Assembly: GCA_963724765.1 (NCBI GenBank) | Contig: CAVRVY010000003.1 | Coordinates: 1,536,001-1,600,000, forward strand | Length of the DNA: 64,000 nt | Direction: 5' to 3' | From: an uncultured delta proteobacterium | Lineage (GTDB): Bacteria > Desulfobacterota > Binatia > Binatales > Binataceae | In this document: positions 1 through 64,000 of the stretch, piece by piece | How the letters are laid out: every line of letters begins with the position of its first letter | How positions within the stretch are numbered: position 1 is the first letter of the stretch | Notes under the pieces: model-generated | Seen by the model: only the letters and a program-made list of their open reading frames with translations | The model's database searches: none | What the model was told of the DNA's origin: nothing | Made by a program: the position numbers and the translations under genes

Positions 1-237
1 CCGCCGCTCGAACTCGCGCATCAGGAGACCCGCTCGCCGTTCACGCCGTTGGGGACCAAGGGAGTCGGGGAATCGGGTGTGGCAGGCATCCTGGGCGCTA
101 TCTGCGGCGCGGTCGAAAACGCCTTGCCGGAACTCGATCTCCGGCTGCTCGAGATGCCACTTGCCCCCGAGCGTCTGTGGCGCGCGATCCAGGCTGCGCC
201 GAAGCGCGCAGCCAACGGCGGAGGCACCGTTCGATGA
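1..237 (+). CDS. C-terminal end of a xanthine oxidase-family molybdopterin large subunit (CoxL/XdhB-like), partial
   Basis: Frame reads ...TRSPFTPLGTKGVGESG...AVENAL...EMPLAPERLW, the family C-terminal KGxGE motif. Its TGA overlaps the next ATG (ATGA at 234-237). Confidence 0.85.
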   Translation, partial: PPLELAHQETRSPFTPLGTKGVGESGVAGILGAICGAVENALPELDLRLLEMPLAPERLWRAIQAAPKRAANGGGTVR

Positions 238-1649
238 TTACCCAGGAATTCGAGTTTCGCGCGCCGGACAAACTCGACGAGGCGCTAACCCTTCTGGCCG
301 AGGGCGGCGACGACGTCAAGCTGCTCTCGGGCGGGATGAGCCTGATGCCGATGATGGCGCTCGGGCTGGTGCGGCCGCGCATCGTGCTCAGCCTCAACCG
401 CATCGACGGCCGCGGCTACGTGCGAGAAGATCGCAACGCGCTGCGAATTGGCGCGGGCACGCGTCACTACGAGATCCTGCGCGATCCGCTTATTGCGCGG
501 CACTGCGCGCTGCTGGCCGAGGCGGCCGCCTTTATCGGCGACACGCAGGTGCGCAATCGCGGCACCATTGGCGGCAGCATCGCCCATGCCGACCCGGCGG
601 CGGACTATAGTCCCGTGCTGGTCGCTACCGGGGCGCGCGTGATCGTGCGGAGCCTGCGCGGCGAGCGCGAAATAGCCGCGGACAAGTTTTTTACCAACCT
701 GATGGAAACGGCGCTTAAGCCCGACGAGATCGTAACGGAAGTCCTGGTCCCCAAGCTGGGGGCGGCGCGCGGCGCGTATACTCGGTTCCATCGCGTCGAG
801 GGGAACTTCGCGATCGTCAATGCCGCGGCAATTCTGAGCGATGGACACGCGCGAGTCGCGCTGGGCGGCGTCGGATCCACGCCCGTCGCACTCGACGTAA
901 GCGCGGAACTCTCGCACGGGGTCAACGCTGAGGCGCTCGAAGCCATTGGCCGGCGCGTGCGCGCCGCCTGCACCGACGCGCCCGCGGACCTCAATGCCAG
1001 CGCCGACTATCGCCGCCAGATGGCCGCGGTTTTCGCCGAGCGCGCATTCGCGATCGCGGCCGGACGCACGCCGTCGCAGCAGACGCCCGAGGTCGGGAGA
1101 AAAACCGCCCCGCCCGCATCAACGCCGCGCAAAACCGGCATGGTTGGCGGACCGCTTCGCACCGCAATTGCAGTTTCCGTAAACGGACAGCCGCGGCGCC
1201 TCGAGGCTGATAACCGGATGGTGCTGGCCGATCTGCTGCGCGACGTGATTGGGCTTACCGGCACGCACATCGGCTGCGGCACCGGAAGCTGTGGCGCATG
1301 CACGGTGATGCTCGACGGGCGCACGGTCAAGAGTTGCTCGGTGCTGGCCGCGGACGTCGACGGATGCGCGGTCGAGACGATCGAATCGCTGGCCTCCGAC
1401 ATCCATCATCTGCATCCGCTCCAGGAATCCTTCGTGCGCAACCACGGCCAGCAGTGCGGCTACTGTACGCCCGGGATGGTGATGTCGGCGTTGCAGCTGC
1501 TGCGCGACAATCCCAATCCTGACGAGGCCGCCATCCGGCACGGGATTTCCGGCAACCTTTGCCGATGCACCGGCTATCAGTTCATCGTCAATGCGATTTC
1601 CGACGCGGCGCGCACTCTCGGCGCGGCCAAGTCGCAGCCGCCGACATAG
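234..1649 (+). CDS. Fused FAD-binding (CoxM-like) and [2Fe-2S] (CoxS-like) subunit of a molybdenum hydroxylase
   Basis: N-half has SGGMSL, VRNRGTIGGSIAHADPAAD and SADYRR. After a P/T/A linker come GCGTGSCGAC and QCGYCTPG...NLCRCTGY. Confidence 0.9.
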   Translation: MITQEFEFRAPDKLDEALTLLAEGGDDVKLLSGGMSLMPMMALGLVRPRIVLSLNRIDGRGYVREDRNALRIGAGTRHYEILRDPLIARHCALLAEAAAFIGDTQVRNRGTIGGSIAHADPAADYSPVLVATGARVIVRSLRGEREIAADKFFTNLMETALKPDEIVTEVLVPKLGAARGAYTRFHRVEGNFAIVNAAAILSDGHARVALGGVGSTPVALDVSAELSHGVNAEALEAIGRRVRAACTDAPADLNASADYRRQMAAVFAERAFAIAAGRTPSQQTPEVGRKTAPPASTPRKTGMVGGPLRTAIAVSVNGQPRRLEADNRMVLADLLRDVIGLTGTHIGCGTGSCGACTVMLDGRTVKSCSVLAADVDGCAVETIESLASDIHHLHPLQESFVRNHGQQCGYCTPGMVMSALQLLRDNPNPDEAAIRHGISGNLCRCTGYQFIVNAISDAARTLGAAKSQPPT

Positions 1650-1674
1650 CCTCGCACGGCGGCGGCGGCCCCGC

Positions 1675-2427
1675 TCAGCCGCGGCTGACCGCGGGGCTTG
1701 CCGGCTGATGGTTGTCGGCGCGCGCGCCGCCGATGAATACGTCCATCGGAACGAGCGGCGGGCGGCGGCGGCGCTTTAGGTCATCGAGTTCCGCCTGGAC
1801 CTTGGCTTCGGCGTTGCGGCGACGAATTTCTTCGAGCTTTTGATCGATCTCGGAGGCGTGGATCTCGCGGTTTACACCGGACTGCGTCAGCATCTGCTGA
1901 ATTGATTCGCGCACTTCCTGCAGCGCTCGCAAGTCCTCGTCGTAGGAAAGTTCCTCCAGTGCTCGCTCGACTCGCATCCTGGCCTGCGCGTTGCGCAGCC
2001 GCGCCAGCATCCTGACCTTCTCCGTCTTGAGCTTATCGATCTCGCTCTTGAAGCCGACGAGATTCTTCTTCGCGTCCTCCGCTTCGACGGTGAGCTGCGA
2101 AAGCTCCTCTTTCACCCGCGCGCAGTCGGCCTCAAGCTCGTGCTTGCGGCGGATCAGAATCAGCGCGCACTGGTCCTCGTTGAGGTCGGCCGCCTGCCCG
2201 GCCTGCTCCGCGACTTCAGCCAGCTCGGCGGATTTTTGCTTCAGCTCGCGCTCGAGCTTGTTGCGCATGTATATCGCACCGGCGGCCGCGTTCTTGAGCT
2301 GCTGATAGCGCCGGATACGGTCCGAGATCGCGGCTTCGTATACCGCTTCCGGATCGTGCGCTTCGCGCGACTTGAGCCAGCGGCTGAGTTTGCCACTGAC
2401 CAGGTTTTTCAGTCTGGAAATGAACAT
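1675..2427 (-). CDS. PspA/IM30 family coiled-coil protein
   Basis: Starts MFISRLKNLVSG...EAHDPEAVYEAAI, followed by long heptad coiled coils; 250 aa; AAGGAG RBS. Confidence 0.8.
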   Translation of the reverse strand: MFISRLKNLVSGKLSRWLKSREAHDPEAVYEAAISDRIRRYQQLKNAAAGAIYMRNKLERELKQKSAELAEVAEQAGQAADLNEDQCALILIRRKHELEADCARVKEELSQLTVEAEDAKKNLVGFKSEIDKLKTEKVRMLARLRNAQARMRVERALEELSYDEDLRALQEVRESIQQMLTQSGVNREIHASEIDQKLEEIRRRNAEAKVQAELDDLKRRRRPPLVPMDVFIGGARADNHQPASPAVSRG

Positions 2428-2475
2428 CGCGAGTTCTCCTTTTCTGCGGCGAGCGCCACTCGTCTCGTCGCTCCG

Positions 2476-3933
2476 TTATTCGTCTTGCGGTTTCAGTCCG
2501 AGGTTGTCGACGCTGATGCCAAGTTCGCGCATCTTTTGCTGAAAATTCTGCCGGTATATCCCGGCCCGCTCAGCGGCGCGCGAAATATTGCCGCCCGTGG
2601 ACCTGAGCGCATTGATGAAAAAATCGCGTTCCCACTGCCCGACGAATTTTTCCTTGGCCTCGCGGAACTTGACCTCGCCGCTCTCTCCTGGGGTTTCAGC
2701 CGTCACGGCCGCGGCAGGAATCCGCGCCGCGTCGTCATGGCTGGACGCGTCGGCGCCACCGCTTACGGAGCCGCCGAGCAGTTCCGCCGGCGTGATCTCG
2801 GTGCCCGAGGATAGAATCACTGCCTGTTCGATCGCGGCCTTGAGCGAGCGCACGTTGCCGCGCCACGGATTCTCCACGCACGCCCTCATCGTTTCGGGTG
2901 TCAGCGTCTTGTGCGGCGTGGCGAATTGCTTGCAGGCCTCGTCGAGAAAGTGCATCGCGAGCGATGCGATGTCCTCGCGCCGCTCGCGCAGCGGCGGGAC
3001 GCGTACCTCGACCACTTTGATCCGGTAGTAGAGGTCCTCGCGGAAACGCCCATCAGCGGCCATCAGTTCAAGGTTCTGGTTGGTCGCCGCGATTATGCGC
3101 ACGTCGGCCACGAGCGACTGGTTGCCGCCGATTCGTTCGAAACGCTTTTCCTGGATGACGCGCAGCAGCTTGGCCTGGGTCTCGAGGCTCATGTCGCCAA
3201 TCTCATCGAGGAACAGGGTTCCACCGTCGGCCGCCTCGAACTTGCCCTCGCGGCGCGCGACCGCACCGGTGAAGGCGCCCTTTTCATGGCCGAACAGTTC
3301 GCTCTCGACCAACTCGCGCGAAAACGCGGCGCAGTTGACCGGAACGAACGGACCATTGGCGCGCGGGCTGCGGCCGTGTATCGCGCGCGCGACCAGTTCC
3401 TTGCCGGTCCCCGACTCTCCGCGGATGAGCACGGTTACGTCGGTCGGCGCGACTTTTTCGATAGTCTCGAACACGCGCATCATCGCGCGTGACTGCCCGA
3501 TCATCCCGGCAAAGCGTCCGCTCTCGAGGTTCACCTGCTCGACCAGCCGGTTGTAGGCGCGGCGCAGCAGCTGTTTCTCCATCACGTTGCGGACTTTGAT
3601 TCTCAGTTCGTCATTGTCGAATGGCTTGGGCAGATAGTCTTCCGCGCCGGCCTTCATTGCTTCGACCGCGATGCGCTGCGTTCCGTACGCCGTGATCATC
3701 AGCACCGCGCATGCGGGATCGAGATGGCGCACGCTGCGCATCAGGTCGAGCCCGCTCATCCCCTGCATGCTCAAGTCCGTGATAATCACATGGAACAGGC
3801 CGGCCTTGACCTTGGCGAGCGCCTCTTCGCCCGACTCCGCGGTTTCGACCTCGTAGCCCTCCTTGCCGAACAGTCCCTTGAGCGCGACCAGGATGCCGTG
3901 CTCGTCATCGACGATTAAGAGCCTCCCCTTCAT
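2476..3933 (-). CDS. Sigma54-dependent response regulator (NtrC/AtoC family)
   Basis: REC domain (IVDDE, TDLSM), Walker [23 protein letters not shown]-terminal Fis-type HTH ([13 protein letters not shown]). Confidence 0.95.
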
Positions 3934-5513
3934 CGGCGTTGCGCGGCCTCGGCATGCTGCTGGGCCGGATTGGCCGGCGTTTGCTTCGCATCGGCGGGCG
4001 AGGCGTGATTGAATCCGGCCACGCCCGGTTGGCCAGGTTGGTCGGCCTGGTCGGCTTGATCGGTCTGGTCTGGCTGGTCGGGCCGGTCGGGTCGGTCGGG
4101 TCGGTCTTGGGCGCGCGCAGCGTCGGCCAGCGGAATCGACAGCCTGAACTCGGTGCCGGTCCCGGCCTTGCTCTGGACCTCGATTCGGCCGCTATGGGCG
4201 TCCATCACTTTCTTCGCGATACCCATCCCGAGTCCGGTGCCGTTTTTCTTGGTGGTATAGAACGGATTGAAAATCTTCGGCAGCTTGTCTTCGGCGATAC
4301 CGCATCCGTTGTCGCGGATCACCACGGTGGCCGTGCCCGGATGGAGGCTTACGATTCCGAATTCCAGGCGCCGCTCGCCCGCGTTCGATTCCATCGCATC
4401 GATCGCGTTGTCGATGACGTTGGTGAAGACCTGGCGCAGCTTGTCGGCGTCAGCGCGGACCGTCGGCCCCCCGATATAGTTGCGCGACACGCTGACCTGG
4501 TTGGCTTCGAGCTTGGCGCGCATCTCCGTGAGCGCGTGGTCGAGCACCGACGCCAGCCCCACGTTTTCGAAACGGTAGTCGGTTTCCTTGGCATACTTGA
4601 GCAGATGAGAGACGCTGCGTTCGACCCGCTCGAGTTCGTCGAGCGCCACTTTGGCGTACTCCACGTTCTCGTTTGAGATCGGATCCTCGCCCATCTGCTG
4701 CACCAGGCTTTTCGCCGCGGCGATGGGATTGCGGATTTCATGTGCGAAGCTGGCGGTAAGCTCATCCAGCGAGGCCTGCTTCTCGGTGCGCAGGGCCTCC
4801 TTCTCGCGCGTGACCTCGCGTTGTACCTCGCGTTGGACGGCGGGTTCGAACACGCGCTCGTGGATCCAGCGCCATCCGTATACGCCGCCGAAATGGCTGG
4901 CGAGCCCGATACCCCATCCGACCGCCGGGAAGATCCACCATTCGAACGAGGGGCTGACGACAAGATTCACAATCAGCATCGATCCGATGACGATCCCGTA
5001 CCACATCAGGTGAACATAAAAGCCGGCCTCGCGCGCGGCGCGCCGGCGGGCGCGCTTGTAGGCCTTGACGTCCTCGTCGCTATCGGGCTGCGATTGGCGG
5101 TCCTGCTTGAACTCACCGCGTCGGTCGGGTCCAGGCGTCCCGCGCGATTGCGAAGCCGCGGCGCCGCCGGGAGCCGCCGTGCCGCCGCGAAGCCTCTCGG
5201 CCTCGCGCCGTAGCTTTGCTTCCGCCATTTCGAGCTTGCTCGCGACCTTGTGCCCGACGTCGGCGGCCTGATGCCGCACGTCGTGGGCCCAGCGCTCCCA
5301 ATCCTGCCACTGGCGGGTCCACTTATCCCACTTGTCGTTTCCGGCTAGCCCGCTCTGGTGGGCGCGGCCGGCTTCGCTCTTGGCGTCTTCGCTGGACTGC
5401 ATTCGTTCCCATCGGCGCGACCACTTGTCGCACTTATCCCCGCTATAGATTCGCCGGTACTTACGCCGTTGGAAGAGGGCGAAAATTATGATCAGTGCAA
5501 TGAGGAAACCCAT
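3930..5513 (-). CDS. Sensor histidine kinase with a 2TM-like membrane domain
   Basis: H-box FAHEIRNP, N-box [10 protein letters not shown]-boxes DNGCGI and GTGLGM. The segment GFYVHLMWY...[16 protein letters not shown] resembles the 2TM domain. Stop overlaps the regulator start. Confidence 0.9.
4025..4106 (-). repeat. 9-bp degenerate tandem repeat encoding DRP/DQP/DQA tripeptides in the kinase C-tail
   Basis: Translates as [28 protein letters not shown]. Confidence 0.8.
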
Positions 5514-5575
5514 AACTTAAAGCGCGGCCGCGATGCGCGTTTTCCAAAGTTTATTCTTCATTGAGGCAGATGGGG

Positions 5576-5591
5576 AGCAAGCATGATGCCG
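5576..5591 (-). promoter_or_regulatory. Putative sigma54 (-24/-12) promoter of the kinase-regulator-pspA operon
   Basis: Minus strand CGGCATCATGCTTGCT has exact GG-N10-GC spacing with TTGCT and lies ~60 nt upstream of the kinase ATG. Confidence 0.7.
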
Positions 5592-5778
5592 TCGCGAACG
5601 TCCTGCAAAAGGCAGAGAAGCGGCAGTTTTTGGCCAGCCAGGTGTGCAGCCGGCGCGGCCGCCGCAGTCGTTGTACTGCATGGCGCGTACTGCATCGCGA
5701 GTTCCCACGGCGGCGGGCGGTTTATCCCGAGCGATGTATCCGACGATCCCGGTCGGGTATTCTTGATCGCAATCCCAT

Positions 5779-8475
5779 ATGGGCAATCCCATCTGTCGGC
5801 GGAGTTCACCGTTGTTTCGTGTAATCCAAATTGCCGCGCTTGCGTTCGTGGCTGCGATCTTCGTGGGAAGCAGCGTTTCGCGCGCCGAATCCGTTTATTC
5901 CCTCGCCACCACGCCGGGCAGGCTGCCGAAAACCGTCATACCGACGCACTACGTGATCGACCTCAAGCCCGACCTCACCACCCGCGCGGTTTCCGGTTCC
6001 GAGGTCGTCGATATCAAGGTTCTCGCGCCGACCGATCGCCTGGTCCTCAATGCGCTCGACATGGTCCTTCGGTCTGCGTCGCTCGAAGGCGAAGCGGGGC
6101 AGGTGGCGACGATTACGTTGCAACCCAAAGCCGAGACCGCGACGCTCGCCTTTCCCCATGCGCTCGCGCCTGGACCGCATAAGCTGCGCATTGCGTTCAC
6201 CGGCCGCATCAACAGTTTCGGCCGCGGACTCTTCGCCGTCGACTATCCAACCGGGCATGGCCGCAAGCGGATGATCGCGACCGAACTTGAGCCCGCCGAT
6301 GCGCGCCGGGTGTTTCCGTGCTGGGATGAGCCGGCTTTCAAAGCGAGCTTCGAGCCCACCGTGACCGTACCGCGAAACTTTCTTGCGCTCTCCAATATGC
6401 CGATTGCGCACGAGGAGCCGGTCGGCGGCGCATCGAAGCGCGTTTCGTTCGCGGCGACGCCACGGATGTCGAGTTATCTTTTCGTGCTCGTCGCAGGCGA
6501 TCTCGAACGGCTGACTGGCGACGCGAACGGGGTCACGGTTGGCGTCGTCACGGTCGCGGGCAAGCGCGAGCAGGGGCGCTATGCGCTCGCCAGCGCGATC
6601 GACCTCTTGCGCTACTACAACGATTATTTCGGGATCAAATATCCGCTTCCCAAGCTTGACCTGATCGCGGTTCCCGGCGGCGTCGGCGGCGCGATGGAGA
6701 ACTGGGGCGGCATCGTCTTCAACGAAAGCATCCTGCTCTTCGACCCGTCTGCGAGTCCCGACGCCCTGCGCCGAGGCATCTTTGTCGTGCTTGCACATGA
6801 GATGGCTCATCAGTGGTTCGGCGATCTGGTCACCATGGGATGGTGGAACGATCTGTGGTTGAACGAAGGCTTCGCCAGTTGGATGCAGAACAAGGCGGCC
6901 GAGCGGCTGCACCCGGATTGGCAGGTGTGGCTCAACAGCGGCGGCGCAAAACAGGCCGCCATGGATGTGGATGCGCGCCACACAGCGCATCCGATTCAGC
7001 AGGCGGTCGCCGATGAGAGCGAGGCGGAATCGGTCTTCGACAGCATCACGTACAGCAAGAGCCAGGCCTTCATACGCGAACTGGAAAATTACCTGGGCGC
7101 CGAACAATTCCTCGATGGCATCCGGCGCTACATGGCCGCCCACGCCTATAGCAATGCGACCACGGCCGACCTCTGGCTGGCGCTTAAGCGCGCCTCCGGC
7201 AAGCAGGTCGCGGCCATCGCGGCGCCCTACACCGAGCAGCCGGGCGTGCCGTTAATCGTAAGCAACGCAAGTTGCGTGAACGATCGGCAGCGGCTCATGA
7301 TCCGCCAAGAGCGTTTCATCAAGGGCACCGCCGCCGCCGACGTTCGTGCGCAACTCTGGCAGGTGCCGATCGCCTTCGGTCCGCCGGGCGCCAAGGAGCC
7401 GAGCGGAGTCGTATTGCTGCAAGGAAAAACCATGGAGATCGCGGCGGGGCGATGCGGAGAGCCGATCAAGCTCAATTTCGGAGACGTGGGATATTATCGC
7501 GTGCAGTACGACTCCGCCACCGACGCCGCGCTGGCCAAGTCGATCGAAACGATGGCGCCGGCCGACCGCGTCAACCTGCTCGCCGACAACTGGGCGCTGG
7601 TCGAAGCCGGCCGCATCACGGCGGACAGGTATTTCAGGCTGGTCGACGCGGTTGTGGACGATCGCAACCGTGCCGTGTGGGAGCGGGTGACGGGCACGAT
7701 CAGCCGCCTCGACGATCTCGAACGCGGCCTGCCCGGCAGGCCGGCGTTTCAAGCCTATGCGCGATCGCGCCTGCGCCCGGCCTTCGACCGGCTCGGATGG
7801 GATCGTGCGGCGGGCGAATCCCGAGGCGATACGGCAGACAATACGATCCTGCGTTCCAGGTTGATCGCAGAGTTAGGCGGCCTGGGCGACGGCGCGGTGA
7901 TCGCCGAGGCGAAGCGGCGGTTCGCCGCGTTCGTGAAGGACCCGCGATCGCTCGACGTGAATTTGCGCGGCCCGGTCATCTTCATCGCCGGCCGCTATGC
8001 CGATGGCGCGACCTACGATGAGCTGCGAGCGCTCGGCCGCAAGGCTACCAGCACTGAGCTACGCGTGCGGTACTACATCGCGCTCGCCGCGGCGGTGAAT
8101 CCCGAGCTGGCGAAGGAGACCCTCGCGCTCACGCTGACCGATGAGGTGCCGGTCGACCTTGCCAACGGCATGATTCTGACGGTGGCGTCGGGGGAACATC
8201 CGGAACTCGCGCTGGCTTTCACCAAGGCGAATTTCGAGGCGCTGGCCGCCAAGCGGGGCCCCACCTTCCGCGCGTTCTTCATGTCCTCGCTGATGACCAA
8301 CTTTGCCGACGACACGCATGCCGTGGAACTGGCCAACTTCGCGCCGGTACACGAGACGGCCGGCGGACGGATAGCAGCCGCGCGCGCCCAGGAGGAGATC
8401 ATCGAAGCGGCGGAGTTCCGCGCGCGACAGATCCCGGCTGTTGACGAGTGGGTGAAGGAGCATCCGGCGCCGTGA
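5779..8475 (+). CDS. M1 family zinc aminopeptidase (PepN-like, ERAP1-type C-domain), probably exported
   Basis: GAMENWG and HEMAH-x18-E motifs, ELEPADARRVFPCWDEP, N-terminal hydrophobic signal. Confidence 0.95.
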   Translation: MGNPICRRSSPLFRVIQIAALAFVAAIFVGSSVSRAESVYSLATTPGRLPKTVIPTHYVIDLKPDLTTRAVSGSEVVDIKVLAPTDRLVLNALDMVLRSASLEGEAGQVATITLQPKAETATLAFPHALAPGPHKLRIAFTGRINSFGRGLFAVDYPTGHGRKRMIATELEPADARRVFPCWDEPAFKASFEPTVTVPRNFLALSNMPIAHEEPVGGASKRVSFAATPRMSSYLFVLVAGDLERLTGDANGVTVGVVTVAGKREQGRYALASAIDLLRYYNDYFGIKYPLPKLDLIAVPGGVGGAMENWGGIVFNESILLFDPSASPDALRRGIFVVLAHEMAHQWFGDLVTMGWWNDLWLNEGFASWMQNKAAERLHPDWQVWLNSGGAKQAAMDVDARHTAHPIQQAVADESEAESVFDSITYSKSQAFIRELENYLGAEQFLDGIRRYMAAHAYSNATTADLWLALKRASGKQVAAIAAPYTEQPGVPLIVSNASCVNDRQRLMIRQERFIKGTAAADVRAQLWQVPIAFGPPGAKEPSGVVLLQGKTMEIAAGRCGEPIKLNFGDVGYYRVQYDSATDAALAKSIETMAPADRVNLLADNWALVEAGRITADRYFRLVDAVVDDRNRAVWERVTGTISRLDDLERGLPGRPAFQAYARSRLRPAFDRLGWDRAAGESRGDTADNTILRSRLIAELGGLGDGAVIAEAKRRFAAFVKDPRSLDVNLRGPVIFIAGRYADGATYDELRALGRKATSTELRVRYYIALAAAVNPELAKETLALTLTDEVPVDLANGMILTVASGEHPELALAFTKANFEALAAKRGPTFRAFFMSSLMTNFADDTHAVELANFAPVHETAGGRIAAARAQEEIIEAAEFRARQIPAVDEWVKEHPAP

Positions 8476-8547
8476 GCCAATGATTTCCTTGTCTCGGTAA
8501 GATTGCCTAGTCTCAGTAACTGATGGTTGTTTCAGCGGAATTCCCTT

Positions 8548-9069
8548 TCACTTCTGGCCGCGGCCGGATTTGATTCCGATAGTGCGTCCGGCTCTTTCCG
8601 GCCAGGGCAGCGTCTTGTGCGCCGCCGCGAGGAGACCGAGCCGGCGCATCGTCTCGTCAGGCCAGGGCGCAGCTCGCCGCGTCTCATGGTCGACGTTAAT
8701 CATGAGCAGCTCGTTGGTGGCTACCAGCCAGCCCTCATCGGCATGGTACATGATATGAAAAAGATGCACGCGCTTGGCGTCGTGGTCGAGGATCTGCGAA
8801 GTGATTCGCAACGGCGCGCCGAGGCGGACTTCGCGCTCGTAGGTGATGTGGGCCTCGAGCACGAAGACCATGCCGAGGTTGTGCTCGAGGTAGAGAGGGC
8901 CCACTCCGAGCAGATCGCATAGGGTGTCGGTGGCCTGGTCGAAGGCGGTTATGTAAGCCGCGATATTCATGTGGCGGTTGACATCGATCCACTCGGGCCG
9001 CACGGTGGCGCGATGACAGTCCAGCGGCGCGCTTAGGTCAAGCTCAGGAAGAGGATACGGAAAGATCAT
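8548..9069 (-). CDS. Hotdog-fold thioesterase (4HBT-like)
   Basis: VRPEWIDVNRHMNIAAY motif and EAHITYEREV. Confidence 0.85.
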   Translation of the reverse strand: MIFPYPLPELDLSAPLDCHRATVRPEWIDVNRHMNIAAYITAFDQATDTLCDLLGVGPLYLEHNLGMVFVLEAHITYEREVRLGAPLRITSQILDHDAKRVHLFHIMYHADEGWLVATNELLMINVDHETRRAAPWPDETMRRLGLLAAAHKTLPWPERAGRTIGIKSGRGQK

Positions 9070-9211
9070 TTAAGAACGCTCTGGCACTCTGCAGTTTAGA
9101 TAATAGGTGATCCTGACCAATAGTCGCGACGACTTCTCCGGTAAAGAGATAACTTAGGAGGCCTCTCGCTGCGCGCATTAGCGTACCGCACGCGTCGCGG
9201 GGAAAATAACC

Positions 9212-9889
9212 ATGGCTGAGCAGACGACTTACGGCCCGGTCGCGACGCATCTGCGGTTCGAAAACGAGCATGTGCGTGTGTGGGAAATGGATCTTGCCAC
9301 CGGCCAGATCTGCGAACTGCATCGGCATCCGCTCGACTACATTTTGTACATACTCGAAGGCGGCAGGATCGCGGTGGAGTCGCCTGGGATGACCTCGAAT
9401 CGCTTTCCCGGCCAAACCACGTATGAGCTGGAAGTCGGCGCGCGGACAATTTCATACGTCCCGGCGGGCGGCGCCGAAAGCGCTCGCAACGTCAGCGGCG
9501 CGGGCCGTTTTCGTGAAGCCTTGTTCGAGATTCGCCGGCCGCTCCCGCCCGGCATCGCCAACCCGAGCTTCGCCCTGACCGAAGCCGCCGCCGGCAGACC
9601 GCCGGAGCGGGGAGAGGTGATGCTGCTCGAGAACAGCCGCATCCGCGCGCTGGAAGTGACCCTCGCCCCCGGCGACAAAGCCGGGCCGCGAGCGCATCCG
9701 CGCGACACTGCCGTATTCGTGATCCAAGGGGGACGGGTGCGATGGCGCGAGGCGCGCGAAGGCACGGAGCGTTCTCAGGAAACCGAGCTCGCTTCGAGTA
9801 CTGTGCTCTGGCAACCCGGCGGATGCGAGCGCGAGCTGACCAACGTGGGCGCGCGCCTGTACCGCGAGCTGCGCGTCGAGTTGCGCTGA
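9212..9889 (+). CDS. Tandem (bi-)cupin protein
   Basis: Two repeats: FENEHVRVWEMDL...HRHPLDY and LENSRIRALEVTLAPG...RAHPRD. Confidence 0.75.
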   Translation: MAEQTTYGPVATHLRFENEHVRVWEMDLATGQICELHRHPLDYILYILEGGRIAVESPGMTSNRFPGQTTYELEVGARTISYVPAGGAESARNVSGAGRFREALFEIRRPLPPGIANPSFALTEAAAGRPPERGEVMLLENSRIRALEVTLAPGDKAGPRAHPRDTAVFVIQGGRVRWREAREGTERSQETELASSTVLWQPGGCERELTNVGARLYRELRVELR

Positions 9890-10106
9890 GCCGCGTACAT
9901 AAGTGTCTTTCGTTATTCTCTCCCCTGTGTTTTGGGGGAGCAGGTCAGAAAGTGCTCAACCAGTGATTCGCGAAGTTTCGTGTGCGTAAAGCAATCGGGG
10001 GGGGTCGAGAGGTCTAAGGCCTCGCCTTGCGGCGCTTAATTCTCTGTATTACAGCGTGACTACTGGTCTCCGTTTTTCGATCTCCACTTTTTTGGAGCGA
10101 CACGAC

Positions 10107-11357
10107 ATGCATGACAAAGACAACGGGCACAACACGCGCAGTACAAATGACGGCGGTCTGCTCTCCGGACTTCGGGTGATCGACTGCGGAACCTACGTTG
10201 CCGGCCCAGCGGCCGCCACGATCATGTCCGACTTCGGCGCCGAGGTGATCAAAATCGAGCGCCCCGGTGGCGGCGACCTGTGGCGGCTTTTTTCGAAGCT
10301 CCCCGGCACGGCCAAGTCCGAACTCGATTGGTGCTGGGTCCTCACCAGCCGCAACAAGAAAAGTGTCGCGCTGGATCTGGGACGGCCCGAAGGACGCGAA
10401 GCGCTGCTTCGCCTGGTGGGCACGGCGGATGTCTTCCTCACCAACTACCAGAGAACGCTGCTCGAGAAATTCCACCTGACTTGGGAGGACCTTGCGCCTG
10501 TCAACGACCGGCTAGTCTACGCGCACCTGACCGGCTACGGTGACGCGGGCGACGACGCAGATGACCCGGCGTTCGACGCGCTGGCGTACTGGGCACGCTC
10601 GGGTCTGATGACGAGCGTGACGGGGATCGACGGTTCGCCCAGCGGACCTCGGCCGGGGATGGGCGATCATCCAACCTCGATGTCGCTGTTCGGGGCGATC
10701 ATGCTGGGCCTTTACCGGCGCGAGCGCACCGGGCGCGGATCCAGGGTTAGTACATCTTTGCTGGCGAGCGGGGCGTGGGCCAACGCGTGCGACATTCAGG
10801 CCAAGCTCTTGAACGCGAAATTTCCCGAGCGCGGCGAGGGCAAGCATCCACCCAACCCGCTCACGGCTGTGTACCTCAGCCACGACGGCAAGATGTTTCT
10901 CCTCGTGCTAATCGATCCGGACAACGAGTTTCCGCGCCTGTGCCAAGCTTTCGGCCAGCCTGAACTCGGCACGGGCGAGTTGTTTGGAAGCAACGCCGAC
11001 CGCGATCAAAACGCGGCGGCGCTGTATGCAATCCTGCAGTCGCAGTTCGAATCGCGCGACCTGGCGGAGTGGAAAACGATCTTCAAATGCAACGACATCA
11101 AATGGGCGCCGCTGCCCAGGCTCGACGACGTCGTGCAGGATCCCCAGATGCGCGCGGCCGAGGCGTTCGTGAAGATGGATTATCCCGGGGCCGGTGTGCT
11201 GGAGACGGTGAACAGCCCGCTTTTCGTCTCCGGCGTGGAAAAACGGAAGCCCACGGCGGCGGCGGAGGTCGGCGCGCACACGCGCGAGGTACTGCAGGAA
11301 CTCGGGTATAGCGCGGAGGCAATCGAATCGATAGTGCGCGATGGCGCTCGGCGCTAG
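10107..11357 (+). CDS. CaiB/BaiF (class III) CoA-transferase
   Basis: LSGLRVID...AGP...DFGAEVIKIERPGGGD, RNKKSVALDL, catalytic Asp in GMGDH; GGAG RBS before ATG 10107. Confidence 0.92.
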   Translation: MHDKDNGHNTRSTNDGGLLSGLRVIDCGTYVAGPAAATIMSDFGAEVIKIERPGGGDLWRLFSKLPGTAKSELDWCWVLTSRNKKSVALDLGRPEGREALLRLVGTADVFLTNYQRTLLEKFHLTWEDLAPVNDRLVYAHLTGYGDAGDDADDPAFDALAYWARSGLMTSVTGIDGSPSGPRPGMGDHPTSMSLFGAIMLGLYRRERTGRGSRVSTSLLASGAWANACDIQAKLLNAKFPERGEGKHPPNPLTAVYLSHDGKMFLLVLIDPDNEFPRLCQAFGQPELGTGELFGSNADRDQNAAALYAILQSQFESRDLAEWKTIFKCNDIKWAPLPRLDDVVQDPQMRAAEAFVKMDYPGAGVLETVNSPLFVSGVEKRKPTAAAEVGAHTREVLQELGYSAEAIESIVRDGARR

Positions 11358-11507
11358 GGCAAAATCGTCGCGGTGACGCCATTACCGCCGCGGACGATAG
11401 TGGGATAAGCTGGAAGGTAGGTTTCTCGGCAACTGAGGAACGTAAAGGCTAAGCGAAAGCACAGCGATTCCTTCGCACAAGATCGCTAAAGGAGCGGAAA
11501 AGATAAG

Positions 11508-12860
11508 ATGCATTTCATGTGGTTTACGGAACGGGCGTACCATTATGATCCTGAGGTCGACCCGGCCAAGTATCATGCGCTGGAGAATCAGATCGTTGGA
11601 CTGCGCAGCTTCTTCAACACCCCCAACCGTTTTTTCGAGCGCGAGCACGGAGCGAAACTGCTCAACCAATACCTCGACGAGAAGATTTACACGGACTCCG
11701 AGCTGATGAGCTTCGACGGCGTGATGCTCAACGAGCATCATGGCACGCCGTTTTGCCTCGGTGCCGTGATGGATGTCGAAGCTTCCATCCTCGCCAAGAC
11801 CACCAAGCGGCTGAAGATGGTCCTGCTCGGCAATCCCGTCGCCACCGTCGCCAATCCGCTGCGCCTGGCGGAAGAACTGGCGATGATCGATCTCATCTCG
11901 GGCGGACGCCTGGTCTCCGGATGGGTGCGCGGCGCCGGTTCCGAGCAGTTCGCCAACAACACCAACCCGGCGCTCAACCGCGAACTGTTCGAGGAAGGCG
12001 TCGATTTCATCGTCAAGGCGTGGACCACGCCGGGCCCATTTCGCTACGAGGGCAAGCACTACAACTTCCGCAACGTGAACCCCTGGGTGCTGCCGCTGCA
12101 ACGGCCGCATCCGCCGTTCTGGATCCCGGGCCTGGTGAGTCCCGACACCGCCTTTTGGTGCGCCCGCAAGCGCTATCCGTACGTCGCCCTGGCCACGAGG
12201 CTGCAGCCGACGCTGGAGCTCTGGGACTTCTATGCGAAGGCGGCTGCGCAGGAGGGTTATCAGGCGGGGCCGGAGAATTTCGGCTACTTGCAGCCGGTGG
12301 TGGTGGCCGATACGCAGGAGCGAGCGGAGGAACTGGGCAAACGGATTCTTTTCGGCGGCGCCTTTGCGCACTTTGCTCGGCCGGAATGGATGTTCCCTCC
12401 GGGATACAATTCCAAGGCCGCAACCAAGCGTCTGGCCGAGTCGAATTTCGGCGCCAACGCCGCGGCCAAGTCGCTTTACGGCGAGGGCGGCAACAACGAG
12501 TCCGAAGAACAGATCGAAGCCGTCAAGAAACACATCTATGACGGCTATCCGGACGTCCTGAAGGACTACGTAATGATCGCCGGCACGCCTGACAACGTGA
12601 TTCCCAAGCTCAATAAAGTGCTCGACGTCCTGCGCCCGGGCATCTTTTCGTTCTGGCTCGACGGACCGGTCCCGGCCAAGGACCGGATGCGATGCCTGGA
12701 ATTGCTCAACCGCGACGTGATTCCGGCCATGCGCGACTACGGCAAGACGATCGGATTGGTCGATCCATTCCAGCGCGCTCCGGGTTCGCGCCCGTTGCGT
12801 CCGGGGGTTGCACCAGAGCCGGTGAGCAATGCCGACGCGCTCGCGTCGATGACGGCCTGA
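11508..12860 (+). CDS. Luciferase-like (LLM class) flavin-dependent oxidoreductase
   Basis: LNEHH, NPLRLAEELAMIDLISGGRL, PLQRPHPP; AAGGAG upstream. Confidence 0.9.
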   Translation: MHFMWFTERAYHYDPEVDPAKYHALENQIVGLRSFFNTPNRFFEREHGAKLLNQYLDEKIYTDSELMSFDGVMLNEHHGTPFCLGAVMDVEASILAKTTKRLKMVLLGNPVATVANPLRLAEELAMIDLISGGRLVSGWVRGAGSEQFANNTNPALNRELFEEGVDFIVKAWTTPGPFRYEGKHYNFRNVNPWVLPLQRPHPPFWIPGLVSPDTAFWCARKRYPYVALATRLQPTLELWDFYAKAAAQEGYQAGPENFGYLQPVVVADTQERAEELGKRILFGGAFAHFARPEWMFPPGYNSKAATKRLAESNFGANAAAKSLYGEGGNNESEEQIEAVKKHIYDGYPDVLKDYVMIAGTPDNVIPKLNKVLDVLRPGIFSFWLDGPVPAKDRMRCLELLNRDVIPAMRDYGKTIGLVDPFQRAPGSRPLRPGVAPEPVSNADALASMTA

Positions 12861-12877
12861 ACCGGAATTCGCGCAAA

Positions 12878-12914
12878 ACCCTGGGCCGGACTGCCATCCG
12901 GCTCGGCCCAGGGT
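12878..12914. terminator. 11-bp inverted repeat between the LLM gene and xmoC (terminator or processing hairpin)
   Basis: ACCCTGGGCCG-N15-CGGCCCAGGGT, 17 nt after the LLM stop. There is no U-tract on the plus strand. Confidence 0.5.
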
Positions 12915-12994
12915 CCAACCCGTTCGCCCTGCGCTAGCTGCGTAACATCGCCCTCGCGCCTCAAAAAACCCTCGTTCTCCGAGGACTCCGCCTG

Positions 12995-13023
12995 TTGACC
13001 GCGGATGAAAATCGGTCTACACG
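12995..13023 (+). promoter_or_regulatory. Possible sigma70 promoter for xmoC, overlapped by a GACCG-N11-CGGTC inverted repeat
   Basis: TTGACC-N17-TACACG about 40 nt upstream of the ATG; the -10 is imperfect. Confidence 0.35.
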
Positions 13024-13061
13024 GGCATAAGTGAAAGTAAACTTTTCGGCGAGGTCTGCTT

Positions 13062-13862
13062 ATGAGCTCTTCGGAAGAGGTGGCGGCCGGGCGTGCTCCT
13101 ACTGACTGGCTCGTCGGCTGGAAAACTCTATTTGTCGCATGCGGCCTGCTAATGGCCTGCAACGTTTTCCTTTGGGTCTGGGATTACAACTACGCGTTTA
13201 CGGCGGGACTTGATTCCTCGAGCCGCGCCTTCACGCTTCACTACCGCACGCTGTTCTGGGGTGAGCTGCTGAGCGTGGGGGCATTTGCCGGCCTGTGGTA
13301 CGGATGGCTGATGCGGACCGGCCGCAGTCTCGTGGGCGAGGCGGTGGCGCCCGCCGAAGAGGTGCGGCGCGTTGTGGTGCTGTGGGGAATTATCGGAGTT
13401 ACCAGCCTCTCGATCTACATCGAGGCGAGCTTCTGGCCCAACTGGGACGGCGCGTGGCATCAGACGATGGTGCGCGATACCGCGCTCACCCCGACCCACA
13501 TTCCGATGTTCTACTTCTTCTTCCCGATGTCGGTGGTGCTGGCCCTGGGAGCGTACCTGTACGGGCGCTTTCGGATTCCCGCGGTCTACGGCGGCGAGAA
13601 GGGATTCCCGTGGTCTTTCTTTTTGTTGATCGCGGCCGCGGTTCTCGAATTCGTGGAGGTCGCCTTCAACGAATGGGGTCACAGTCTCTGGATGTCAGAG
13701 GAATTCTTCTCGGTGCCCTTCCATTGGCCTTTTGTCATTTATGGATGGCTGGCGGGTGGGATGTTCGCGGTGTGGGGCGAAACCATCCTCTATCTCTTCC
13801 AGATAGAAAAGAGGGCGCGAGCGGTGGAAGAACTCCCGACCCATACGGCTGCCGCCGGCTAA
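13062..13862 (+). CDS. xmoC: Copper membrane monooxygenase subunit C (PmoC/AmoC family)
   Basis: DGAWHQTMVRDTALTPTH (CuC Asp/His/His) and NEWGH-x13-H (CuD Asn/His/His); multiple TM helices. Confidence 0.95.
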   Translation: MSSSEEVAAGRAPTDWLVGWKTLFVACGLLMACNVFLWVWDYNYAFTAGLDSSSRAFTLHYRTLFWGELLSVGAFAGLWYGWLMRTGRSLVGEAVAPAEEVRRVVVLWGIIGVTSLSIYIEASFWPNWDGAWHQTMVRDTALTPTHIPMFYFFFPMSVVLALGAYLYGRFRIPAVYGGEKGFPWSFFLLIAAAVLEFVEVAFNEWGHSLWMSEEFFSVPFHWPFVIYGWLAGGMFAVWGETILYLFQIEKRARAVEELPTHTAAAG

Positions 13863-13911
13863 GCGGCGCAAACTGCTCTTCTCAAATCCTGGCGTCTCGC
13901 GCGAGGGAAGC

Positions 13912-14709
13912 ATGGCGACAGCACCATCGTTAGCCGCAGCCGCGGCGGCCGAGAAGCAACGCAGGCTCGCGCTGCGCGACCTGCTCAACGCGAAATATCA
14001 ATGGATCGATCGCACCTGGGACGCGGTCTTCTGGATCACGGCCATCTTCGTCGTTGCCGGGGCGGCGGACATCACGCGGCTGCTGTTCGCCGGCGATTGG
14101 GATTTCTGGACTGATTGGAAAGATCCGCAATGGTGGCCGGTGGTGACCGCCTTCGCCACCATCATCATTCCTTCCGCACTCCAATACATTCAGTGGGCCG
14201 CCTGGCGGTTCCCCACCGGCGCGACGTACACGTGCGTGTGCCTTTTCATGGCCTCGTGGATCGGGCGCTACTTCCAATGGCACGTGGCCGAAAGCTATCC
14301 AATGAACTTCATATGGCCGATATCGACGATTCCGGCGGCCATAATTCTTGACTGGCTATTGATGAGAACGAAAAGTTTCGTACTGACATCGCTTTTCGGC
14401 GGAGGGATTTGGGCCGTGATGGTGTGGAGCTTCAACTATATCCCGCTCGCGCCATTCCTTCAGCCGATGCAATTCATGCATCACATTCTCACGGTTGCCG
14501 ACGTCCAGGGCATCGTTTACATCCGCACCCAGACGCCCGAATACATGCGGCATATTGAACGCGGCGCGCTGCGCAGCTTTCTCGGCGAGACCCAGTACGT
14601 GTCGCTGCTGTTTGGCGGCACGATGGCGATGGTCGGTTATTGGATCGGCCAGTTCATCGGGCGATACCTCGCCGTGTGGCCGATTGGCAGATACATCAAG
14701 ACCGTCTGA
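13912..14709 (+). CDS. xmoA: Copper membrane monooxygenase subunit A (PmoA/AmoA family)
   Basis: AGDWDFWTDWKDPQWWPVVT, RFPTGAT, YPMNFIWP, YIRTQTPEYMRHIERGALRSF. Confidence 0.96.
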   Translation: MATAPSLAAAAAAEKQRRLALRDLLNAKYQWIDRTWDAVFWITAIFVVAGAADITRLLFAGDWDFWTDWKDPQWWPVVTAFATIIIPSALQYIQWAAWRFPTGATYTCVCLFMASWIGRYFQWHVAESYPMNFIWPISTIPAAIILDWLLMRTKSFVLTSLFGGGIWAVMVWSFNYIPLAPFLQPMQFMHHILTVADVQGIVYIRTQTPEYMRHIERGALRSFLGETQYVSLLFGGTMAMVGYWIGQFIGRYLAVWPIGRYIKTV

Positions 14710-14728
14710 GCGAGGCGCGGGCACAGCG

Positions 14729-14965
14729 ATGCGAACCGTCTTTCGTTGCTTACGCGCCGTCGTGGTCGCGCTCCTGTGGACCAGCGTATTTGCCGCCAGC
14801 GCCTATGCGCATGGTGGAATCGCCGGGCCCGACGAGCTTGGCCCGCCGGTAATCACCTCGGCCGTGCTCGGCATCGGTGGCTACTGGTTGATGTTGCTGT
14901 GGCCGTCGCGCCGCCGTCCGGTGGTCAGCAAAAAAAACAAGCCGATGCGTAACGTGATGAAGTAG
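14729..14965 (+). CDS. 78-aa membrane-anchored mini-protein between xmoA and xmoB, predicted mature N-terminus HGG
   Basis: Signal peptide ending SAYA|HGGIAGPDELGPP, then one TM helix and a basic tail. It fills the A-B gap (19 nt after xmoA, 42 nt before xmoB). Confidence 0.75.
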   Translation: MRTVFRCLRAVVVALLWTSVFAASAYAHGGIAGPDELGPPVITSAVLGIGGYWLMLLWPSRRRPVVSKKNKPMRNVMK

Positions 14966-15007
14966 CGGACTTGCAGGCGGATTTTCCACGCCATACGGGG
15001 AGGCGGA

Positions 15008-16258
15008 ATGCGAATGCGATTTCCGGCTGTTCTGTCAGCGGCTCTCTTCCTGCTCACAGCATCCTATGCGCCACGCGCTTTCGCGCACGGCGAAGCGGCG
15101 GACGAGCCGTTCCTCAAGGATCTCACCGTCGCCTTCTATGACGTGCACATCTCGCCTACCACGATCAAAGTAGGTGAGCCGGTCACGATCACTGGAGCGG
15201 TGAAAATTCTCGAGACCTGGCCATATACGCTCGATCCGCCGCAAACCGCGTACATCACGCCGGTCGTTCCGGGCCCGGTCTTCGCGCTCATCAACCGGGA
15301 GATTAATGGGACCGCGGCGCCGGGCTCGATCCTGGTCGACAAGGGCGGCACTTATCATTTCAAAATGGTGATCGAGGGGCGCGACCCCGGAAACTGGCAC
15401 GTGCATCCGGGAATCGCTATACAGGGCACCGGGACTCTCATCGGCCCGGGCGAGTGGGTCACGGTTGAGCGGGGGGCCGCGCCCTTCAAAATGGACGTGA
15501 CGCTGCTCACTGGCCAAACCGTCAATCTGGAGCATTACGGCGGCAGTTTCGTATGGTGGTGGTCATTCGCCGGGTTCCTGATCGGCATGATCTGGATGAT
15601 CTATTGGACCGTTCCCAAACGTACCGTTACCCGTCTCGCGGTGACCACACAAATACCGGTCAACGACGACGCTCCCGACATCGGACTCATCACCCCGCGC
15701 GACCACATGTGGATGGACGTGCTCGCCGGTGCGACGATCGCGATGCTGGTCGTCGGCTGGATCTACATGGCAGTGAAGTTTCCCGTGCGGTTGCCGCAGC
15801 AGACGGTGCGCTTTGCGCCCGAGGTCATCGATTCCACCACTCATTCGGTCCAGGTGATGAAAGCCGATTCCACCTACGACGATCGGACCGATACGCTGTT
15901 GATAAACCTCGCGGTCAGGAATACCGGGACCGTTGCGTTAAGCCTGAAGCAATACATCATGGCGATGGCCACGTTCGTCAATGGCGACAAGAAAGAACAG
16001 GAAAAGGCCGGACCGGCGCACTACGTCGGGCGCATGCAGGTCGAGCCCGACGCTCCGATCGAGCCCGGACAGACCGCGAAGGTGCAATTGAAGATAAGTA
16101 GTCCGCTGTTCGATGAAGAGCGGCTCATCCCGCTGCACGACCCGCAGGAGCGTATCGCGGGGCTGCTGCGCTTTACCGGTCCGCAGGGTCACGAGGACCT
16201 GGTTACCCTGCATACCGATCTCGTGCCAACGGAGTTCCGCCCGCAGTATTTGCCTTAG
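15008..16258 (+). CDS. xmoB: Copper membrane monooxygenase subunit B (PmoB/AmoB family)
   Basis: Signal AFA|HGE, WHVHP (CuB His triad), GTLIGPGEWV, two central TMs, C-terminal cupredoxin-like domain (PIEPGQT...ERL...AGLLRF); GGAGG RBS. Confidence 0.96.
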   Translation: MRMRFPAVLSAALFLLTASYAPRAFAHGEAADEPFLKDLTVAFYDVHISPTTIKVGEPVTITGAVKILETWPYTLDPPQTAYITPVVPGPVFALINREINGTAAPGSILVDKGGTYHFKMVIEGRDPGNWHVHPGIAIQGTGTLIGPGEWVTVERGAAPFKMDVTLLTGQTVNLEHYGGSFVWWWSFAGFLIGMIWMIYWTVPKRTVTRLAVTTQIPVNDDAPDIGLITPRDHMWMDVLAGATIAMLVVGWIYMAVKFPVRLPQQTVRFAPEVIDSTTHSVQVMKADSTYDDRTDTLLINLAVRNTGTVALSLKQYIMAMATFVNGDKKEQEKAGPAHYVGRMQVEPDAPIEPGQTAKVQLKISSPLFDEERLIPLHDPQERIAGLLRFTGPQGHEDLVTLHTDLVPTEFRPQYLP

Positions 16259-16276
16259 TGCTGAACGAGGAGAGAC

Positions 16277-16822
16277 GTGAAGATCAAGCGACGCGAGTTC
16301 CTGCACAAGAGCGCGCTGGTGGTCGCCGGCGTATCGGCAGCGGCCGCTGGTGTTACGGTCACCGGCTTTGCCGCCGAATGGACTTCGAAATTAAAGACCC
16401 TGAATGCACACGAGGCTGAAACGCTGCTCAAGATGGCGCGGCAGATCTTCCCGCACGACCGCCTCGGCGATAGCTACTATATAAAAGTAGTTGATGACCT
16501 CGATGCGGAGGCGGCAAGCAAGCCCGCCACCGCCAGAATGATAAGCGCAGGAGTAGCTAATCTGGATCATTTGGCGAAAGGCGAATTTGCCGCCCAACCC
16601 GCCAGCGATCAAATCGCCGCGCTCAAGAAAATTCAGCATACGCCGTTTTTCGAGAAGGTCCGCAGCACCGAGCTGGTTTCGCTGTACAATAACGAGGACG
16701 TTTGGAAGGTCTTCGGCTACCAGGGCGCCTCCTACCGTTTCGGCGGTTACCTGCATCACGGCTTCAACGACCTGAATTGGCTGCCGGAACCACCCGAAGC
16801 GGCAAGCCCGAAACCGGGCTGA
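16277..16822 (+). CDS. Tat-exported small (gamma/hitchhiker) subunit of a GMC dehydrogenase, gluconate 2-dehydrogenase subunit 3-like
   Basis: Twin-arginine KRREFL signal, IFPHD, LYNNEDVWKVFGYQG...GGYLHHGFNDLNWLP; GAGGAG RBS 18 nt after xmoB. Confidence 0.85.
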   Translation: MKIKRREFLHKSALVVAGVSAAAAGVTVTGFAAEWTSKLKTLNAHEAETLLKMARQIFPHDRLGDSYYIKVVDDLDAEAASKPATARMISAGVANLDHLAKGEFAAQPASDQIAALKKIQHTPFFEKVRSTELVSLYNNEDVWKVFGYQGASYRFGGYLHHGFNDLNWLPEPPEAASPKPG

Positions 16823-16837
16823 ACGGAGAGTTGCATC

Positions 16838-18406
16838 GTGGCTCGATTCGATTCGAATGACGATTCCGTCGTGGTAATCATCGGTTCGGGAGCGGGCGGA
16901 GGCACGCTGGCGAACGAGCTCTGTCACAAGGGCTTCAAGGTGGTGATGCTCGAGGCGGGGCAGCGTCAGTCGCCGCAGACCTTTCACAACGACGAGTGGT
17001 TCGCATTCAAGCAACTAGCCTGGCTCGATAAGCGCACCACCTCGGGGACCTGGCGGGTAGCGAAGGACTTCCCCAACCTGCCGGCCTGGACCTGCAAGAC
17101 GGTTGGTGGAACGACCGTGCACTGGGCGGGCGCGTCGTTGCGCTTTCAGGAGCACGAATTCAAGACCAAGACCACCTATTCAAGTGTCAGCGGTGCGAAC
17201 CTTCTCGACTGGCCGATAAGCCTCGCGGAATTGGCGCCTTACTACGCCAAGGCCGAGGATAAGATGGGCGTGACGCGGACTAATGATATTCCGGGACTCC
17301 CGGGGAATAACAATTTCAAGGTAATGTATAATGGTGCCACGCGTGTAGGGTATAAGACTGTGCACACCGGGCGCATGGCGATTAATAGCCGGCCCCGCGA
17401 CCGCCGTTCGTCCTGCTGGCAACTCGGATTTTGTTTCCAGGGCTGCAAGTCGGGAGCGAAGTGGTCAACTCTCTACACCGAAATTCCGAAGGCCGAGTCC
17501 ACTGGTAAGCTCGATTTGCGGCCCGGGTCCTACGCGCTCCAGATTCAGCATGACGCCAATGGCAAAGCGACCGGCGTGCTGTACGCCGATAAGGACGGCA
17601 AACATGTCGTGCAGAAGGCGCGCATCGTGTGCGTGGCCTGCAATTCGATCGAAAGCGCGCGGCTCCTGCTCAACTCGGCCTCGTCCACGTTCCCGCACGG
17701 GCTCGCCAATTCATCCGGCCAGGTCGGCAGAAACTACATGCGGCATACGACCGGCTCCGTCTACGCCATTTTCGACAAGCCGGTCCATATGTATCGTGGT
17801 ACCGTGATGGCCGGAATCATCACCGACGAAGCCGAGTTGAATACCAAGCGCGGGTTTGCCGGCGGTTTCGAGATGGAGACCATCTCGCTCGGACTGCCGT
17901 TCGCGGCCGCGTTCCTGGATCCGGGAGCCTGGGGACGCGACTATTCGAGCATGCTTGAGCAGTATCCCAACATGGCTGGGTTGTGGATCGTGGGCGAGGA
18001 CATGCCGCAGGCGACCAACGCCGTGACGCTCCATCCGACGGTAAAGGACCAGTGGGGTCTCCCGATTCCGAACGTGCACTACGACGATCATCCCAACGAC
18101 GTCGCCATGCGCAACTACGGATACAAGCAGGGCGCTGCGGTGTACAATGCCGTTGGGGCGATCAAGACCATCGCGGTCCCGCCGTATCCTTCGACGCATA
18201 ACCTGGGCACGTGCCGTATGAGCGAGCGCCCCGGCGACGGCGTCTGCAATAAGTGGGGCCAGACTCACGACGTGAAAAATCTGTTCATTTCCGACGGCAG
18301 CCAGTTCACGTCCAGTGGGGGCGAGAATCCCACGCTCACGATCGTCAGCCTGGCCATCAGGCAAGCCGATCGCATCGCCGCCGAGAGTGCGAAGCGGAAC
18401 CTCTAG
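16838..18406 (+). CDS. GMC family FAD oxidoreductase, catalytic subunit with a C-x5-C-x3-C motif
   Basis: IIGSGAGG, VGGTTVHWAG, CWQLGFCFQGC, GQVGRNYMRH, HNLGTCRM, ENPTLTI; no signal peptide of its own. Confidence 0.93.
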   Translation: MARFDSNDDSVVVIIGSGAGGGTLANELCHKGFKVVMLEAGQRQSPQTFHNDEWFAFKQLAWLDKRTTSGTWRVAKDFPNLPAWTCKTVGGTTVHWAGASLRFQEHEFKTKTTYSSVSGANLLDWPISLAELAPYYAKAEDKMGVTRTNDIPGLPGNNNFKVMYNGATRVGYKTVHTGRMAINSRPRDRRSSCWQLGFCFQGCKSGAKWSTLYTEIPKAESTGKLDLRPGSYALQIQHDANGKATGVLYADKDGKHVVQKARIVCVACNSIESARLLLNSASSTFPHGLANSSGQVGRNYMRHTTGSVYAIFDKPVHMYRGTVMAGIITDEAELNTKRGFAGGFEMETISLGLPFAAAFLDPGAWGRDYSSMLEQYPNMAGLWIVGEDMPQATNAVTLHPTVKDQWGLPIPNVHYDDHPNDVAMRNYGYKQGAAVYNAVGAIKTIAVPPYPSTHNLGTCRMSERPGDGVCNKWGQTHDVKNLFISDGSQFTSSGGENPTLTIVSLAIRQADRIAAESAKRNL

Positions 18407-18418
18407 CGGAAGCTCCAG

Positions 18419-19036
18419 ATGACGCGGCGCGTTTTCGGATTTCGCAGCGGCGCGTCGGCAGTTTGGATCGCCTCAGCGGCGATACTCATGCTGGCGCTTC
18501 CGTTCGCGGCGCGGGCTGAACTCGGCAAAGCCGCGGCGCGGGCGGTGGCGAGTCCTGCCGACGGCCTGCCAAAAGTAAGTCTTACAGACCAGAATGGCAG
18601 AGCGATCTCGCTTTCGTCATTGAAGGGCAAGCCGGCACTGGTCGCTTTTATCCACACCTCGTGCGAAGGGCCCTGCGAGCTGATCACTGCCGAGATGAAG
18701 TCGGTCGCGCGGAGCCTGGGGCCCAGCTTCAGGTCCGAAGTCACGATGGTCTCGATCACTACGGACCCCAAGGAGGACGGATCGCGCGAGCTGCTTGCCT
18801 ATGCCAAGGCGCAAGGAGTGGACGCCGACGGATGGGTGTTCCTGACCGGCGCGCCCGCAAAGATTCGCCGGCTCCTGGCCCTTTACGGCGTCTCGGCTGA
18901 AGACGACGACTCGGCCCACGTCCTGGAGCTGTTTCTGCTCAGCGCCGACGGCGTTGGATTACGCCGTTACAATGGTCTCGCGACACGTCCGGAAACGATC
19001 GCCTCGGATATCAGGAAAACCGTCTCGCTTCATTAG
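18419..19036 (+). CDS. SCO1/SenC family copper chaperone
   Basis: LTDQNG, FIHTSCEGPC (CxxxC), SITTDPKED, WVFLTG, conserved His (SAHV); N-terminal signal/anchor. Confidence 0.9.
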   Translation: MTRRVFGFRSGASAVWIASAAILMLALPFAARAELGKAAARAVASPADGLPKVSLTDQNGRAISLSSLKGKPALVAFIHTSCEGPCELITAEMKSVARSLGPSFRSEVTMVSITTDPKEDGSRELLAYAKAQGVDADGWVFLTGAPAKIRRLLALYGVSAEDDDSAHVLELFLLSADGVGLRRYNGLATRPETIASDIRKTVSLH

Positions 19037-19219
19037 TCGAATCTGCCCGATCGCGCTCACCGCGCGCCGCTACGGCTGAAACAAATCGCCGCCGCCGGCC
19101 GTTTCTATTCCAGCAGGGGCTGTGAAAAGGTACTTGATAGCCGCGCTCGGTTGAGGAACAGGGCGCGCGCATGGCCGGGAAGGGCAGGGACGGGACCGGA
19201 GGGGACCCGGCAGGGCGTC

Positions 19220-20386
19220 ATGCTAAGGGACGGCAAGCGATACGGCGAGCGATTTGGTCTGACGGCGACGGCCGCGATCTGCGTTGCCATATTGCTCGCC
19301 GCAGTCTCGCCGGCAGCGCCGCAGCAGAACGGATTCGGCGCGCCTCCTTCGACAATCCATGATCAGGGCGGCTCGGTGCTCGAAGTGCCGGCGGCGCCGG
19401 CGAGCCAGGGCGGCAAGGAAGCCTCCACGATACCGCCGCTCACGCCGCAGCAGGGCCAGGAACTGGAACTTCCCGCGCGCGCGTTGCGCGCCCAGAGCGG
19501 CTACGAGCAGCTCACGGTGACGGTGACCGATCAGGGCGGCCGTTACGTCACCGGCCTGCAGAAGAGCGATTTCCGCATCTACGTCGACGGCATCCAGCAG
19601 CCGCTCGAGTTCCTGCGCCGCGACACCAACACGCCGGTGTCGATCGGAATCCTTGTTGACACCTCGGGCAGCATGGAACCGAAGATTCCACAGGCGCGCG
19701 CGGCGATTGCGGAGTTCATCCGCGAGCTCAACCCGAGCGACGATATCTTCCTGTATGCGTTCTCAGACCAGCAATTCCTGTTGCAGCCGTTTACGATCAA
19801 TCATGAGCTGGTGATGCGCCGGCTCGGTCTGCTCCATGCCTTTGGTGACACGGCGATCTTCGACACCATCATAGATGGTCTGCACAGGATCAGTCGCGGG
19901 CGCTACGACAAAAAAGCGTTGCTGGTCGTGACCGACGGGATGGACAATGCGAGCCGGGCGACGCTGCCGGAGGTGGTTGGCCGCGCGCGCCGGATGGGCG
20001 TGCTGATCTACTCGATCGGAATCGGCGATCCGAACTCGAGCAAGATCGGTTTCGGCATCGGCTCGCTGCTGTTTGGCGGCAATCTCGACCACGTCGACGC
20101 CGAGATGTTGCGCGAGCTGTCGACCGAGAGCGGCGCGCGTACCTACCTGCTGCGCGAAGTTGGCGACGGTGAACTGCTGCGCCAGGATTGCGTCGCAATC
20201 AGCAACGAGTTGCGAGAACAATATACTGCGGGCTTCGTGGTCCCGGATCCCTCGATGCCGGGTTATCGCAGCCTGCGCGTGGACATCCCGGGAAGGCCCG
20301 AGCTTACGGTACGCACGCGCAAAGGCGTGACCGTTGGCCCGGGCGCGCCGCCAGCATACGCCGGTGCTGGCGTGCCAAATCCGTAG
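19220..20386 (+). CDS. Exported VWA-domain protein
   Basis: VTVTDQGGRYVTGL, MIDAS DTSGS, TAIFD, VTDGMDN, ELREQY; signal peptide. Confidence 0.88.
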   Translation: MLRDGKRYGERFGLTATAAICVAILLAAVSPAAPQQNGFGAPPSTIHDQGGSVLEVPAAPASQGGKEASTIPPLTPQQGQELELPARALRAQSGYEQLTVTVTDQGGRYVTGLQKSDFRIYVDGIQQPLEFLRRDTNTPVSIGILVDTSGSMEPKIPQARAAIAEFIRELNPSDDIFLYAFSDQQFLLQPFTINHELVMRRLGLLHAFGDTAIFDTIIDGLHRISRGRYDKKALLVVTDGMDNASRATLPEVVGRARRMGVLIYSIGIGDPNSSKIGFGIGSLLFGGNLDHVDAEMLRELSTESGARTYLLREVGDGELLRQDCVAISNELREQYTAGFVVPDPSMPGYRSLRVDIPGRPELTVRTRKGVTVGPGAPPAYAGAGVPNP

Positions 20387-20439
20387 CCGCGTTTGCGCGT
20401 CATCCTGGTATAGGCCGGGCCATGCGAGCGAATAGATAC

Positions 20440-21174
20440 TCACCCGGGGATGGTAGCCGGGTTGATTCCGCACCCCCCTCCAACCTGCTGACTACTGATA
20501 ACTTGCCCGCGGCGACTAGCCAATCCTCCCGCTCTTTTCGGCGCCAATCCCGCACGCACTGGATACGGCTGGTACCGGATTGTCCGGTCGCGCCGAACAG
20601 GTGAATGGCGCACGGTAAGGCTAGAGCCGCCATCATGATCTTCCACGGACAGAGCGACACGGCAGACTCCGCCGGATGTTCCCGTGGACTTGAACCCGCG
20701 TCGGATAAGAAAGCGCATCGCGCCGCGGTTCGACGCCATAACGTCGGCCTCCAATCGATCGAGTCGCACGTGCCGCGCCAGCCCGATGAGGGATTCCAGC
20801 AGGAGCCTGCCAACTCCTCGACGCTGATAGGCATCAACGACGCTTAGCGCCACCTCGGCTACCGACCGGCACTCTTCCAATGCCACGTAGCGGCCGTCGC
20901 TTACAATGGTCTCTGAGTCGCCGCCGTTGATGGTCGTTACCACCAGCGCGACATGGCGCAGGAAGTCCGGCTCCGTAAAAAAGCGTAGCTCGTGAGACGA
21001 GAGTCCATTTTTGATACCGAAGAATCGATGGTAGCGAGAATCAGAACTCAGCCCGTCAAAGTGACGTGCAAGGCGTTGCTTGTCGTTGGGGCGGATTGCG
21101 CGAATCCGTACGGGAGTTCCGTCGTGTAAAGTCGCATTAGCAGAGTAGTCCGATAGCGCGTTGATTGCCCACAT
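20440..21174 (-). CDS. GNAT acetyltransferase (stand-alone Pat-type GNAT domain)
   Basis: LHDGTPVRIRAIRPND, LSSDSRYHRFF, AEVALSVVDAYQRRGVG; AAGGA RBS. Confidence 0.85.
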   Translation of the reverse strand: MWAINALSDYSANATLHDGTPVRIRAIRPNDKQRLARHFDGLSSDSRYHRFFGIKNGLSSHELRFFTEPDFLRHVALVVTTINGGDSETIVSDGRYVALEECRSVAEVALSVVDAYQRRGVGRLLLESLIGLARHVRLDRLEADVMASNRGAMRFLIRRGFKSTGTSGGVCRVALSVEDHDGGSSLTVRHSPVRRDRTIRYQPYPVRAGLAPKRAGGLASRRGQVISSQQVGGGCGINPATIPG

Positions 21175-21193
21175 GCTTTGTCCTTTTCATCCC

Positions 21194-21265
21194 GATGCTC
21201 GGCTCTTCAAGCCGTTTGATGCTCGACTGTTCAAGCCGTCTGATGCCCGGCTCTTGAAGCCGCTC
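21194..21265. repeat. Three tandem 24-bp repeats, each with an internal CGGCT-N5-AGCCG palindrome
   Basis: Units gatgctcggctcttcaagccgttt, gatgctcgactgttcaagccgtct and gatgcccggctcttgaagccgctc start at 21194, 21218 and 21242. Confidence 0.9.
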
Positions 21266-21357
21266 GTTTGCAGATTACGGATCGGCGCGAAGCCTTTGGC
21301 CATTCGCGAAACCGCTGTGCGCGTTTAGCGAGGAATGCCACGGGCGTCGCTAATCCA

Positions 21358-21373
21358 AGCAGCATCCGTGCCA
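21358..21373 (-). promoter_or_regulatory. Putative sigma54 promoter of the GNAT gene
   Basis: Minus strand TGGCACGGATGCTGCT: consensus -24 TGGCACG with GG-N10-GC spacing. Confidence 0.7.
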
Positions 21374-21624
21374 TCACCTCTCCAGAATTTCCTGGCCATC
21401 AATGTTTCCCCTAACAGAGCATCACGTGCTCATTCCCTGTGCCTGCGCCATTAGCTTGGACAGACAACCTCTGCCGATACTGCGGAAAGCGCAGAGCATA
21501 GGAGATAATTTCGAGAGAGATCGTTACGAACTTGTTATGAATCGGCTGCGATCGCCGATATCAAAAAGCGCTTGCATGGAGGGTCAGGCGTGCGGGACTG
21601 AGACATGGACAGTAAATTAAACGC

Positions 21625-22209
21625 CTAACCTGTTACTTGATCGCTCAGTCCCTCCAGGTCGTGACTCATCACCACAAGATCGCGCGCCCGGCCTTTACGA
21701 TCCACCACCCAATCCTGTAACAGCGCTTCGACACTGAAACCTAACTTCTCGAACGCGGCACGAGCGCCAGCCTGATCGGGCGTCATCATCGCGGCCATCT
21801 TCTTAAGTCCGCGTGCTTGTCCCAGTCGAAAGATTTGCGCCGCAAGTTGTCTGCCGAGGCCCATGCCCCTGTATGGGACGCCGACCTGGACACGAATCTC
21901 GCCGACTCTGCGCGTCCAACGCGCCTGCTCAAGATGCAGGCTCGCGTAGCCAGCTAATTCGCCATCGACTTGCGCCAGCACGGTCATCGTCGCGCCCTTT
22001 TCGAGATTTGCGATCCACTCGTCAACGAGTGCCGGTTCGGTGATGTCGGTGCGCAAAAAGAGCAGATCATCGGGCGGTAGCGATCGTGCAAAGCCCAATA
22101 TTTTTTGCTTGTCCGCCGCTTCCATCAGCCTGAGCGACACTCGCCGGCCGTCGGAAAGTTTCAACTCTCTGGCATAGCCAGAATCTTCGCCCGCTTCCTG
22201 TTTAGCCAT
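21625..22209 (-). CDS. GNAT acetyltransferase
   Basis: DLLFLRTDI, GEIRVQV...YRGMGLG, FEKLGF. AAGGGAG RBS before ATG 22209; alternative start at 22239. Confidence 0.85.
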   Translation of the reverse strand: MAKQEAGEDSGYARELKLSDGRRVSLRLMEAADKQKILGFARSLPPDDLLFLRTDITEPALVDEWIANLEKGATMTVLAQVDGELAGYASLHLEQARWTRRVGEIRVQVGVPYRGMGLGRQLAAQIFRLGQARGLKKMAAMMTPDQAGARAAFEKLGFSVEALLQDWVVDRKGRARDLVVMSHDLEGLSDQVTG

Positions 22210-22427
22210 GGATGTCTCCCTTGTGGCCTGCACCGCCATGAGCCATCGGATCGGAATCGGAAGAGCGATTACAAGGACAGGATATCAAACCGGTCGAGCC
22301 TTTGTAGAGCAATCTATGCGGTCGAGCGGCCGGATTCGCGTCGCAGTGGAAAGATATTCAATTGACGAAATCAGAGAATTGGCGCATCGTTGAGTGTCTA
22401 AGCTGCAACAAGATCCGGAGCGTCAAA

Positions 22428-23966
22428 ATGGCTGAGGCAAGCAAACTTTCGCGCCGCCTGAGCACCCAGGACGCTTCATTTCTATACAACGAGACGCCCA
22501 ACGGCCCACTGCACATCGGTCTCCTCCAAACCTTCGAAGGCGAGATCGAGTTCGATCGGCTGATAGAGTATTTCGAGCGCCGCATTCATCTTTTGCCGGG
22601 TTACCGGCAGCGCCTGATTTTCGCGCCGTTTAACCTCGCTCACGCGACCCTGGAGGATGATCCGGCGTTCGAGCTGCGCAATCACCTAAAGCGCCACACG
22701 CTCCACAGCGGCGCCGACGACGCTGAAATGGCCGAAATAGCGATGTGCGTCAACGAGCCTCCGTTGGAGCGGAGCCGCCCGCTATGGGAATTGCATCTGT
22801 TCCAGGGCCTCGAGGGCGGCCGTTCAGCGCTGCTGTGGAAAATCCATCACTGCATTGTCGACGGGGTCTCAGCGTTGCAATTGATTGCGACCGCGATGGA
22901 TCTGAGACCTGACGCTCCGGCGCCGGCGCCTGAGCGTGAGCCGTGGGCGCCCGCGAGCCTGCCCGACAGCTCCAAGTCCCTGCTGGACGCGGCGGTAGCG
23001 CTGGTCGAGAACCGGCTCGATGAACTGCATGAGGCCGCAAGACTGCTGAGCTCGCCGGCCGATCTGGCCGAGCGGAGCGCTGCGATGGCCGGCGCGGCCG
23101 CGCAGATGTTCCAGATGATGTCGCGGCCGATCGTTGCGGCGCCATGGAACATGGGGCTCGTCAGCCGGGCCTGCTCGCTAGCGTGGCTTAGGGTCTCTTT
23201 CGGCGACCTTCGCGCAATCCGCAGCGCGCTTGGTGGCACGGTCAATGACGTGGTGCTGACTATCCTGAGCGAGGGCGCCGCGCGCTACCTGAAACACCAC
23301 GAGGTCGCCACAGATGGGCTTGCGCTGCGCGTCGGATGTCCGGTCAACGTGCGGCGCGAGGGCGAGAACGGAGCGATGGGCAACCGGGTATCAATGATGT
23401 TTCCCGAATTGGCGGCGACGCCGATGGACCCAATCGAGCGCTACCGCTCAGTAGTGCGGGAGACCGAGCGAATCAAGGCTGCGCGCGAGCCGCAGGGGAT
23501 GGACTTGCTAACGGCGACCGCTGACTCGGTCTCGCCCGGCTTGCAAGACTTCAACTCGAAGATGACAAATAGCGCGATCGAGGCCGCGACACGGCTCTCC
23601 GAGTTCACAGGCGGTCTGGCCCGAATGATCGCGGGGCCGCCGATGGGGATCAACTTCATCGCTACGAACGTGCCGGGGGCTCAGGTTCCGATGTACCTGG
23701 CGGGGCATCGGATGCTCGATTTCGTCGGCCTCGTTCCACTGGCGGGCACGCTCGGCTATGGCGTGGCGATAGTTAGCTACAATCAGAACCTGTTCTTTGG
23801 ACTGATGGCGGAGCCGCAGATGATGCCCGACGTGGAATTCATGAAGTCGTGCATCGCAGACGCCTTTGAGGAACTCAAGGCCGCAGTGCAAAGAGTAATG
23901 TCCGCGCAAGAGCAATTGATAAAGGCGGCCGGACAAGTACTGAAACGCGATTCAGCGCTGGCGTGA
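22428..23966 (+). CDS. Wax ester synthase/diacylglycerol acyltransferase (WS/DGAT)
   Basis: LSTQDASFLYNE, RPLWE, catalytic HHCIVDG (HHxxxDG), TVNDVVL, TNVPG. Confidence 0.93.
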   Translation: MAEASKLSRRLSTQDASFLYNETPNGPLHIGLLQTFEGEIEFDRLIEYFERRIHLLPGYRQRLIFAPFNLAHATLEDDPAFELRNHLKRHTLHSGADDAEMAEIAMCVNEPPLERSRPLWELHLFQGLEGGRSALLWKIHHCIVDGVSALQLIATAMDLRPDAPAPAPEREPWAPASLPDSSKSLLDAAVALVENRLDELHEAARLLSSPADLAERSAAMAGAAAQMFQMMSRPIVAAPWNMGLVSRACSLAWLRVSFGDLRAIRSALGGTVNDVVLTILSEGAARYLKHHEVATDGLALRVGCPVNVRREGENGAMGNRVSMMFPELAATPMDPIERYRSVVRETERIKAAREPQGMDLLTATADSVSPGLQDFNSKMTNSAIEAATRLSEFTGGLARMIAGPPMGINFIATNVPGAQVPMYLAGHRMLDFVGLVPLAGTLGYGVAIVSYNQNLFFGLMAEPQMMPDVEFMKSCIADAFEELKAAVQRVMSAQEQLIKAAGQVLKRDSALA

Positions 23967-24126
23967 TCGCGTCACTGATTGGGCATAGACGCGAGGAGCA
24001 CAAACCGCTCGGTTGCATAGGGGCCAGGCCTTCAAACCGATTTCCTGAAGAGCACCGAAAGCTCCGGCTCAACAAGTTTCCGGCGTCGCCGGCCCCGCAG
24101 GGCCGCAAGGTGTCAGGAGAAAGAGC

Positions 24127-24624
24127 ATGGGACAGCCAGAAAACGATGGCGATATAGCTGCACTCTATCAAGCCCTGGGGGCCGAGGTGCAGGAGGTCCT
24201 GCGCAAGGCGTCAGCGGCGGGAGCCGATCGCGAAGAAGTGCGCGCCGCGGCCTGGAAGGCCTACGAAGCCTGGGTGCGCGCTGCGCATGCTTCAATCGAG
24301 AAGGTGGTGGCGACGCCGGCGGTTGGCGACGCGGCCGCGGGAGTGCTCAATCTCTTCTTGCGCGCGGCGCAAGTCGGCAACTCCGTGGTGGGCTCGCTGT
24401 TCGCGCCGCTGTGGCCGCTGGTCGGACTGACCCCGCTGACCGAGACGCAGGCGTTGTTCGATAGAATCGAGAGCCTGCGGCGCGAGGTGCGACAATTCAC
24501 CGCGCCGGGCATGCCGAAACCGATCGCGCCCGTCGCTGCGCCTCGCGCGGCGGCGCCCCGGAGCCGGCGTGGACAAAATGGAAATGTTTCCCGTGACAAG
24601 AAGCCGGCTGCCATTAGCCAGTAG
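24127..24624 (+). CDS. Short PhaE-like/granule-associated helical protein
   Basis: AGGAG RBS. C-terminal GLTPLTETQALFDRIESLRREVRQ resembles the PhaE C-terminal heptad; lies directly upstream of phaC. Confidence 0.55.
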   Translation: MGQPENDGDIAALYQALGAEVQEVLRKASAAGADREEVRAAAWKAYEAWVRAAHASIEKVVATPAVGDAAAGVLNLFLRAAQVGNSVVGSLFAPLWPLVGLTPLTETQALFDRIESLRREVRQFTAPGMPKPIAPVAAPRAAAPRSRRGQNGNVSRDKKPAAISQ

Positions 24625-24651
24625 AACGCGACCAGCCGGCGCTGTCGCGCC

Positions 24652-25740
24652 GTGCAAAAGGCAAGCGCTATGTCACTGATGACCGAACTTCCGATGTACT
24701 GGTTGGATGGCGCGGTGCGAGCGCTCGACGGCAGGCGCCGGGGATTGAGCGACCATTATCCGCTGAGCGAAGATCCTCCGGGAATAACTCCGTACGAGGT
24801 TGTTTACGAAGGCGGGAAAGTCAGGCTGCGGCACTACGCGGCGCAAGGGAATTCGCATCGCACGCCGCTGGTCTTCGTCTATGCGCTGATCAAGAGACCC
24901 TTCATACTCGATCTGTTTCCGGGACGCAGCGTGATGGCGAACCTGACCCGACAAGGCTTCGACGTCTACATGGTTGAATGGATTCCGCCGGCGCGGGCTG
25001 ACAGTTGGCGCGGATTCGACGCCTACGTGAACCATGACCTTGGCGATACGATGCGCGCGGTTCAAAACCTGACCGGCGTGGCGAAAGTTAATTTGCTGGG
25101 CTACTGCTTCGGCGGCCTGCTGACGCTGTTGTACGCGGCGTTGCATCCCGACGACATCAAGAACCTGATCACGCTCACGACGCCGTTCGACACCGCGGTC
25201 GAAGGCAATCCGCTGTTCAATCTCGAGAGCAGATTCAGCGGCCAGACAGTTGACCTGGTCACGTCGGTGTACGGGAATTGCCCGGCGTGGTTTATAAGAG
25301 GACTATTCACTGCGACCGCCGTCGTACATCACGCGATCGACAAGTACGTCGCGCTCTATCGGAACAAGGAGAAGGAGGACTACGCGGAGTTCTTCGACTT
25401 GTTCGAGCAATGGATGGCTGGCGACGTGCCGCTGGCCGGACGGATATTCCGCGAGGTGACGCGGGAAATCTTTCAGAAGAACCTGCTTAAGAAGGGTGAG
25501 TTCAACGTGGGCGGCGAGCACGTGGACCTGGGAAAGATCGTCTGCCCGCTGCTCAACGCGGTCGGCGAGTACGATGACGTGGTGTTTCCGGCCTCCAGTC
25601 TGCCGTTGATAGATTTCGTCGGCAGCGAGGACAAACGCAATCTGACGTTTCCCGCGGGACACATCGGGATGGTGGTGAGCGGCGCGGCGCACAAACAGTT
25701 CTGGCCACAAGTAGGCGCCTGGCTCGCCGAACGTGACTGA
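24652..25740 (+). CDS. phaC: Class III-type PHA synthase PhaC (start may be 24670)
   Basis: TPYEVVY, VYALIKRPFILDL, lipase box GYCFGG, GEYDDVV, AGHIG; ~360 aa. Confidence 0.85.
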   Translation: MQKASAMSLMTELPMYWLDGAVRALDGRRRGLSDHYPLSEDPPGITPYEVVYEGGKVRLRHYAAQGNSHRTPLVFVYALIKRPFILDLFPGRSVMANLTRQGFDVYMVEWIPPARADSWRGFDAYVNHDLGDTMRAVQNLTGVAKVNLLGYCFGGLLTLLYAALHPDDIKNLITLTTPFDTAVEGNPLFNLESRFSGQTVDLVTSVYGNCPAWFIRGLFTATAVVHHAIDKYVALYRNKEKEDYAEFFDLFEQWMAGDVPLAGRIFREVTREIFQKNLLKKGEFNVGGEHVDLGKIVCPLLNAVGEYDDVVFPASSLPLIDFVGSEDKRNLTFPAGHIGMVVSGAAHKQFWPQVGAWLAERD

Positions 25741-25763
25741 GAAGGCGCGCCGCCTGCGCCAGT

Positions 25764-27170
25764 CTACAGCAGGGCGCGGCGCATGTCTGAGAGTATTGCG
25801 CCCAGGTAGGTGACGAAGCGCGCGGCGAGCGCGCCGTCGATCACCCGATGATCGTAGGCGAGCGACAGCGGCAGCATCAGGCGCGGAACGAAAGCGCCGT
25901 CGCGCCATACCGGTTTACGGCTGAGCCGCGAGAGTCCGAGAATAGCCACTTCGGGCGCGTTGATAATCGGCGTGAACGCGGTGCCGCCGATTCCGCCAAG
26001 GCTCGACACGGTGAAGCATCCGCCCTGGATGTCGGCCATCTTGAGCTTTCCCTCGCGCGCCGCCTGCGCAAGCGCCGCGGTGTCGCGCGCGATTTGCAGC
26101 ACGCCCTTTTTATCAACGTCGCGAATCACCGGCACCACCAGGCCCTCGGGCGTGTCAGCGGCAAAGCCGAAGTGGAAATACTTCTTCAGAATGAGGTTGT
26201 CGCCGTCGAGCGACGAGTTGAATTCTGGATACTCAGTCAGCGCGCGGACCAGCGCTTTAAGCACAAAGGCCAGCATCGTGATACGGACGCCGTCGTTTGT
26301 GTGCGCCTCGCCGAGTTCGTGGCGCAAGGCCTCGAGTTCGGTTACGTCGGCCTCGTCGAACTGGGTGACGTGCGGGATCATGACCCAGTTGCGCGCCAGG
26401 TTCCCCTTTGCAATGCGGCGGATGCGCGATAGCGGGAGCGTTTCGATCTCGCCGAATTTGGCGAAGTCGATCTTCGGCCACGAGACCAGCTCCAACGCGG
26501 CGCCCACGCCTGCGCCGGTTGCGCGGCCCGGGGCCGCGATCGCGGATTTCACGAACTTCTGCACGTCGCTTCTGAAGATTCGTCCGTTCAATCCGGTGCC
26601 CTGGACGGCATGCAGATCGACGCCGAGCTCACGCGCGAATTTGCGCACGGACGGGCTCGCGTGCGGTTTGTGATCGGACTCGGTCTCGGTCTCGCCGATT
26701 AGTTCGGTAGATTCGGGCCGGGCCGCCGTGGCCGCATCGGGTTTGCCGGGCGCAGCGGGAGCACTCTGGGAAGTCGCCGTCGGCGCCGCGGCGGCGGAGG
26801 CGGGCTTTGCCCGCTGGGGCGGTTCAGCCTTGGCCGGTGTGGGACTGGTGGCGGCCGGCGCCGCCGCCGGTGCTGGTTTGGCCTCGGCCGAGGGCTTGCC
26901 CGCTGCCGCAGGTTTGCCATCGGCCGCCGCCGCGGTCTCGATCACGACGATTGCCGAGCCCTCCGAAACCTTGTCGCCGACTTTGACCCGGATTTCCTTG
27001 ACTACACCGGCCTCAGTCGACGGCACTTCCATCGAGGCCTTGTCGGATTCGATGGTAATCAGCGAATCGTCAACGCGGACCGGGTCGCCCGGTTTGACCA
27101 TCACTTCGATGACTTCGACGTCGGAGAAATCGCCTATGTCGGGAATCTTGATATCGACCAGCGCGCCCAT
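25764..27170 (-). CDS. aceF: Pyruvate dehydrogenase E2 (one lipoyl domain)
   Basis: ESDKASMEVP lipoyl motif, A/P linker, HASPSVRKFARELGVDL, DHRVIDG. Confidence 0.96.
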   Translation of the reverse strand: MGALVDIKIPDIGDFSDVEVIEVMVKPGDPVRVDDSLITIESDKASMEVPSTEAGVVKEIRVKVGDKVSEGSAIVVIETAAAADGKPAAAGKPSAEAKPAPAAAPAATSPTPAKAEPPQRAKPASAAAAPTATSQSAPAAPGKPDAATAARPESTELIGETETESDHKPHASPSVRKFARELGVDLHAVQGTGLNGRIFRSDVQKFVKSAIAAPGRATGAGVGAALELVSWPKIDFAKFGEIETLPLSRIRRIAKGNLARNWVMIPHVTQFDEADVTELEALRHELGEAHTNDGVRITMLAFVLKALVRALTEYPEFNSSLDGDNLILKKYFHFGFAADTPEGLVVPVIRDVDKKGVLQIARDTAALAQAAREGKLKMADIQGGCFTVSSLGGIGGTAFTPIINAPEVAILGLSRLSRKPVWRDGAFVPRLMLPLSLAYDHRVIDGALAARFVTYLGAILSDMRRALL

Positions 27171-27174
27171 CGCA

Positions 27175-29835
27175 TTACACCGTCGCGGGATTCGGCTTTT
27201 CCGGATCGATGTCGTACTTTTTGATCGCCGCATCGACCCTGGAAGCGGGAATCTGTTCTTCGTCGGCGAGCGAGCGGAGCGCCGCGACCGTGATGTAGTG
27301 CCGGTCGATCTCGAAGAAGCTGCGCAGGCGCGCGCGATAGTCACTGCGGCCGAAGCCGTCGGTGCCGAGCACGCGATATCGGCGCGGAACGTAGGGGCGA
27401 ATCTGATCGGCGAAGGTGCGTATATAGTCAGTCGCCGCCACCACCGGCCCGGGGCGATCGGCGAGGCAAGTCTCGACGTAGCTGCGCCGCTGGGGTTCCA
27501 TCGGATGCAGCATGTTCCAGCGCTCGACGTCGATTCCGTCGCGCCTGAGCTCGGTGAAGCTGGGCACGCTCCACACGTCGGCGGCGACGCCGAAATCGTT
27601 CCGAAGCAAATCAGCCGCGGCGATAGCTTCGCGCAGGATGGTTCCCGAGCCGAGCAACTGCACGCGCGGCCCTTTGCCGTTGGTGGCGCCGTTGGTCAAC
27701 GGATACATGCCCTTGAGAATACCTTCCTGCGCGCCCTCGGGCATCGCGGGATGGACATAATTCTCATTCATCAGAGTGATGTAGTAAAAGACGTCCTGTT
27801 GCTCCGCCAGCATGCGTCGCAGCCCATCGTGAATGATCACCGCAACCTCGTAGGCGAAGGTCGGATCGTAGGCAACGCAATTGGGAATGACCGAGGCCAG
27901 GACGTGACTGTGGCCGTCGGCATGCTGGAGGCCTTCGCCGTTGAGCGTGGTGCGGCCGGAAGTTCCTCCCAGCAAAAAGCCGCGGCACCGCGAGTCGCCC
28001 GCCGCCCATGCAAGGTCGCCGACGCGTTGAAATCCGAACATCGAATAAAAGATGTAGAAAGGGATCATCGGCAGGTTGTGAGTGCTGTATGAAGTGGCCG
28101 CGGCGATCCACGACGACATCGCGCCCGCCTCGTTGATTCCCTCCTGCAGGATTTGGCCGTGCTGATACTCGCGGTAAAACATGAGCTGGCCCGAGTCCTC
28201 GGGTTTGTAGAGCTGACCGACCTGCGAGAAGATCCCGAGCTGGCGGAACATCCCTTCCATGCCGAAGGTGCGCGACTCGTCGGGGACGATTGGCACGACG
28301 CGGTTGCCGATATTCTTGTCGCGCAGCAGGGCCGAAAGGATCCGCACGAACGCCATCGTGGTCGAGACCTCGCGATCGCCGGTACTCTTGAGCTGCGAGT
28401 CGAAGGCCGATAGCGGCGGCACCTCGAGCGGCTGCGAGGTGCGCCGGCGCTGTGGGAGGCTGCCGCTCAACGCCTTGCGGCGCTCACGCAGATACTGAAT
28501 TTCTACGCTGTCCTCGGCCGGCCGATACAACGGCACGTCGGCTATCTGGTCGTCCTGCACTGGAATCTTGAAGCGATCGCGAAAGGCCTTGAGCTCCTCC
28601 AGGCCCATCTTTTTTTGCTGATGGGTGATGTTCATGCCTTCGCCCGCGGCGCCCATTCCGTAACCCTTGATGGTTTTGGCGAGGATGACGGTGGGTTGAT
28701 TGCGATGGCTGACGGCGGCGGCGTAGGCGGCGTAGACCTTGAGCGGGTCGTGGCCGCCGCGGCGGAGCTGCCAGACTTCGTCGTCGGTCATGCCGGAGAC
28801 CATCTCTAGCAGTTCAGGATACTTGGCGAAGAACTCCTTGCGCACGTAAGCGCCATCGCGGGACTTGAAAGCCTGGTATTCGCCGTCGACGCATTCCTCC
28901 ATGCGCTTGCGCAGCAATCCGAGCTTGTCGCGCGCGAGCAAGGCGTCCCAGTTGCTGCCCCAGATGACCTTGATCACGTTCCATCCGGCGCCGCGGAAGT
29001 CGGCCTCGAGTTCCTGGATGATTTTGCCGTTACCGCGCACGGGGCCGTCTAGCCGTTGCAGGTTGCAGTTGATGACAAAGATCAGGTTGTCGAGCTTTTC
29101 GCGCGCGGCGAGCGAGATTGCGCCAAGCGATTCTGGCTCGTCCATCTCGCCGTCGCCCATGAAAGCCCACACCTTACGGTCACCCATCTCGCCTAGGCTG
29201 CGCCCCTCAAGATACTTCATGAAGCGCGCCTGGTAGATCGCCATGATCGGCCCGAGGCCCATCGACACGGTCGGGAACTGCCAGAAATCCGGCATCAGCC
29301 ATGGATGCGGATAGGACGGGAGTCCGTGGCCGTCGACTTCGCGCCGGAAGTTGAGCACCTGCTCCTCGGTCAGACGCCCCTCGACGAATGCGCGTGCGTA
29401 AATTCCCGGGGAAGAGTGGCCCTGAATATAGATAATGTCGCCGCCGTGGTTCTCTGACGGTGCGCGCCAGAAATGGCCGAAGCCGATATCGTACAGGGTC
29501 GCGGCGGACTGAAAGCTCGCGATATGACCGCCTCGCTCGGAGGAGTGCTGATTGGCGCGCACCACCATCGCGAGCGCGTTCCAGCGGATGATCGAGCTGA
29601 TGCGCCGCTCGATCTCGCGGTCGCCAGGGTAGTGCGGCTGGCGATCGGCGGGAATCGTGTTGAGGTACGGCGTATTGGCGTTATAGGGCAGATAGGTGCC
29701 GCGCAGGCGCGCCGTGGTGATCAGTTGTTCGAGCAGAAAATGGGCGCGGTCGACACCCTCGGCATCAATCACCGCCTCCAGGGAATCGAGCCATTCGCGG
29801 GTTTCCTCCGGATCCATGTCCCGAATCGTTTCCAT
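27175..29835 (-). CDS. aceE: Pyruvate dehydrogenase E1, homodimeric type
   Basis: DPEETREWLDSL, GGHIASF, GDGEMDEPES, EGLQHADG, GTDGFGRSD; 886 aa. Confidence 0.98.
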   Translation of the reverse strand: METIRDMDPEETREWLDSLEAVIDAEGVDRAHFLLEQLITTARLRGTYLPYNANTPYLNTIPADRQPHYPGDREIERRISSIIRWNALAMVVRANQHSSERGGHIASFQSAATLYDIGFGHFWRAPSENHGGDIIYIQGHSSPGIYARAFVEGRLTEEQVLNFRREVDGHGLPSYPHPWLMPDFWQFPTVSMGLGPIMAIYQARFMKYLEGRSLGEMGDRKVWAFMGDGEMDEPESLGAISLAAREKLDNLIFVINCNLQRLDGPVRGNGKIIQELEADFRGAGWNVIKVIWGSNWDALLARDKLGLLRKRMEECVDGEYQAFKSRDGAYVRKEFFAKYPELLEMVSGMTDDEVWQLRRGGHDPLKVYAAYAAAVSHRNQPTVILAKTIKGYGMGAAGEGMNITHQQKKMGLEELKAFRDRFKIPVQDDQIADVPLYRPAEDSVEIQYLRERRKALSGSLPQRRRTSQPLEVPPLSAFDSQLKSTGDREVSTTMAFVRILSALLRDKNIGNRVVPIVPDESRTFGMEGMFRQLGIFSQVGQLYKPEDSGQLMFYREYQHGQILQEGINEAGAMSSWIAAATSYSTHNLPMIPFYIFYSMFGFQRVGDLAWAAGDSRCRGFLLGGTSGRTTLNGEGLQHADGHSHVLASVIPNCVAYDPTFAYEVAVIIHDGLRRMLAEQQDVFYYITLMNENYVHPAMPEGAQEGILKGMYPLTNGATNGKGPRVQLLGSGTILREAIAAADLLRNDFGVAADVWSVPSFTELRRDGIDVERWNMLHPMEPQRRSYVETCLADRPGPVVAATDYIRTFADQIRPYVPRRYRVLGTDGFGRSDYRARLRSFFEIDRHYITVAALRSLADEEQIPASRVDAAIKKYDIDPEKPNPATV

Positions 29836-30231
29836 CAGACCGTCCCTGCTTTTTTCGCGATGGGTTTAACTTCGCTGCCGCCGCTTGGCGACACTTCGCC
29901 CATCAAGGTACATTTTGCGCCAACCGCGACGAAAGTGCATCAAGGGTCCGCATCTTTAGGACCGTTTGCCGGGGCACGAACGCGGGAGTGTGGGTTGCCG
30001 CTTCCGGAGATGCGGAGGCGACTGTCTGACTCAGAGATTGCATCGCGCTTACACGATTGTTTCGTGCCGTCGCCTTGAACACTTCGCCGTCAGGAAACCC
30101 GATCGATCGGCGGCGTCAGGTGGCCACCGGGGATGCGGTGCCATACTTCGCCAAGCGGGTCCCGTTCAAGGCCACAAAAAGACGATGACAAGATCCCGTG
30201 AGATGATGCGCGTGAAATCCGATTCAGCGGA

Positions 30232-31581
30232 TCACTGAACGATTTTCATAAGCCCTTCGGGGCTCGCGTACTGGCTCGCGTCGAGGTACTGCGGCTGACA
30301 GTTGGTATTATAGCAGGAGGTTTGGGTCAGACTTATCGAAGCGTGCTTGTCCACAAAATTTATCGACCATCCGGCCTGCGGTCCGTTCGTACCCAACATG
30401 GAGCCGCCGCTGGGAATAGTCATTGGCGTCCAGAATTGGGTGATAAATTTGAAGAGTGCACCCTGGGGGTCGTAGAGCTCGATCGCCAGCGGCAAAAACG
30501 TCTGCTTGTCTATATACAGAACCCTGCGGCTATAGCAGTAACCCTGGCTGTAGGCCGGGAGCCGGGACATGTCAACCACGTAGACGTCTCTTAGCTCCCA
30601 CTTGCCGAGGCTCGGCCTTGCCCACGGCAGAATTCCCTTGGCGGCCGGGTAATAGTAGTCACTCGGCAGTTGTGTCGACGCTCCGCACAGTTTGAGTGCG
30701 GCTGGTTCGGCATGGACCAGCGCGAGTATTCGCTTTTCCCCAAGATACTTTATCTCGAATCGTTGCGGCAGGCCCGGCGGTCCAAGCGCGGCATCTTCCC
30801 AGGTGAAATCGGAGTTCTGAAGCGGAGCGCACCGGGCCGCGTCCGAGGAGCGGATGGGCCTGCGGGCGCTCGGCAGGTAAGTGTAGATGTCGTCGAGCTT
30901 CGTGATGTCTTCGTAGGTAAGATCGAGCGAGGTGGTATATTTCCCCTGCTCAGGAGCGATCTGCTGGATGAATTTGGCGAAGTAGTAGTTGCCCTCCGTC
31001 GGGATAGTTGTGGGCATCGTCGGGTCGCTCAGATGAGTCAACTGGGAGAAAACGACATCCGCCTGTCCGCTGGCCGTAAAGTCGCCGTAAGAATCGTCCG
31101 AATAGTTACAAAAGATGGAACGCTGAAGACGGGGATTGTAGTGGTAGTACAGGTCATAAAAAATCGCATATGGCGCCAGCGCCGACTGGCTAAGCGGATT
31201 GGGAAAGGGTATGCCGGTCACGTATCCCTCCGGTATGTAACCAGCATCGGGAAGCTTCTTGAGGGTTACGCGGCTCGCGTTCTTTTCAGTATCGGCCAGG
31301 TAGGCTGGTGGAAGCGGCATAGATATAGTGGGCCCCACGTTCATCTGGACGTCGGCGGGCATTTTCCAGAAGTATTGGCCGTCGAAGAGCGCTTGCATGG
31401 CGGGCGGCATGAACTGCTTGTACTGCTGCCAGTTGGCGTAAGTGATTTCCGTACCCGGCTGTGGGAAGGCGGCGTTGGAGTGAGCCGCGTCGGCGGGATG
31501 TACCTCGCCGTGCAGCGTGAACAGCAGCGCAACGATAAATCCACCAATGGCCACTGCGTGCGAACGGATGCCTGGTCTCAT
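30232..31581 (-). CDS. DUF1329-like exported protein
   Basis: Signal peptide, ITYANWQQYKQFM, GIPFPNP, YTYLPSARRPIR, WELRDVYVV, YSRRVLYIDK. Confidence 0.75.
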   Translation of the reverse strand: MRPGIRSHAVAIGGFIVALLFTLHGEVHPADAAHSNAAFPQPGTEITYANWQQYKQFMPPAMQALFDGQYFWKMPADVQMNVGPTISMPLPPAYLADTEKNASRVTLKKLPDAGYIPEGYVTGIPFPNPLSQSALAPYAIFYDLYYHYNPRLQRSIFCNYSDDSYGDFTASGQADVVFSQLTHLSDPTMPTTIPTEGNYYFAKFIQQIAPEQGKYTTSLDLTYEDITKLDDIYTYLPSARRPIRSSDAARCAPLQNSDFTWEDAALGPPGLPQRFEIKYLGEKRILALVHAEPAALKLCGASTQLPSDYYYPAAKGILPWARPSLGKWELRDVYVVDMSRLPAYSQGYCYSRRVLYIDKQTFLPLAIELYDPQGALFKFITQFWTPMTIPSGGSMLGTNGPQAGWSINFVDKHASISLTQTSCYNTNCQPQYLDASQYASPEGLMKIVQ

Positions 31582-31809
31582 GCTTTGACCCTCGGATCGG
31601 GCTGGATTGTTTGACTCGCACAGAGCGAGCGCAGCATACAACCGGCCTCGCGCCGGCGTCAAAGCGCTTGCCAAGGCGGCATTTGCAGGTGTTGAATTCG
31701 GCCCGGAGGCGCGGACGATCGCTGCCCGTAAGCGCCGCGCAGGCAGAATTGATTGGGCCCTGCCCGATCAAGCGAAGTTCCGTGGAATATATGTGGTTAC
31801 CGGAACAAA

Positions 31810-33039
31810 ATGAGAATCGCGGCTAAGAGGGTTGCAGGGGCATCCGCCGCGCTGCTCGCCGCCGCGGTCGTTTTCGCGTGCGTCGGATGCGACACGGGAC
31901 GCACGGGGAGGCAGACGTCGCCGACGGCGCATACCGCGCCCGCCATCGCTGCGGCTCCTGTCGGCTACGCTTATATAACCAACAACGGCGAAGGGACGGT
32001 GTCCGAGTTCAGCCGGCAAGCCGACGGTAATCTCAACTTTCTGCGGACCGCGAGAGCCGGGGCCGCGAACGGTCCCACCGGAATCGCCATCGATCCATCC
32101 AGCCGCTTTCTCTACGTGGCTAACGAGGGCGACGGGCGAATCCATCAATTCCGCATCGAGCGCCAAACGGGCGACCTCGCGATGATCGGCGAAGGTGCGG
32201 TGGACGACGGATCCGCGAACCGTCCGCAACAGATCGCGATAAGTCCGCGCGGTGACTTTCTCTACGTTACCAATACCGGCAAGAGCGGCGACGCCAAAGA
32301 CGGGTCGATCGCGGAATACGCGATCGACAGCGCGAGCGGTGAGCTCAAGCCACTGGAGACATTTCGCGGCAGCGGTCTGCGGCAGCCACTGGGTATAGCG
32401 GTCACGCCCAACGGCAAATTCGTCTACGTTTCCGACAGTGCGGCCGGGACGCTAGTCGCATTCGCGGTCGAATCTTCTGGAAAGCTCAAGCTGGTGGCGA
32501 GCACACCGAGCCTTGGCGATAAGCCGGGACGGCCCGGGCTGGTCGCGATACATCCGTCAGGCAGCTTCGTTTACACCGTCGACCGTTCGCTGGGTAGCGT
32601 GGTCGTGGCCAAACCCGCCAAGGACGGCAGGCTCGATGTGACCAAGACCTATCATGTAGGCATTTCGAGCTCAGGACCGTTCAGTATCGCACTGGCCGCC
32701 ATGGGTCCGAACGTGTTCGTTTATACCGCCAACCTCGTGAGCGACACGGTCTCCTCCCTTGCCGTGAAGTCGGGCGCGCTGGAGCTTGTGGGCGAGTGCC
32801 CGACGGGGCTGGGGTATCCGATGGGGATGGTGGCTGATCCAGGAGGACGTGAGCTGTACGTGGTCAACCGTGACGCCTCGACCGTGGCGCGGTTCGCAAT
32901 CGGCGAGACCAACGGCGTTACGCTGATTCCGGCCGCATCGATCTTCACGGAAGCCTCGCCCAACGAGCGGAGCCATCCGCTCTACATTGCGACGACTCGT
33001 TGGGACGCTCCGGCCCCAGTGACGCAGACCCGGAGATAG
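31810..33039 (+). CDS. Lactonase-family beta-propeller lipoprotein
   Basis: Repeated P-x-GIA-x-x-P-x-G-x-FLYV-x-N blades; lipobox-like VFACVGC. Confidence 0.8.
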   Translation: MRIAAKRVAGASAALLAAAVVFACVGCDTGRTGRQTSPTAHTAPAIAAAPVGYAYITNNGEGTVSEFSRQADGNLNFLRTARAGAANGPTGIAIDPSSRFLYVANEGDGRIHQFRIERQTGDLAMIGEGAVDDGSANRPQQIAISPRGDFLYVTNTGKSGDAKDGSIAEYAIDSASGELKPLETFRGSGLRQPLGIAVTPNGKFVYVSDSAAGTLVAFAVESSGKLKLVASTPSLGDKPGRPGLVAIHPSGSFVYTVDRSLGSVVVAKPAKDGRLDVTKTYHVGISSSGPFSIALAAMGPNVFVYTANLVSDTVSSLAVKSGALELVGECPTGLGYPMGMVADPGGRELYVVNRDASTVARFAIGETNGVTLIPAASIFTEASPNERSHPLYIATTRWDAPAPVTQTRR

Positions 33040-33050
33040 CCGGCGAACTG

Positions 33051-33067
33051 ACCCGCAATCTGCGGGT
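33051..33067. terminator. Hairpin between convergent genes
   Basis: ACCCGCA-ATC-TGCGGGT followed by a short T run. Confidence 0.45.
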
Positions 33068-33087
33068 TTGATGAAGAATCCGCGGCC

Positions 33088-34272
33088 CTACCCGCGAGGG
33101 CCTTTCAGCTCGATCGGCGGATAGTAAGGCCGGTCCCCGAGAGCATCGACGGCGCGGAAGAATTCCGGGCCGGATGCGCTTCCGTCCTCTTCGAGCTGCA
33201 TCGTCTGACGCAGATAATTCCAGCGCTCGGGGCACAGACGCCGGGTTTCCTGAAAGTAGCGCTTGGCAGCTTCAATATGTCCCTGATGATGGAGATACTG
33301 TCCGATTCGGAAATTGGCCGTGGCCAGCGGATCGACGTTCACGGGCGCATTGATCCGCCGGCGCAGCTCCTCGGCCGAGAGCGCGTATTCGCTCTGGTCA
33401 CCCTTGGCGACCCAGTCGCGGATGGCGTCCACGTAGGCGTTCCGGACGGCTCTCGTCCGCTCGGTCGCGTCTTTTTTCATCTGGAAGGTCGAGCGATCCA
33501 TCGAACGGAATCCATCACTGCTGCCGGCGGGCTCCGCGGGGCGCACAATATTTCCCCGCTCGTCGATCCACACGGCCATCGGGACGTTAGCCATGTTGTA
33601 GAGTTCGGCGACCACGTGGCGCTCGTCGATCAGATTCGGATAAGTGGGAGCCGCCGCGCGATCGCACAGCATCGCGTCCCATCCCATGATTTCCTGAAAC
33701 AGCGGTTCGATCCGCACCGGTTCCGCCGGTTTGATGAAATCGCGCACCGCGGCAGTTCCACCGCTATCGAACGCCACCGACACGATCACGAAGTTGCGGT
33801 CTTTCAGTTCGTTGTAGATCGCCTGCCAGACTGGCAGGTCAAAGCGGCATCCTCACCAGCTTGCCCATGAAAGCAGAAGAACCTTGCGGCCCCTGTAGTC
33901 CGAAAGCGAATGAAGGTTGCCGTCGATATCGGGCAGGGTGAAGTCCGGCGCCTTGAGCGAACCAAGGGCGTTGCGCCGGGTAGCCGCCGACTCACCAAAA
34001 AACCAAAGCGCATGCGAGTCGTTGTGAACGACCGGCTGGCCGAGTTGGCGCGCCAGAGCGGCCAGGTTGACGAGGTCGCCGCCGCGCAAAAACTGGTCAC
34101 GTCGCGCAGCCGGGATGGGTACGCAGCGTTCGTCGCGACACAGGCCCTGCGGTTTGAGCTCCCAGCCCGTGGCCGCCTGCAACTCGCCGATCGGCATCCA
34201 GAGATCGTCCCCCTGGGCCTGGCCGTTCTGGACGGTCGCGGCGCGGTCTTCATAGATTATAGTCACTGCCAT
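33088..34272 (-). CDS. Selenoprotein: UGC-motif peroxiredoxin/TlpA-like thiol reductase with a TPR-like C-terminus (394 aa, Sec at 33853-33855)
   Basis: ORFs 33853-34380 and 33088-33789 share a frame and are separated only by one TGA: APDFTLPD...WASW-TGA-GCRFDLPVWQ. GGAGG RBS before ATG 34272. Confidence 0.88.
33822..33838 (-). promoter_or_regulatory. Bacterial SECIS-like hairpin
   Basis: Minus strand CCTGCCA-GTC-TGGCAGG: a perfect 7-bp stem whose loop starts GU, with the G 22 nt after the UGA. Confidence 0.8.
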
Positions 34273-34880
34273 CGGCGGTCCCTCCGGTGCGAGCAACGGA
34301 AATCTCTTGAGCGTCACGCTCACCTGATGCGTGACGCGGTGCATGCTGAACATCCACACTCCGGCACCATTTTCCAGCAATCGAAGTTCAAAATAAAGGA
34401 AATTCTCGATGACGGCACATTTGGTGGCGGTCGGTTTTCACGGCGATTCAAACCGTAACCGAGAGTCGTGCTTTAACGTCTTATAAGGAATAAATTGTCA
34501 CGAGGAGCACGCCCGATCGTGCGAGGTGAAGCTCCAACTGATAAAAACGAAGGAAATGATGGATTCAAGCGCTCCGCAGGGGAGAGGCGAAGGATTTCTA
34601 CCTCCCACCCAGGGGGACTGTCCAAGCGGTGCGTCTGCGCAGAGGGAACGTGACGGCGCCCTGCTGGTCGAAATCGCCCCGCGTATCTACCAGCGGCACA
34701 GGCCCAGGCGGAAGAGCAGTTGGTGAAAGACCCGGCCACGATGGGAGTACTGTTAGCGACTCCCGGCCAGCGCTGATCCCTTGAATTACCGCCTACGGAG
34801 CCTTCAGATTCTGGAAGCTTATCAATATACAACGCCCTAATCTCACGAGAGCACATTTGCAAGGCGCTGAAACACCAATT

Positions 34881-36122
34881 ATGGACAACAAGCCGGCAGT
34901 CAAGACGCGGTCGCCCTCGTATTTCACTGCAGTCGAGACCGGTCATACACGGACCATCAACGGTATCCATCGCTGGTGGCTGTGGCTGGTAGCGCTCGGG
35001 GTAGTCGGCGTCGGGCTGTACGTTTGGACCGCGCGCAGTTCGAGCAAGGGCCCACCCATCGTGCCCTCCGTCCCGGTCTCGGCAATTCTGGCAAAACAGG
35101 GCGATTTGAATATCTACCTGAGTCAAATCGGGACTGTCACGCCATTTGCCACGGTAACCGTGGTAAGCCGGGTGTCCGGCCAGATTCTGAAGATCGATTT
35201 CAAAGAGGGGCAAATAGTTGAACCCGGTCAACTGTTGTTCGATATCGATTCGCGTCCGTACCAGGCGCAACTGGTCCAGTACGAGGGACAGTTGGCTCGC
35301 GACGCGGCCACGTTGGCCAACGCCAAGATTACCTTGGCGCGTTATCGCCTTTTGCTCCAGCAGGGAGTGATCGCCCGCCAGGATCTCGACAACCAGCAAG
35401 CGCTTTACGACCAGGCGCGCGGCTCGATCGAAAACGATAAAGGGTTGATTGACGCGGTCAAGGTTAACTTGGGGTACTGTCGAGTGGTCTCTCCAATCAA
35501 GGGCCGTATCGGTTTGCGGCAGGTCGATTTGGGCAACTACGTGCAAGCGTCGAATGCGCTCGTGGTAATCACCCAATTGCAGCCGATCTCGGTGATCTTC
35601 AGCGTCCCGGAAGACGACATTCAGGAAGTTACCAAGGACATGAGCGGCGGCCAGGTGGCGGTCCAGGCCTGGAATCGCGATTTTAGCAAGCAACTTGCGA
35701 GCGGGTTTCTTCTGACCCTGGATAACGAAATCGACCAGACGACCGGCACGCTTAAGCTGCGGGCACAGTTTGCCAATGACGACTTGGCCCTTTTTCCGAA
35801 CGAATTCGTCAATGCCAGGTTGCTAGTCGAAACGCTGCACAACACGGTGCTGGTATCGACCGCTGCCGTCCAACGGACCCAGCAGAGCGACTACGTTTAT
35901 GTGGTTCAGTCCGACAAGACCGTCGTGCGCCGTTCGGTCGTGGCAAGCGCGACCCAAGGCGATCTCACGGCGATCGGAAAAGGGCTACAAACTGGTGAGA
36001 TCGTGGTGACCGACGGGCTGGATAAGCTGCAACCGGGCAGCAAAGTCGCCGTCCGGATGGAATCGGGCGCCGCGGCGGCATCGGCGGCAAATAGTCCGTC
36101 ACAAAACCTGGCTGGCCAATGA
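34881..36122 (+). CDS. mdtA: RND efflux periplasmic adaptor, MdtA-like
   Basis: N-terminal [42 protein letters not shown]. Confidence 0.9.
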
Positions 36123-39100
36123 GCCTATCGCGGCCATTCATCCTTCGACCGATAGCAACCTCGCTGCTGATGGCGGCCATCCTACTTGCAGGAGGGTTTG
36201 CGTACAAGCAGTTACCGGTCTCGGCGTTACCCGAAGTCGACTATCCCACCATTCAGGTCATGACGTTTTATCCCGGCGCCAGCCCCGACGTGATGGCGTC
36301 GTCGGTAACGGCACCCCTCGAACGACAGTTCGGCGAAGTGCCGGGTCTCAACCAGATGACCTCCAATAGTTCGTTTGGCAGCTCCGTCATCACCTTACAG
36401 TTCGATTTGAACCTTGACATCGACGTGGCCGAGCAGGAAGTGCAGGAGGCTATCAACGCAGCGGCCACCTACTTGCCTACCAATCTGCCGACTCCGCCAA
36501 TTTACAGCAAAATTAACCCCGCCGATGCGCCGATTCTCACTCTTGGGCTGACGTCGACCGAGCTCCCCTTGGATCAGGTGGAGGATTTGGCCGACACTCG
36601 CCTGTCGGAGAGGATTTCTCAGGTTCCGGGCGTGGGATTGGTAACCATCAGTGGCGGACAGAAGCCCTCGGTGCGCATCCAGGTCAATCCGCTCCAGCTT
36701 GCCGCTTATGGCTTAACCCTGGAGGAACTCCGCAGCGCGGTTGCGGCCTCGAACGTCGACGAGGCCAAGGGCAACTTCGATGGCCTGAACCTGGACTATA
36801 CCATCGAGGACAACGATCAATTACTCACGGCCCGGGCCTATCTGCCACAAATAATAGCCTATCATAACGGCGCCCCGGTGCGGTTGTCAGACGTCGCCAA
36901 GGTGGTTGCCGAGCCGGAAAACGTCAAGCAAGCGGCCTGGATGAACAACGAGCCCGCCGTGATTCTGAACGTGCAGCGCCAGCCGGGGGCGAATATCATC
37001 ACGGTGGTGGATCAGATCAAGGGGCTGCTGCCCTCGCTCCAGAGCACGCTGCCCACGTCGGTCAAGGTTGCGGTGCTGACGGATCGCACGGTCACCATCC
37101 GGGCCTCGGTGCAAGACGTTGAGTTCGAGTTGATGCTGACCGTGGCCCTGGTCGTGATGGTGATATTCCTATTCCTGCGCAGCCTTGCGGCAACGGTTAT
37201 TCCCAGTGTCGCGGTGCCGCTCTCATTGGTGGGCACTTTTGGGGTGATGTATCTGCTCGGCTACAGCCTGAACAATCTCACCCTGATGGGACTGACCATT
37301 TCCACCGGTTTCGTGGTTGACGACGCGATCGTGATGATCGAGAACATCGGCCGCTTTATCGAGGAAGGCGAGTCGCCGCTGCAGGGAGCGCTCAAAGGGG
37401 CCAAGCAGATTGGGTTCACGATATTGTCGCTGACGGTATCGTTAATCGCTGTGCTGATTCCGCTGCTTTTTATGGGAGATATCGTCGGCCGGCTGTTTCG
37501 GCAGTTCGCAATCACCCTCGCAGTGACTATCCTGGTGTCCGCCGTCGTATCACTCACCCTCACACCGATGATGTGCGCCAAGCTGCTGCACAACACGAAG
37601 GAGGAGGAGAAGAGCCGCTTTCACAAGGCCTCCGAGCGGGTGTTTGAGCGCAGTATCGATCTGTACGGCCGGACTCTGCAATGGGTGCTGCGGCATCAAC
37701 CGGCGACGTTACTGGTGGCGATCGGAACGCTGGTGCTGACCGTGCTGCTGTACTGGTACGTGCCCAAGGGCTTTTTTCCGATCGAAGACACCGGGGTGGT
37801 CCAGGGGGTGTCGGAGGCGCCCCAGAACATCTCGTTCTCCGCGATGGCGCGCAGGCAGCAGGCATTGGTGAAAGTGATTCTCCAGGACCCGGCGGTGGAA
37901 AGCCTTTCCTCGTTCATCGGCATCGACGGGACGAACACCACGGTCAACAGCGGACGAATCCTGATCAATCTGAAGCCGCTCGCCGAGCGCAAGGCCGATG
38001 TCGAACAGATTATCGCCCGCCTGCAACCCAAGTTGGCGCAGGTCGGAGGAATTACTCTTTATTTACAGCCGGTCCAGGATCTCACGGTGGATGATCGGAT
38101 CAGCCGAACTCAGTATCAATATACCCTCGAGGATCCGAGTTCCGAAGAACTGAGTTTTTGGACCAACAAGCTGCTCGAGAAGCTCAAGACCATCGCGGCG
38201 CTGCAAGACATCGCAACCGATCAGCAGAACCAAGGGCTCGGAGCCCATCTGGTGATCGATCGCGATACCGCGTCACGATTGGGGGTTACCACGTCCACGA
38301 TAGACAATACGCTCTATGACGCTTTTGGCCAGCGCCAGATCTCGACCATGTTCACCCAGCTTAACCAGTATCATGTGGTGATGGAGGTGGACCCCAAGTT
38401 CCAGCGCAATCCAAAGGCTCTACAGAGCATCTATGTCAGCTCGGCAACTGGCGGTCAGGTACCGATCAGCGCCTTTACGCATTACGAGCCGAACACGACG
38501 CCGCTGATCGTCAATCATCAGGGCCAATTTCCCTGCGTTACCATCTCCTTCAACCTGGCCTCCGGCTACTCGCTGGGCGAAGCGGTCGATGCGATCAACC
38601 AGGCGCAACGGGAAATCGGAATGCCAATCAGCGTACAAGGGGCCTTCCAAGGTACCGCCGCTGCATTCGGCGCATCGCTGGCCAATGAACCGCTACTGAT
38701 CCTGGCCGCCGTGATTACAGTCTACATCGTGCTGGGAGTGCTGTACGAAAGTTACATTCATCCGATCACGATTCTTTCGACCCTGCCCTCCGCGGGAGTG
38801 GGCGCGATCCTGGCGCTGATGATCTGCCGGATGGATCTCAATGTGGTTGCGCTCATTGGCATCATCCTGTTGATCGGCATCGTCAAAAAAAATGCCATCA
38901 TGATGATTGACTTTGCCCTGGAGGCACAGCGTGAGGGTGGCAAGAGCGCCGACGACGCTATCTACCAGGCCTGCCTACTGCGGTTTCGGCCGATCATGAT
39001 GACTACAATGGCGGCTTTGCTGGGGAGCCTGCCCTTAGCGCTGGGCTCCGGCACCGGCTCCGAGTTGCGCCGGCCTCTGGGAGTGGCGATCGTGGGTGGC

Positions 39101-39229
39101 TTGCTAGTCAGCCAATTGCTCACGCTTTACACCACTCCGGTGATCTTTCTTTATTTCGAGCGCCTCGCCCCGGGCTCGGGTAAGCAGCGCGATCTGGAGG
39201 ACGCCGAGCTTGCAGCTATGAGCTCATGA
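36119..39229 (+). CDS. mdtB: RND efflux permease MdtB
   Basis: [57 protein letters not shown]. Confidence 0.93.
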
Positions 39230-42200
39230 GCCTATCCGAAACCTTCATCAGGAATTCTGTCGGCACCACACTGCTGACCATTGCCATCACCTTGGCGGGT
39301 GTTGTCGCTTTCCGTTCCTTGCCCGTGGCGCCTTTGCCGGCGGTGGACTTTCCCACGATCCAGGTCCAAGCGCAGCTACCGGGCGCCAGTCCGGAAACGA
39401 TAGCGAGCTCGGTCGCGACACCGCTGGAGCGTCAATTCGGCCATATCGCATCGCTGACCGAGATGACTTCGACCAGCACTCTGGGCCAGACCGCAATCGT
39501 TCTGCAGTTCGACCTCAACCGCAATATCGACGCCGCCGGGCGTGACGTGCAAGCCGCGATCAACGCTGCCAACAGTAATCTGCCAGCCAATCTGCCCTCC
39601 AAGCCGACCTACAAGAAGGTGAATCCCGCCGATCCGCCGATCATGATTCTGGCGCTAACCTCTGACATTAAAAAGCCGGGCGAGATGTATGACGCTGCAG
39701 ACTCGATTCTGCAGCAGAAGCTATCGCAGATCGAAGGGGTCGGCCAGGTGATCGTCGGAGGCGGAGCGTTGCCCGCAGTTCGCGTCGAGCTTAATCCCGT
39801 TCAGCTCAATAGTATGGGCATTAGCCTGGAACAGGTGCGCAGCGTGCTGGCGTCGGCCAACGCCAATCTTCCCAAGGGCGAGTTTGCTGACGACCATAAC
39901 GCCTGGAGCATCAGCACCACCGACCAGCTTCTGAAAGCCAATCAGTACCAGCCGCTGATCGTCGGCTATCACAATGGCAATGTCGTACGGCTGTCGGACG
40001 TAGCCGATGTCAGAGATTCGGTCCAGGAAGTTCGTGCGTCGGGCTACTCCGATCTCAAACGCGCCATCCTGGTGTTGGTTTGGCGCCAACCCAGCGCCAA
40101 TGTCATCGAAACCGTCGATCGAGTTTATGCGGCCCTGCCCGCGCTGCAGGCTTCCATCGCGGCCTCGATCAACCTGAAGGTGGTGCTCGATCGCAGCACC
40201 AGCATCAGGGAGTCGGTCAACAACGTCGAGGCCACCTTGTTGATCTCGGTGTGCCTGGTGGTGATGGTGGTCTTTTTATTCCTGCGCGACCTGACAACAA
40301 CCGCAATTCCCGGGGTGGTCGTGCCCGTTTCCCTGATTGCCACCTTCGGCGTCATGTACCTGTTTGGGTTCAGCATCGACAACCTTTCGCTGATGGCGCT
40401 GACCATATCGACCGGCTTCGTGGTTGACGACGCGATCGTCGTAGTCGAAAACATCTCCCGCTACCTGGAGCAGGGTCATAGTCCCTTTAAAGCCGCGGTG
40501 CTCGGCCTTAGAGAGATTGGCTTTACCGTAATTTCGATCAGCCTGTCACTCATCGCGGTCTTTATTCCGATTCTGCTGATGGGCGGAATTGTTGGACGTC
40601 TGTTCCGTGAATTCGCGGTGACTCTGGCGGCGGCCGTCGCGGTCTCGATGGTGGTGTCGCTGACCACTACGCCGATGATGTGCGCCAAGCTGCTGCACCG
40701 CCAGCATGACCGTCAGCACGGCCGCGCTTACCAGCTTGGGGAGCGGGTATTCGACTGGGTACTCAAGCGCTACGAAGTGAGTTTGACCTGGGTCTTGTAC
40801 CATTCCCGCCTGGTGGGGTTCATCGCGTTGATGACTGTCGCGATTAACATCTATCTCTTCTACGTCATTCCCAAGGGCTTTTTTCCCGAGCAGGATAACG
40901 GACGCCTGATAGGCTCGATCGTGGCGGACCAGGATACTTCCTATCAGGCGATGAACCGTCGCCTGCTGCGGTTGATCGCGGCGGTGCGCAGCGACCCGGC
41001 GGTCGCCAACGTGCTCGCTTTCACCGGAACCAGGGGCGCGACCAACACCGCCAGCATGTATATCGAGCTAAAGCCGCTTAGTGAGCGTAAGCTCAGCGCT
41101 CAACAGATAATCGGGCGAATCCGAAAGAAAGTCGCCAGCCACTCGGGACTTAGCCTTTATCTCCAGGCGCAACAGGATCTGCGGATCGGAGGGAGATCGT
41201 CTAACGCTGAGTACCAGTATAGTCTGGTGAGCGACGACCTTCACCTGCTGACCCTATGGGCGCCCAAGTTGCTGGAGCGGATGCGTGCGATCCCCGAGCT
41301 GAGCGACGTTAACAGCGACCAGCAGAATGCGGGGCTGTCGGCCAATGTGCAGCTCGATCGAGACACAGCTTCGCGCCTGGGCCTCTCCATGCAGACCATG
41401 GACGATACGTTGTACGACGCTTTCGGTGAGCGCGAAGTCTCGACTATGTATACCCCGTTGAATCAGTATTTTGTGGTGATGGAGGTCGCGCCCGCCTTTT
41501 GGCAGAATCCCCAAACCCTCCACGAGATACATCTCGGTGCCAATGCTTCCATGTCCGCTACGCCGCCTGCCACTGCGAGCACGGCTGCAGCAGCCCAAAG
41601 CCTGAGCAACTCGAACATCGCCGGCTCCGGCAGCGGCGCCAGCACCTTCTCCCAACCGGCTAACACGAACCTGGTCGGCGGCGTACTTAGCGCTTTGGGC
41701 TCCAGCGTAAATGGTTTGCCGAGCACGACTGCATCCAGCAGTGGAACTTCCATCGTGGCTGGGCTCGGAACCACCACAGCTCCGGCGGTCTCGAGCGCTC
41801 CCAGCTCCTCGCCGACGCCGGTCGCAGGAGTCCTGAGCACGAACGGCAGCACGACCGCTAACAGCACGACTTCGAGCAGCACTACTTCGAGCAGCACGAC
41901 TTCGCCTGCGGCACCGTCAGGTATCGGAAGTTCCGCGCCGGGCGCCGGCGTTGGCGTCAGCTCCGCTGCGATCGTCGAGGGCGCCGCTACTGCGCCCAGT
42001 AATGGCGTCACCGTTATCGGCGCAACCGCCGCGGCGGGTGCCGCCACCGCTTCCACCGGCATGATTCCCCTGGGCAGCATTTCCCGTTTGAACGACTCGA
42101 CCACCCCACTGGCGGTGAACCATCAGGGACAATTCCCCGCAGTTACCATGTCGTTCAATCTTGCGCCGCGGGTCTCTCTGGGACAGGCGGTCGACTTAAT

Positions 42201-42846
42201 CAACCGCGCCGAGCAGGACATACATATGCCCTCGGAGATTCGCGGCGCCTTTGCGGGTACTGCTCAGACCTTTCAAGCGTCGCTTGCCAACGAGCCGATG
42301 TTGATCATGGCAGCCTTGCTTAGCGTTTATATCGTGCTCGGAATTTTGTACGAGAGTTATGTGCATCCGATTACGATTCTCTCGACGCTACCCTCGGCGG
42401 GCGTCGGCGCTTTGCTGGCGCTGGAAATCTGCGGCATCGATCTGAGCGTCATCGCGCTGGTCGGGATTATCCTGTTGATCGGCATCGTCAAGAAAAATGC
42501 GATCCTGATGATCGACTTTGCCCTCGAGGCCGAGCGCACCCAGGGCAAGTCGCCCGAGGACGCTATTTTTCAGGCCTGCATGTTGCGCTTTCGGCCGATC
42601 ATGATGACCACGATGGCGGCGCTGCTCGGTGGTCTGCCGCTGGCGTTGGGAACGGGCTATGGTTCCGAATTGCGCCGTCCGCTCGGAATCGCGATCGTCG
42701 GCGGCCTCATCGTAAGCCAGATGCTCACGCTGTTCACGACCCCGGTGATCTACCTGTACATGGAACGGCTTCGCCTGTGGGGCGAGCGCCTGCGCGGCCG
42801 CCTCTCGCGCAAGCCCGCGGTTACGCCGGGCGTGGCCGGCGTTTAG
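39226..42846 (+). CDS. mdtC: RND efflux permease MdtC with a long low-complexity insertion
   Basis: [32 protein letters not shown]; 1206 aa versus 1036 aa for the adjacent MdtB. Confidence 0.92.
41863..41904 (+). repeat. 15-bp tandem repeat (x~3) encoding STTSS in the MdtC insert
   Basis: agcacgacttcgagc agcactacttcgagc agcacgacttcg. Confidence 0.8.
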
Positions 42847-42906
42847 TTTCGCCCGCGAACCGGCAGCGGCGTCGCGAGCCGGCGCGCGAGCTCCTGAGTT
42901 ACGCCT

Positions 42907-43980
42907 CTAGTATCTGGCGATAATCTCGTTGCCGAACTCGCGAATCATTTCGCGCCCGTCGGTTCCGGTAAGACGCAGCGCGATGCCTGTCACGCCGGCC
43001 TCTTCGAGCTCTTTTAGCCGTTCGATCACGGCCGATGCCGGTCCGGTTACGGTGGTCGCCTCGAGCAGTTGCCGCGTGACGTACCGTTCCTCGCCTGGCT
43101 TGGTGAAGATTAGATGCCCCAGGTGAATCTCTTGATACCGTTTCTCCCAGGGCGTTTTCATCTTCATTATGTATTCGTCGAAGTAGCGCTTGGCCAACGG
43201 CTGAAACTCCGGAGGCGCAAAGGGACCGATCGGAGTGTTTTCCGGATGCCAGATCGTGTGCAGGCTGAGCGCGCCCCAGGAGCCCAGGCGCGCGAAGACC
43301 CGGGGTGACATGATGTCTTCGCCTTTGCGCAACACGCAGCCGGCCGTTACGATCACGGTAGGAATTCGTTCCAGCGCCCGCCCTACTCTTTTAGCGGCGT
43401 CGCGGATCTCTGAAAGCCCGCTCCGAATCATTCCAGGGTCCGCGCCCACCGTAATCCAGCCGTCGCCCACCTCGCCCACGACGCGGACGGCCTTGGGCAG
43501 ATTGGCGCCAACGTAAATCGGAACCGGATCCTTGACGTTGATGAAACCCATCTCAGGATGAAGTAGGCGCACCGCCCGCTCGCGGTCGTCTTCCCGGTAG
43601 AGCGCTTCCTTCCCGGCCAGCAGCTTGCGCAACACCTTGACTTCCTCCGCCAGCACCTTAAGCGGTGTGGCCGGCATCCCCATGACGTTGCGCGCGCTGA
43701 AACCGCTTCCTATACCGGCGATTACGCGGCCCGGTGCGAGCTCGTTGATCGTTGCCAGCGCGGACGCGCTGACGGGCGCGGCCCGGTTGCCCGCGCATAG
43801 AACAAAGGTTCCCAGAACGGAGGTGCGCGAGTGCTCAGCCGCCAGCGCCATGGTGGCGAAGATGTCGCTGTAACACATGTGCGAATCGTCGAACCAGGCA
43901 TGGCTGAAGCCATATTCCTCGGCCATTTCCACATCGTGCCAGGCGCGAATATATGTTGGATAACTGATTCCGAATTGCAT
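42907..43980 (-). CDS. LLM class flavin/F420-dependent oxidoreductase (Mer-like)
   Basis: AEEYGFSHAWFDDSH, ATINELAPGRVIAGIGSG, PIYVGANLPKA; GAGGAGG RBS. Confidence 0.88.
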   Translation of the reverse strand: MQFGISYPTYIRAWHDVEMAEEYGFSHAWFDDSHMCYSDIFATMALAAEHSRTSVLGTFVLCAGNRAAPVSASALATINELAPGRVIAGIGSGFSARNVMGMPATPLKVLAEEVKVLRKLLAGKEALYREDDRERAVRLLHPEMGFINVKDPVPIYVGANLPKAVRVVGEVGDGWITVGADPGMIRSGLSEIRDAAKRVGRALERIPTVIVTAGCVLRKGEDIMSPRVFARLGSWGALSLHTIWHPENTPIGPFAPPEFQPLAKRYFDEYIMKMKTPWEKRYQEIHLGHLIFTKPGEERYVTRQLLEATTVTGPASAVIERLKELEEAGVTGIALRLTGTDGREMIREFGNEIIARY

Positions 43981-44258
43981 TGGCGGCTGCCTCCTCGGAG
44001 TCGAATGTTCTACTGCGTTACAGTCGGCGGGCACACCCACAAGCGCCCTGGCACCCCATCCTTCGATAGCGTCATGCGTGAGCAAACGCAACGCCAATTT
44101 TGACAGGCCCGATAAAGGCTGCCTTCCCTGGCCATTGGAGGAATACTGTTGTCCGCGACTTCGCGAAGTGGTTAAGATTCAACAAGGTTGGCGCTCCTGC
44201 GGGGGAGCGCGGACTAAATCCGCCAGAGGTATCGCGGGAGAATCCCAGGAGAATCTAA

Positions 44259-45149
44259 ATGAGTATCAGACATCTTGCCGCTTCCGCCGGCGCCGACGAC
44301 ATCGCCGCCGCGCTCGCCGAGGATGGGGCCGCGATTGTCGACGCTTTGGCGCCCGCGTCGCTCATGGACCGCGCCGCGCAGGAAATGCAGCCATACATCG
44401 CCGCAACAGCTATCGGCCGCGATGATTTCGCCGGCCGCCGCACGCGCAGGACGGGCGGATTGATAGCGCGCTCGGAAACCTGCCGGGAACTGGTGATGAA
44501 TCCGCTCGTGCTGTCGACGGCCAAGAAGGTGCTGGGGCATGCCGCGACTTTCCAAATCCATCTGACCCAGGCCATTACGATCGAGCCGGAGGCCGCAGCC
44601 CAGCCAATTCACCGCGACCAATGGGTATTCGACTTTTTCAAGTTTCCGAAGGGCTTCGAGGTTCAACTCAACACGATTTGGGCGATGACTGACTTCACCG
44701 CACAAAACGGCGCCACTCGCGTCATTCCGAAGAGCCATCTGCTCGACGACGGTTTAAAGTTCGAAGAAAAAGACACCGAGCCGGCCGAGATGGCCAAGGG
44801 TTCAGCGCTCTTTTACACCGGAAGCGTCTATCATGGCGGTGGCGCCAACCGCTCCGATACGACTCGATCGGGAATCAATCTGACCTACAGCCTCGCATGG
44901 CTGCGGCAGGAAGAGAATCAATATCTGTCGGTGCCCTTAGCGGTTGCGCAGACTTTGCCGGTCGAATTGCTCCGGTTGATGGGATACTCGTATGGCGGCT
45001 ATGCGCTCGGTTATGTGGACGACGTTCGCGACCCGCTGAAAGTAGTGAAACCCGACCTCGCAAGAACCCGCGCGACAAACCCTACGAATGCAGAGTCGCG
45101 TTTTCGCGATCAAGCCAAACAGTGGCGAGGCGAGGACAAAAACACCTGA
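44259..45149 (+). CDS. PhyH-family Fe(II)/2-oxoglutarate dioxygenase
   Basis: HRD...H triad, DFTAQNGATRVIPKSH, WLRQEENQYL. Confidence 0.9.
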   Translation: MSIRHLAASAGADDIAAALAEDGAAIVDALAPASLMDRAAQEMQPYIAATAIGRDDFAGRRTRRTGGLIARSETCRELVMNPLVLSTAKKVLGHAATFQIHLTQAITIEPEAAAQPIHRDQWVFDFFKFPKGFEVQLNTIWAMTDFTAQNGATRVIPKSHLLDDGLKFEEKDTEPAEMAKGSALFYTGSVYHGGGANRSDTTRSGINLTYSLAWLRQEENQYLSVPLAVAQTLPVELLRLMGYSYGGYALGYVDDVRDPLKVVKPDLARTRATNPTNAESRFRDQAKQWRGEDKNT

Positions 45150-45254
45150 CTATTCGGAAATGCCGGTCTTTCCCCGCGGCGGCGGGATGATTTGGCCTGC
45201 TGACCCTCGGCGCCGCGGTCAGTTTTGCCAGCCGATTGCGTTGATTAGCGAGAG

Positions 45255-46103
45255 CTACACCTCATATTTTTTGCTTGTCTCGAGGACCTCGGACGCCCCG
45301 AGGAGGCCGGTGATCTCGGGAAGAAGCTCGAAGCCGGCGCCGCCGGAGATTGCGCCCGCGCGTGCAAGTTCGCGTATCGCGTCGCGAGTGCGCTGGTAAA
45401 TAGCGAAAAGTGTGGCGATATGGATCATTACCTTGAAGCCGTACTGCGCGATCTCCGTCGGATGCAGCAATTGTCCGTTATACAGAAGCGGCAACCCGGA
45501 GAGCAGCCGCGCGCAGTTTCTTAAGTCCTCGAGCGTCTTGATGCCGTCGACGAAGATCAGATCGGCGCCCGCGGCGTGGTAGGCGCGCGCACGCCGCGTC
45601 ACCTCATCCCAACCGAGCGGGGCAAACGCATCGGTGCGCGCGATAATCACCAAATTGGGATCGCGCCGGGCGTCGATCGCCGCGCGCAACTTGGCCACCA
45701 TGTTCTCGAGCGGGATGACCTGCTTGCCATCGAGAAAGCCGCAGCGTTTCGGCCACACCTGATCTTCAATATGAAGCGCCGCCGCGCCGGCGTCTTCGTA
45801 TTCGCGCACGGTGCGTTGGACATTAATCGCTTCGCCATAGCCCGTGTCGGCGTCGCAGATGAGCGGGATGTCCACCGATCGCGCAAGCGCTCTGACGTTG
45901 TCGACCATCTCGCCCATCGTAAGCAGGCCGAGATCGGGGAAGCCGCGCGCGGCCGCGGTTCCAAAGCCGGTCATATAGACCGCCTTGAATCCTTCGTGCT
46001 GGGCGAGTCTTGCCTGCAGGCAATCGTAAACGAATGGCGCAATCACCATTTCAGACCCGTTCAAGAACTTCCGCAGGCGCGATCGTGCATCAGGCATACC
46101 CAC
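45255..46103 (-). CDS. Isocitrate lyase/PEP mutase family enzyme (PrpB/oxaloacetate hydrolase-like)
   Basis: YMTGFG, DADTGYG, HIEDQ, KRCGF, IARTDA. Confidence 0.9.
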   Translation of the reverse strand: MGMPDARSRLRKFLNGSEMVIAPFVYDCLQARLAQHEGFKAVYMTGFGTAAARGFPDLGLLTMGEMVDNVRALARSVDIPLICDADTGYGEAINVQRTVREYEDAGAAALHIEDQVWPKRCGFLDGKQVIPLENMVAKLRAAIDARRDPNLVIIARTDAFAPLGWDEVTRRARAYHAAGADLIFVDGIKTLEDLRNCARLLSGLPLLYNGQLLHPTEIAQYGFKVMIHIATLFAIYQRTRDAIRELARAGAISGGAGFELLPEITGLLGASEVLETSKKYEV

Positions 46104-46199
46104 TCATCTCCTTGGACCCCAAGGGCCTGCATGGCAATGTCGATAGCTACTATTTGAAAACTGAGCTGAATTGTATTATTCGAATGTTCTTTGCAGCGG

Positions 46200-47636
46200 T
46201 CAGAAAATCTCAAAGTACTCGCGCTGCTCCCACGCCGTCACTTCCAGTTCGAAGCGCGCGACCTCGGCTTCCTTGATGAGCGAATAGTAATCGACGAACG
46301 TGCTGCCGAGTCCGGCGCGCAAACATGCGTCTTTGCGCAGCGCCGCGATCGCTTCGGTGAGTGAGTGGGGCAGCATCGGCGCCGCCGCTTCATACGGCGC
46401 GTCGGTCGGCGGTCCGGGATCGAGTTGACGCTCGATTCCATCGAGACCCGAAAAGATCTGCGACGCCATGTAGAGATACGGATTCGCGGCCGGCTCGCCC
46501 ACGCGGTTCTCAAGCCGCGTCGCGGAATCTTCCGGCCCCCCAAGCGCGCGGACCAATACGTTGCGATGGTCGTGTCCCCAGACCGCGCGGTCGGGCGCGA
46601 GGGCATGCCTGCCGTAGCGCCGGTAGCCGTTAATAGTCGGTGTCGCAAGTGCGGCCGCGCCGGGCGCGTGCTCGAGCAGACCCGCAAGGTAGTGCTGTCC
46701 AACCGGCGACAACACGCCGCTGCCGGCCGGGACGAACGCGTTGGCACCCGTGCGTTTATCGCGCAGTGACTGATGCATGTGCCAGCCGCTGGAGAACACG
46801 TTCGGAATTCGAGGGCGGCACATGAAGCTCGCCAGATAGCCATGACGGCGGCAGACCTGCTTCATCGCGCTGCGCGCCAGCATCATCATGTCAGCCGGCT
46901 CAAGCCCCTGGCGCGGCTGGAACGTGAATTCGCACTGGCTCGGCCCGTATTCGACCTCGAGCGTGCGCAAGGGCAGCCCAAGCCCCACGATATTGCTGCG
47001 CAGAAGTTCGAGCACGGGATCGAGCTGGTCGTAACGTAGCTCCGTCAGATGCTGGTAGCCCTGCGTGAGAAGACTGACCTCGGGCGGTGGCCCCGGCTGG
47101 CCGGCATCGTCGAGCGCAAGCCGCGGGTTTTCGAGCTTGAAGATGTGAAATTCCACCTCGAGCCCAGCCACGAACTCGAAGCCGGCTTCGCCGAGCCGCT
47201 CCAGCGCTCGCCGGTACAGATAGCGAGTCGAGATCGGAACCGGCTGGCCGTTCGTGAAAAACAGATCGCACAAGAGCCATCCCGTGCCGGTGGCCCATGG
47301 CAGGATATGGAACGTGGCCGGGTCGGGAACAATTACGACGTCGGCGGCCGCCTCCATGTCGCGTCTGGTAAAGCCGGCGCCGCCGAGCGACAGAACGGCG
47401 GGCACGGTGCGATGCGCGGTATCCTTTGCCAGCAGGGTCATCGGGAAGGTACTTCCCTCGCGCATCATCCGCGGCAGTTCATCGGCGACCACCGCCTTGC
47501 CACGCAACACACCGTGCTGATCGGCGAAGGACAGCCGTACGACCTCGAGCTTGTGCGACTCGACGAGCTTCTCGACCTCATTCGCCGCTTTCGACCGTTC
47601 GTCGGTCCACAGACCATGGCGTTCGACAAAAGTCAT
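46200..47636 (-). CDS. Glutamine synthetase-like gamma-glutamyl ligase
   Basis: FADQHGVLRGK, GLEVEF, EYGPSQCE, SSGWHMHQSL, RLENRVGEPAANPY. Confidence 0.88.
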   Translation of the reverse strand: MTFVERHGLWTDERSKAANEVEKLVESHKLEVVRLSFADQHGVLRGKAVVADELPRMMREGSTFPMTLLAKDTAHRTVPAVLSLGGAGFTRRDMEAAADVVIVPDPATFHILPWATGTGWLLCDLFFTNGQPVPISTRYLYRRALERLGEAGFEFVAGLEVEFHIFKLENPRLALDDAGQPGPPPEVSLLTQGYQHLTELRYDQLDPVLELLRSNIVGLGLPLRTLEVEYGPSQCEFTFQPRQGLEPADMMMLARSAMKQVCRRHGYLASFMCRPRIPNVFSSGWHMHQSLRDKRTGANAFVPAGSGVLSPVGQHYLAGLLEHAPGAAALATPTINGYRRYGRHALAPDRAVWGHDHRNVLVRALGGPEDSATRLENRVGEPAANPYLYMASQIFSGLDGIERQLDPGPPTDAPYEAAAPMLPHSLTEAIAALRKDACLRAGLGSTFVDYYSLIKEAEVARFELEVTAWEQREYFEIF

Positions 47637-47694
47637 CGCGCTCCGCATCTTGGCATGCGCCGATTTTGCTTCAGGTTTTCGCCCGGCCAGCGCA

Positions 47695-49017
47695 TCATTC
47701 CGCGGGATGCATCGCCGCCCAGCTCGAGCCCTTTCGGCGTCTGGCGTCGAATTCCCGCCAATACGTTTCGAGCGCCCGGCCGTCGGCGATCCCGTCGAGC
47801 GTGATTGGACCACGGATGCGCTTCGCCGCGGCCTCATCAAGGACCATCAGCGGCCGCTTGCCAGCCGCAGCTCCCTGGATTGCGTCGATGAGGATCCGGC
47901 GATAGGCCGCGATAGCCTTGTCCGACGCGCCGAGATGCTCCCGGGTACGGTCCTGGATTGGCCCCTGCGACTCGACCGCCCATTGGTCGTGCACGTTGAT
48001 GTCTTCGCCCATGCCGGTGTAGGTCTGGCGCCGCTGCTCCGCCGCGTTGAATCCATAATTGTTAGCGGCGTTGAGCCGCGGCTTGTAGTCCGGGAGCGTG
48101 TATAGTTCGAGCCGATGGCGACGCATCGTTTCCTTGTCGACCGGCGCGCCGAAGCTCGTGAAGATCGCGTACCAGTAGCAACTCACGTCATCGATCGGCA
48201 CCTGCCACTGTGTAACTGTCATCTCGGGGCTCAGTGGGACGACGAACGCATTCGGAAATAGCAAATTCGTCACCCGAATGTGAGTTCGCAAATCGTCGAT
48301 CGCGCGCAGAGTTATGATCCGAAAGCCGTAATCCGTGTATTCAGTCTCGATTTGCGGGCGCGGGTGCTCCCGCATGACTTTTGTCATCGGCAGCTCTGAG
48401 TCTGCCGACGTACTGCGAAACTGTATTCCATAATTTCCCGCCGGATTGTGGTCCTCGAAAAAACGGTGCAGGAATGAAGCATGGGCAGGATCGATGCCGA
48501 CTTCGACCGTCTGGAGCCAGTTGCAAGCGACATGTCCTTTGAACGCGAAGGTGTAGGAATCGGGCGCGACAAAACAGTCAAAATGCGGGAAGGCGGGCGG
48601 TTCGCCGGGGCCCAGGTAGGCAAACAGGATGCCGCTGCGTTTGCGAACCGGGTAAGCGTTGTGGCGAATCTTGGTGTAAAGCTTGCTGCCTTCCGGTTCG
48701 GCCGGCGTCTCGAGACATTTTCCGCCAACGTCAAACAACCAGCCGTGAAACGCGCATCGCAGTCCGCCGTCTTCGAGCCGTCCGAAGGCCAGGTCCGCGC
48801 CACGATGCGGACAGGCGCGGTCAACGAGTCCGTAGCGGCCTTGCTCGTCACGAAACAGGACCATTTGCTGACCCAGCAGCTCAATCGCTTTGAGTGGCCG
48901 CTCCGCCGGCAGTTCCTCAACCAGCGCGGCAGGCTGCCAGTAGAGCCGCATCAACTTTCCGGCCGGCATCTCCGGCCCGGTTCGGGTGATCAGTTCGTTA
49001 CGCTGTGCGATCATCAT
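47695..49017 (-). CDS. Rieske aromatic ring-hydroxylating oxygenase alpha subunit (phthalate dioxygenase-like)
   Basis: CPH...CAFH Rieske ligands; DPAHASFLH and HDQWAVESQG mononuclear Fe motifs. Confidence 0.93.
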   Translation of the reverse strand: MMIAQRNELITRTGPEMPAGKLMRLYWQPAALVEELPAERPLKAIELLGQQMVLFRDEQGRYGLVDRACPHRGADLAFGRLEDGGLRCAFHGWLFDVGGKCLETPAEPEGSKLYTKIRHNAYPVRKRSGILFAYLGPGEPPAFPHFDCFVAPDSYTFAFKGHVACNWLQTVEVGIDPAHASFLHRFFEDHNPAGNYGIQFRSTSADSELPMTKVMREHPRPQIETEYTDYGFRIITLRAIDDLRTHIRVTNLLFPNAFVVPLSPEMTVTQWQVPIDDVSCYWYAIFTSFGAPVDKETMRRHRLELYTLPDYKPRLNAANNYGFNAAEQRRQTYTGMGEDINVHDQWAVESQGPIQDRTREHLGASDKAIAAYRRILIDAIQGAAAGKRPLMVLDEAAAKRIRGPITLDGIADGRALETYWREFDARRRKGSSWAAMHPAE

Positions 49018-49139
49018 TTGAGATGTCCCGGCAAGCTTGCGCGATGCGCTGTTCCTCGTAGGCTAAGCTGATTGCCGTCGAGTTTATCAAGCCCGGTGCG
49101 ATGGTTACAAACCAGCCTGCCGATAGCCGGGACGCCTCT

Positions 49140-50066
49140 TTAGAGCTTCGCGATCACGTCGCTAGCCAGCAGTTCCAGATGTTCCATTTCATCGAAGACC
49201 GGGTTCAATAATAGATGTTGCGCGCCGGCACGAACGAGTTCTCCCAGCCGGTCTATACATTCGGCGCGATTGCCCCAAATGGAGACGCGTGAAGCCATGT
49301 CCGCATTTTTGTAACGCATTCCAAACCATTCCCGCAGTCTGCGCTCCGCACGCGCCCGATCGGAGTCGACGGCGACGTAGACCCGCTTCGAGATTCGGAA
49401 TTCGTTTGGATCGCGCTTCGCTTCAGCTAGAAAGCGCCGCAAGAGTTCGGCCTGCTTGACGAAGTCGGCCGAGGAAGACGATCCAGCCCCCATCCAGCCA
49501 TCGCCAAGGCGCGCCGCGCGTTTCAGGGCCACAGCCTCACGAGCGCCAAACCACACCGGCGGATGAGGCTTCTGCGCGGGCTTCGGCTCCATCTCTACGT
49601 TCTCAAACCTCCAGAATTCACCGCTCATCGTCGCCCGCGGCTGCGTCCACAGCGCCTTCATGACCTGAAGTCCTTCAACAAAACGCTTTCCACGATGTTC
49701 GCTGGAAACGCCGAATACCGCTTCAGGCACATGTGGGCCACCGACCCCGACGCCGACGATGAGCCGTCCGTGACTCAGTTGATCCAGCGAGGCCAGACTT
49801 TTGGCTAATTGGATCGGATTGCGGACCACGGTTATCATCACCGATGTGCCCAAGTGAGGTTTCGTCGTGAGCGCGGCCGCGTATGTGAGTAGCGTGACCG
49901 GTTCAAGGATAGGAAAGTCGCCGATAATTTGCTCCTGGACCCACAAGCTTTCGTAGCCGAGCGCTTCCGCTCTTGGGAGAAACTGGCGGATGACGCGCGC
50001 ATCGATCGGAGGGTCGGCGAAGCTTTGCGGGATTGCGATGCCGCAGGGAATATTGCCTGTTGCCAT
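49140..50066 (-). CDS. LLM class flavin-dependent oxidoreductase
   Basis: AEALGYESLWVQE, LDQLSHGRLIVGVG, PKPAQKPHPPVWFG, RAARLGDGW. Confidence 0.9.
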   Translation of the reverse strand: MATGNIPCGIAIPQSFADPPIDARVIRQFLPRAEALGYESLWVQEQIIGDFPILEPVTLLTYAAALTTKPHLGTSVMITVVRNPIQLAKSLASLDQLSHGRLIVGVGVGGPHVPEAVFGVSSEHRGKRFVEGLQVMKALWTQPRATMSGEFWRFENVEMEPKPAQKPHPPVWFGAREAVALKRAARLGDGWMGAGSSSSADFVKQAELLRRFLAEAKRDPNEFRISKRVYVAVDSDRARAERRLREWFGMRYKNADMASRVSIWGNRAECIDRLGELVRAGAQHLLLNPVFDEMEHLELLASDVIAKL

Positions 50067-50144
50067 GTCACACCGATTTCCGTGTAAAGGTCCGTATAAA
50101 GGAAATATCGATTAGCCAGCAGTTTACAGCTCTGCGATGGTTCA

Positions 50145-50879
50145 TCATACGGCATGATCGGCGAAATAGCCTGGTAGCAGTCTGGGGAGCAAGCCGAGCG
50201 GCAATTCCTCGACAGCGCCTGGCGCTAACCTCCCGAGCTGAAACGGTCCATAACCGGTTCGGATCAGGCGAGTCACCTGCAATCCCAATTGTTCGAGCAG
50301 CTTCTTGATTTCGCGGTTTTTGCCTTCGCGAAGCATCATGGTCAACCAGCAATTGCTGCCCTGGCGGCTGTTGAGTGTGGTCTTTGCCGGCCGATAGCGG
50401 CGACCATCGATGGTCAGGCCGTTGGCAAGCCTGGCAATCGACGCTTGATCGACGTTGCCGTGAGCCCGGATGCGGTAGACGCGGGCAAGCCCCTGCGCCG
50501 GATGTTCGAGATAGCGCGCCAGTCCGCCATCATTGGTCAGGAGCAAGAGTCCTTCGGTGTTGATGTCAAGGCGGCCGACCGAAATCAAACGGGGCAGTGT
50601 TTTGGGAAGGGCGGCGAAGACCGTCGGGCGTCCCTGAGGGTCGCGCGCCGTCGTCACGAGTCCCGCAGGTTTGTGATAGCGCCAGATTTTCGATCGCTCA
50701 AGGTTCGCGACTGCTTTACCGTCGACGGCCAGCACATCGTTGGTATCGACCAGCGTCGCCGGATGGGTCACGACAGCGCCGTTCAGCGCCACCCGGCGCG
50801 CTTCGATCAGCCGTTCGGACTCACGGCGAGAAGCAACGCCGGCACGGGCCATGAACTTGGCAATCCTTTCTTTCCCCAC
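50145..50879 (-). CDS. rRNA pseudouridine synthase (RluB/RsuA family)
   Basis: S4 domain ERIAKFMARAGVASRRE, GRLDINTEGLLLLTNDG, EGKNREI. Confidence 0.93.
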   Translation of the reverse strand: MGKERIAKFMARAGVASRRESERLIEARRVALNGAVVTHPATLVDTNDVLAVDGKAVANLERSKIWRYHKPAGLVTTARDPQGRPTVFAALPKTLPRLISVGRLDINTEGLLLLTNDGGLARYLEHPAQGLARVYRIRAHGNVDQASIARLANGLTIDGRRYRPAKTTLNSRQGSNCWLTMMLREGKNREIKKLLEQLGLQVTRLIRTGYGPFQLGRLAPGAVEELPLGLLPRLLPGYFADHAV

Positions 50880-50898
50880 GGCCGTACCGTTACGGCGA

Positions 50899-51558
50899 TC
50901 AGACGTAATCGGTAGGATCTCGCACGCCGGCCTTTTCAAAGCCCACCTGACGCTCCCTGCACTTGTTGCATTGACCGCAGTGTCTCAGACCGCGCGGAGC
51001 CATGCAGGTCAGAGTCGATTCGAGCGGCAGATGTTTGAATTGCTTTATAATCTCCCATTTGCGCAGATCTCGAAACGCCGCCTTCACCTTGATGGGATGA
51101 TTCAGTCCGCTGCTTAGTGCGGACGCGAAGTCGCTGAAAAACTTCGGCGTAGCGTCGGGAAACGGATTTCCAGCGAGCGAGCCGATCGCGATTAGCGAAA
51201 CCTCGTGCGTGCTGCACCAGACCGCCGCGAGACCGACTAGAAGGATGTTCCTTCCGGGGAGATAGACGGAACTGTCCGACTCCTCCGCTCCCGGCACCGA
51301 GTCGCCGGAAACACTCCAGTGGCCGCCGTACATCGTCTCGATCGGCGCGGATAGCGTGGTTACCGCCTTCACATGCGGATGCTTCAAAGCTCGCAGGAAC
51401 CCGTCAAGCGCTTCACGTTCCATCTCTTCCCACGCCAATCCGCATCGCACGTAGATCGGATAGACCTCGGCATTTTTGGCCTCCTCCGCAAGCAGGACGG
51501 AACTATCCAGGCCGCCGCTCGACAAGATTGCGATTCTGTCCAAGCTGTTTCTCCCCAC
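50899..51558 (-). CDS. queC: 7-cyano-7-deazaguanine synthase QueC-like
   Basis: SGGLDS, YLPGRN, FPDAT, TC...HCGQCNKCRER. Confidence 0.88.
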   Translation of the reverse strand: MGRNSLDRIAILSSGGLDSSVLLAEEAKNAEVYPIYVRCGLAWEEMEREALDGFLRALKHPHVKAVTTLSAPIETMYGGHWSVSGDSVPGAEESDSSVYLPGRNILLVGLAAVWCSTHEVSLIAIGSLAGNPFPDATPKFFSDFASALSSGLNHPIKVKAAFRDLRKWEIIKQFKHLPLESTLTCMAPRGLRHCGQCNKCRERQVGFEKAGVRDPTDYV

Positions 51559-51816
51559 CGATGAGCCGATCTAATCTGAAATTCCGACGATCGAATGCAA
51601 AGTCGAGACACGCGAACCGCGCATGACGATTTTCGAGTGAGTCTCCTTTGAAGCTTCGTTATTCGAGACCGGAGCAGAGCCTTATGCCATGACGGTACAC
51701 CTTCGAGTTCCCTGACGCCACTTGCGCCTCGATCTTCGACTTAGTGTCTGGCATAGTCGCATTTTTCCAGCTTCGGGGACGCAGGGCGAGGGTCTATCGC
51801 AATTCGAGGAACCACT

Positions 51817-52581
51817 ATGGGCACGGAACAGAACGCCTGGTATGTAAACTTCTTTGGCGAAGACTATCTAAACATCTATCGCCATACGATGACTGCCGAG
51901 CGGACCGAAAACGAGGTCGCCTTCGCGGAGCGAAAACTCGAGCTCGATGCCGGCGCACGCGTGCTCGATCTATGCTGCGGCCCAGGGCGCCACAGCGTGC
52001 TCCTTGCAAAACGCGGCTATAAGGTAACCGGCCTTGATCTGAGCCAACCCTATCTCGATCTCGCACGCCGCGCCGCCACCGAGCACAAGGTCGCGATCGA
52101 CACTATTTCGGCCGACATGCGTGAGATTCCGTTCAATGACTATTTCGACGCGGCCATCAACATGTATTCCTCCTTCGGTTACCTTGAGTCGGAAGCCGAA
52201 GATCTGCGGGTCCTCGAGTCGATCTCGCGATCGCTCAAGCGGGGAGGGCGGCTGCTGCTCGACATGTTGAACCGTGAATGGGCCGTCGCGAATTATATCC
52301 AGAACGACTGGCATTCCGAGGCCGACGGAACATTATATGTCGAGCATCGGGCGCTCGATCTGGCAACGAGCCGCATGCGTGTCCGATTTATCATCATAGG
52401 TGCAGACGGGAGCCGCCACGATTCGATAGGTCACGATATCCGGCTTTACACTCTGACCGAAATGACCCGTCTCCTTGGGCGTGTCGGTTTCGGCGGGATT
52501 GAAGTATTCGGAGGCTTCGAGGACGAGCGATATGGGATCGAAACGCGCCGCATGATACTCTGTGCCCGCAAAGATGTATAG
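51817..52581 (+). CDS. Class I SAM-dependent methyltransferase
   Basis: VLDLCCGPGRH, GLDLS, ADMREI, SSFGY, LKRGGRLLLD. Confidence 0.92.
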   Translation: MGTEQNAWYVNFFGEDYLNIYRHTMTAERTENEVAFAERKLELDAGARVLDLCCGPGRHSVLLAKRGYKVTGLDLSQPYLDLARRAATEHKVAIDTISADMREIPFNDYFDAAINMYSSFGYLESEAEDLRVLESISRSLKRGGRLLLDMLNREWAVANYIQNDWHSEADGTLYVEHRALDLATSRMRVRFIIIGADGSRHDSIGHDIRLYTLTEMTRLLGRVGFGGIEVFGGFEDERYGIETRRMILCARKDV

Positions 52582-52596
52582 CTAGTTCTGCTCGAA

Positions 52597-53592
52597 ATGG
52601 GATTTGTAAGCACACGTAGTTCCCGGATCAAGGCATGGACTGCGATACTTGTCATGTGGGTCTCAAGCGGCCTGGGTGCCTGTACCTCTCCGCGTAAAGG
52701 CCCGGCGAACGCTGCCCCTTTTCGTGTCGCCCTGCTGACCCCAGGGCCGGTCAGCGATGCCGGCTGGAACGCCGCGGCATTCGACGGATTGCAGCTCATC
52801 AAGGAAAAACTGGGTGCGCAAACAGCGCTCGTGCAGACCAGGTCGCCCGCCGATTTCGACGATGGATTTCGTGACTTCGCCTCGCGCGGATTCAACCTGA
52901 TTTTCGCGCATGGTTACGAGTATACGGATTCCGCGATTAGTGTAGCGCGGGAGTTTCCCAAGGTTTATTTTGTGGTCAGTTCGGGTAGCCAATCGTCACG
53001 AAATGTGGCCACGTTAACCTTCAAATTCGATCAAGCGGCGTACGCCGAAGGCGTGCTTGCTGGCGGCGTCACAAAGACCGGAATAGTGGGCGCGATAGGG
53101 GGAATTGAATTGCCCTCGATCCGGCTGACCTTTGAGGGTTTCAGGCGCGGCTTCCTGTCGGTGCGGCCAAAAGGTCGCCTGCTGGTCAGCTATATCGGTA
53201 AGTTCGATGACGTGGGCGCCGCAAAGGAGGCGGCTTTGGCGCAAATCAGCCAGGGTGCAGACGTGATCCTCCACGACGCTGACGCGGCGGGATTGGGGGT
53301 TTTTCAGGCCGCCGCACAGGCGCATATCCTGGCGTTCGGCGCGATTCGAAACCAAAACGACGTCGTGCCCGGCGTAGTCCTTGCCAGTGCCGTGACCTCT
53401 ACCGCCGAGGCATTTCTCAAAATTGCGACAGAGGTCAAGAGTAATCAGTTCCATCCCGGGATGATCGAGTTCGGGATGGAGGACGGGATGGTGAAAGTGG
53501 TGCTGAATCCCAAGCTTGAATCACGCATCCCCGAACTGGCGATGAAGCGGTTTCTTGCCGCGGAGCGTCAATTCGACCATGGAGGACACTGA
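52597..53592 (+). CDS. BMP/Med family substrate-binding lipoprotein
   Basis: Lipobox LGAC, GPVSDAGWN, IFAHGYEY, QGADVI. Confidence 0.88.
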   Translation: MGFVSTRSSRIKAWTAILVMWVSSGLGACTSPRKGPANAAPFRVALLTPGPVSDAGWNAAAFDGLQLIKEKLGAQTALVQTRSPADFDDGFRDFASRGFNLIFAHGYEYTDSAISVAREFPKVYFVVSSGSQSSRNVATLTFKFDQAAYAEGVLAGGVTKTGIVGAIGGIELPSIRLTFEGFRRGFLSVRPKGRLLVSYIGKFDDVGAAKEAALAQISQGADVILHDADAAGLGVFQAAAQAHILAFGAIRNQNDVVPGVVLASAVTSTAEAFLKIATEVKSNQFHPGMIEFGMEDGMVKVVLNPKLESRIPELAMKRFLAAERQFDHGGH

Positions 53593-53700
53593 CCGAGGAA
53601 CCTGGATGGCTGTTCAAAAGGGAAGGTTACGCGCCCTTGGAGGCGTTGCTTGGCCGCTGCGCTATTGTAGACTGGGGTTGAAAGAGAGCTTACCCCAACT

Positions 53701-54861
53701 ATGACGGTCACTGCTCAGGAAATCGCCCGCCGCATCAGTACTATCAGGCCGATTTTAGCGGAGAACGCGCAGGACTGCGTGCGGGACCGCGCCCTGACGC
53801 CTGCGAGTATGCGGGCGATGGTTGATGCAGGCTTGTTTCGCATTCCACAGCCTTCGCGAGTGGGCGGTTACGAACTGAGTTTGCGCATACTCGCCGACGC
53901 GGTCACCGCGGTCTCCGAGGTTTGCCCGACCAGCGGGTGGGTGCTCATGGTTATGTGCGCTCATCATTTTTGCCTTGGCACTTTCCCCGAGCAGGCGCAG
54001 GACGATGTCTTCGGCGGAGATGGCGACGGCCTGGTTGCAGGCACGCTCGCCTGGCAGGGAAAGGCCGCCAAGGTTGATGGCGGCTTTAGAGTTGATGGAC
54101 GGTGGCAGTTCTGCAGCGGAGTAGATCGTTCCAACTGGGTGATGCTTGGATGCGCTGATGCGGCGACCGGCGGGCCGGGAGTGCATGTAGTGGTGCCGAC
54201 CGAAGAGATTGTTGTTGATGATACGTGGCAAGTTCTGGGCCTTCAGGGGACCGGAAGCAAGGACGTGGTCGCCAAGGACATCTTTGTCCCCGCGGGCAGA
54301 ACGGTTGACACCCGCGCCATGATGCGCGGCGATTCGCCCCATTCGCTCAAGCATGCGACGAACCTTTACCGCGTTTCGTCCGACTCGATGCTCTCGCTCT
54401 CGGTGGTGACCGCCATTCTGGGTTCAGCAAAGTACGCGATGGCGAAGTTTATCGAGCGGACCAAGGAGCGACGGGTCATCGTTACGGGCGCGCGCAAAGC
54501 TGAACACGGGCCGACTCAGATTCGGCTCGCCGAAGCGGCGGCTGAGATTCAGTGCGCAGATCTCATGGTTCATGACGCGCTTGATGTGCTGGGGCGAGTC
54601 GCTCAAATGGGAGAGGGCGCGACCGACATGACATACCGCGCGCAGGTCAAATGGCAGGCCGCCTACGCCGCAGAGTTGTGCCGCCGCGCGGCGTCACGAC
54701 TTTTTGCGGGCTCCGGCGCGCACGCAATCTACAACTCGAGCCCACTTCAGATGGCGTTCAGAAACATTAACGTGGGCGCACAGCACGCGAGCATCGATTT
54801 TGACACGTCGGGCGAGCTTTATGGCCGTACACAGTTGGGATTGCTGAGCTCAACCCGGTAG
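53701..54861 (+). CDS. Acyl-CoA dehydrogenase-fold flavin hydroxylase (HsaA/HpaH-like oxygenase component)
   Basis: AGLFRIPQPSRVGG, GRWQFCSG, DTWQVLGLQGTGS, QHASI. Confidence 0.85.
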   Translation: MTVTAQEIARRISTIRPILAENAQDCVRDRALTPASMRAMVDAGLFRIPQPSRVGGYELSLRILADAVTAVSEVCPTSGWVLMVMCAHHFCLGTFPEQAQDDVFGGDGDGLVAGTLAWQGKAAKVDGGFRVDGRWQFCSGVDRSNWVMLGCADAATGGPGVHVVVPTEEIVVDDTWQVLGLQGTGSKDVVAKDIFVPAGRTVDTRAMMRGDSPHSLKHATNLYRVSSDSMLSLSVVTAILGSAKYAMAKFIERTKERRVIVTGARKAEHGPTQIRLAEAAAEIQCADLMVHDALDVLGRVAQMGEGATDMTYRAQVKWQAAYAAELCRRAASRLFAGSGAHAIYNSSPLQMAFRNINVGAQHASIDFDTSGELYGRTQLGLLSSTR

Positions 54862-55134
54862 GGATATCCCACGGCAGAGAGGTTGCTACAGTCTTGGCCG
54901 GCGGTTGTGCCAGGGCCGGGCAGCCACCTTGGACGGCGAAATAATCCGGACGCGATCATGCGATTATGTGCCCGTCCTTTACGACCGTTTGATGGCCGAT
55001 CTCGATTGTCTGTTAGCGACCCAACCGAGCTTGTAGAGTTAGCCAGTATTCTGAGTACTCAATTCGCATAAGCTCGACTTGTCATAACGTCATTCAAGAG
55101 ATCCAACATTTCCAAAAAGCCGCGACCTACGAAT

Positions 55135-55620
55135 AAGGTCGAGCTCAAGTCGAGCATCCTTGAGGAGTGTGGCATCGATCCGCTCCCCGATCATAGTCAA
55201 ACAGAATTGTTCCAGCGCTTTGGCAATGAGTATCCGCTCGTGCTCACCACCGGCGGGCGAGTGATCGAAGGATTTCATCAAAATTCGCCGCAGATGGCCT
55301 GGTTCCGCAAAAAGTATCCGGATCCTCAGGCCACCATTCATCCACACGCCGCCCGGGAGCTCCACGTCGCCGAAGGCGACTGGATTTTAATCGAGACGCC
55401 AGTGGGCTCCGTCAGGCAGATAGTGCGGCTGAGCGAACGGGTCCATCCGCGCGTGATCCATGCCGACCGCTGGTGGTACCCTGAGCGCGAGGGCGCGCTG
55501 CCGGAGCTGTTCGGCGTGCTGGAAACTAATATCAATGTCTGCACACGGGCCGAGCCCGGCGACTGCGATCCGATAATGGGCGCATGGCCGCTGCGCGCCT
55601 TGCCTTGCCTTGCCGGATAG
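55135..55620 (+). pseudogene. C-terminal fragment of a DMSO reductase-family (acetylene hydratase-like) molybdopterin oxidoreductase
   Basis: KVELKSSILEECGIDPLP...YPLVLTTGGR...FHQ...IHPHAARELHVAEGDWILIETPVG...WWYPE. The N-terminal catalytic domains are absent. Confidence 0.75.
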
Positions 55621-56328
55621 TGCATGGGTGAAGGGCGGCAGGAGGAATCTTCAGATTTCGCCAAGGCCTTGGCCGACCCGGGAAATCATTTTGTGAGGCG
55701 GTGTACTCGGCCGGCGGTTGCAGCCATACCTTTGTCGGCAAGCGGGATGACCTCCTGCGGGTAGCGGACGGGGGCTCCAAATCGCCATCGCCGCCAACCC
55801 CGTTCGGTATTCTCCTCGCCCCAGTGCGGCACGGCTGCTCCCCGTAGGACAGTCCTGACATTCGTATTGTCTGGAAGGCTTGCTAACGTCAGGTCCCGCC
55901 TCATCGCGCTATGAAATCTCACAAAACGCAGCCGAGTCGAAACTCAAAGGAAATATAGATTGGACAAAGTTCCTAGCAAATATGACTATTTTAAGATGTA
56001 GGCCTACTTAAAAATGTGGTGTAGCGTGCAGATTATAGCATCCTTGTCATAAAGATAATTACAACGTTAAGTGCCGGTCCATCGTCCGGCACCAACGCAA
56101 CGTCAAAGTGGGGGTCGGCAAAACGAAGGCAGTCAAGAAAAGGACCGGGAAAATCGTGACTGTCACATTGCAAAGATGGCCTTGCAATTTATTCACTTCA
56201 GCAAAAAAGAAACTGCACTACCGCTCGGCTGCAATACGCCGGCATCGCGTTCTCGACAGCGGAAAACCCGGTGTCTCCGTGCATTTAGAGCGAGGATTGG
56301 CGGCTTTGCAAGTCTGTTGATTGTCCAC

Positions 56329-56344
56329 CGGCACGTGCCTTGCT
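56329..56344 (+). promoter_or_regulatory. Putative sigma54 promoter
   Basis: CGGCACGTGCCTTGCT, GG-N10-GC near consensus, downstream of an AT-rich tract and ~340 nt before a bEBP gene. Confidence 0.6.
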
Positions 56345-56680
56345 GGGCTTTGCAAGACAACTTGAGTCAGGGCTATCGGGTCGAACCCCGGGTCGCTCTA
56401 CCTTGATCGGCCGATCAGGCAGCGGCGAAGAAGCCCTGCTGCATAACTAGCCCATTGATTGCTTGGCAAGATGCTGAGTGGGGCATAAGAGGATGAATCC
56501 TGCAATCGCGAGAGCACCGCAGGAGGATCGCTGCTCGGATGTTCATTGCACCGACGATCCGAATAGAAACGAGAACGACGGGGTGGCTCTCAGGACCAAT
56601 GCACCTGGTGGTGCAATAAATCTCTGGTTTCTCGTGGCGCGTGTCATAGGAAGGAATACAGCCTCCCCGCAGAAATCGTT

Positions 56681-58141
56681 ATGAAAGCCAGCGCCAGAGT
56701 ACTCATCGTCGAAGACAACGCCGATGCGCGGGAGGCTTGGTCCCTTCTGATTTCGTCCTGGGGTTACCGAGTCGACCAAGCAGAAGACGGCGAGCGTGCT
56801 TTGCAGTTGATTGAAAGCTGCAATCCGCAAATCCTTCTGCTCGATCTCAGATTGCCCAAGAAAGACGGCTTGGCGGTGCTCGGTGAGATTCGTGCGAACG
56901 GCTGGCAGCTTCCCACCATCGTGATCTCTGGCGAGGGCGAGATCGAAGACGCAGTACAATCAATAAAGCTCGGGGCCTACGACTATCTGCGCAAGCCAGT
57001 CGATCCGCATCACCTGGAGGTATTGCTCAACAATCTGCGCACGCATCTGACCGTCAGCAAGGAAAATCAGCTTTTACGCCGGCGGCTGATGGACGCCGGT
57101 GAGTTGGGACAACTGATCGGGCAATCGTTCGCGATGCGCCGCGTGATGGCCTCGGTTGAGCAAGTCGCGCCGAGCAGCGCATCGATTGTAATCGTCGGTG
57201 AAAGCGGTACCGGCAAGGAATTGGTGGCTCGCACCATCCATGACCTTTCGCCGCGGTCCAACGGTCCTTATATCGCCATTAATTGCGCCGCCATGCCCGA
57301 GACCCTGATGGAAAGCGAGTTGTTCGGTCATGAGCGCGGAGCTTTCACCGGCGCCGATCGCCGCCGCGAGGGCTGTTTCGAACTCGCGACCGGCGGAACG
57401 CTCCTGCTCGATGAAATCGGCGAGATGAAGCCGGAATTGCAGGCGAAGCTTTTGCGGGTTCTCGAAGAACGGAAGGTTCGCCGTCTGGGCGGCAGTAGCG
57501 AGATCCCGGTCGATGTGCGCGTACTGGCTGCGACGAATCGCAATCTTGAGGCCCATCTTCGCGAAGGTAAATTCCGCGAAGACCTCTACTACAGGCTCAA
57601 TATTTTTACTATTCAGCTACCGACGCTACGCGATCGCCCTGAGGACGTCCCGACCTTGATCGAGCATTTCCTGCGACAGCTTGCCCCGCTGGCGGGTAAA
57701 CCGGTCGTGGGTATGGTAGCCGAATGTATCGAGCTGCTCAGGTCTCAACGCTGGCCGGGGAATGTGCGGCAGTTGCGCAATGTGATCGAACGGGCGCTTA
57801 TCGTAACACGGGGACCATTAATCACGACCGCAGACCTGCCGGAGGAAATCAAACCTACGCTGGCGGAACAGACTACACTTAATATACTGGAGAAGACGGT
57901 CAAATCTGAGTTGTCCGATGAGATCACACCCGGTTCTGATGTGCGCCCCGCATTGGAAGTGCATGTGGGAATGTCATTGAACGCGGTCAAACGCGAGCTT
58001 TTATTGCAGACGCTTAAATTTACCGGCGGCAATAAGGCAAAAGCAGCGGAAATTCTCGGCGTCTCCCTCAAGACTCTTTACAATCATCTCAACGACGATC
58101 TGGCTAGGCGCCCTATAGACGTTAAGTTCAAACAGACATAA
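56681..58141 (+). CDS. Sigma54-dependent response regulator (no adjacent kinase)
   Basis: REC domain (IVEDN, LDLRLP), [36 protein letters not shown]. Confidence 0.95.
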   Translation: MKASARVLIVEDNADAREAWSLLISSWGYRVDQAEDGERALQLIESCNPQILLLDLRLPKKDGLAVLGEIRANGWQLPTIVISGEGEIEDAVQSIKLGAYDYLRKPVDPHHLEVLLNNLRTHLTVSKENQLLRRRLMDAGELGQLIGQSFAMRRVMASVEQVAPSSASIVIVGESGTGKELVARTIHDLSPRSNGPYIAINCAAMPETLMESELFGHERGAFTGADRRREGCFELATGGTLLLDEIGEMKPELQAKLLRVLEERKVRRLGGSSEIPVDVRVLAATNRNLEAHLREGKFREDLYYRLNIFTIQLPTLRDRPEDVPTLIEHFLRQLAPLAGKPVVGMVAECIELLRSQRWPGNVRQLRNVIERALIVTRGPLITTADLPEEIKPTLAEQTTLNILEKTVKSELSDEITPGSDVRPALEVHVGMSLNAVKRELLLQTLKFTGGNKAKAAEILGVSLKTLYNHLNDDLARRPIDVKFKQT

Positions 58142-58451
58142 GTGCAATCTATCTTGGCGCAGGCTCTTCCGGCCTGCATTCCGAACACATTGGCTCGCCG
58201 AAGCAGCCTGGAAGCTTAAAACTCTAACGAATTCAGCTTTGGTCGTCCCTCAGTGCGGTCAGCGCAGCTCTCGCACAAGTTTTGCCTTTTCACCTTTGCG
58301 ATCTCGGGATTGGATGAATACGGCAACGGCTGAAGAACCAATTGTTCTGATTGAATAACGCTGATTCCTGATTCGAAATGAAGGGCGCCGATGGCATCAG
58401 AGTTGCGGGCGATTCGATTGGTTCTCATTTTATGCTCAGAGAGCGAGGAAA

Positions 58452-58910
58452 ATGCCAGAGAAAGAAACTTTGAAGAAAGCGCGTCAGGATGCGGCGGAGG
58501 GCAAGTCCCCTTCTACTCAGGCTGGCGAGTTTGTGCGGGAAGAAATTAATCATGTCCGGGAAGGGAAGCATGGCGCTCGGTCGGCCAAGCAGGCGATTGC
58601 AATCGGATTGTCCAAAGCGCGCCGCGCCGGAGTAAAGCTGGCGCAGCCCAAGCGTTCAAGCACCAGCGCGAGCGCGCGAGAAAAGGCGAGAAACGATTCC
58701 ACCAAAGCACGCCATCCAGGCAAACCGTCGGCCAAACGGTCGCAGGCGACGTTGGGAGCGCTCAAGAGAGAGCGGCGGACGTCGGCCTCGTCGGAAGCAC
58801 TAGCTGAGCAGGCGCACTCGAGCGCTTCGCAGAGAACCAGAAAAGAGCGCAGTGCGGCTGGAAAAAAGGCCGCCAAGACGCGCTCGGAACGTTCCCGGTC
58901 TCGTCATTAG
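58452..58910 (+). CDS. Basic small protein (DUF6496-like, putative DNA-binding stress protein)
   Basis: STQAGEFVREEI...GARSAKQAIAIGLSKARRAGV, K/R/S/A-rich tail; GAGGA RBS. Confidence 0.75.
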   Translation: MPEKETLKKARQDAAEGKSPSTQAGEFVREEINHVREGKHGARSAKQAIAIGLSKARRAGVKLAQPKRSSTSASAREKARNDSTKARHPGKPSAKRSQATLGALKRERRTSASSEALAEQAHSSASQRTRKERSAAGKKAAKTRSERSRSRH

Positions 58911-58982
58911 TGAGGCAGTGGTCCGATTGCGGTGCCGATGCTGAGTGCCGAGTGAGGCGAATGACGTACCGGGGAGAACTAA

Positions 58983-59623
58983 AAGCTCGCCACATATCGG
59001 GTGAAACGCGATTTTAGCAAGACCGTCGAGCCGAGCGGCGACTCCGAGCCCATTTCTTCGGATCGATTGCGTTACGTAATTCAAAAGCATGCGGCTTCCG
59101 GATTACACTATGATGTCCGGCTCGAAGTCGATGGAGTTTTGAGGTCGTGGGCTGTCAAGATCGATTGAAGGCAGTGGGTCTGATTAGCTTCTGCAAGACC
59201 ACCGGCGGCAAGGGTTTGCATGTGGTGACGCCGCTTGCGTACGTCAAGAAAGAACGCTTGGAATGGCCGGTCGCTAAAGCTTTCGCGCGCGAACTATGTA
59301 CGCAGATGGCTGCGGAGAGCCCAAATCGCTACCTGATCAACATGACGAAGAAGGCCCGCCCGGGCAAAATCTACCTCGACTATCTGCGTAACGATCGCAT
59401 GGCGACGGCAGTGGCGCCTCTATCACCGCGTGCTCGCAACGGTGCGCCGGTGTCGATGCCATTGTTGTGGACGCAGATGCGATCGGGACTGGATCCGATG
59501 CGCTTCAGCATTCGGACGGTACCGAGTCTGATCGGCAGAAGCGTCGCCTGGCAAGACTACTGCGAGGCCGAACGCGCATTGGGGCCGGCGATCAAACGAT
59601 TGAACAAGCTCAAGGCGGCGTGA
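58983..59623 (+). pseudogene. ligD: ligD remnant: phosphoesterase N-terminus joined out of frame to the polymerase C-terminus
   Basis: 58983-59168 reads [17 protein letters not shown]...[28 protein letters not shown] different frame from ~59158 reads [23 protein letters not shown]...IYLDYLRN. Confidence 0.85.
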
Positions 59624-59626
59624 ACC

Positions 59627-60732
59627 TTGCCACGCGCTGCGAAAAAATCGAAGAGCAACGGAATAGCCGCGCTGCCCGTGCCGCTCGATACGCGTCCGAT
59701 GGAAGCGCGGTTGGTAGGCGATCTGCCGCGGGAGCCGGGCTGGCAATTCGAGCCAAAATGGGACGGCTTTCGATGTTTGGCGTTCCGGGCCGGCGACGAG
59801 GTCGAGCTCAGGGCCAAGTCAGGAAAGACGCTGTCGCGTTACTTTCCCGAAGTTGTAGCGATGCTCGGCGCGATTGCGCCCGAGTCATTTATCGTCGACG
59901 GAGAACTGGCCATTCCGATTGATGAAAGCCTCTCGTTTGAGGCGTTGCAGGCGCGCTTGCATCCTGCCGAAAGTCGCGTGCGCAAACTGGCGTCCAAACG
60001 CCAGCCATCTTCATCCTGTTCGATTGTCTGATGACCGCCGATGAAGTGAGCCTGCTCGACGCGCCGCTGACGGATCGTCGTGCCGCGCTTGAGGATTTCT
60101 TCGATTCCGCGAGTCGTGAAGCCGCCTTGAAGCTGACTCCGTATACCCGCGAGTATCGCGAGGCGCAGCGATGGCTGGATCACGCTGGCGGTGCGCTCGA
60201 TGGAATTGTTGCCAAACGTACGGACGGCGCCTACCATCCCGGCGAACGCGCGACCTCAAAGTTCAAGCGGATGCGCACGGCGGATTGCGTGGTCGGTGGC
60301 TTTCGATATGAGCAGGGTAGCCGCCTGGTGGGATCGTTGCTGCTCGGCCTGTATGACAAGGACGGTAAGCTGGATCACGTTGGCTTCACCTCATCCTTTG
60401 GCAGCACCGATCGAAAGGTCTTGACCAGGCGGCTTGAGGCGATGATTGGCAAACCTGGGTTCACCGGTAATGCGCCCGGCGGTCCGAGTCGATGGAGTAA
60501 CGAACGCAGCGGAGAATGGCAACCCCTGCGGGCCGAACTGGTCGTCGAAGTCCGTTACGATCACATCACCGGGGATCGCTTTCGGCATGGCACCCGGCTC
60601 ATCCGCTGGCGCCCCGACAAGGCGCCCGAACAGTGCACATTCGATCAGATCGAGCGCGAAGCCAGACCTGCGAGGCTGGTTGCGCAGACGCTCGATCGAT
60701 CATTGGCATCAGGCCCTACGCGACGACGCTAA
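59627..60732 (+). pseudogene. ATP-dependent DNA ligase (LigC-type), frameshifted near 59996
   Basis: EPKWDGFR, DGEL and RLHPAESRVRKLA in the first frame. PAIFILFDCL...DGIVAK...TADCVVGGFR...RFRHG...RWRPDK in the shifted frame. Confidence 0.85.
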
Positions 60733-60768
60733 CGCGAACGGTTTTCAGTTATTCGGTCTTTTAATGGA

Positions 60769-60993
60769 CTAGCCGCGCGCCGCCCGCCGGCGTCTCGAGT
60801 TGACTGCGCGCAGCGAAGCTATGAGTGCTGGCTTCAGCGTAGTCGAGGGTCGCTCCTTGCTGCGTCGTCCACTGAGAAAGCGGATTAAAGCGCCGACACA
60901 TAACGTGGCAGCGTGAAGACCGTTCCAGGCATCGATAATTAACAGCTCATAAGTGAGGCCAGATCCTAAAAACAATTGGCAGAGGGGGGCCAT
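60769..60993 (-). CDS. Small hypothetical protein or remnant
   Basis: AAGGAG 5 nt before the ATG; no recognisable motif. Confidence 0.3.
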   Translation of the reverse strand: MAPLCQLFLGSGLTYELLIIDAWNGLHAATLCVGALIRFLSGRRSKERPSTTLKPALIASLRAVNSRRRRAARG

Positions 60994-61173
60994 GCAACTC
61001 CTTAGCCTGGTGTGCGAATTTCAGCTTCGGCATTTATTTCAATTTGAAGGTCGTCGCCGTTGAAGGGAAGAAATGAAGTGGCGCATTTGTTGCTCCGTCA
61101 TTCATCAATGATGTTTCGCGATTGAATACCAGCGATAAAAATCCAAAGTTTTGAAGAAAGCTCCTGATCAGCG

Positions 61174-63570
61174 TTGAAAACTCTCGATTTCACAACAACG
61201 AACCGCTTTCGGTATCCAGCCGGCCCCTTGCTCTTCGGGGTGTTGTTCGTATTGGGGGCCAAGCTTATTGCCAACAGGCGCCGAGCGCGCATCGTACCCT
61301 ATGCCGGACCGGCCGGTGGTCGGGGCTCTGCAAAAGCGGTTGGAGAAGCATTGATGCGCGAACGCGTGCCCCTCAGCGGCGCGCGCCTCTTGCTGCACCA
61401 GAATAAACATAGGGGTTTCGCGTGTGTCAGTTGCGCATGGGCAAAACCAAAATCACGCCCGTTGGAGTTTTGCGAGAACGGAGCCAAGGCTACCATCTGG
61501 GAAATTGACGCTCACCGGGCGACGCCGGAGTTCTTTGCGAATCACACGGTCCAGGATCTGCTTACGTGGTCTGACCACCAATTGGAACGACAAGGGCGTC
61601 TTACTTATCCGCTTCGGTGGGACAAGGAGAGCGATAAGTACCTACCTGTCCCGTGGGAAGAGGCTTTTCGCGATATCGGGCAGCGACTCCAGGGTTGTAA
61701 TCCTAAATCGGTGGTATTTTATACCTCCGGACGGGCCTCGCTTGAGACTTCTTACCTGTTTGGATTAATGGCTCGCCTTTACGGGAATAACAATCTTCCT
61801 GATTCCTCCAACATGTGTCATGAGAGCACGTCCGTAGCATTGCCCGAGAGTATTGGCGTGCCCGTCGGAACAGTTATCCTCGACGATTTCGACCAAACCG
61901 ATTGCATTCTCTTCTTCGGCCAAAACGTGGGCAGTAACAGTCCGCGAATGATGCATCAGTTACAAAATGCCGTTCAACGCGGTGCTCAAATCATTACTTT
62001 CAATCCACTGCGCGAGCGCGGATTAGAACGATTTACCAATCCTCAATCGCCTGTCCAGATGCTGACCGGCTCCTCCACCACGATCAGCAGTCAGTATCAC
62101 CAGTTGAAGGCGGGCGGTGATATCGCTGCAATCATGGGTATTTGTAAAGCCCTGATTGAGATGGATGACGCGAGCCGCCGCAATGGCCACGTATCGGTGC
62201 TCGATCATGAGTTTATAGAAAACCACGTCCACGGTTTTACAGATTTTGCCAATGACGCTCGAAATTATTCCTGGCAACATCTCGAGCGGGAGGCGGGAAT
62301 AAGCCGCGCCGCTATTGAAGCTGCAGCAGCGAGTTATGCTCGCGCGAAAAGCGTCATCGCCGTTTATGGTATGGGGTTGACGCAACATCGGGCCGGAGTG
62401 GAAGCGGTTCAGATGCTCGTCAATCTTCTGCTCCTGCGCGGGAACATCGGAAGACCAGGAGCAGGCATTTGTCCCGTCCGCGGCCATTCGAACGTTCAGG
62501 GTCAGCGCACGGTCGGCATCACTGAAAAGCCGGAATTGGTTCCGCTCGACCGGCTTGCCGAGCAATATGGCTTCGAACCCCCACGCGATAAGGGGATGAA
62601 TACCGTCGAAGCTTGCGAAGGAATAGTAGCGGGCCGCGTCAACGCCTTCGTCATGCTGGGTGGAAATTTCGTTAGAGCAATTCCTGAAAAGGAAATGATG
62701 GAAACGGCGTGGCGAAAACTGCGCCTTACCGTTGCGATCTCGACCAAGTTAAACCGCAGCCACCTAGTACATGGTGAAGTCTCTTATGTGCTGCCATGCC
62801 TTGGACGAACTGAGGTCGATCGTCAGGCGACCGGCCGGCAAGCTATCTCTACTGAAGACAGCACCGGGTTTTTTCACGCCTCTCGCGGATTCCAAAGACC
62901 GGCCAGCAAACACTTGCTGTCCGAGCCGCGAATCGTGGCGGAAATCGCGAAGGCGACCCTAACTCCCAATCCAAAAGTCGATTGGGATGGTTGGATCGCG
63001 GATTATGGCCAAATTCGTGAATCGATCGAAGCGACTTATCCCGAGAATTTCACGGCCTTTAACCGGCGGATGTGGCGGTCCGAGGGTTTTCAGCGGAAGA
63101 TCGCCGCGCGTCAGCGCAAATGGAAGACGAGCACCGGCAAGGCGAACCTTATCAGTCCCAAAAGCTTGCGCGAGGATCCTGATACTCGCCAGGCAGACGA
63201 TGTGCTTCGAATGATAACGCTGCGGAGCAACGACCAATTTAATACGACAATCTACGGATATGACGATCGGCTTCGAGGCATTCTTGGCACCCGTAGCATA
63301 ATACTCATGCACTGCAATGATATCGCGCGGCTGGGTTTAGCCGAAAGCCAGATGGTCGTTATCCCCACAGTTGCCGACGACGGAATTAGGCGAGAACTGA
63401 AGGGCTTGCAGGTCGTGACATATAATATCCCGGAGGGCTGCGTCGGAACGTACTATCCCGAGGCTAATGTATTGATTCCGCTGTGGCATCATGCCGAGCG
63501 AAGTAAAGTCCCGGCGGCAAAGTCTGTACCGGTGAGGGTTCATGCGTTAGGTGACCAGACGGGTCTCTAA
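61174..63570 (+). CDS. FdhF/YdeP family molybdopterin oxidoreductase (start uncertain, probably near 61267)
   Basis: GFACVSCAW, EFCENGAKA, FYTSGRASLE, NNLPDSSNMCHES, PVRGHSNVQG, TLRSNDQFNTTIYG. Confidence 0.9.
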   Translation: MKTLDFTTTNRFRYPAGPLLFGVLFVLGAKLIANRRRARIVPYAGPAGGRGSAKAVGEALMRERVPLSGARLLLHQNKHRGFACVSCAWAKPKSRPLEFCENGAKATIWEIDAHRATPEFFANHTVQDLLTWSDHQLERQGRLTYPLRWDKESDKYLPVPWEEAFRDIGQRLQGCNPKSVVFYTSGRASLETSYLFGLMARLYGNNNLPDSSNMCHESTSVALPESIGVPVGTVILDDFDQTDCILFFGQNVGSNSPRMMHQLQNAVQRGAQIITFNPLRERGLERFTNPQSPVQMLTGSSTTISSQYHQLKAGGDIAAIMGICKALIEMDDASRRNGHVSVLDHEFIENHVHGFTDFANDARNYSWQHLEREAGISRAAIEAAAASYARAKSVIAVYGMGLTQHRAGVEAVQMLVNLLLLRGNIGRPGAGICPVRGHSNVQGQRTVGITEKPELVPLDRLAEQYGFEPPRDKGMNTVEACEGIVAGRVNAFVMLGGNFVRAIPEKEMMETAWRKLRLTVAISTKLNRSHLVHGEVSYVLPCLGRTEVDRQATGRQAISTEDSTGFFHASRGFQRPASKHLLSEPRIVAEIAKATLTPNPKVDWDGWIADYGQIRESIEATYPENFTAFNRRMWRSEGFQRKIAARQRKWKTSTGKANLISPKSLREDPDTRQADDVLRMITLRSNDQFNTTIYGYDDRLRGILGTRSIILMHCNDIARLGLAESQMVVIPTVADDGIRRELKGLQVVTYNIPEGCVGTYYPEANVLIPLWHHAERSKVPAAKSVPVRVHALGDQTGL

Positions 63571-63795
63571 CTTATCTGACCGATTATATCGCAGTGTTTG
63601 CAGAATGATTGTAGCACTTTGGCCTCCGTCCATCGGCCCGAGCGGTATTAGCGCAAAGCCTAATCCACAGACAGATCTTTTCAAAGGACGTCTCACCAAG
63701 GGTGCGCACGAACCTGAAGAATTGTCGCGGGCGCTCGCGCCTATCCTGGGACATTTGGACACTCAGATCGCAAAGCCACAAAAGGAGCAAACGAA

Positions 63796-64000
63796 ATGCC
63801 AAAGCATGAAGGAGCGGAGCATCACAAGAAGGCTGCTGAACACCATGAGCATGCCGCCCGCCATCACAAAGAGGCGGCTCGCCATCACGAAGAGGGGTCG
63901 CATGAAAAGGGCGGTCATCATGCCCATATCGCCCATGGACATCATTTGAATGCTGTCCATCATGCGGAGGAGGCGGCTAAAACGCACGCAAACCAGCACA
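63796..64000 (+). CDS. His-rich small helical protein, partial (runs off the window; not in the ORF track)
   Basis: AAGGAG RBS. Reads MPKHEGAEHHKKAAEHHEHAARHHKEAARHHEEGSHEKGGHHAHIAHGHHLNAVHHAEEAAKTHANQH, 21 His in 68 codons. Confidence 0.85.
   Translation, partial: MPKHEGAEHHKKAAEHHEHAARHHKEAARHHEEGSHEKGGHHAHIAHGHHLNAVHHAEEAAKTHANQH

What the first reader, a model, noticed from the sequence alone, without database searches (positions are those of the whole stretch)
13062..16258. Metal-ligand pattern: CuB, CuC and CuD kept; bis-His and proposed tricopper D-site lost
By-eye alignment to remembered Methylococcus pMMO numbering. Kept: PmoC D156/H160/H173 (DGAWH...TPTH), N227/H231/H245 (NEWGH-x13-H) and PmoB H33/H137/H139. 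Changed: PmoA H38>D, H40>T, M42>L (DITRLLFAGDWDFW) and E100>S (ASWIGRY); PmoC EQD>NWD and IIEFY>IPMFY; PmoB H48/H72 absent. Inference: a natural variant supporting the PmoC sites as catalytic, with a remodelled pocket that points to a substrate other than methane or ammonia.
Basis: partly seen in the sequence, partly recalled or inferred. Interest (0 to 1): 0.75.

Follow-up and report, generated by a model that had tools for sequence, protein, structure and literature searches.

The report
Binatia copper monooxygenase ligand pattern
This is an intact copper membrane monooxygenase operon from an uncultured soil Binatia bacterium whose unusual residues are real but are the conserved hallmark of a whole, already reported enzyme lineage of unknown substrate, not a one-off variant.

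Summary
HMMER alignments to solved pMMO chains confirm PmoB H33/H137/H139, PmoC D156/H160/H173 and N227/H231/H245 kept. They also confirm PmoA H38>D, H40>T, M42>L, E100>S, PmoC EQD>NWD and IIEFY>IPMFY, and PmoB H48>A, H72>K.

The pattern is not special to this window. The same states occur in the window plus 80 Binatia loci and in 120 PmoC cluster representatives, and the A-subunit motif recurs in relatives labelled Acidobacteria, Actinomycetota, Dormibacteraeota and Caldinitratiruptor.

[quoted passage not shown] The proposed tricopper residues vary widely across it and are partly lost in the characterised Mycolicibacterium NBB4 hydrocarbon monooxygenase, which still keeps H38, M42 and E154.

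The three aligned pocket phenylalanines are kept, so a "remodelled pocket" is not shown.

The lineage is in print (Murphy 2021; a 2026 preprint), and this scan noted it before on other DNA.

Phylogeny, sub-threshold scores against pMMO/AMO models, no PQQ methanol dehydrogenase found in the genome and a co-operonic flavoprotein dehydrogenase favour a substrate other than methane or ammonia. That substrate is unknown.

A conserved mini-gene between A and B is the least explored part.

The parts
13062..13862 (+). CuMMO subunit C (266 aa). CuC ligands are D129/H133/H146 (nt 13446-13499). CuD ligands are N203/H207/H221 (nt 13668-13724). Clade-specific residues are N127-W128 and P148-M149.
   Evidence: Pfam PF04896 at E 3e-44; PDB PmoC chains at E 1e-40; Bath numbering through. 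N127, D129, H133, H146 and M149 are found in 121 of 121 rows of the homologue alignment.
13912..14709 (+). CuMMO subunit A (265 aa). The motif D53-I-T55-R-L57-LFAGD62WD64FW lies at nt 14068-14109. S115 lies at nt 14254-14256.
   Evidence: Pfam PF02461 at E 4e-59; alignment to 1yew_B. D53 and T55 occur in 80 of 81 rows. The motif runs through the whole clade.
14729..14965 (+). Mini-gene x (78 aa). It has a signal-peptide-like N-terminus, an invariant A27-H28-G29, E36, P40, one transmembrane helix ending in W58-P59, and a basic tail.
   Evidence: No Pfam or NCBIfam match. A homologue lies between A and B in 79 of 80 Binatia loci. A27 and H28 are invariant in 25 of 25 rows, including the two actinobacterial proteins. 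445 database relatives were found; every source name among the 120 listed reads 'hypothetical'.
15008..16258 (+). CuMMO subunit B (416 aa). CuB ligands are H27 (nt 15086-15088) and H131/H133 (nt 15398-15406). The bis-His positions are A42 and K66.
   Evidence: Pfam PF04744 at E 8e-83; alignment to 3rgb_A; conservation counts.
16277..16822 (+). Small subunit with a twin-arginine-type signal, partner of the flavoprotein that follows.
   Evidence: Weak TAT-signal match (PF10399, E 0.007, below the cut-off). Found next to the GMC gene in 38 of 80 Binatia loci on the operon strand.
16838..18406 (+). GMC-family FAD dehydrogenase, large subunit.
   Evidence: PF05199 and PF00732. The nearest solved chains are fructose dehydrogenase large subunit 7w2j_A (E 9e-48) and FAD glucose dehydrogenase 6a2u_B. 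Found beside the CuMMO genes in 41 of 80 loci.
18419..19036 (+). SCO1/SenC-type copper chaperone or thiol-disulfide protein.
   Evidence: PF02630 at E 5e-19. A relative was found in 34 of 80 loci.

Best explanation
The region is a functional copper membrane monooxygenase operon (C-A-x-B) of a Binataceae bacterium (class Binatia). It belongs to a deep, uncharacterised CuMMO clade shared with bacteria of several phyla.

Shown: the fold family; intact CuB, CuC and CuD ligand sets; retention of three Phe at the aligned pocket positions; and strong conservation of the clade-specific residues.

Inferred:
- Oxygen activation and substrate oxidation occur at the CuC/CuD centre in subunit C, as in pMMO and AMO.
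- The polar patch between the first helix of A and subunit C is rebuilt. His38/His40/Glu100 of PmoA and Glu154/Glu176 of PmoC become Asp, Thr, Ser/Ala/Thr, Asn-Trp and Met. This is a lineage-specific second-shell feature, not a lost metal site.
- The substrate is a small molecule other than methane or ammonia, most likely a short-chain hydrocarbon. Its alcohol product would be oxidised in the periplasm by the co-operonic TAT-exported GMC flavoprotein, with copper delivered through the SCO1-like protein.
For: - Family and ligands.
- Conservation: ligands and clade residues are fixed in 77 of 79 C rows, 80 of 81 A rows and 73-74 of 75 B rows and in 121 of 121 C rows. F150, F216 and F224 are invariant.
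- Clade: in a tree of 41 A rows the family splits 12 (pMMO/AMO/Pxm) against 29 rows, support 98/97. The window sits in an 18-row clade, support 100/100, with Acidobacteria, Carbonactinospora, Lentzea, Egibacteraceae, Dormibacteraeota and Caldinitratiruptor rows. The NBB4/WAY2 HMO clade lies in the same half.
- All three subunits score below the NCBIfam equivalog cut-offs for methane/ammonia monooxygenase. C scores 172 against 319 and 143 against 281; A 209 against 290 and 191 against 318; B 285 against 336 and 210 against 395.
- Only one CuMMO was found in the genome. No PQQ methanol/ethanol dehydrogenase was found at 97% completeness.
- The operon partners recur despite rearrangement: GMC in 41, the TAT subunit in 38 and SCO1 in 34 of 80 loci.
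- Literature (passages read): Binatota CuMMOs are grouped with butane and hydrocarbon monooxygenases. 'Putative pmoA Binatales' sits among hydrocarbon monooxygenases, and methanotrophy modules are missing or incomplete in the TUSC-bearing Binatia MAGs. Helix 1 of AmoA and helices 3-6 of AmoC form the hydrophobic channel that holds CuC/CuD.
Against: - No member of the 18-row clade has a measured substrate. The nearest characterised enzyme (NBB4 HMO) is only 35/45/32% identical in C/A/B and lies in a different clade.
- All copper ligands and the three pocket Phe are the same as in pMMO, so methane cannot be excluded from sequence.
- Murphy 2021 left methane open for this type.
- The nearest solved relatives of the GMC enzyme act on sugars, not simple alcohols. 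No cytochrome subunit lies beside it.
- The absence of methanol dehydrogenase covers one family only. NDMA-dependent and other types were not searched.
- No RNA data were found, so expression is not shown.
Confidence: 0.6

Rival explanations
1. It is a true methane monooxygenase of an atmospheric or low-methane oxidiser, and the changed residues are neutral for methane oxidation.
For: CuB, CuC, CuD and the three pocket Phe are all kept. Murphy 2021 considered methane possible for Binatota CuMMOs. Subunit B scores slightly higher against M. capsulatus PmoB (218 bits) than against NBB4 HmoB (199 bits).
Against: The clade separates from pMMO/AMO/Pxm at 98/97 support. Scores fall below the NCBIfam equivalog cut-offs. 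No PQQ methanol dehydrogenase was found in the genome. The 2026 preprint found methanol, formaldehyde and formate modules missing or incomplete in Binatia MAGs and places the clade with hydrocarbon monooxygenases.
Confidence: 0.1
2. It oxidises some other small molecule, not an alkane: for example acetone or another ketone, an alkene, or a sulfur or nitrogen compound. The flavoprotein dehydrogenase then acts on a product that is not a simple alcohol.
For: A verrucomicrobial pMMO homologue is reported, by the title and abstract listed, to oxidise acetone. The conserved polar substitutions D53, T55 and N127 make the patch beside CuC more polar. The GMC partner resembles sugar dehydrogenases. A luciferase-like monooxygenase and a CoA-transferase lie upstream, but in only 16 and 9 of 80 loci.
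Against: There is no direct evidence for any substrate. The three hydrophobic Phe are retained, as in enzymes that act on hydrocarbons.
Confidence: 0.22
3. It is an ammonia monooxygenase of an unrecognised nitrifier.
For: The best NCBIfam names are the bacterial AmoC, AmoA and AmoB models, though all scores are below the cut-offs.
Against: The clade is distinct from the AMO representatives. No HAO-like multihaem family was found in the genome, but that search rang in no control genome, so it is weak. No nitrifier features are reported for Binatia in the passages read.
Confidence: 0.03
4. The changed residues mark a decaying, non-functional copy.
For: None beyond divergence from pMMO.
Against: It is the single copy in the genome. 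The frames are intact. The ligand and clade residues are invariant over 73-98% identical loci and over 120 cluster representatives. Operon order is conserved.
Confidence: 0.02

Closest known systems
Binatota/Binatia CuMMOs known from MAGs: Murphy et al. 2021 mBio (PMC8262859, passages read) and 'Putative pmoA Binatales' in bioRxiv 10.64898/2026.02.02.703227 (passages read)
   Same: Same lineage. The A subunit is 96-98% identical to MAGs titled Candidatus Binataceae or uncultured delta proteobacterium. The CAxB gene order with a hypothetical x is reported there, and so is conservation of PmoB H33/H137/H139.
   Different: In the passages I read, only the PmoB histidines are discussed. The CuC/CuD ligands, the A-subunit and C-subunit substitutions, the x motif and the linked GMC/SCO1 genes are not. 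I did not read the supplements (their Fig. S1).
Hydrocarbon monooxygenase HmoCAB of Mycolicibacterium chubuense NBB4 (plasmid NC_018022.1, locus L082), with the Rhodococcus sp. WAY2 homologue
   Same: Both sit in the non-pMMO/AMO half of the family tree. CuB, CuC and CuD ligands are kept. H48/H72 are absent. H40, E100 and E176 are replaced. An x-like gene with 'LAHGG..DE', a transmembrane helix and a basic tail is present.
   Different: Identity is only 35/45/32% in C/A/B, and the clades are separate. NBB4 keeps H38, M42 and E154 but has D49>S. Its x-like gene lies after B and has no signal peptide. Its neighbour is an NDMA-dependent methanol dehydrogenase, not a GMC flavoprotein.
Particulate methane monooxygenase of Methylococcus capsulatus Bath (PDB 1yew, 3rgb, 7ev9, 7s4h)
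   Same: Same three-subunit family with the same CuB, CuC and CuD ligands. Phe is kept at the three aligned pocket positions.
   Different: The bis-His ligands are absent (A42, K66). PmoA H38/H40/M42/E100 become D/T/L/S, and PmoC E154/Q155/I175/E176 become N/W/P/M. Scores fall below the NCBIfam equivalog cut-offs.
Supernumerary single-helix subunits of pMMO and AMO: the 23-residue protein in Methylocystis sp. Rockwell pMMO, the 46-residue ORF in N. europaea AMO (PMC11725843) and AmoD/AmoE of N. halophila AMO (PMC12804982)
   Same: Gene x also encodes a short single-pass membrane protein linked to a CuMMO.
   Different: No sequence relation was tested or seen. Gene x lies inside the operon and has a signal peptide, an invariant His and predicted N-out topology. 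AmoD and the N. europaea helix are N-in. Physical association of x with the enzyme is not shown.

Membership tests
Copper membrane monooxygenase (CuMMO) superfamily | Three subunits matching Pfam AmoC, AMO and Monooxygenase_B, encoded together | tested here: met
   E 3e-44, 4e-59 and 8e-83, all far above the gathering scores. The genes are contiguous in the order C, A, x, B.
Copper membrane monooxygenase (CuMMO) superfamily | CuB ligands (PmoB H33, H137, H139) | tested here: met
   H27, H131 and H133 in the alignment to 3rgb_A. Present in 73-74 of 75 rows.
Copper membrane monooxygenase (CuMMO) superfamily | CuC (D156, H160, H173) and CuD (N227, H231, H245) ligands in subunit C | tested here: met
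   D129, H133 and H146; N203, H207 and H221. Present in 119-121 of 121 rows.
pMMO/AMO proper (NCBIfam equivalogs TIGR03078/03080/03079 and NF041641/041557/041640) | Score at or above the curated equivalog cut-off | tested here: not met
   C scores 143 against 281 and 172 against 319. A scores 191 against 318 and 209 against 290. B scores 210 against 395 and 285 against 336.
pMMO of M. capsulatus type | Bis-His (CuA) ligands PmoB H48 and H72 | tested here: not met
   A42 and K66. A42 occurs in 74 of 75 rows; position 66 is K, R, T or Q.
pMMO with the proposed tricopper (Chan D/E) site | PmoA H38, M42, D47, D49, E100 and PmoC E154 | tested here: not met
   D53, L57, D62, D64, S115 and N127: only the two Asp are kept.
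Mycobacterial-type hydrocarbon monooxygenase (HMO, NBB4 clade) | Membership of the NBB4/WAY2 clade in an A-subunit tree | tested here: not met
   NBB4, WAY2 and P0129 form their own clade (100/98). The window lies in a different 18-row clade (100/100) in the same half of the tree.
Mycobacterial-type hydrocarbon monooxygenase (HMO, NBB4 clade) | Oxidation of C2-C4 alkanes or alkenes but not methane | not testable with these tools
   This needs an enzyme assay. No member of the window's clade has been assayed as far as the passages read show.
Binatia 'Putative pmoA Binatales' / CAxB-type CuMMO | Near-identical A subunit in Binataceae genomes and CAxB gene order | tested here: met
   96-98% identity to 8 MAG loci and 73-98% to all 80 loci. 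Gene x lies between A and B in 79 of 80 loci.

The most novel reading that the evidence does not exclude
The mini-protein x is a true fourth subunit. After signal-peptide cleavage, its invariant histidine would be the N-terminal residue, as in PmoB. That histidine and the conserved Glu eight residues later bind or hand over copper at the periplasmic face. The clade-wide rebuilt polar patch (A-subunit D53/T55, C-subunit N127/W128, next to CuC ligand D129) is its docking site or a new second-sphere network that sets the substrate preference of this uncharacterised clade.
Probability: 0.2. Interest if true: 0.65.

Novelty: new member of a known kind. Interest (0 to 1): 0.3.

Why it matters
As filed, the finding adds little to the active-site debate. 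Loss of the bis-His and 'tricopper' residues in active relatives, and the case for subunit C, are already in the literature.

Its use is descriptive. It gives a clean residue-level signature for a large, multi-phylum soil and peat CuMMO clade that pmoA surveys can mistake for methanotrophs:
- (D/N)-I-T-x-(L/Q)-LFAGDWDFW in subunit A
- P-N-W-D-G-x-W-H and H-I-P-M-F in subunit C

It also points to three conserved helper genes worth testing when someone expresses this enzyme: x, the TAT/GMC dehydrogenase pair and the SCO1-like protein. Knowing the substrate would matter for reading soil hydrocarbon and methane budgets.

Tried and rejected
- Complex prediction of C + A + B (residues 27-416) + x (residues 28-78), with x as partner. 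Verdict 'no answer': scores 0.49, 0.54 and 0.48; partner-replaced controls 0.00 and 0.00; the control with B replaced 0.39. I use it neither for nor against binding.
- Search for sequencing runs. No RNA holder is listed, so nothing can be said on expression. The DNA holders are peat, soil and freshwater-sediment metagenomes. I laid no reads.
- HAO-like family PF13447 in the own genome. No match, but the family rang in no control genome, so this is uninformative.
- One literature search on hmoD/bmoD/pBMO returned almost only unrelated papers.
- Liew 2014 and Koo 2022 are not held. I know them only through citing passages.
- The numbers of the three pocket phenylalanines (PmoC F177, F240, F248) are my recollection. 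The papers read say only 'three conserved phenylalanine residues' and 'lined by phenylalanine residues'.
The fold tools return no coordinates, so I ran no structure prediction.
- Rejected: that the pattern is unique to this genome.
- Rejected: that it equals the pattern of the characterised HMO. It differs at H38, M42, D49 and E154.
Full report
**What is at the coordinates**

Nucleotides 13062-16258 hold four + strand genes with short gaps:
- C, 13062-13862, 266 aa
- A, 13912-14709, 265 aa
- a 78-codon gene x, 14729-14965
- B, 15008-16258, 416 aa

C, A and B match Pfam AmoC, AMO and Monooxygenase_B at E 3e-44, 4e-59 and 8e-83. Gene x matches nothing. Three more genes follow directly: a small protein with a twin-arginine-type signal (16277-16822), a GMC flavoprotein (16838-18406) and an SCO1/SenC protein (18419-19036). 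The genome has 5.4 Mb in 4 contigs, is 97% complete, and holds only this one CuMMO.

**Check of the observation**

- PmoA. phmmer alignment to M. capsulatus Bath PmoA (1yew_B) gives H38>D53, H40>T55, M42>L57, D47=D62, D49=D64 and E100>S115.
- PmoB. Alignment to 3rgb_A gives H33=H27, H137/H139=H131/H133, H48>A42 and H72>K66.
- PmoC. The window was aligned to the alpha-proteobacterial chains 3chx, 3rfr and 4phz. I carried Bath numbering over through Methylomagnum PxmC, aligned to 7ev9_C at offset +29, and through my MAFFT alignment. This gives E154-Q155-D156 = N127-W128-D129, H160=H133, H173=H146, I175-E176 = P148-M149, N227=N203, H231=H207 and H245=H221.

**Who carries it**

A scan of species-representative genomes returned 80 loci whose A subunit is 73-98% identical. 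Their titles read Candidatus Binataceae, Candidatus Binatia, Binatota or 'uncultured delta proteobacterium', with a few evident mislabels.

In the large protein database the next named relatives of A are:
- an Acidobacteria MAG, 75%
- Caldinitratiruptor, 69%
- Carbonactinospora, 68%
- Dormibacteraeota, 65-68%
- Lentzea, 65%

I built a tree of 41 A rows. The rows were the window, 9 of the 80 Binatia loci, 8 named database proteins, 20 of the 36 full-length 50%-cluster representatives, NBB4, Rhodococcus WAY2 and Methylomagnum PxmA. The family splits into a pMMO/AMO/Pxm part (12 rows) and a second part (29 rows), with support 98/97. The window lies in an 18-row clade (100/100) with all the relatives named above. 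The characterised Mycolicibacterium NBB4 HMO forms a separate clade in the same half. Identity to NBB4 is 35/45/32% for C/A/B.

**Is the pattern special?**

No. It is a lineage hallmark. In the window plus Binatia loci:
- Subunit C has N127, W128, D129, H133, H146, P148, M149, N203, H207 and H221 in 77 of 79 rows. The other 2 rows are cut ORFs.
- Subunit A has D53, T55, D62 and D64 in 80 of 81 rows. Position 57 is L in 30 rows and Q in 50. Position 115 is S in 22, T in 12 and A in 47.
- Subunit B has H27 and A42 in 74 of 75 rows and H131/H133 in 73 of 75.

Among 120 database cluster representatives of C plus the window (58-94% identity), N stands at E154 in 121 of 121 rows, W at Q155 in 117, P at I175 in 119 and M at E176 in 121. 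The A motif (D/N)-I-T-x-(L/Q)-LFAGDWD(F/M)W is present in all 25 rows of alignment A1, which includes the Actinomycetota, Dormibacteraeota and Caldinitratiruptor proteins; one row has V in place of I.

**Is it the norm elsewhere?**

Partly. A full HMMER search of 1.84 billion representatives found only 178 A-family clusters. In the 36 listed representatives of at least 200 aa:
- H38 is His in 18, Asp in 3, another residue in 10 and a gap in 5.
- E100 is Glu in 10.
- D47 is nearly always kept.

The characterised NBB4 HMO has H38=H, H40>N, M42=M, D47=D, D49>S and E100>Q. It has PmoC E154=E and E176>L, and PmoB H48>A and H72>R. Methylomagnum Pxm has H, H, A, D, D, T and E176>V.

So loss of the bis-His pair, and loss of part of the proposed tricopper ligands, is ordinary outside methanotroph pMMO. 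The particular set D/T at H38/H40, N-W at E154/Q155 and P-M at I175/E176 is specific to this clade.

**Bearing on the active-site debate**

The passages I read say the following.
- The bis-His site is not conserved and may be adventitious.
- Mutagenesis of the mycobacterial HMO pointed to subunit C (Liew 2014, cited; the paper itself was not available).
- CuD binds the product analogue trifluoroethanol.
- Quantum refinement finds no support for copper at the proposed trinuclear site formed by PmoA H38, M42, E100, N103 and R104.

The window therefore agrees with the mainstream view but adds no new argument.

**The pocket**

The active-site pocket is described as lined by three conserved phenylalanines. 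I recall these as PmoC F177, F240 and F248; the numbers come from no call. The Bath sequence has Phe at those positions. The window has F150, F216 and F224 there, invariant in alignment A3 and in 120-121 of 121 rows.

Helix 1 of AmoA and helices 3-6 of AmoC form the hydrophobic channel that holds CuC/CuD. The A-subunit changes at D53/T55/L57 and the C-subunit changes beside ligands D129 and H146 therefore lie in the second shell of the active site. That is as far as sequence goes. A 'remodelled pocket' is a reasonable idea, but it is not shown, and I could compute no geometry.

**Substrate**

Evidence against methane or ammonia as the main substrate:
- the clade placement
- scores of all three subunits below both sets of NCBIfam equivalog cut-offs
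- no PQQ methanol/ethanol dehydrogenase found in the genome
- the 2026 preprint, which places 'Putative pmoA Binatales' among hydrocarbon monooxygenases and finds the downstream methane-processing modules missing or incomplete in the TUSC-bearing Binatia MAGs
- a 2025 paper listing Desulfobacterota_B among HMO holders

Murphy 2021 left the question open. The search for HAO-like proteins was uninformative.

The TAT-subunit and GMC pair recurs beside the CuMMO genes, GMC in 41 and the TAT subunit in 38 of 80 loci. It sits upstream in some loci and downstream in others, almost always on the operon strand, and many loci are too short to show it. Its nearest solved relatives are the flavoprotein subunits of membrane-bound fructose and glucose dehydrogenases.

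I infer that it oxidises the monooxygenase product in the periplasm. GMC enzymes serving as the alcohol step of alkane pathways are known (AlkJ; recalled, from no call). The substrate itself remains unknown.

**Gene x**

A homologue of x lies between A and B in 79 of 80 Binatia loci; the remaining locus ends before that point. It often overlaps the start of B, and in L041 it is in frame with B as one 540-aa ORF.

Its features are a hydrophobic signal-like N-terminus, an invariant Ala-His followed by Gly, a conserved Glu and Pro-Pro, one transmembrane helix ending in Trp-Pro, and a basic tail. NBB4 and Rhodococcus WAY2 carry a related gene after B, with 'LAHGG..DE', a helix and Arg-Arg but no signal peptide. 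The pairwise BLASTP E-value is 4e-4, and Ala-His is invariant in 25 of 25 rows.

The family has 445 database members at E up to 0.001. Of the 120 listed, none has a Pfam domain, and every name that a source gives is 'hypothetical protein'. Murphy 2021 noted 'CAxB' with x hypothetical. Supernumerary single-helix subunits are now known for pMMO and AMO, so a fourth subunit is plausible. Binding is not shown: the complex job gave no verdict.

**Earlier notes of this scan**

Four earlier notes on other genomes describe the same lineage, the same residue replacement and the same mini-gene. They agree with what I found independently. The scan has therefore met this before on other DNA.

**Verdict**

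- Observation: confirmed.
- Interpretation: partly supported.
- The feature is a new member of a known, uncharacterised CuMMO lineage.
- In the searches I ran I found no paper that tabulates the CuC/CuD ligands or the A/C substitutions for Binatia. I did not read supplements, and several key papers are not held.

Noticed in passing
window 14729-14965: A 78-codon gene between A and B encodes a signal peptide, an invariant Ala-His-Gly, one transmembrane helix and a basic tail. It is conserved in 79 of 80 Binatia loci. A related gene lies after hmoB in Mycolicibacterium NBB4 and Rhodococcus WAY2. It has no Pfam or NCBIfam family.
   Followed up: yes
L041:6769-8388: In one Binatia MAG, gene x and subunit B read as a single 540-aa open frame. 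This is either a natural fusion or an assembly or frame artefact; I did not check which.
   Followed up: no
window 16277-19036: A TAT-signal small subunit, a GMC flavoprotein of the fructose/glucose-dehydrogenase type and an SCO1/SenC protein follow B with gaps of 13-19 nt. They recur beside the CuMMO genes in 34-41 of 80 loci, upstream in some and downstream in others. No cytochrome c subunit is adjacent.
   Followed up: partly
window 2476-5513 (- strand): A sigma-54-dependent response regulator (AtoC/NtrC-like) and an AtoS-like sensor histidine kinase lie about 7.5 kb upstream of the operon. They might regulate it; this was not tested.
   Followed up: no
window 10056-12860: A family III CoA-transferase and a luciferase-like monooxygenase lie directly upstream on the same strand. 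They are conserved only in the closest relatives: 9 and 16 of 80 loci, the weaker LLM hits being distant paralogues.
   Followed up: partly
window 22362-25740: A wax-ester/triacylglycerol synthase and a class III PHA synthase PhaC lie downstream. These are storage-lipid genes that would suit a hydrocarbon or alcohol diet, but no link was tested.
   Followed up: no
L083 (Methylomagnum ishizawai plasmid pRS11DPr1, 3944-6755): An ABC-ordered (pxm-type) CuMMO operon is carried on a 274-kb plasmid of a gammaproteobacterial methanotroph. Its C subunit has Val at the E176 position.
   Followed up: no
one search hits P0132 (514 aa), P0150 (985 aa) and P0231 (1212 aa): Some A-family representatives are much longer than a normal A subunit. 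This suggests fused forms of CuMMO subunits in other lineages.
   Followed up: no

Follow-up and report, generated by a model that had tools for sequence, protein, structure and literature searches.

The xmoCAB operon of an uncultured member of the Binatia raises the question of what a protein of only 78 amino acids, encoded between xmoA and xmoB, contributes to an enzyme of the CuMMO family. CuMMOs (pMMO, AMO and the hydrocarbon monooxygenases) drive the oxidation of methane, ammonia and short alkanes. Open problems in the field include their copper sites, the way they assemble and their poor yields in heterologous hosts, and recent cryo-EM has found small extra subunits, of unknown role, in each CuMMO lineage.

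Supernumerary transmembrane (TM) helices are present in pMMO and AMO, and native Methylococcus pMMO shows an unassigned membrane-anchored density that reaches CuB (PMC11725843). AMO of Nitrosomonas halophila contains AmoD and AmoE (PMC12804982), and archaeal AMO contains further subunits (bioRxiv 10.64898/2026.08.31.748207). The gene studied here is the "x" of the CAxB and CAxxB operons of Binatota (Murphy et al. 2021, PMC8262859), and the amoX/pmoX gene in the C-A-X-B order of Ca. Angelarchaeales occupies the same position (Diamond et al. 2022, PMC9038741), a likeness of position only. The available portions of these two papers do not describe sequence features of the x genes. In the literature searched the gene appears only as "x, hypothetical protein"; supplements to these two papers may list such genes.

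The original prediction read the small protein as a membrane-anchored peptide with a free N-terminal His, acting as a tethered copper carrier or as a fourth CuMMO subunit replacing PmoD. We report here the conservation, anatomy and variants of this protein, its relation to the enzyme encoded beside it, and the explanations that these observations favour.

Results

A conserved gene between xmoA and xmoB

The window, that is the whole stretch of DNA analysed (64,000 nucleotides), contains the following operon and neighbouring genes.

13062..13862, + strand: xmoC, CuMMO subunit C (266 aa; Pfam AmoC, E 3.1e-44; NCBIfam agrees)
13912..14709, + strand: xmoA, CuMMO subunit A (265 aa; Pfam AMO, E 3.5e-59; the only PF02461 match in its own genome)
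14712..14715, + strand: GAGG, read from the sequence, a putative Shine-Dalgarno element 13 nt 5' of the mini-gene ATG
14729..14965, + strand: mini-gene (78 aa and stop; ORF call, single copy in its own genome, homologue searches)
15008..16258, + strand: xmoB (416 aa; Pfam Monooxygenase_B, E 8e-83), with a signal peptide ending A-F-A|H27
16277..16822, + strand: 181-aa protein, presumed small partner of the next gene (PF10399, a TAT-signal model, E 0.0072, under the curated cut-off; relative in 39 of 80 loci)
16838..18406, + strand: GMC-family FAD oxidoreductase (522 aa; GMC_oxred_N and GMC_oxred_C; 37 of 80 loci), candidate for the alcohol-oxidising step
18419..19036, + strand: SCO1/SenC-family copper chaperone or thiol-disulfide protein (205 aa; PF02630, E 5.1e-19; 30 of 80 loci)

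The mini-gene was found as predicted, with its ATG at 14729, xmoA before it and xmoB after it, and hidden, as had also been noted, in a longer mechanical ORF (14495..14965, TTG start, 156 aa) that overlaps xmoA in another frame. This long form is not conserved, because in 49 of the 79 relatives its reading frame can extend no further than 30 nt into xmoA. The genome itself has one CuMMO operon and one copy of the mini-gene.

The related loci came from a sample of 80 nearest relatives picked by XmoA similarity alone, with 281 further XmoA matches outside the sample. In all but one of these 80 Binatia loci (79) the mini-gene is found between xmoA and xmoB, and in the exception (L052) the contig ends about 100 nt past xmoA. 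Frameshifts or truncations affect just three of the 79 copies (L003, L009 and L024); in L003 and L024 XmoB likewise matches only in part, so that their defects look like assembly errors. In 13 of 78 loci the 3' end of the mini-gene overlaps the aligned start of XmoB by 8 nt. Homologue searches returned 151 proteins at E <= 0.01, and at E <= 0.001 the family comprised 94 clusters at 50% identity, including three long proteins of 714-2063 aa. With the window as reference and 76 intact loci, dN/dS of the mini-gene was 0.21-0.44 (13 unsaturated pairs among the 14 listed), compared with 0.018-0.075 for xmoA and 0.078-0.227 for xmoB. The mini-gene is a real protein-coding gene of soil Binatia, under purifying selection.

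Pfam and NCBIfam models gave no family match for the mini-protein. In the protein atlas its own Binatota cluster stood alone at 0.94, all others being at 0.84 or below and serving as leads only. A listing of sequencing runs gave 20 DNA runs with all or part of the operon and no RNA run.

Anatomy of the mini-protein

The protein divides into regions that differ in mean entropy in the family alignment.

14729..14809, + strand: residues 1-27, signal-peptide-like, with an n-region (1-9) of net charge +3 and an uncharged stretch (10-27) ending A-Y-A; 2.08 bits
14810..14812, + strand: codon CAT for the invariant His28, predicted to be residue 1 of the mature protein or, with cleavage after Ala25, residue 3 (family alignment)
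14810..14848, + strand: residues 28-40, predicted periplasmic head H-G-G-x4-D-E...P-P, net charge -2; 0.69 bits, the most conserved part
14849..14905, + strand: residues 41-59, Gly-rich, aromatic-ended TM helix with Y52, W53, W58 and P59 nearly invariant; 1.19 bits
14906..14962, + strand: residues 60-78, basic tail predicted to be cytoplasmic, net charge +8; 2.39 bits, length and sequence varying among relatives

Features matching the signal peptide, TM helix and basic tail noted earlier are all present at the level of residues, and the signal region and the tail are the least conserved parts. Segment 41-59, with a 15-residue Kyte-Doolittle mean of 1.45-1.59, is the one hydrophobic segment after the signal region, as in a small single-pass membrane protein. 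A helix that is marginally hydrophobic, rich in Gly and conserved suggests specific helix packing over a passive anchor.

Conservation of the His among relatives, on which the original prediction depended, was complete wherever it could be scored: of 210 family sequences 204 have His28, and the six misses are truncated or deleted, leaving 204/204 that cover the column. A27, H28, P40, W58 and P59 are invariant in 76 diverse members, P40 being kept in 209/209. Acidic residues are conserved at +8 and +9 from the His (+8 is D in 149 and E in 32 of 204). The mature protein, of about 51 aa, has a single His, His28, and no Cys.

Candidate cleavage sites and copper ligands

The cleavage site was judged by the -3/-1 rule only. 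At the A-x-A|H site, position -1 is Ala in 203 of 204 sequences, and position -3 is Ala in 187, Val in 10 and Gly in 3 (200/204). The same maturation pattern, as had been pointed out, is found in XmoB (A-F-A|H-G-E), where all 52 sequences compared keep A26, H27, G28 and E29. However, another A-x-A site, which lies two residues upstream, shows nearly the same conservation (-5 small and -3 Ala in most of the 204), and cleavage there, after Ala25, would put the His at mature position 3, in an X-X-His N-terminus. The conserved site mirrors its XmoB counterpart, and with the rival site a free N-terminal His is one of two candidate N-termini. X-X-His (ATCUN-type) N-termini are a Cu(II) motif, and H-G-G is also a Cu(II)-binding unit of the prion octarepeat.

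None of the 204 sequences has a second His within 13 residues of His28, which excludes a canonical bis-His brace, of the type found in PmoB CuB, CopC and LPMOs, within the peptide; at best, a mono-His brace with Asp/Glu would form its copper site. Other readings of the region were considered. That of a lipoprotein was rejected, there being no Cys after the signal region. An uncleaved two-TM hairpin was judged unlikely, given that conservation is poor over the first hydrophobic stretch and that the actinobacterial form described below lacks this stretch. As for PEP-CTERM or another C-terminal sorting signal, there was no NCBIfam match at E <= 0.01, and the tails of relatives run from 15 to about 80 residues past the basic cluster.

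Tandem copies, an XmoB fusion and a stand-alone paralogue

L078 and L081 each have a tandem pair of paralogues, the "CAxxB" order, with A-x-A|H, P-P and the aromatic...W-P end retained in both copies. Three clusters at 90% identity (1, 4 and 39 members) and locus L042 have the mini-protein fused in frame to XmoB, with PF04744 in the long part. Such a fusion is in keeping with an N-out, C-in topology and with 1:1 synthesis. PF02461 matches occurred in three of the 401 genomes of the phylum sample, the genome of the window included; they made no informative co-occurrence table, but through them genome G110 was found, which has a stand-alone mini-protein paralogue away from any CuMMO gene and a distant second CuMMO operon without the mini-gene. 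The tandem copies, the XmoB fusion, the stand-alone paralogue and the actinobacterial look-alike are new here.

A look-alike after hmoB in Actinobacteria

All four actinobacterial CuMMO plasmids have, directly 3' of xmoB, an ORF of 71-98 aa with L-A-H-G-G-x4-D-E, a Gly-rich TM segment and a basic cluster. These ORFs, annotated as hypothetical in Mycolicibacterium chubuense NBB4, Mycobacterium dioxanotrophicus and Rhodococcus spp., share with the mini-protein the motif and its spacing, the TM segment and the basic cluster, and, like the Binatia gene, they adjoin an xmoB from the same broad CuMMO clade. A-H-G-G-x4-D-E is invariant in 32 members of this family. The back-translated motif matched exactly once per actinobacterial plasmid (0.1-0.6 Mb), at the post-hmoB ORF, and twice in the 5.4-Mb genome of the window, one match being the mini-gene; reversed-pattern controls gave 0.

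On the other hand, the actinobacterial ORF comes after B and not between A and B, it lacks a signal peptide, with the motif 7-8 residues from the start and the His at position 8, and the profile similarity is not significant: hhalign of the two families aligned 12 columns (E 0.057, probability ~1%), and the Binatia profile search did not retrieve the actinobacterial proteins. If the two families are kin, the missing signal peptide implies that a shared function would be independent of a free His alpha-amine.

The enzyme and the modelled complex

The copper ligands of the enzyme itself are complete. In XmoC the CuC ligands D129, H133 and H146 and the CuD ligands H207 and H221 are conserved (invariant columns, 50 sequences), and in XmoB the CuB ligands H27, H131 and H133 are invariant, so that no ligand position of the enzyme is obviously vacant. 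A comparison of Binatia and four actinobacteria with two outgroups found no His, Cys or Met specific to the clade in XmoA, XmoB or XmoC. The positions differing in at least one of the two outgroups (R103, W108, Y165, W222, W238 and E240 of XmoC; W36, W135, W167, W172, E216 and K263 of XmoA) are too thin a set to interpret.

A complex of XmoC, XmoA, mature XmoB and mature mini-protein scored 0.49 against 0.29 for the best control, with contact agreement between runs of at least 59% and partner pLDDT of at least 58. The check proposed with the original prediction came out above its controls, but gives weak support for membership: of 80 solved complexes 58 passed the same mark, as did two of 110 mismatched pairs, and the passing scores of 0.60 or less came from just seven of the 80 solved complexes plus both of those mismatches. 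With XmoB replaced, the control still scored 0.29.

Discussion

Relation to known small subunits and copper proteins

The closest general parallel is with the supernumerary subunits of solved CuMMO structures. The 23-residue helix of Methylocystis sp. Rockwell pMMO, the Nitrosomonas 46-residue ORF/AmoD and archaeal AmoX/Y/Z are, like the mini-protein, small, lineage-specific, single-pass and CuMMO-associated, and those in solved structures adjoin subunit C (PMC11725843, PMC12804982, bioRxiv 10.64898/2026.08.31.748207). The differences are several. As far as the available parts of these reports go, bacterial supernumerary subunits are not placed inside a CAB operon, Nitrosomonas amoD lying beside TCA-cycle and signalling genes (PMC12804982), whereas the mini-gene sits between A and B. 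Likewise, these accounts report no signal peptide or conserved N-terminal His for the solved helices, in contrast to the invariant His head of the mini-protein, and the Nitrosomonas helix has the opposite orientation (PMC11725843). A search of the mini-protein profile against all PDB chains gave one match, to a kinesin-like protein (E 0.71), and none to a solved supernumerary subunit.

Among copper proteins, YcnI (DUF1775) of Bacillus subtilis is tethered by a TM segment and binds Cu(II) through a mono-His brace at its N-terminus, which a Glu completes (bioRxiv 10.1101/2021.06.11.448128). Like the mini-protein in its predicted form, it has a signal peptide followed by an N-terminal His and a C-terminal TM anchor, and it holds Cu(II) by His and a carboxylate. 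Its site, however, belongs to a cupredoxin-like fold (RMSD reported over 127 C-alpha) that has a conserved Trp, as opposed to an extracytoplasmic part of 13 residues. With so short a head and no Pfam match the mini-protein is not a DUF1775 member, although it may work like YcnI. PmoB/XmoB, with its CuB site, resembles the mini-protein where the signal peptide ends and the predicted mature part begins, A-[YF]-A|H-G, and MAFFT matched mini-proteins to the N-terminus of XmoB and not to the mini part of the natural fusion. The N-terminal His of PmoB binds copper by amine and imidazole (PMC11725843), and PmoB adds two His from its cupredoxin domain, where the mini-protein has none. PmoD/AmoD, like the mini-protein in its proposed role, is a periplasmic copper protein that CuMMO organisms anchor by a TM segment and associate with the operon (PMC13058606), but it has a soluble cupredoxin domain, Cys ligands and a dimeric form; the mature mini-protein would have about 51 aa and no Cys. 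The proposal that the mini-protein replaces PmoD was not supported, for it has no PmoD-like domain and pmoD is reported in 5 of 11 CuMMO-bearing Binatota genomes with CAxB/CAxxB operons (PMC8262859).

The preferred explanation and its rivals

The explanation that we favour, and to which we give about an even chance, is that the mini-protein is a lineage-specific supernumerary single-TM subunit, or a dedicated accessory, of an alkane-type CuMMO, presenting an invariant His and Asp/Glu, probably a copper ligand, at the periplasmic face of the membrane. Its position, the overlap with xmoB and the natural XmoB fusion tie the mini-gene to xmoCAB. A Sec-type signal peptide would direct the protein out of the cytoplasm, and cleavage either at the invariant His or two residues ahead of it would yield a type-I single-pass protein of about 51 residues with an acidic periplasmic H-G-G head of 13 residues, a TM helix and a basic cytoplasmic tail. 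Made together with XmoB, it would pack its conserved helix on the membrane domain of the enzyme, as the supernumerary helices of pMMO and of bacterial and archaeal AMO do, holding the His and the Asp/Glu seven to eight residues on at the periplasmic membrane surface. The head would then most likely act as a copper ligand set that hands copper to, or caps, a copper site in XmoB or XmoC. In this scheme signal cleavage, topology, stable complex membership and copper binding are all inferred. The real gene, its invariant His, the conserved A-x-A|H site and the link to the operon all fit the earlier idea of a fourth subunit or tethered carrier; the ligand sets already complete in XmoB and XmoC weaken it.

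Several observations stand against the reading as subunit or accessory: the stand-alone paralogue of G110 and its second operon without the mini-gene, the single His and lack of Cys, the complete ligand sets of XmoB and XmoC, the weak complex model, the actinobacterial look-alike without a signal peptide, and its 12-column hhalign alignment. The paralogue and the modelling would suit a transient membrane-tethered copper chaperone of the YcnI or CopC kind, which would capture periplasmic copper through a His1 mono-brace or X-X-His and pass it to XmoB/XmoC at assembly without being a stable subunit. This alternative, unlikely but with a substantial claim to attention, is also favoured by the invariant N-terminal His with its acidic residues at +8/+9, by a known N-terminal Cu(II) motif arising from either candidate cleavage, by the YcnI precedent, and by SCO1/SenC near the operon in 30 of 80 loci, which indicates a neighbourhood that deals in copper delivery. 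It does not readily account for a TM helix conserved beyond the need of a passive anchor, for the XmoB fusion, which imposes fixed 1:1 synthesis in one sub-lineage, for an actinobacterial form without a free His N-terminus, or for a 13-residue head without a fold to shield copper.

The completeness of the enzyme's own copper ligands, and the presence of the same motif internally in Actinobacteria, with no free amine, would be expected if the protein were purely a structural supernumerary helix or assembly factor, its head docking on XmoB or XmoC by contacts of backbone and side chains and its His being non-metal or merely near the enzyme's copper site. The known supernumerary helices of pMMO and AMO, with no metal role assigned in the accounts available, provide precedents, and the score of the XmoB-replaced control hints at membrane contacts with XmoC or XmoA. 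Yet the most conserved residues, a His beside two Gly and an Asp-Glu pair, have the flavour of metal binding and not of packing, and H-G-G binds Cu(II) in the prion octarepeat; we consider this alternative rather improbable. That there is no function at the protein level, the ORF being a chance product of the xmoA-xmoB spacer or a leader peptide coupling xmoB expression, might be suggested by its small size, lack of a family match and overlap with the xmoB start in some loci, but is extremely improbable given a dN/dS far under 1, invariant residues across 94 clusters at 50% identity and a motif kept in tandem and stand-alone paralogues.

Significance

In the literature searched, the mini-gene is the first candidate found that combines encoding within the operon, conservation throughout the clade and an invariant His head of a putative copper-binding type. 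A broader proposal, which goes beyond our preferred explanation of a subunit or accessory and which we regard as quite doubtful, is that alkane-type CuMMOs of two or more phyla, Binatia and Actinobacteria among them, include as a fourth integral part a family of tiny, operon-encoded peptides tethered to the membrane. Their A-H-G-G-x4-D-E head would extend from the membrane into a catalytic copper site or next to one, much like the membrane-anchored density at CuB of native Methylococcus pMMO, and would supply or exchange a ligand there. If it were true, part of the copper coordination or loading of CuMMOs would be encoded outside A, B and C, and this could help to explain why these enzymes are difficult to express in heterologous hosts. 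According to a review, the hmoCAB genes of Mycolicibacterium chubuense NBB4 encode the only CuMMO for which both heterologous expression and mutagenesis have been achieved (PMC13058606), and deletion and His-to-Ala tests are practical because a look-alike ORF sits in this strain. Such tests would inform both the copper loading of CuMMOs and the design of constructs for their expression.

The mini-gene and its operon

The gene under study is a 78-codon ORF between two subunit genes of a copper membrane monooxygenase (CuMMO). NCBIfam concurs on the three subunit genes as CuMMO, with scores below the equivalog cut-offs for AMO and pMMO. The features of the region are the following.

10056..12860, family III CoA-transferase and luciferase-like monooxygenase, upstream of xmoC
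13062..13862, + strand, xmoC (Pfam E 3e-44)
13912..14709, + strand, xmoA (Pfam E 3.5e-59)
14729..14965, + strand, mini-gene, ATG at 14729, 78 codons, between xmoA and xmoB
15008..16258, + strand, xmoB (Pfam E 8e-83)
16277..19036, + strand, 181-aa protein (weak TAT-signal match), GMC oxidoreductase and SCO1/SenC protein, downstream of xmoB

The genome carries one CuMMO operon with a single copy of the mini-gene, and we found no terminator-like site between xmoA and xmoB. As had been claimed, the mini-gene is hidden in a longer ORF, being listed only within a TTG-started ORF of 156 aa (14495..14965) that overlaps xmoA in another frame. This long form is not conserved: the frame is limited to at most 30 nt into xmoA in 49 of 79 related loci. 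The encoded mini-protein begins with an n-region of net charge +3 and an uncharged stretch ending in A-Y-A, followed by His28, a head of 13 residues (net charge -2), a Gly-rich, moderately hydrophobic segment (residues 41-59), and a tail of net charge +8. It has no match in Pfam or NCBIfam.

Conservation in relatives

The mini-gene is genuine, under selection and linked to this clade of CuMMOs. In a word-seeded search 151 homologues came up at E <= 0.01, all unnamed or "hypothetical", with Candidatus Binataceae as the source of the named ones. When a profile was run against all 1.84 billion representatives, 94 clusters (50% identity) matched at E <= 0.001, three of them long proteins, and 56 of the 94 reached E <= 1e-10. 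Of 80 loci picked solely by XmoA (identity 72-98%; all with Binatia-type MAG titles; 281 further matches lay outside the sample), 79 have the mini-gene between xmoA and xmoB, and in the sole exception (L052) the sequence stops about 100 nt past xmoA. Three copies (L003, L009, L024) are frameshifted or truncated; since the XmoB match is likewise partial in L003 and L024, the broken copies look like assembly errors. In 13 of 78 loci the 3' end of the mini-gene and the aligned start of XmoB share 8 nt. Compared with the window, in the 13 unsaturated of 14 pairs taken from 76 intact loci, dN/dS was 0.21-0.44 for the mini-gene, 0.018-0.075 for xmoA and 0.078-0.227 for xmoB. The ORF and the sequence features put forward in the original prediction are confirmed.

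Relatives of the 181-aa protein, the GMC oxidoreductase and the SCO1/SenC protein lie no more than about 4 kb from the operon, sometimes upstream, in 39, 37 and 30 of the 80 loci, respectively, and these three probably serve alcohol oxidation and copper handling. For the CoA-transferase and the luciferase-like monooxygenase, just 9 and 12 of the 80 loci, respectively, show such linkage.

The His head and the predicted cleavage site

Of 210 aligned family sequences, all under 260 aa, 204 have His28; among the other six, one has a deletion and the rest are gene calls beginning within the protein. Gly follows at +2 in 195 and at +3 in 186 of these 204, so that the expected H-G-G is indeed conserved in relatives, and an acidic pair stands at +8/+9. 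None of the 204 has a second His within 13 residues of His28, and a canonical histidine brace was rejected on this ground. The head is the most conserved part of the mini-protein, with a mean column entropy of 0.69 bits, followed by the TM segment (1.19), the signal region (2.08) and the tail (2.39). Residues A27, H28, P40, W58 and P59 are invariant over 76 deliberately diverse members, and G29, Y52 and W53 exceed 90%. In many loci (e.g. L067 4761..5132 and L053 4383..4841) long-tailed members carry, close to where their cytoplasmic tail ends, a conserved basic motif like K-P-R-L-R-[VK]-I-E, which the short-tailed mini-protein of the window lacks.

Of the 204 sequences, 193 show a signal-peptide layout, with K/R upstream and eight or more uncharged residues in a row. 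Ala occupies -1 in 203, and -3 holds Ala in 187, Val in 10, Gly and Leu in 3 each and Thr in 1; at -5 we counted Ala 104, Ser 51, Thr 19, Val 12 and Gly 7. The proposed A-x-A|H signal end therefore holds as a conserved -1/-3 pattern, but its exact site is ambiguous: because -5 and -3 are also small, a cut two residues earlier would fit the pattern just as well and put His at position 3 of the mature protein. XmoB matures alike, as proposed (A-F-A|H-G-E), with A26, H27, G28 and E29 invariant in 52 sequences. A PEP-CTERM-type signal was rejected, NCBIfam giving no match. The signal end and first residues of the mini-protein (14729..14830) are so close to those of XmoB (15008..15110) that MAFFT placed mini-proteins on the XmoB N-terminus, and the mini-gene may have originated when the 5' end of xmoB was partially duplicated.

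Duplicated, fused and stand-alone forms

The mini-gene is already in print as the "x" of Binatota CAxB operons, and the accessible text of the same paper, by Murphy et al., reports a "CAxxB" arrangement (PMC8262859). CAxxB is a tandem duplication of the mini-gene, seen between xmoA and xmoB in two loci from relatives, L078 (4847..5134 and 5151..5465) and L081 (4788..5075 and 5047..5361). All four copies keep the A-x-A|H, the P-P and the aromatic...W-P end, and with two His-headed peptides in each protomer a two-His site might, in principle, be built jointly.

One sub-lineage has the mini-gene and xmoB joined in a single reading frame, no stop intervening (L042 4754..6391). Fused forms of 455-540 aa also occur in three 90%-identity clusters (P0250, P0251 and P0252, with 1, 4 and 39 member sequences), each with PF04744. 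The tail of the mini-protein runs directly into the XmoB signal peptide, a layout topologically consistent with a mini-protein predicted to be N-out and C-in.

One relative of the same class (G110) has two CuMMO operons, the close one with the mini-gene and the distant one (XmoA 37.5% identical) without it. It also has a stand-alone divergent paralogue (L090 1480..1728, 82 aa, A|H-R-G type) among unrelated neighbours, far from both operons; its flanks, read by eye, are an aminopeptidase-like gene and a candidate methylenetetrahydrofolate reductase gene.

An actinobacterial look-alike

In the hmoCAB operons of four actinobacterial plasmids (Mycolicibacterium chubuense NBB4, Mycobacterium dioxanotrophicus and two Rhodococcus strains) the A-B gap is only 4-26 nt, and a "hypothetical" ORF of 71-98 aa stands directly after B. 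It starts M-x(4-5)-L-A-H-G-G-Q-x-T-x-D-E, after which come a TM helix rich in Gly and a cluster of basic residues, and no upstream frame able to supply a signal peptide was found. The 32 members of its family come from Mycobacteriales and one Nanopelagicales MAG, and L6, A7, H8, G9, G10, D15, E16, A18 and P31 are invariant among them. In two Mycobacteriaceae plasmids (L083 5822..6166; L085 5858..6205) a second single-TM ORF of about 115 aa, with no annotated function, overlaps its end.

The A-H-G-G-x4-D-E spacing is identical in the look-alike and the Binatia mini-protein. Profile-profile comparison aligns only the 12 motif columns (E 0.057, probability ~1%), so homology is not established. 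The back-translated motif gave 2 matches in the 5.4-Mb genome of the window, one being the mini-gene, and exactly one per plasmid, always at the look-alike ORF, with 0 for reversed-pattern controls; the other genomic match (L094, contig 4, 660504..660533, - strand) looks, by eye, like the Walker B segment of an AAA+ activator. As the motif was noticed before testing and the four plasmids are interrelated, its sharing is suggestive of a relation rather than proof.

Proposed role

The mini-protein would be exported by Sec, cleaved by signal peptidase, and fixed in type-I orientation by its +8 tail. Its helix, being conserved, Gly-rich and marginally hydrophobic, would pack specifically against other helices, and its place in the operon, the overlap with xmoB and the naturally fused forms all point to CuMMO itself as the partner. 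Modelling weakly supports its place in the complex: XmoC, XmoA, mature XmoB and mature mini-protein scored 0.49 against 0.29 for the best control. Of 80 solved complexes 58 pass the mark, as do 2 of 110 mismatched pairs; passing scores of 0.60 or less, however, come from just 7 of the 80 and from both of those mismatches. Runs gave at least 59% contact agreement and a partner pLDDT of at least 58. XmoC W222, W238 and E240 and XmoA W36 and W172 are invariant in Binatia and four actinobacterial enzymes and differ in both of the two outgroup CuMMOs compared, which makes them weak candidates for contacts.

The residues of the head (His, two Gly, Asp-Glu) are of the metal-binding kind. A cut before His28 could give a mono-His brace completed by a carboxylate, like YcnI, and the cut two residues earlier would give an X-X-His site. 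For the actinobacterial form, the possible ligands would be limited to the imidazole, the backbone amides and the carboxylates, the mode in which H-G-G binds Cu(II) in the prion octarepeat. Since the ligand sets of the enzyme are complete (XmoB H27, H131, H133; XmoC D129, H133, H146, H207, H221), a role in loading or capping a site is favoured over completing one.

Going by the accessible text of the reports, the mini-protein works most like the supernumerary single-TM subunits of pMMO/AMO (PMC11725843, PMC12804982, bioRxiv 10.64898/2026.08.31.748207), and perhaps like YcnI (bioRxiv 10.1101/2021.06.11.448128). Membership of those subunit families was rejected, a PDB profile search finding no relative, as was membership of the YcnI family (no DUF1775 match in Pfam). 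In native-membrane cryo-EM of Methylococcus pMMO, an unidentified membrane-anchored density is described reaching into the CuB site (PMC11725843, accessible text), so the enzyme family does include an arrangement of this kind. For Ca. Angelarchaeales, the accessible text of PMC9038741 reports the gene order C-A-X-B. In the main texts that the literature search covered, we did not find the sequence features of the mini-protein, its tandem and fused forms or the actinobacterial look-alike.

The original prediction proposed a minimal membrane-tethered copper carrier, or a fourth CuMMO subunit replacing PmoD. Replacement of PmoD is unsupported, and identity with PmoD was rejected, the mini-protein having neither a cupredoxin domain nor Cys. 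The partly supported reading is that of a small membrane protein that is dedicated to CuMMO as its partner and has a head that probably binds copper; we class the protein as a candidate supernumerary component of the enzyme. A practical genetic test is possible in the Mycolicibacterium/M. smegmatis system, which adds to the interest of the mini-protein.
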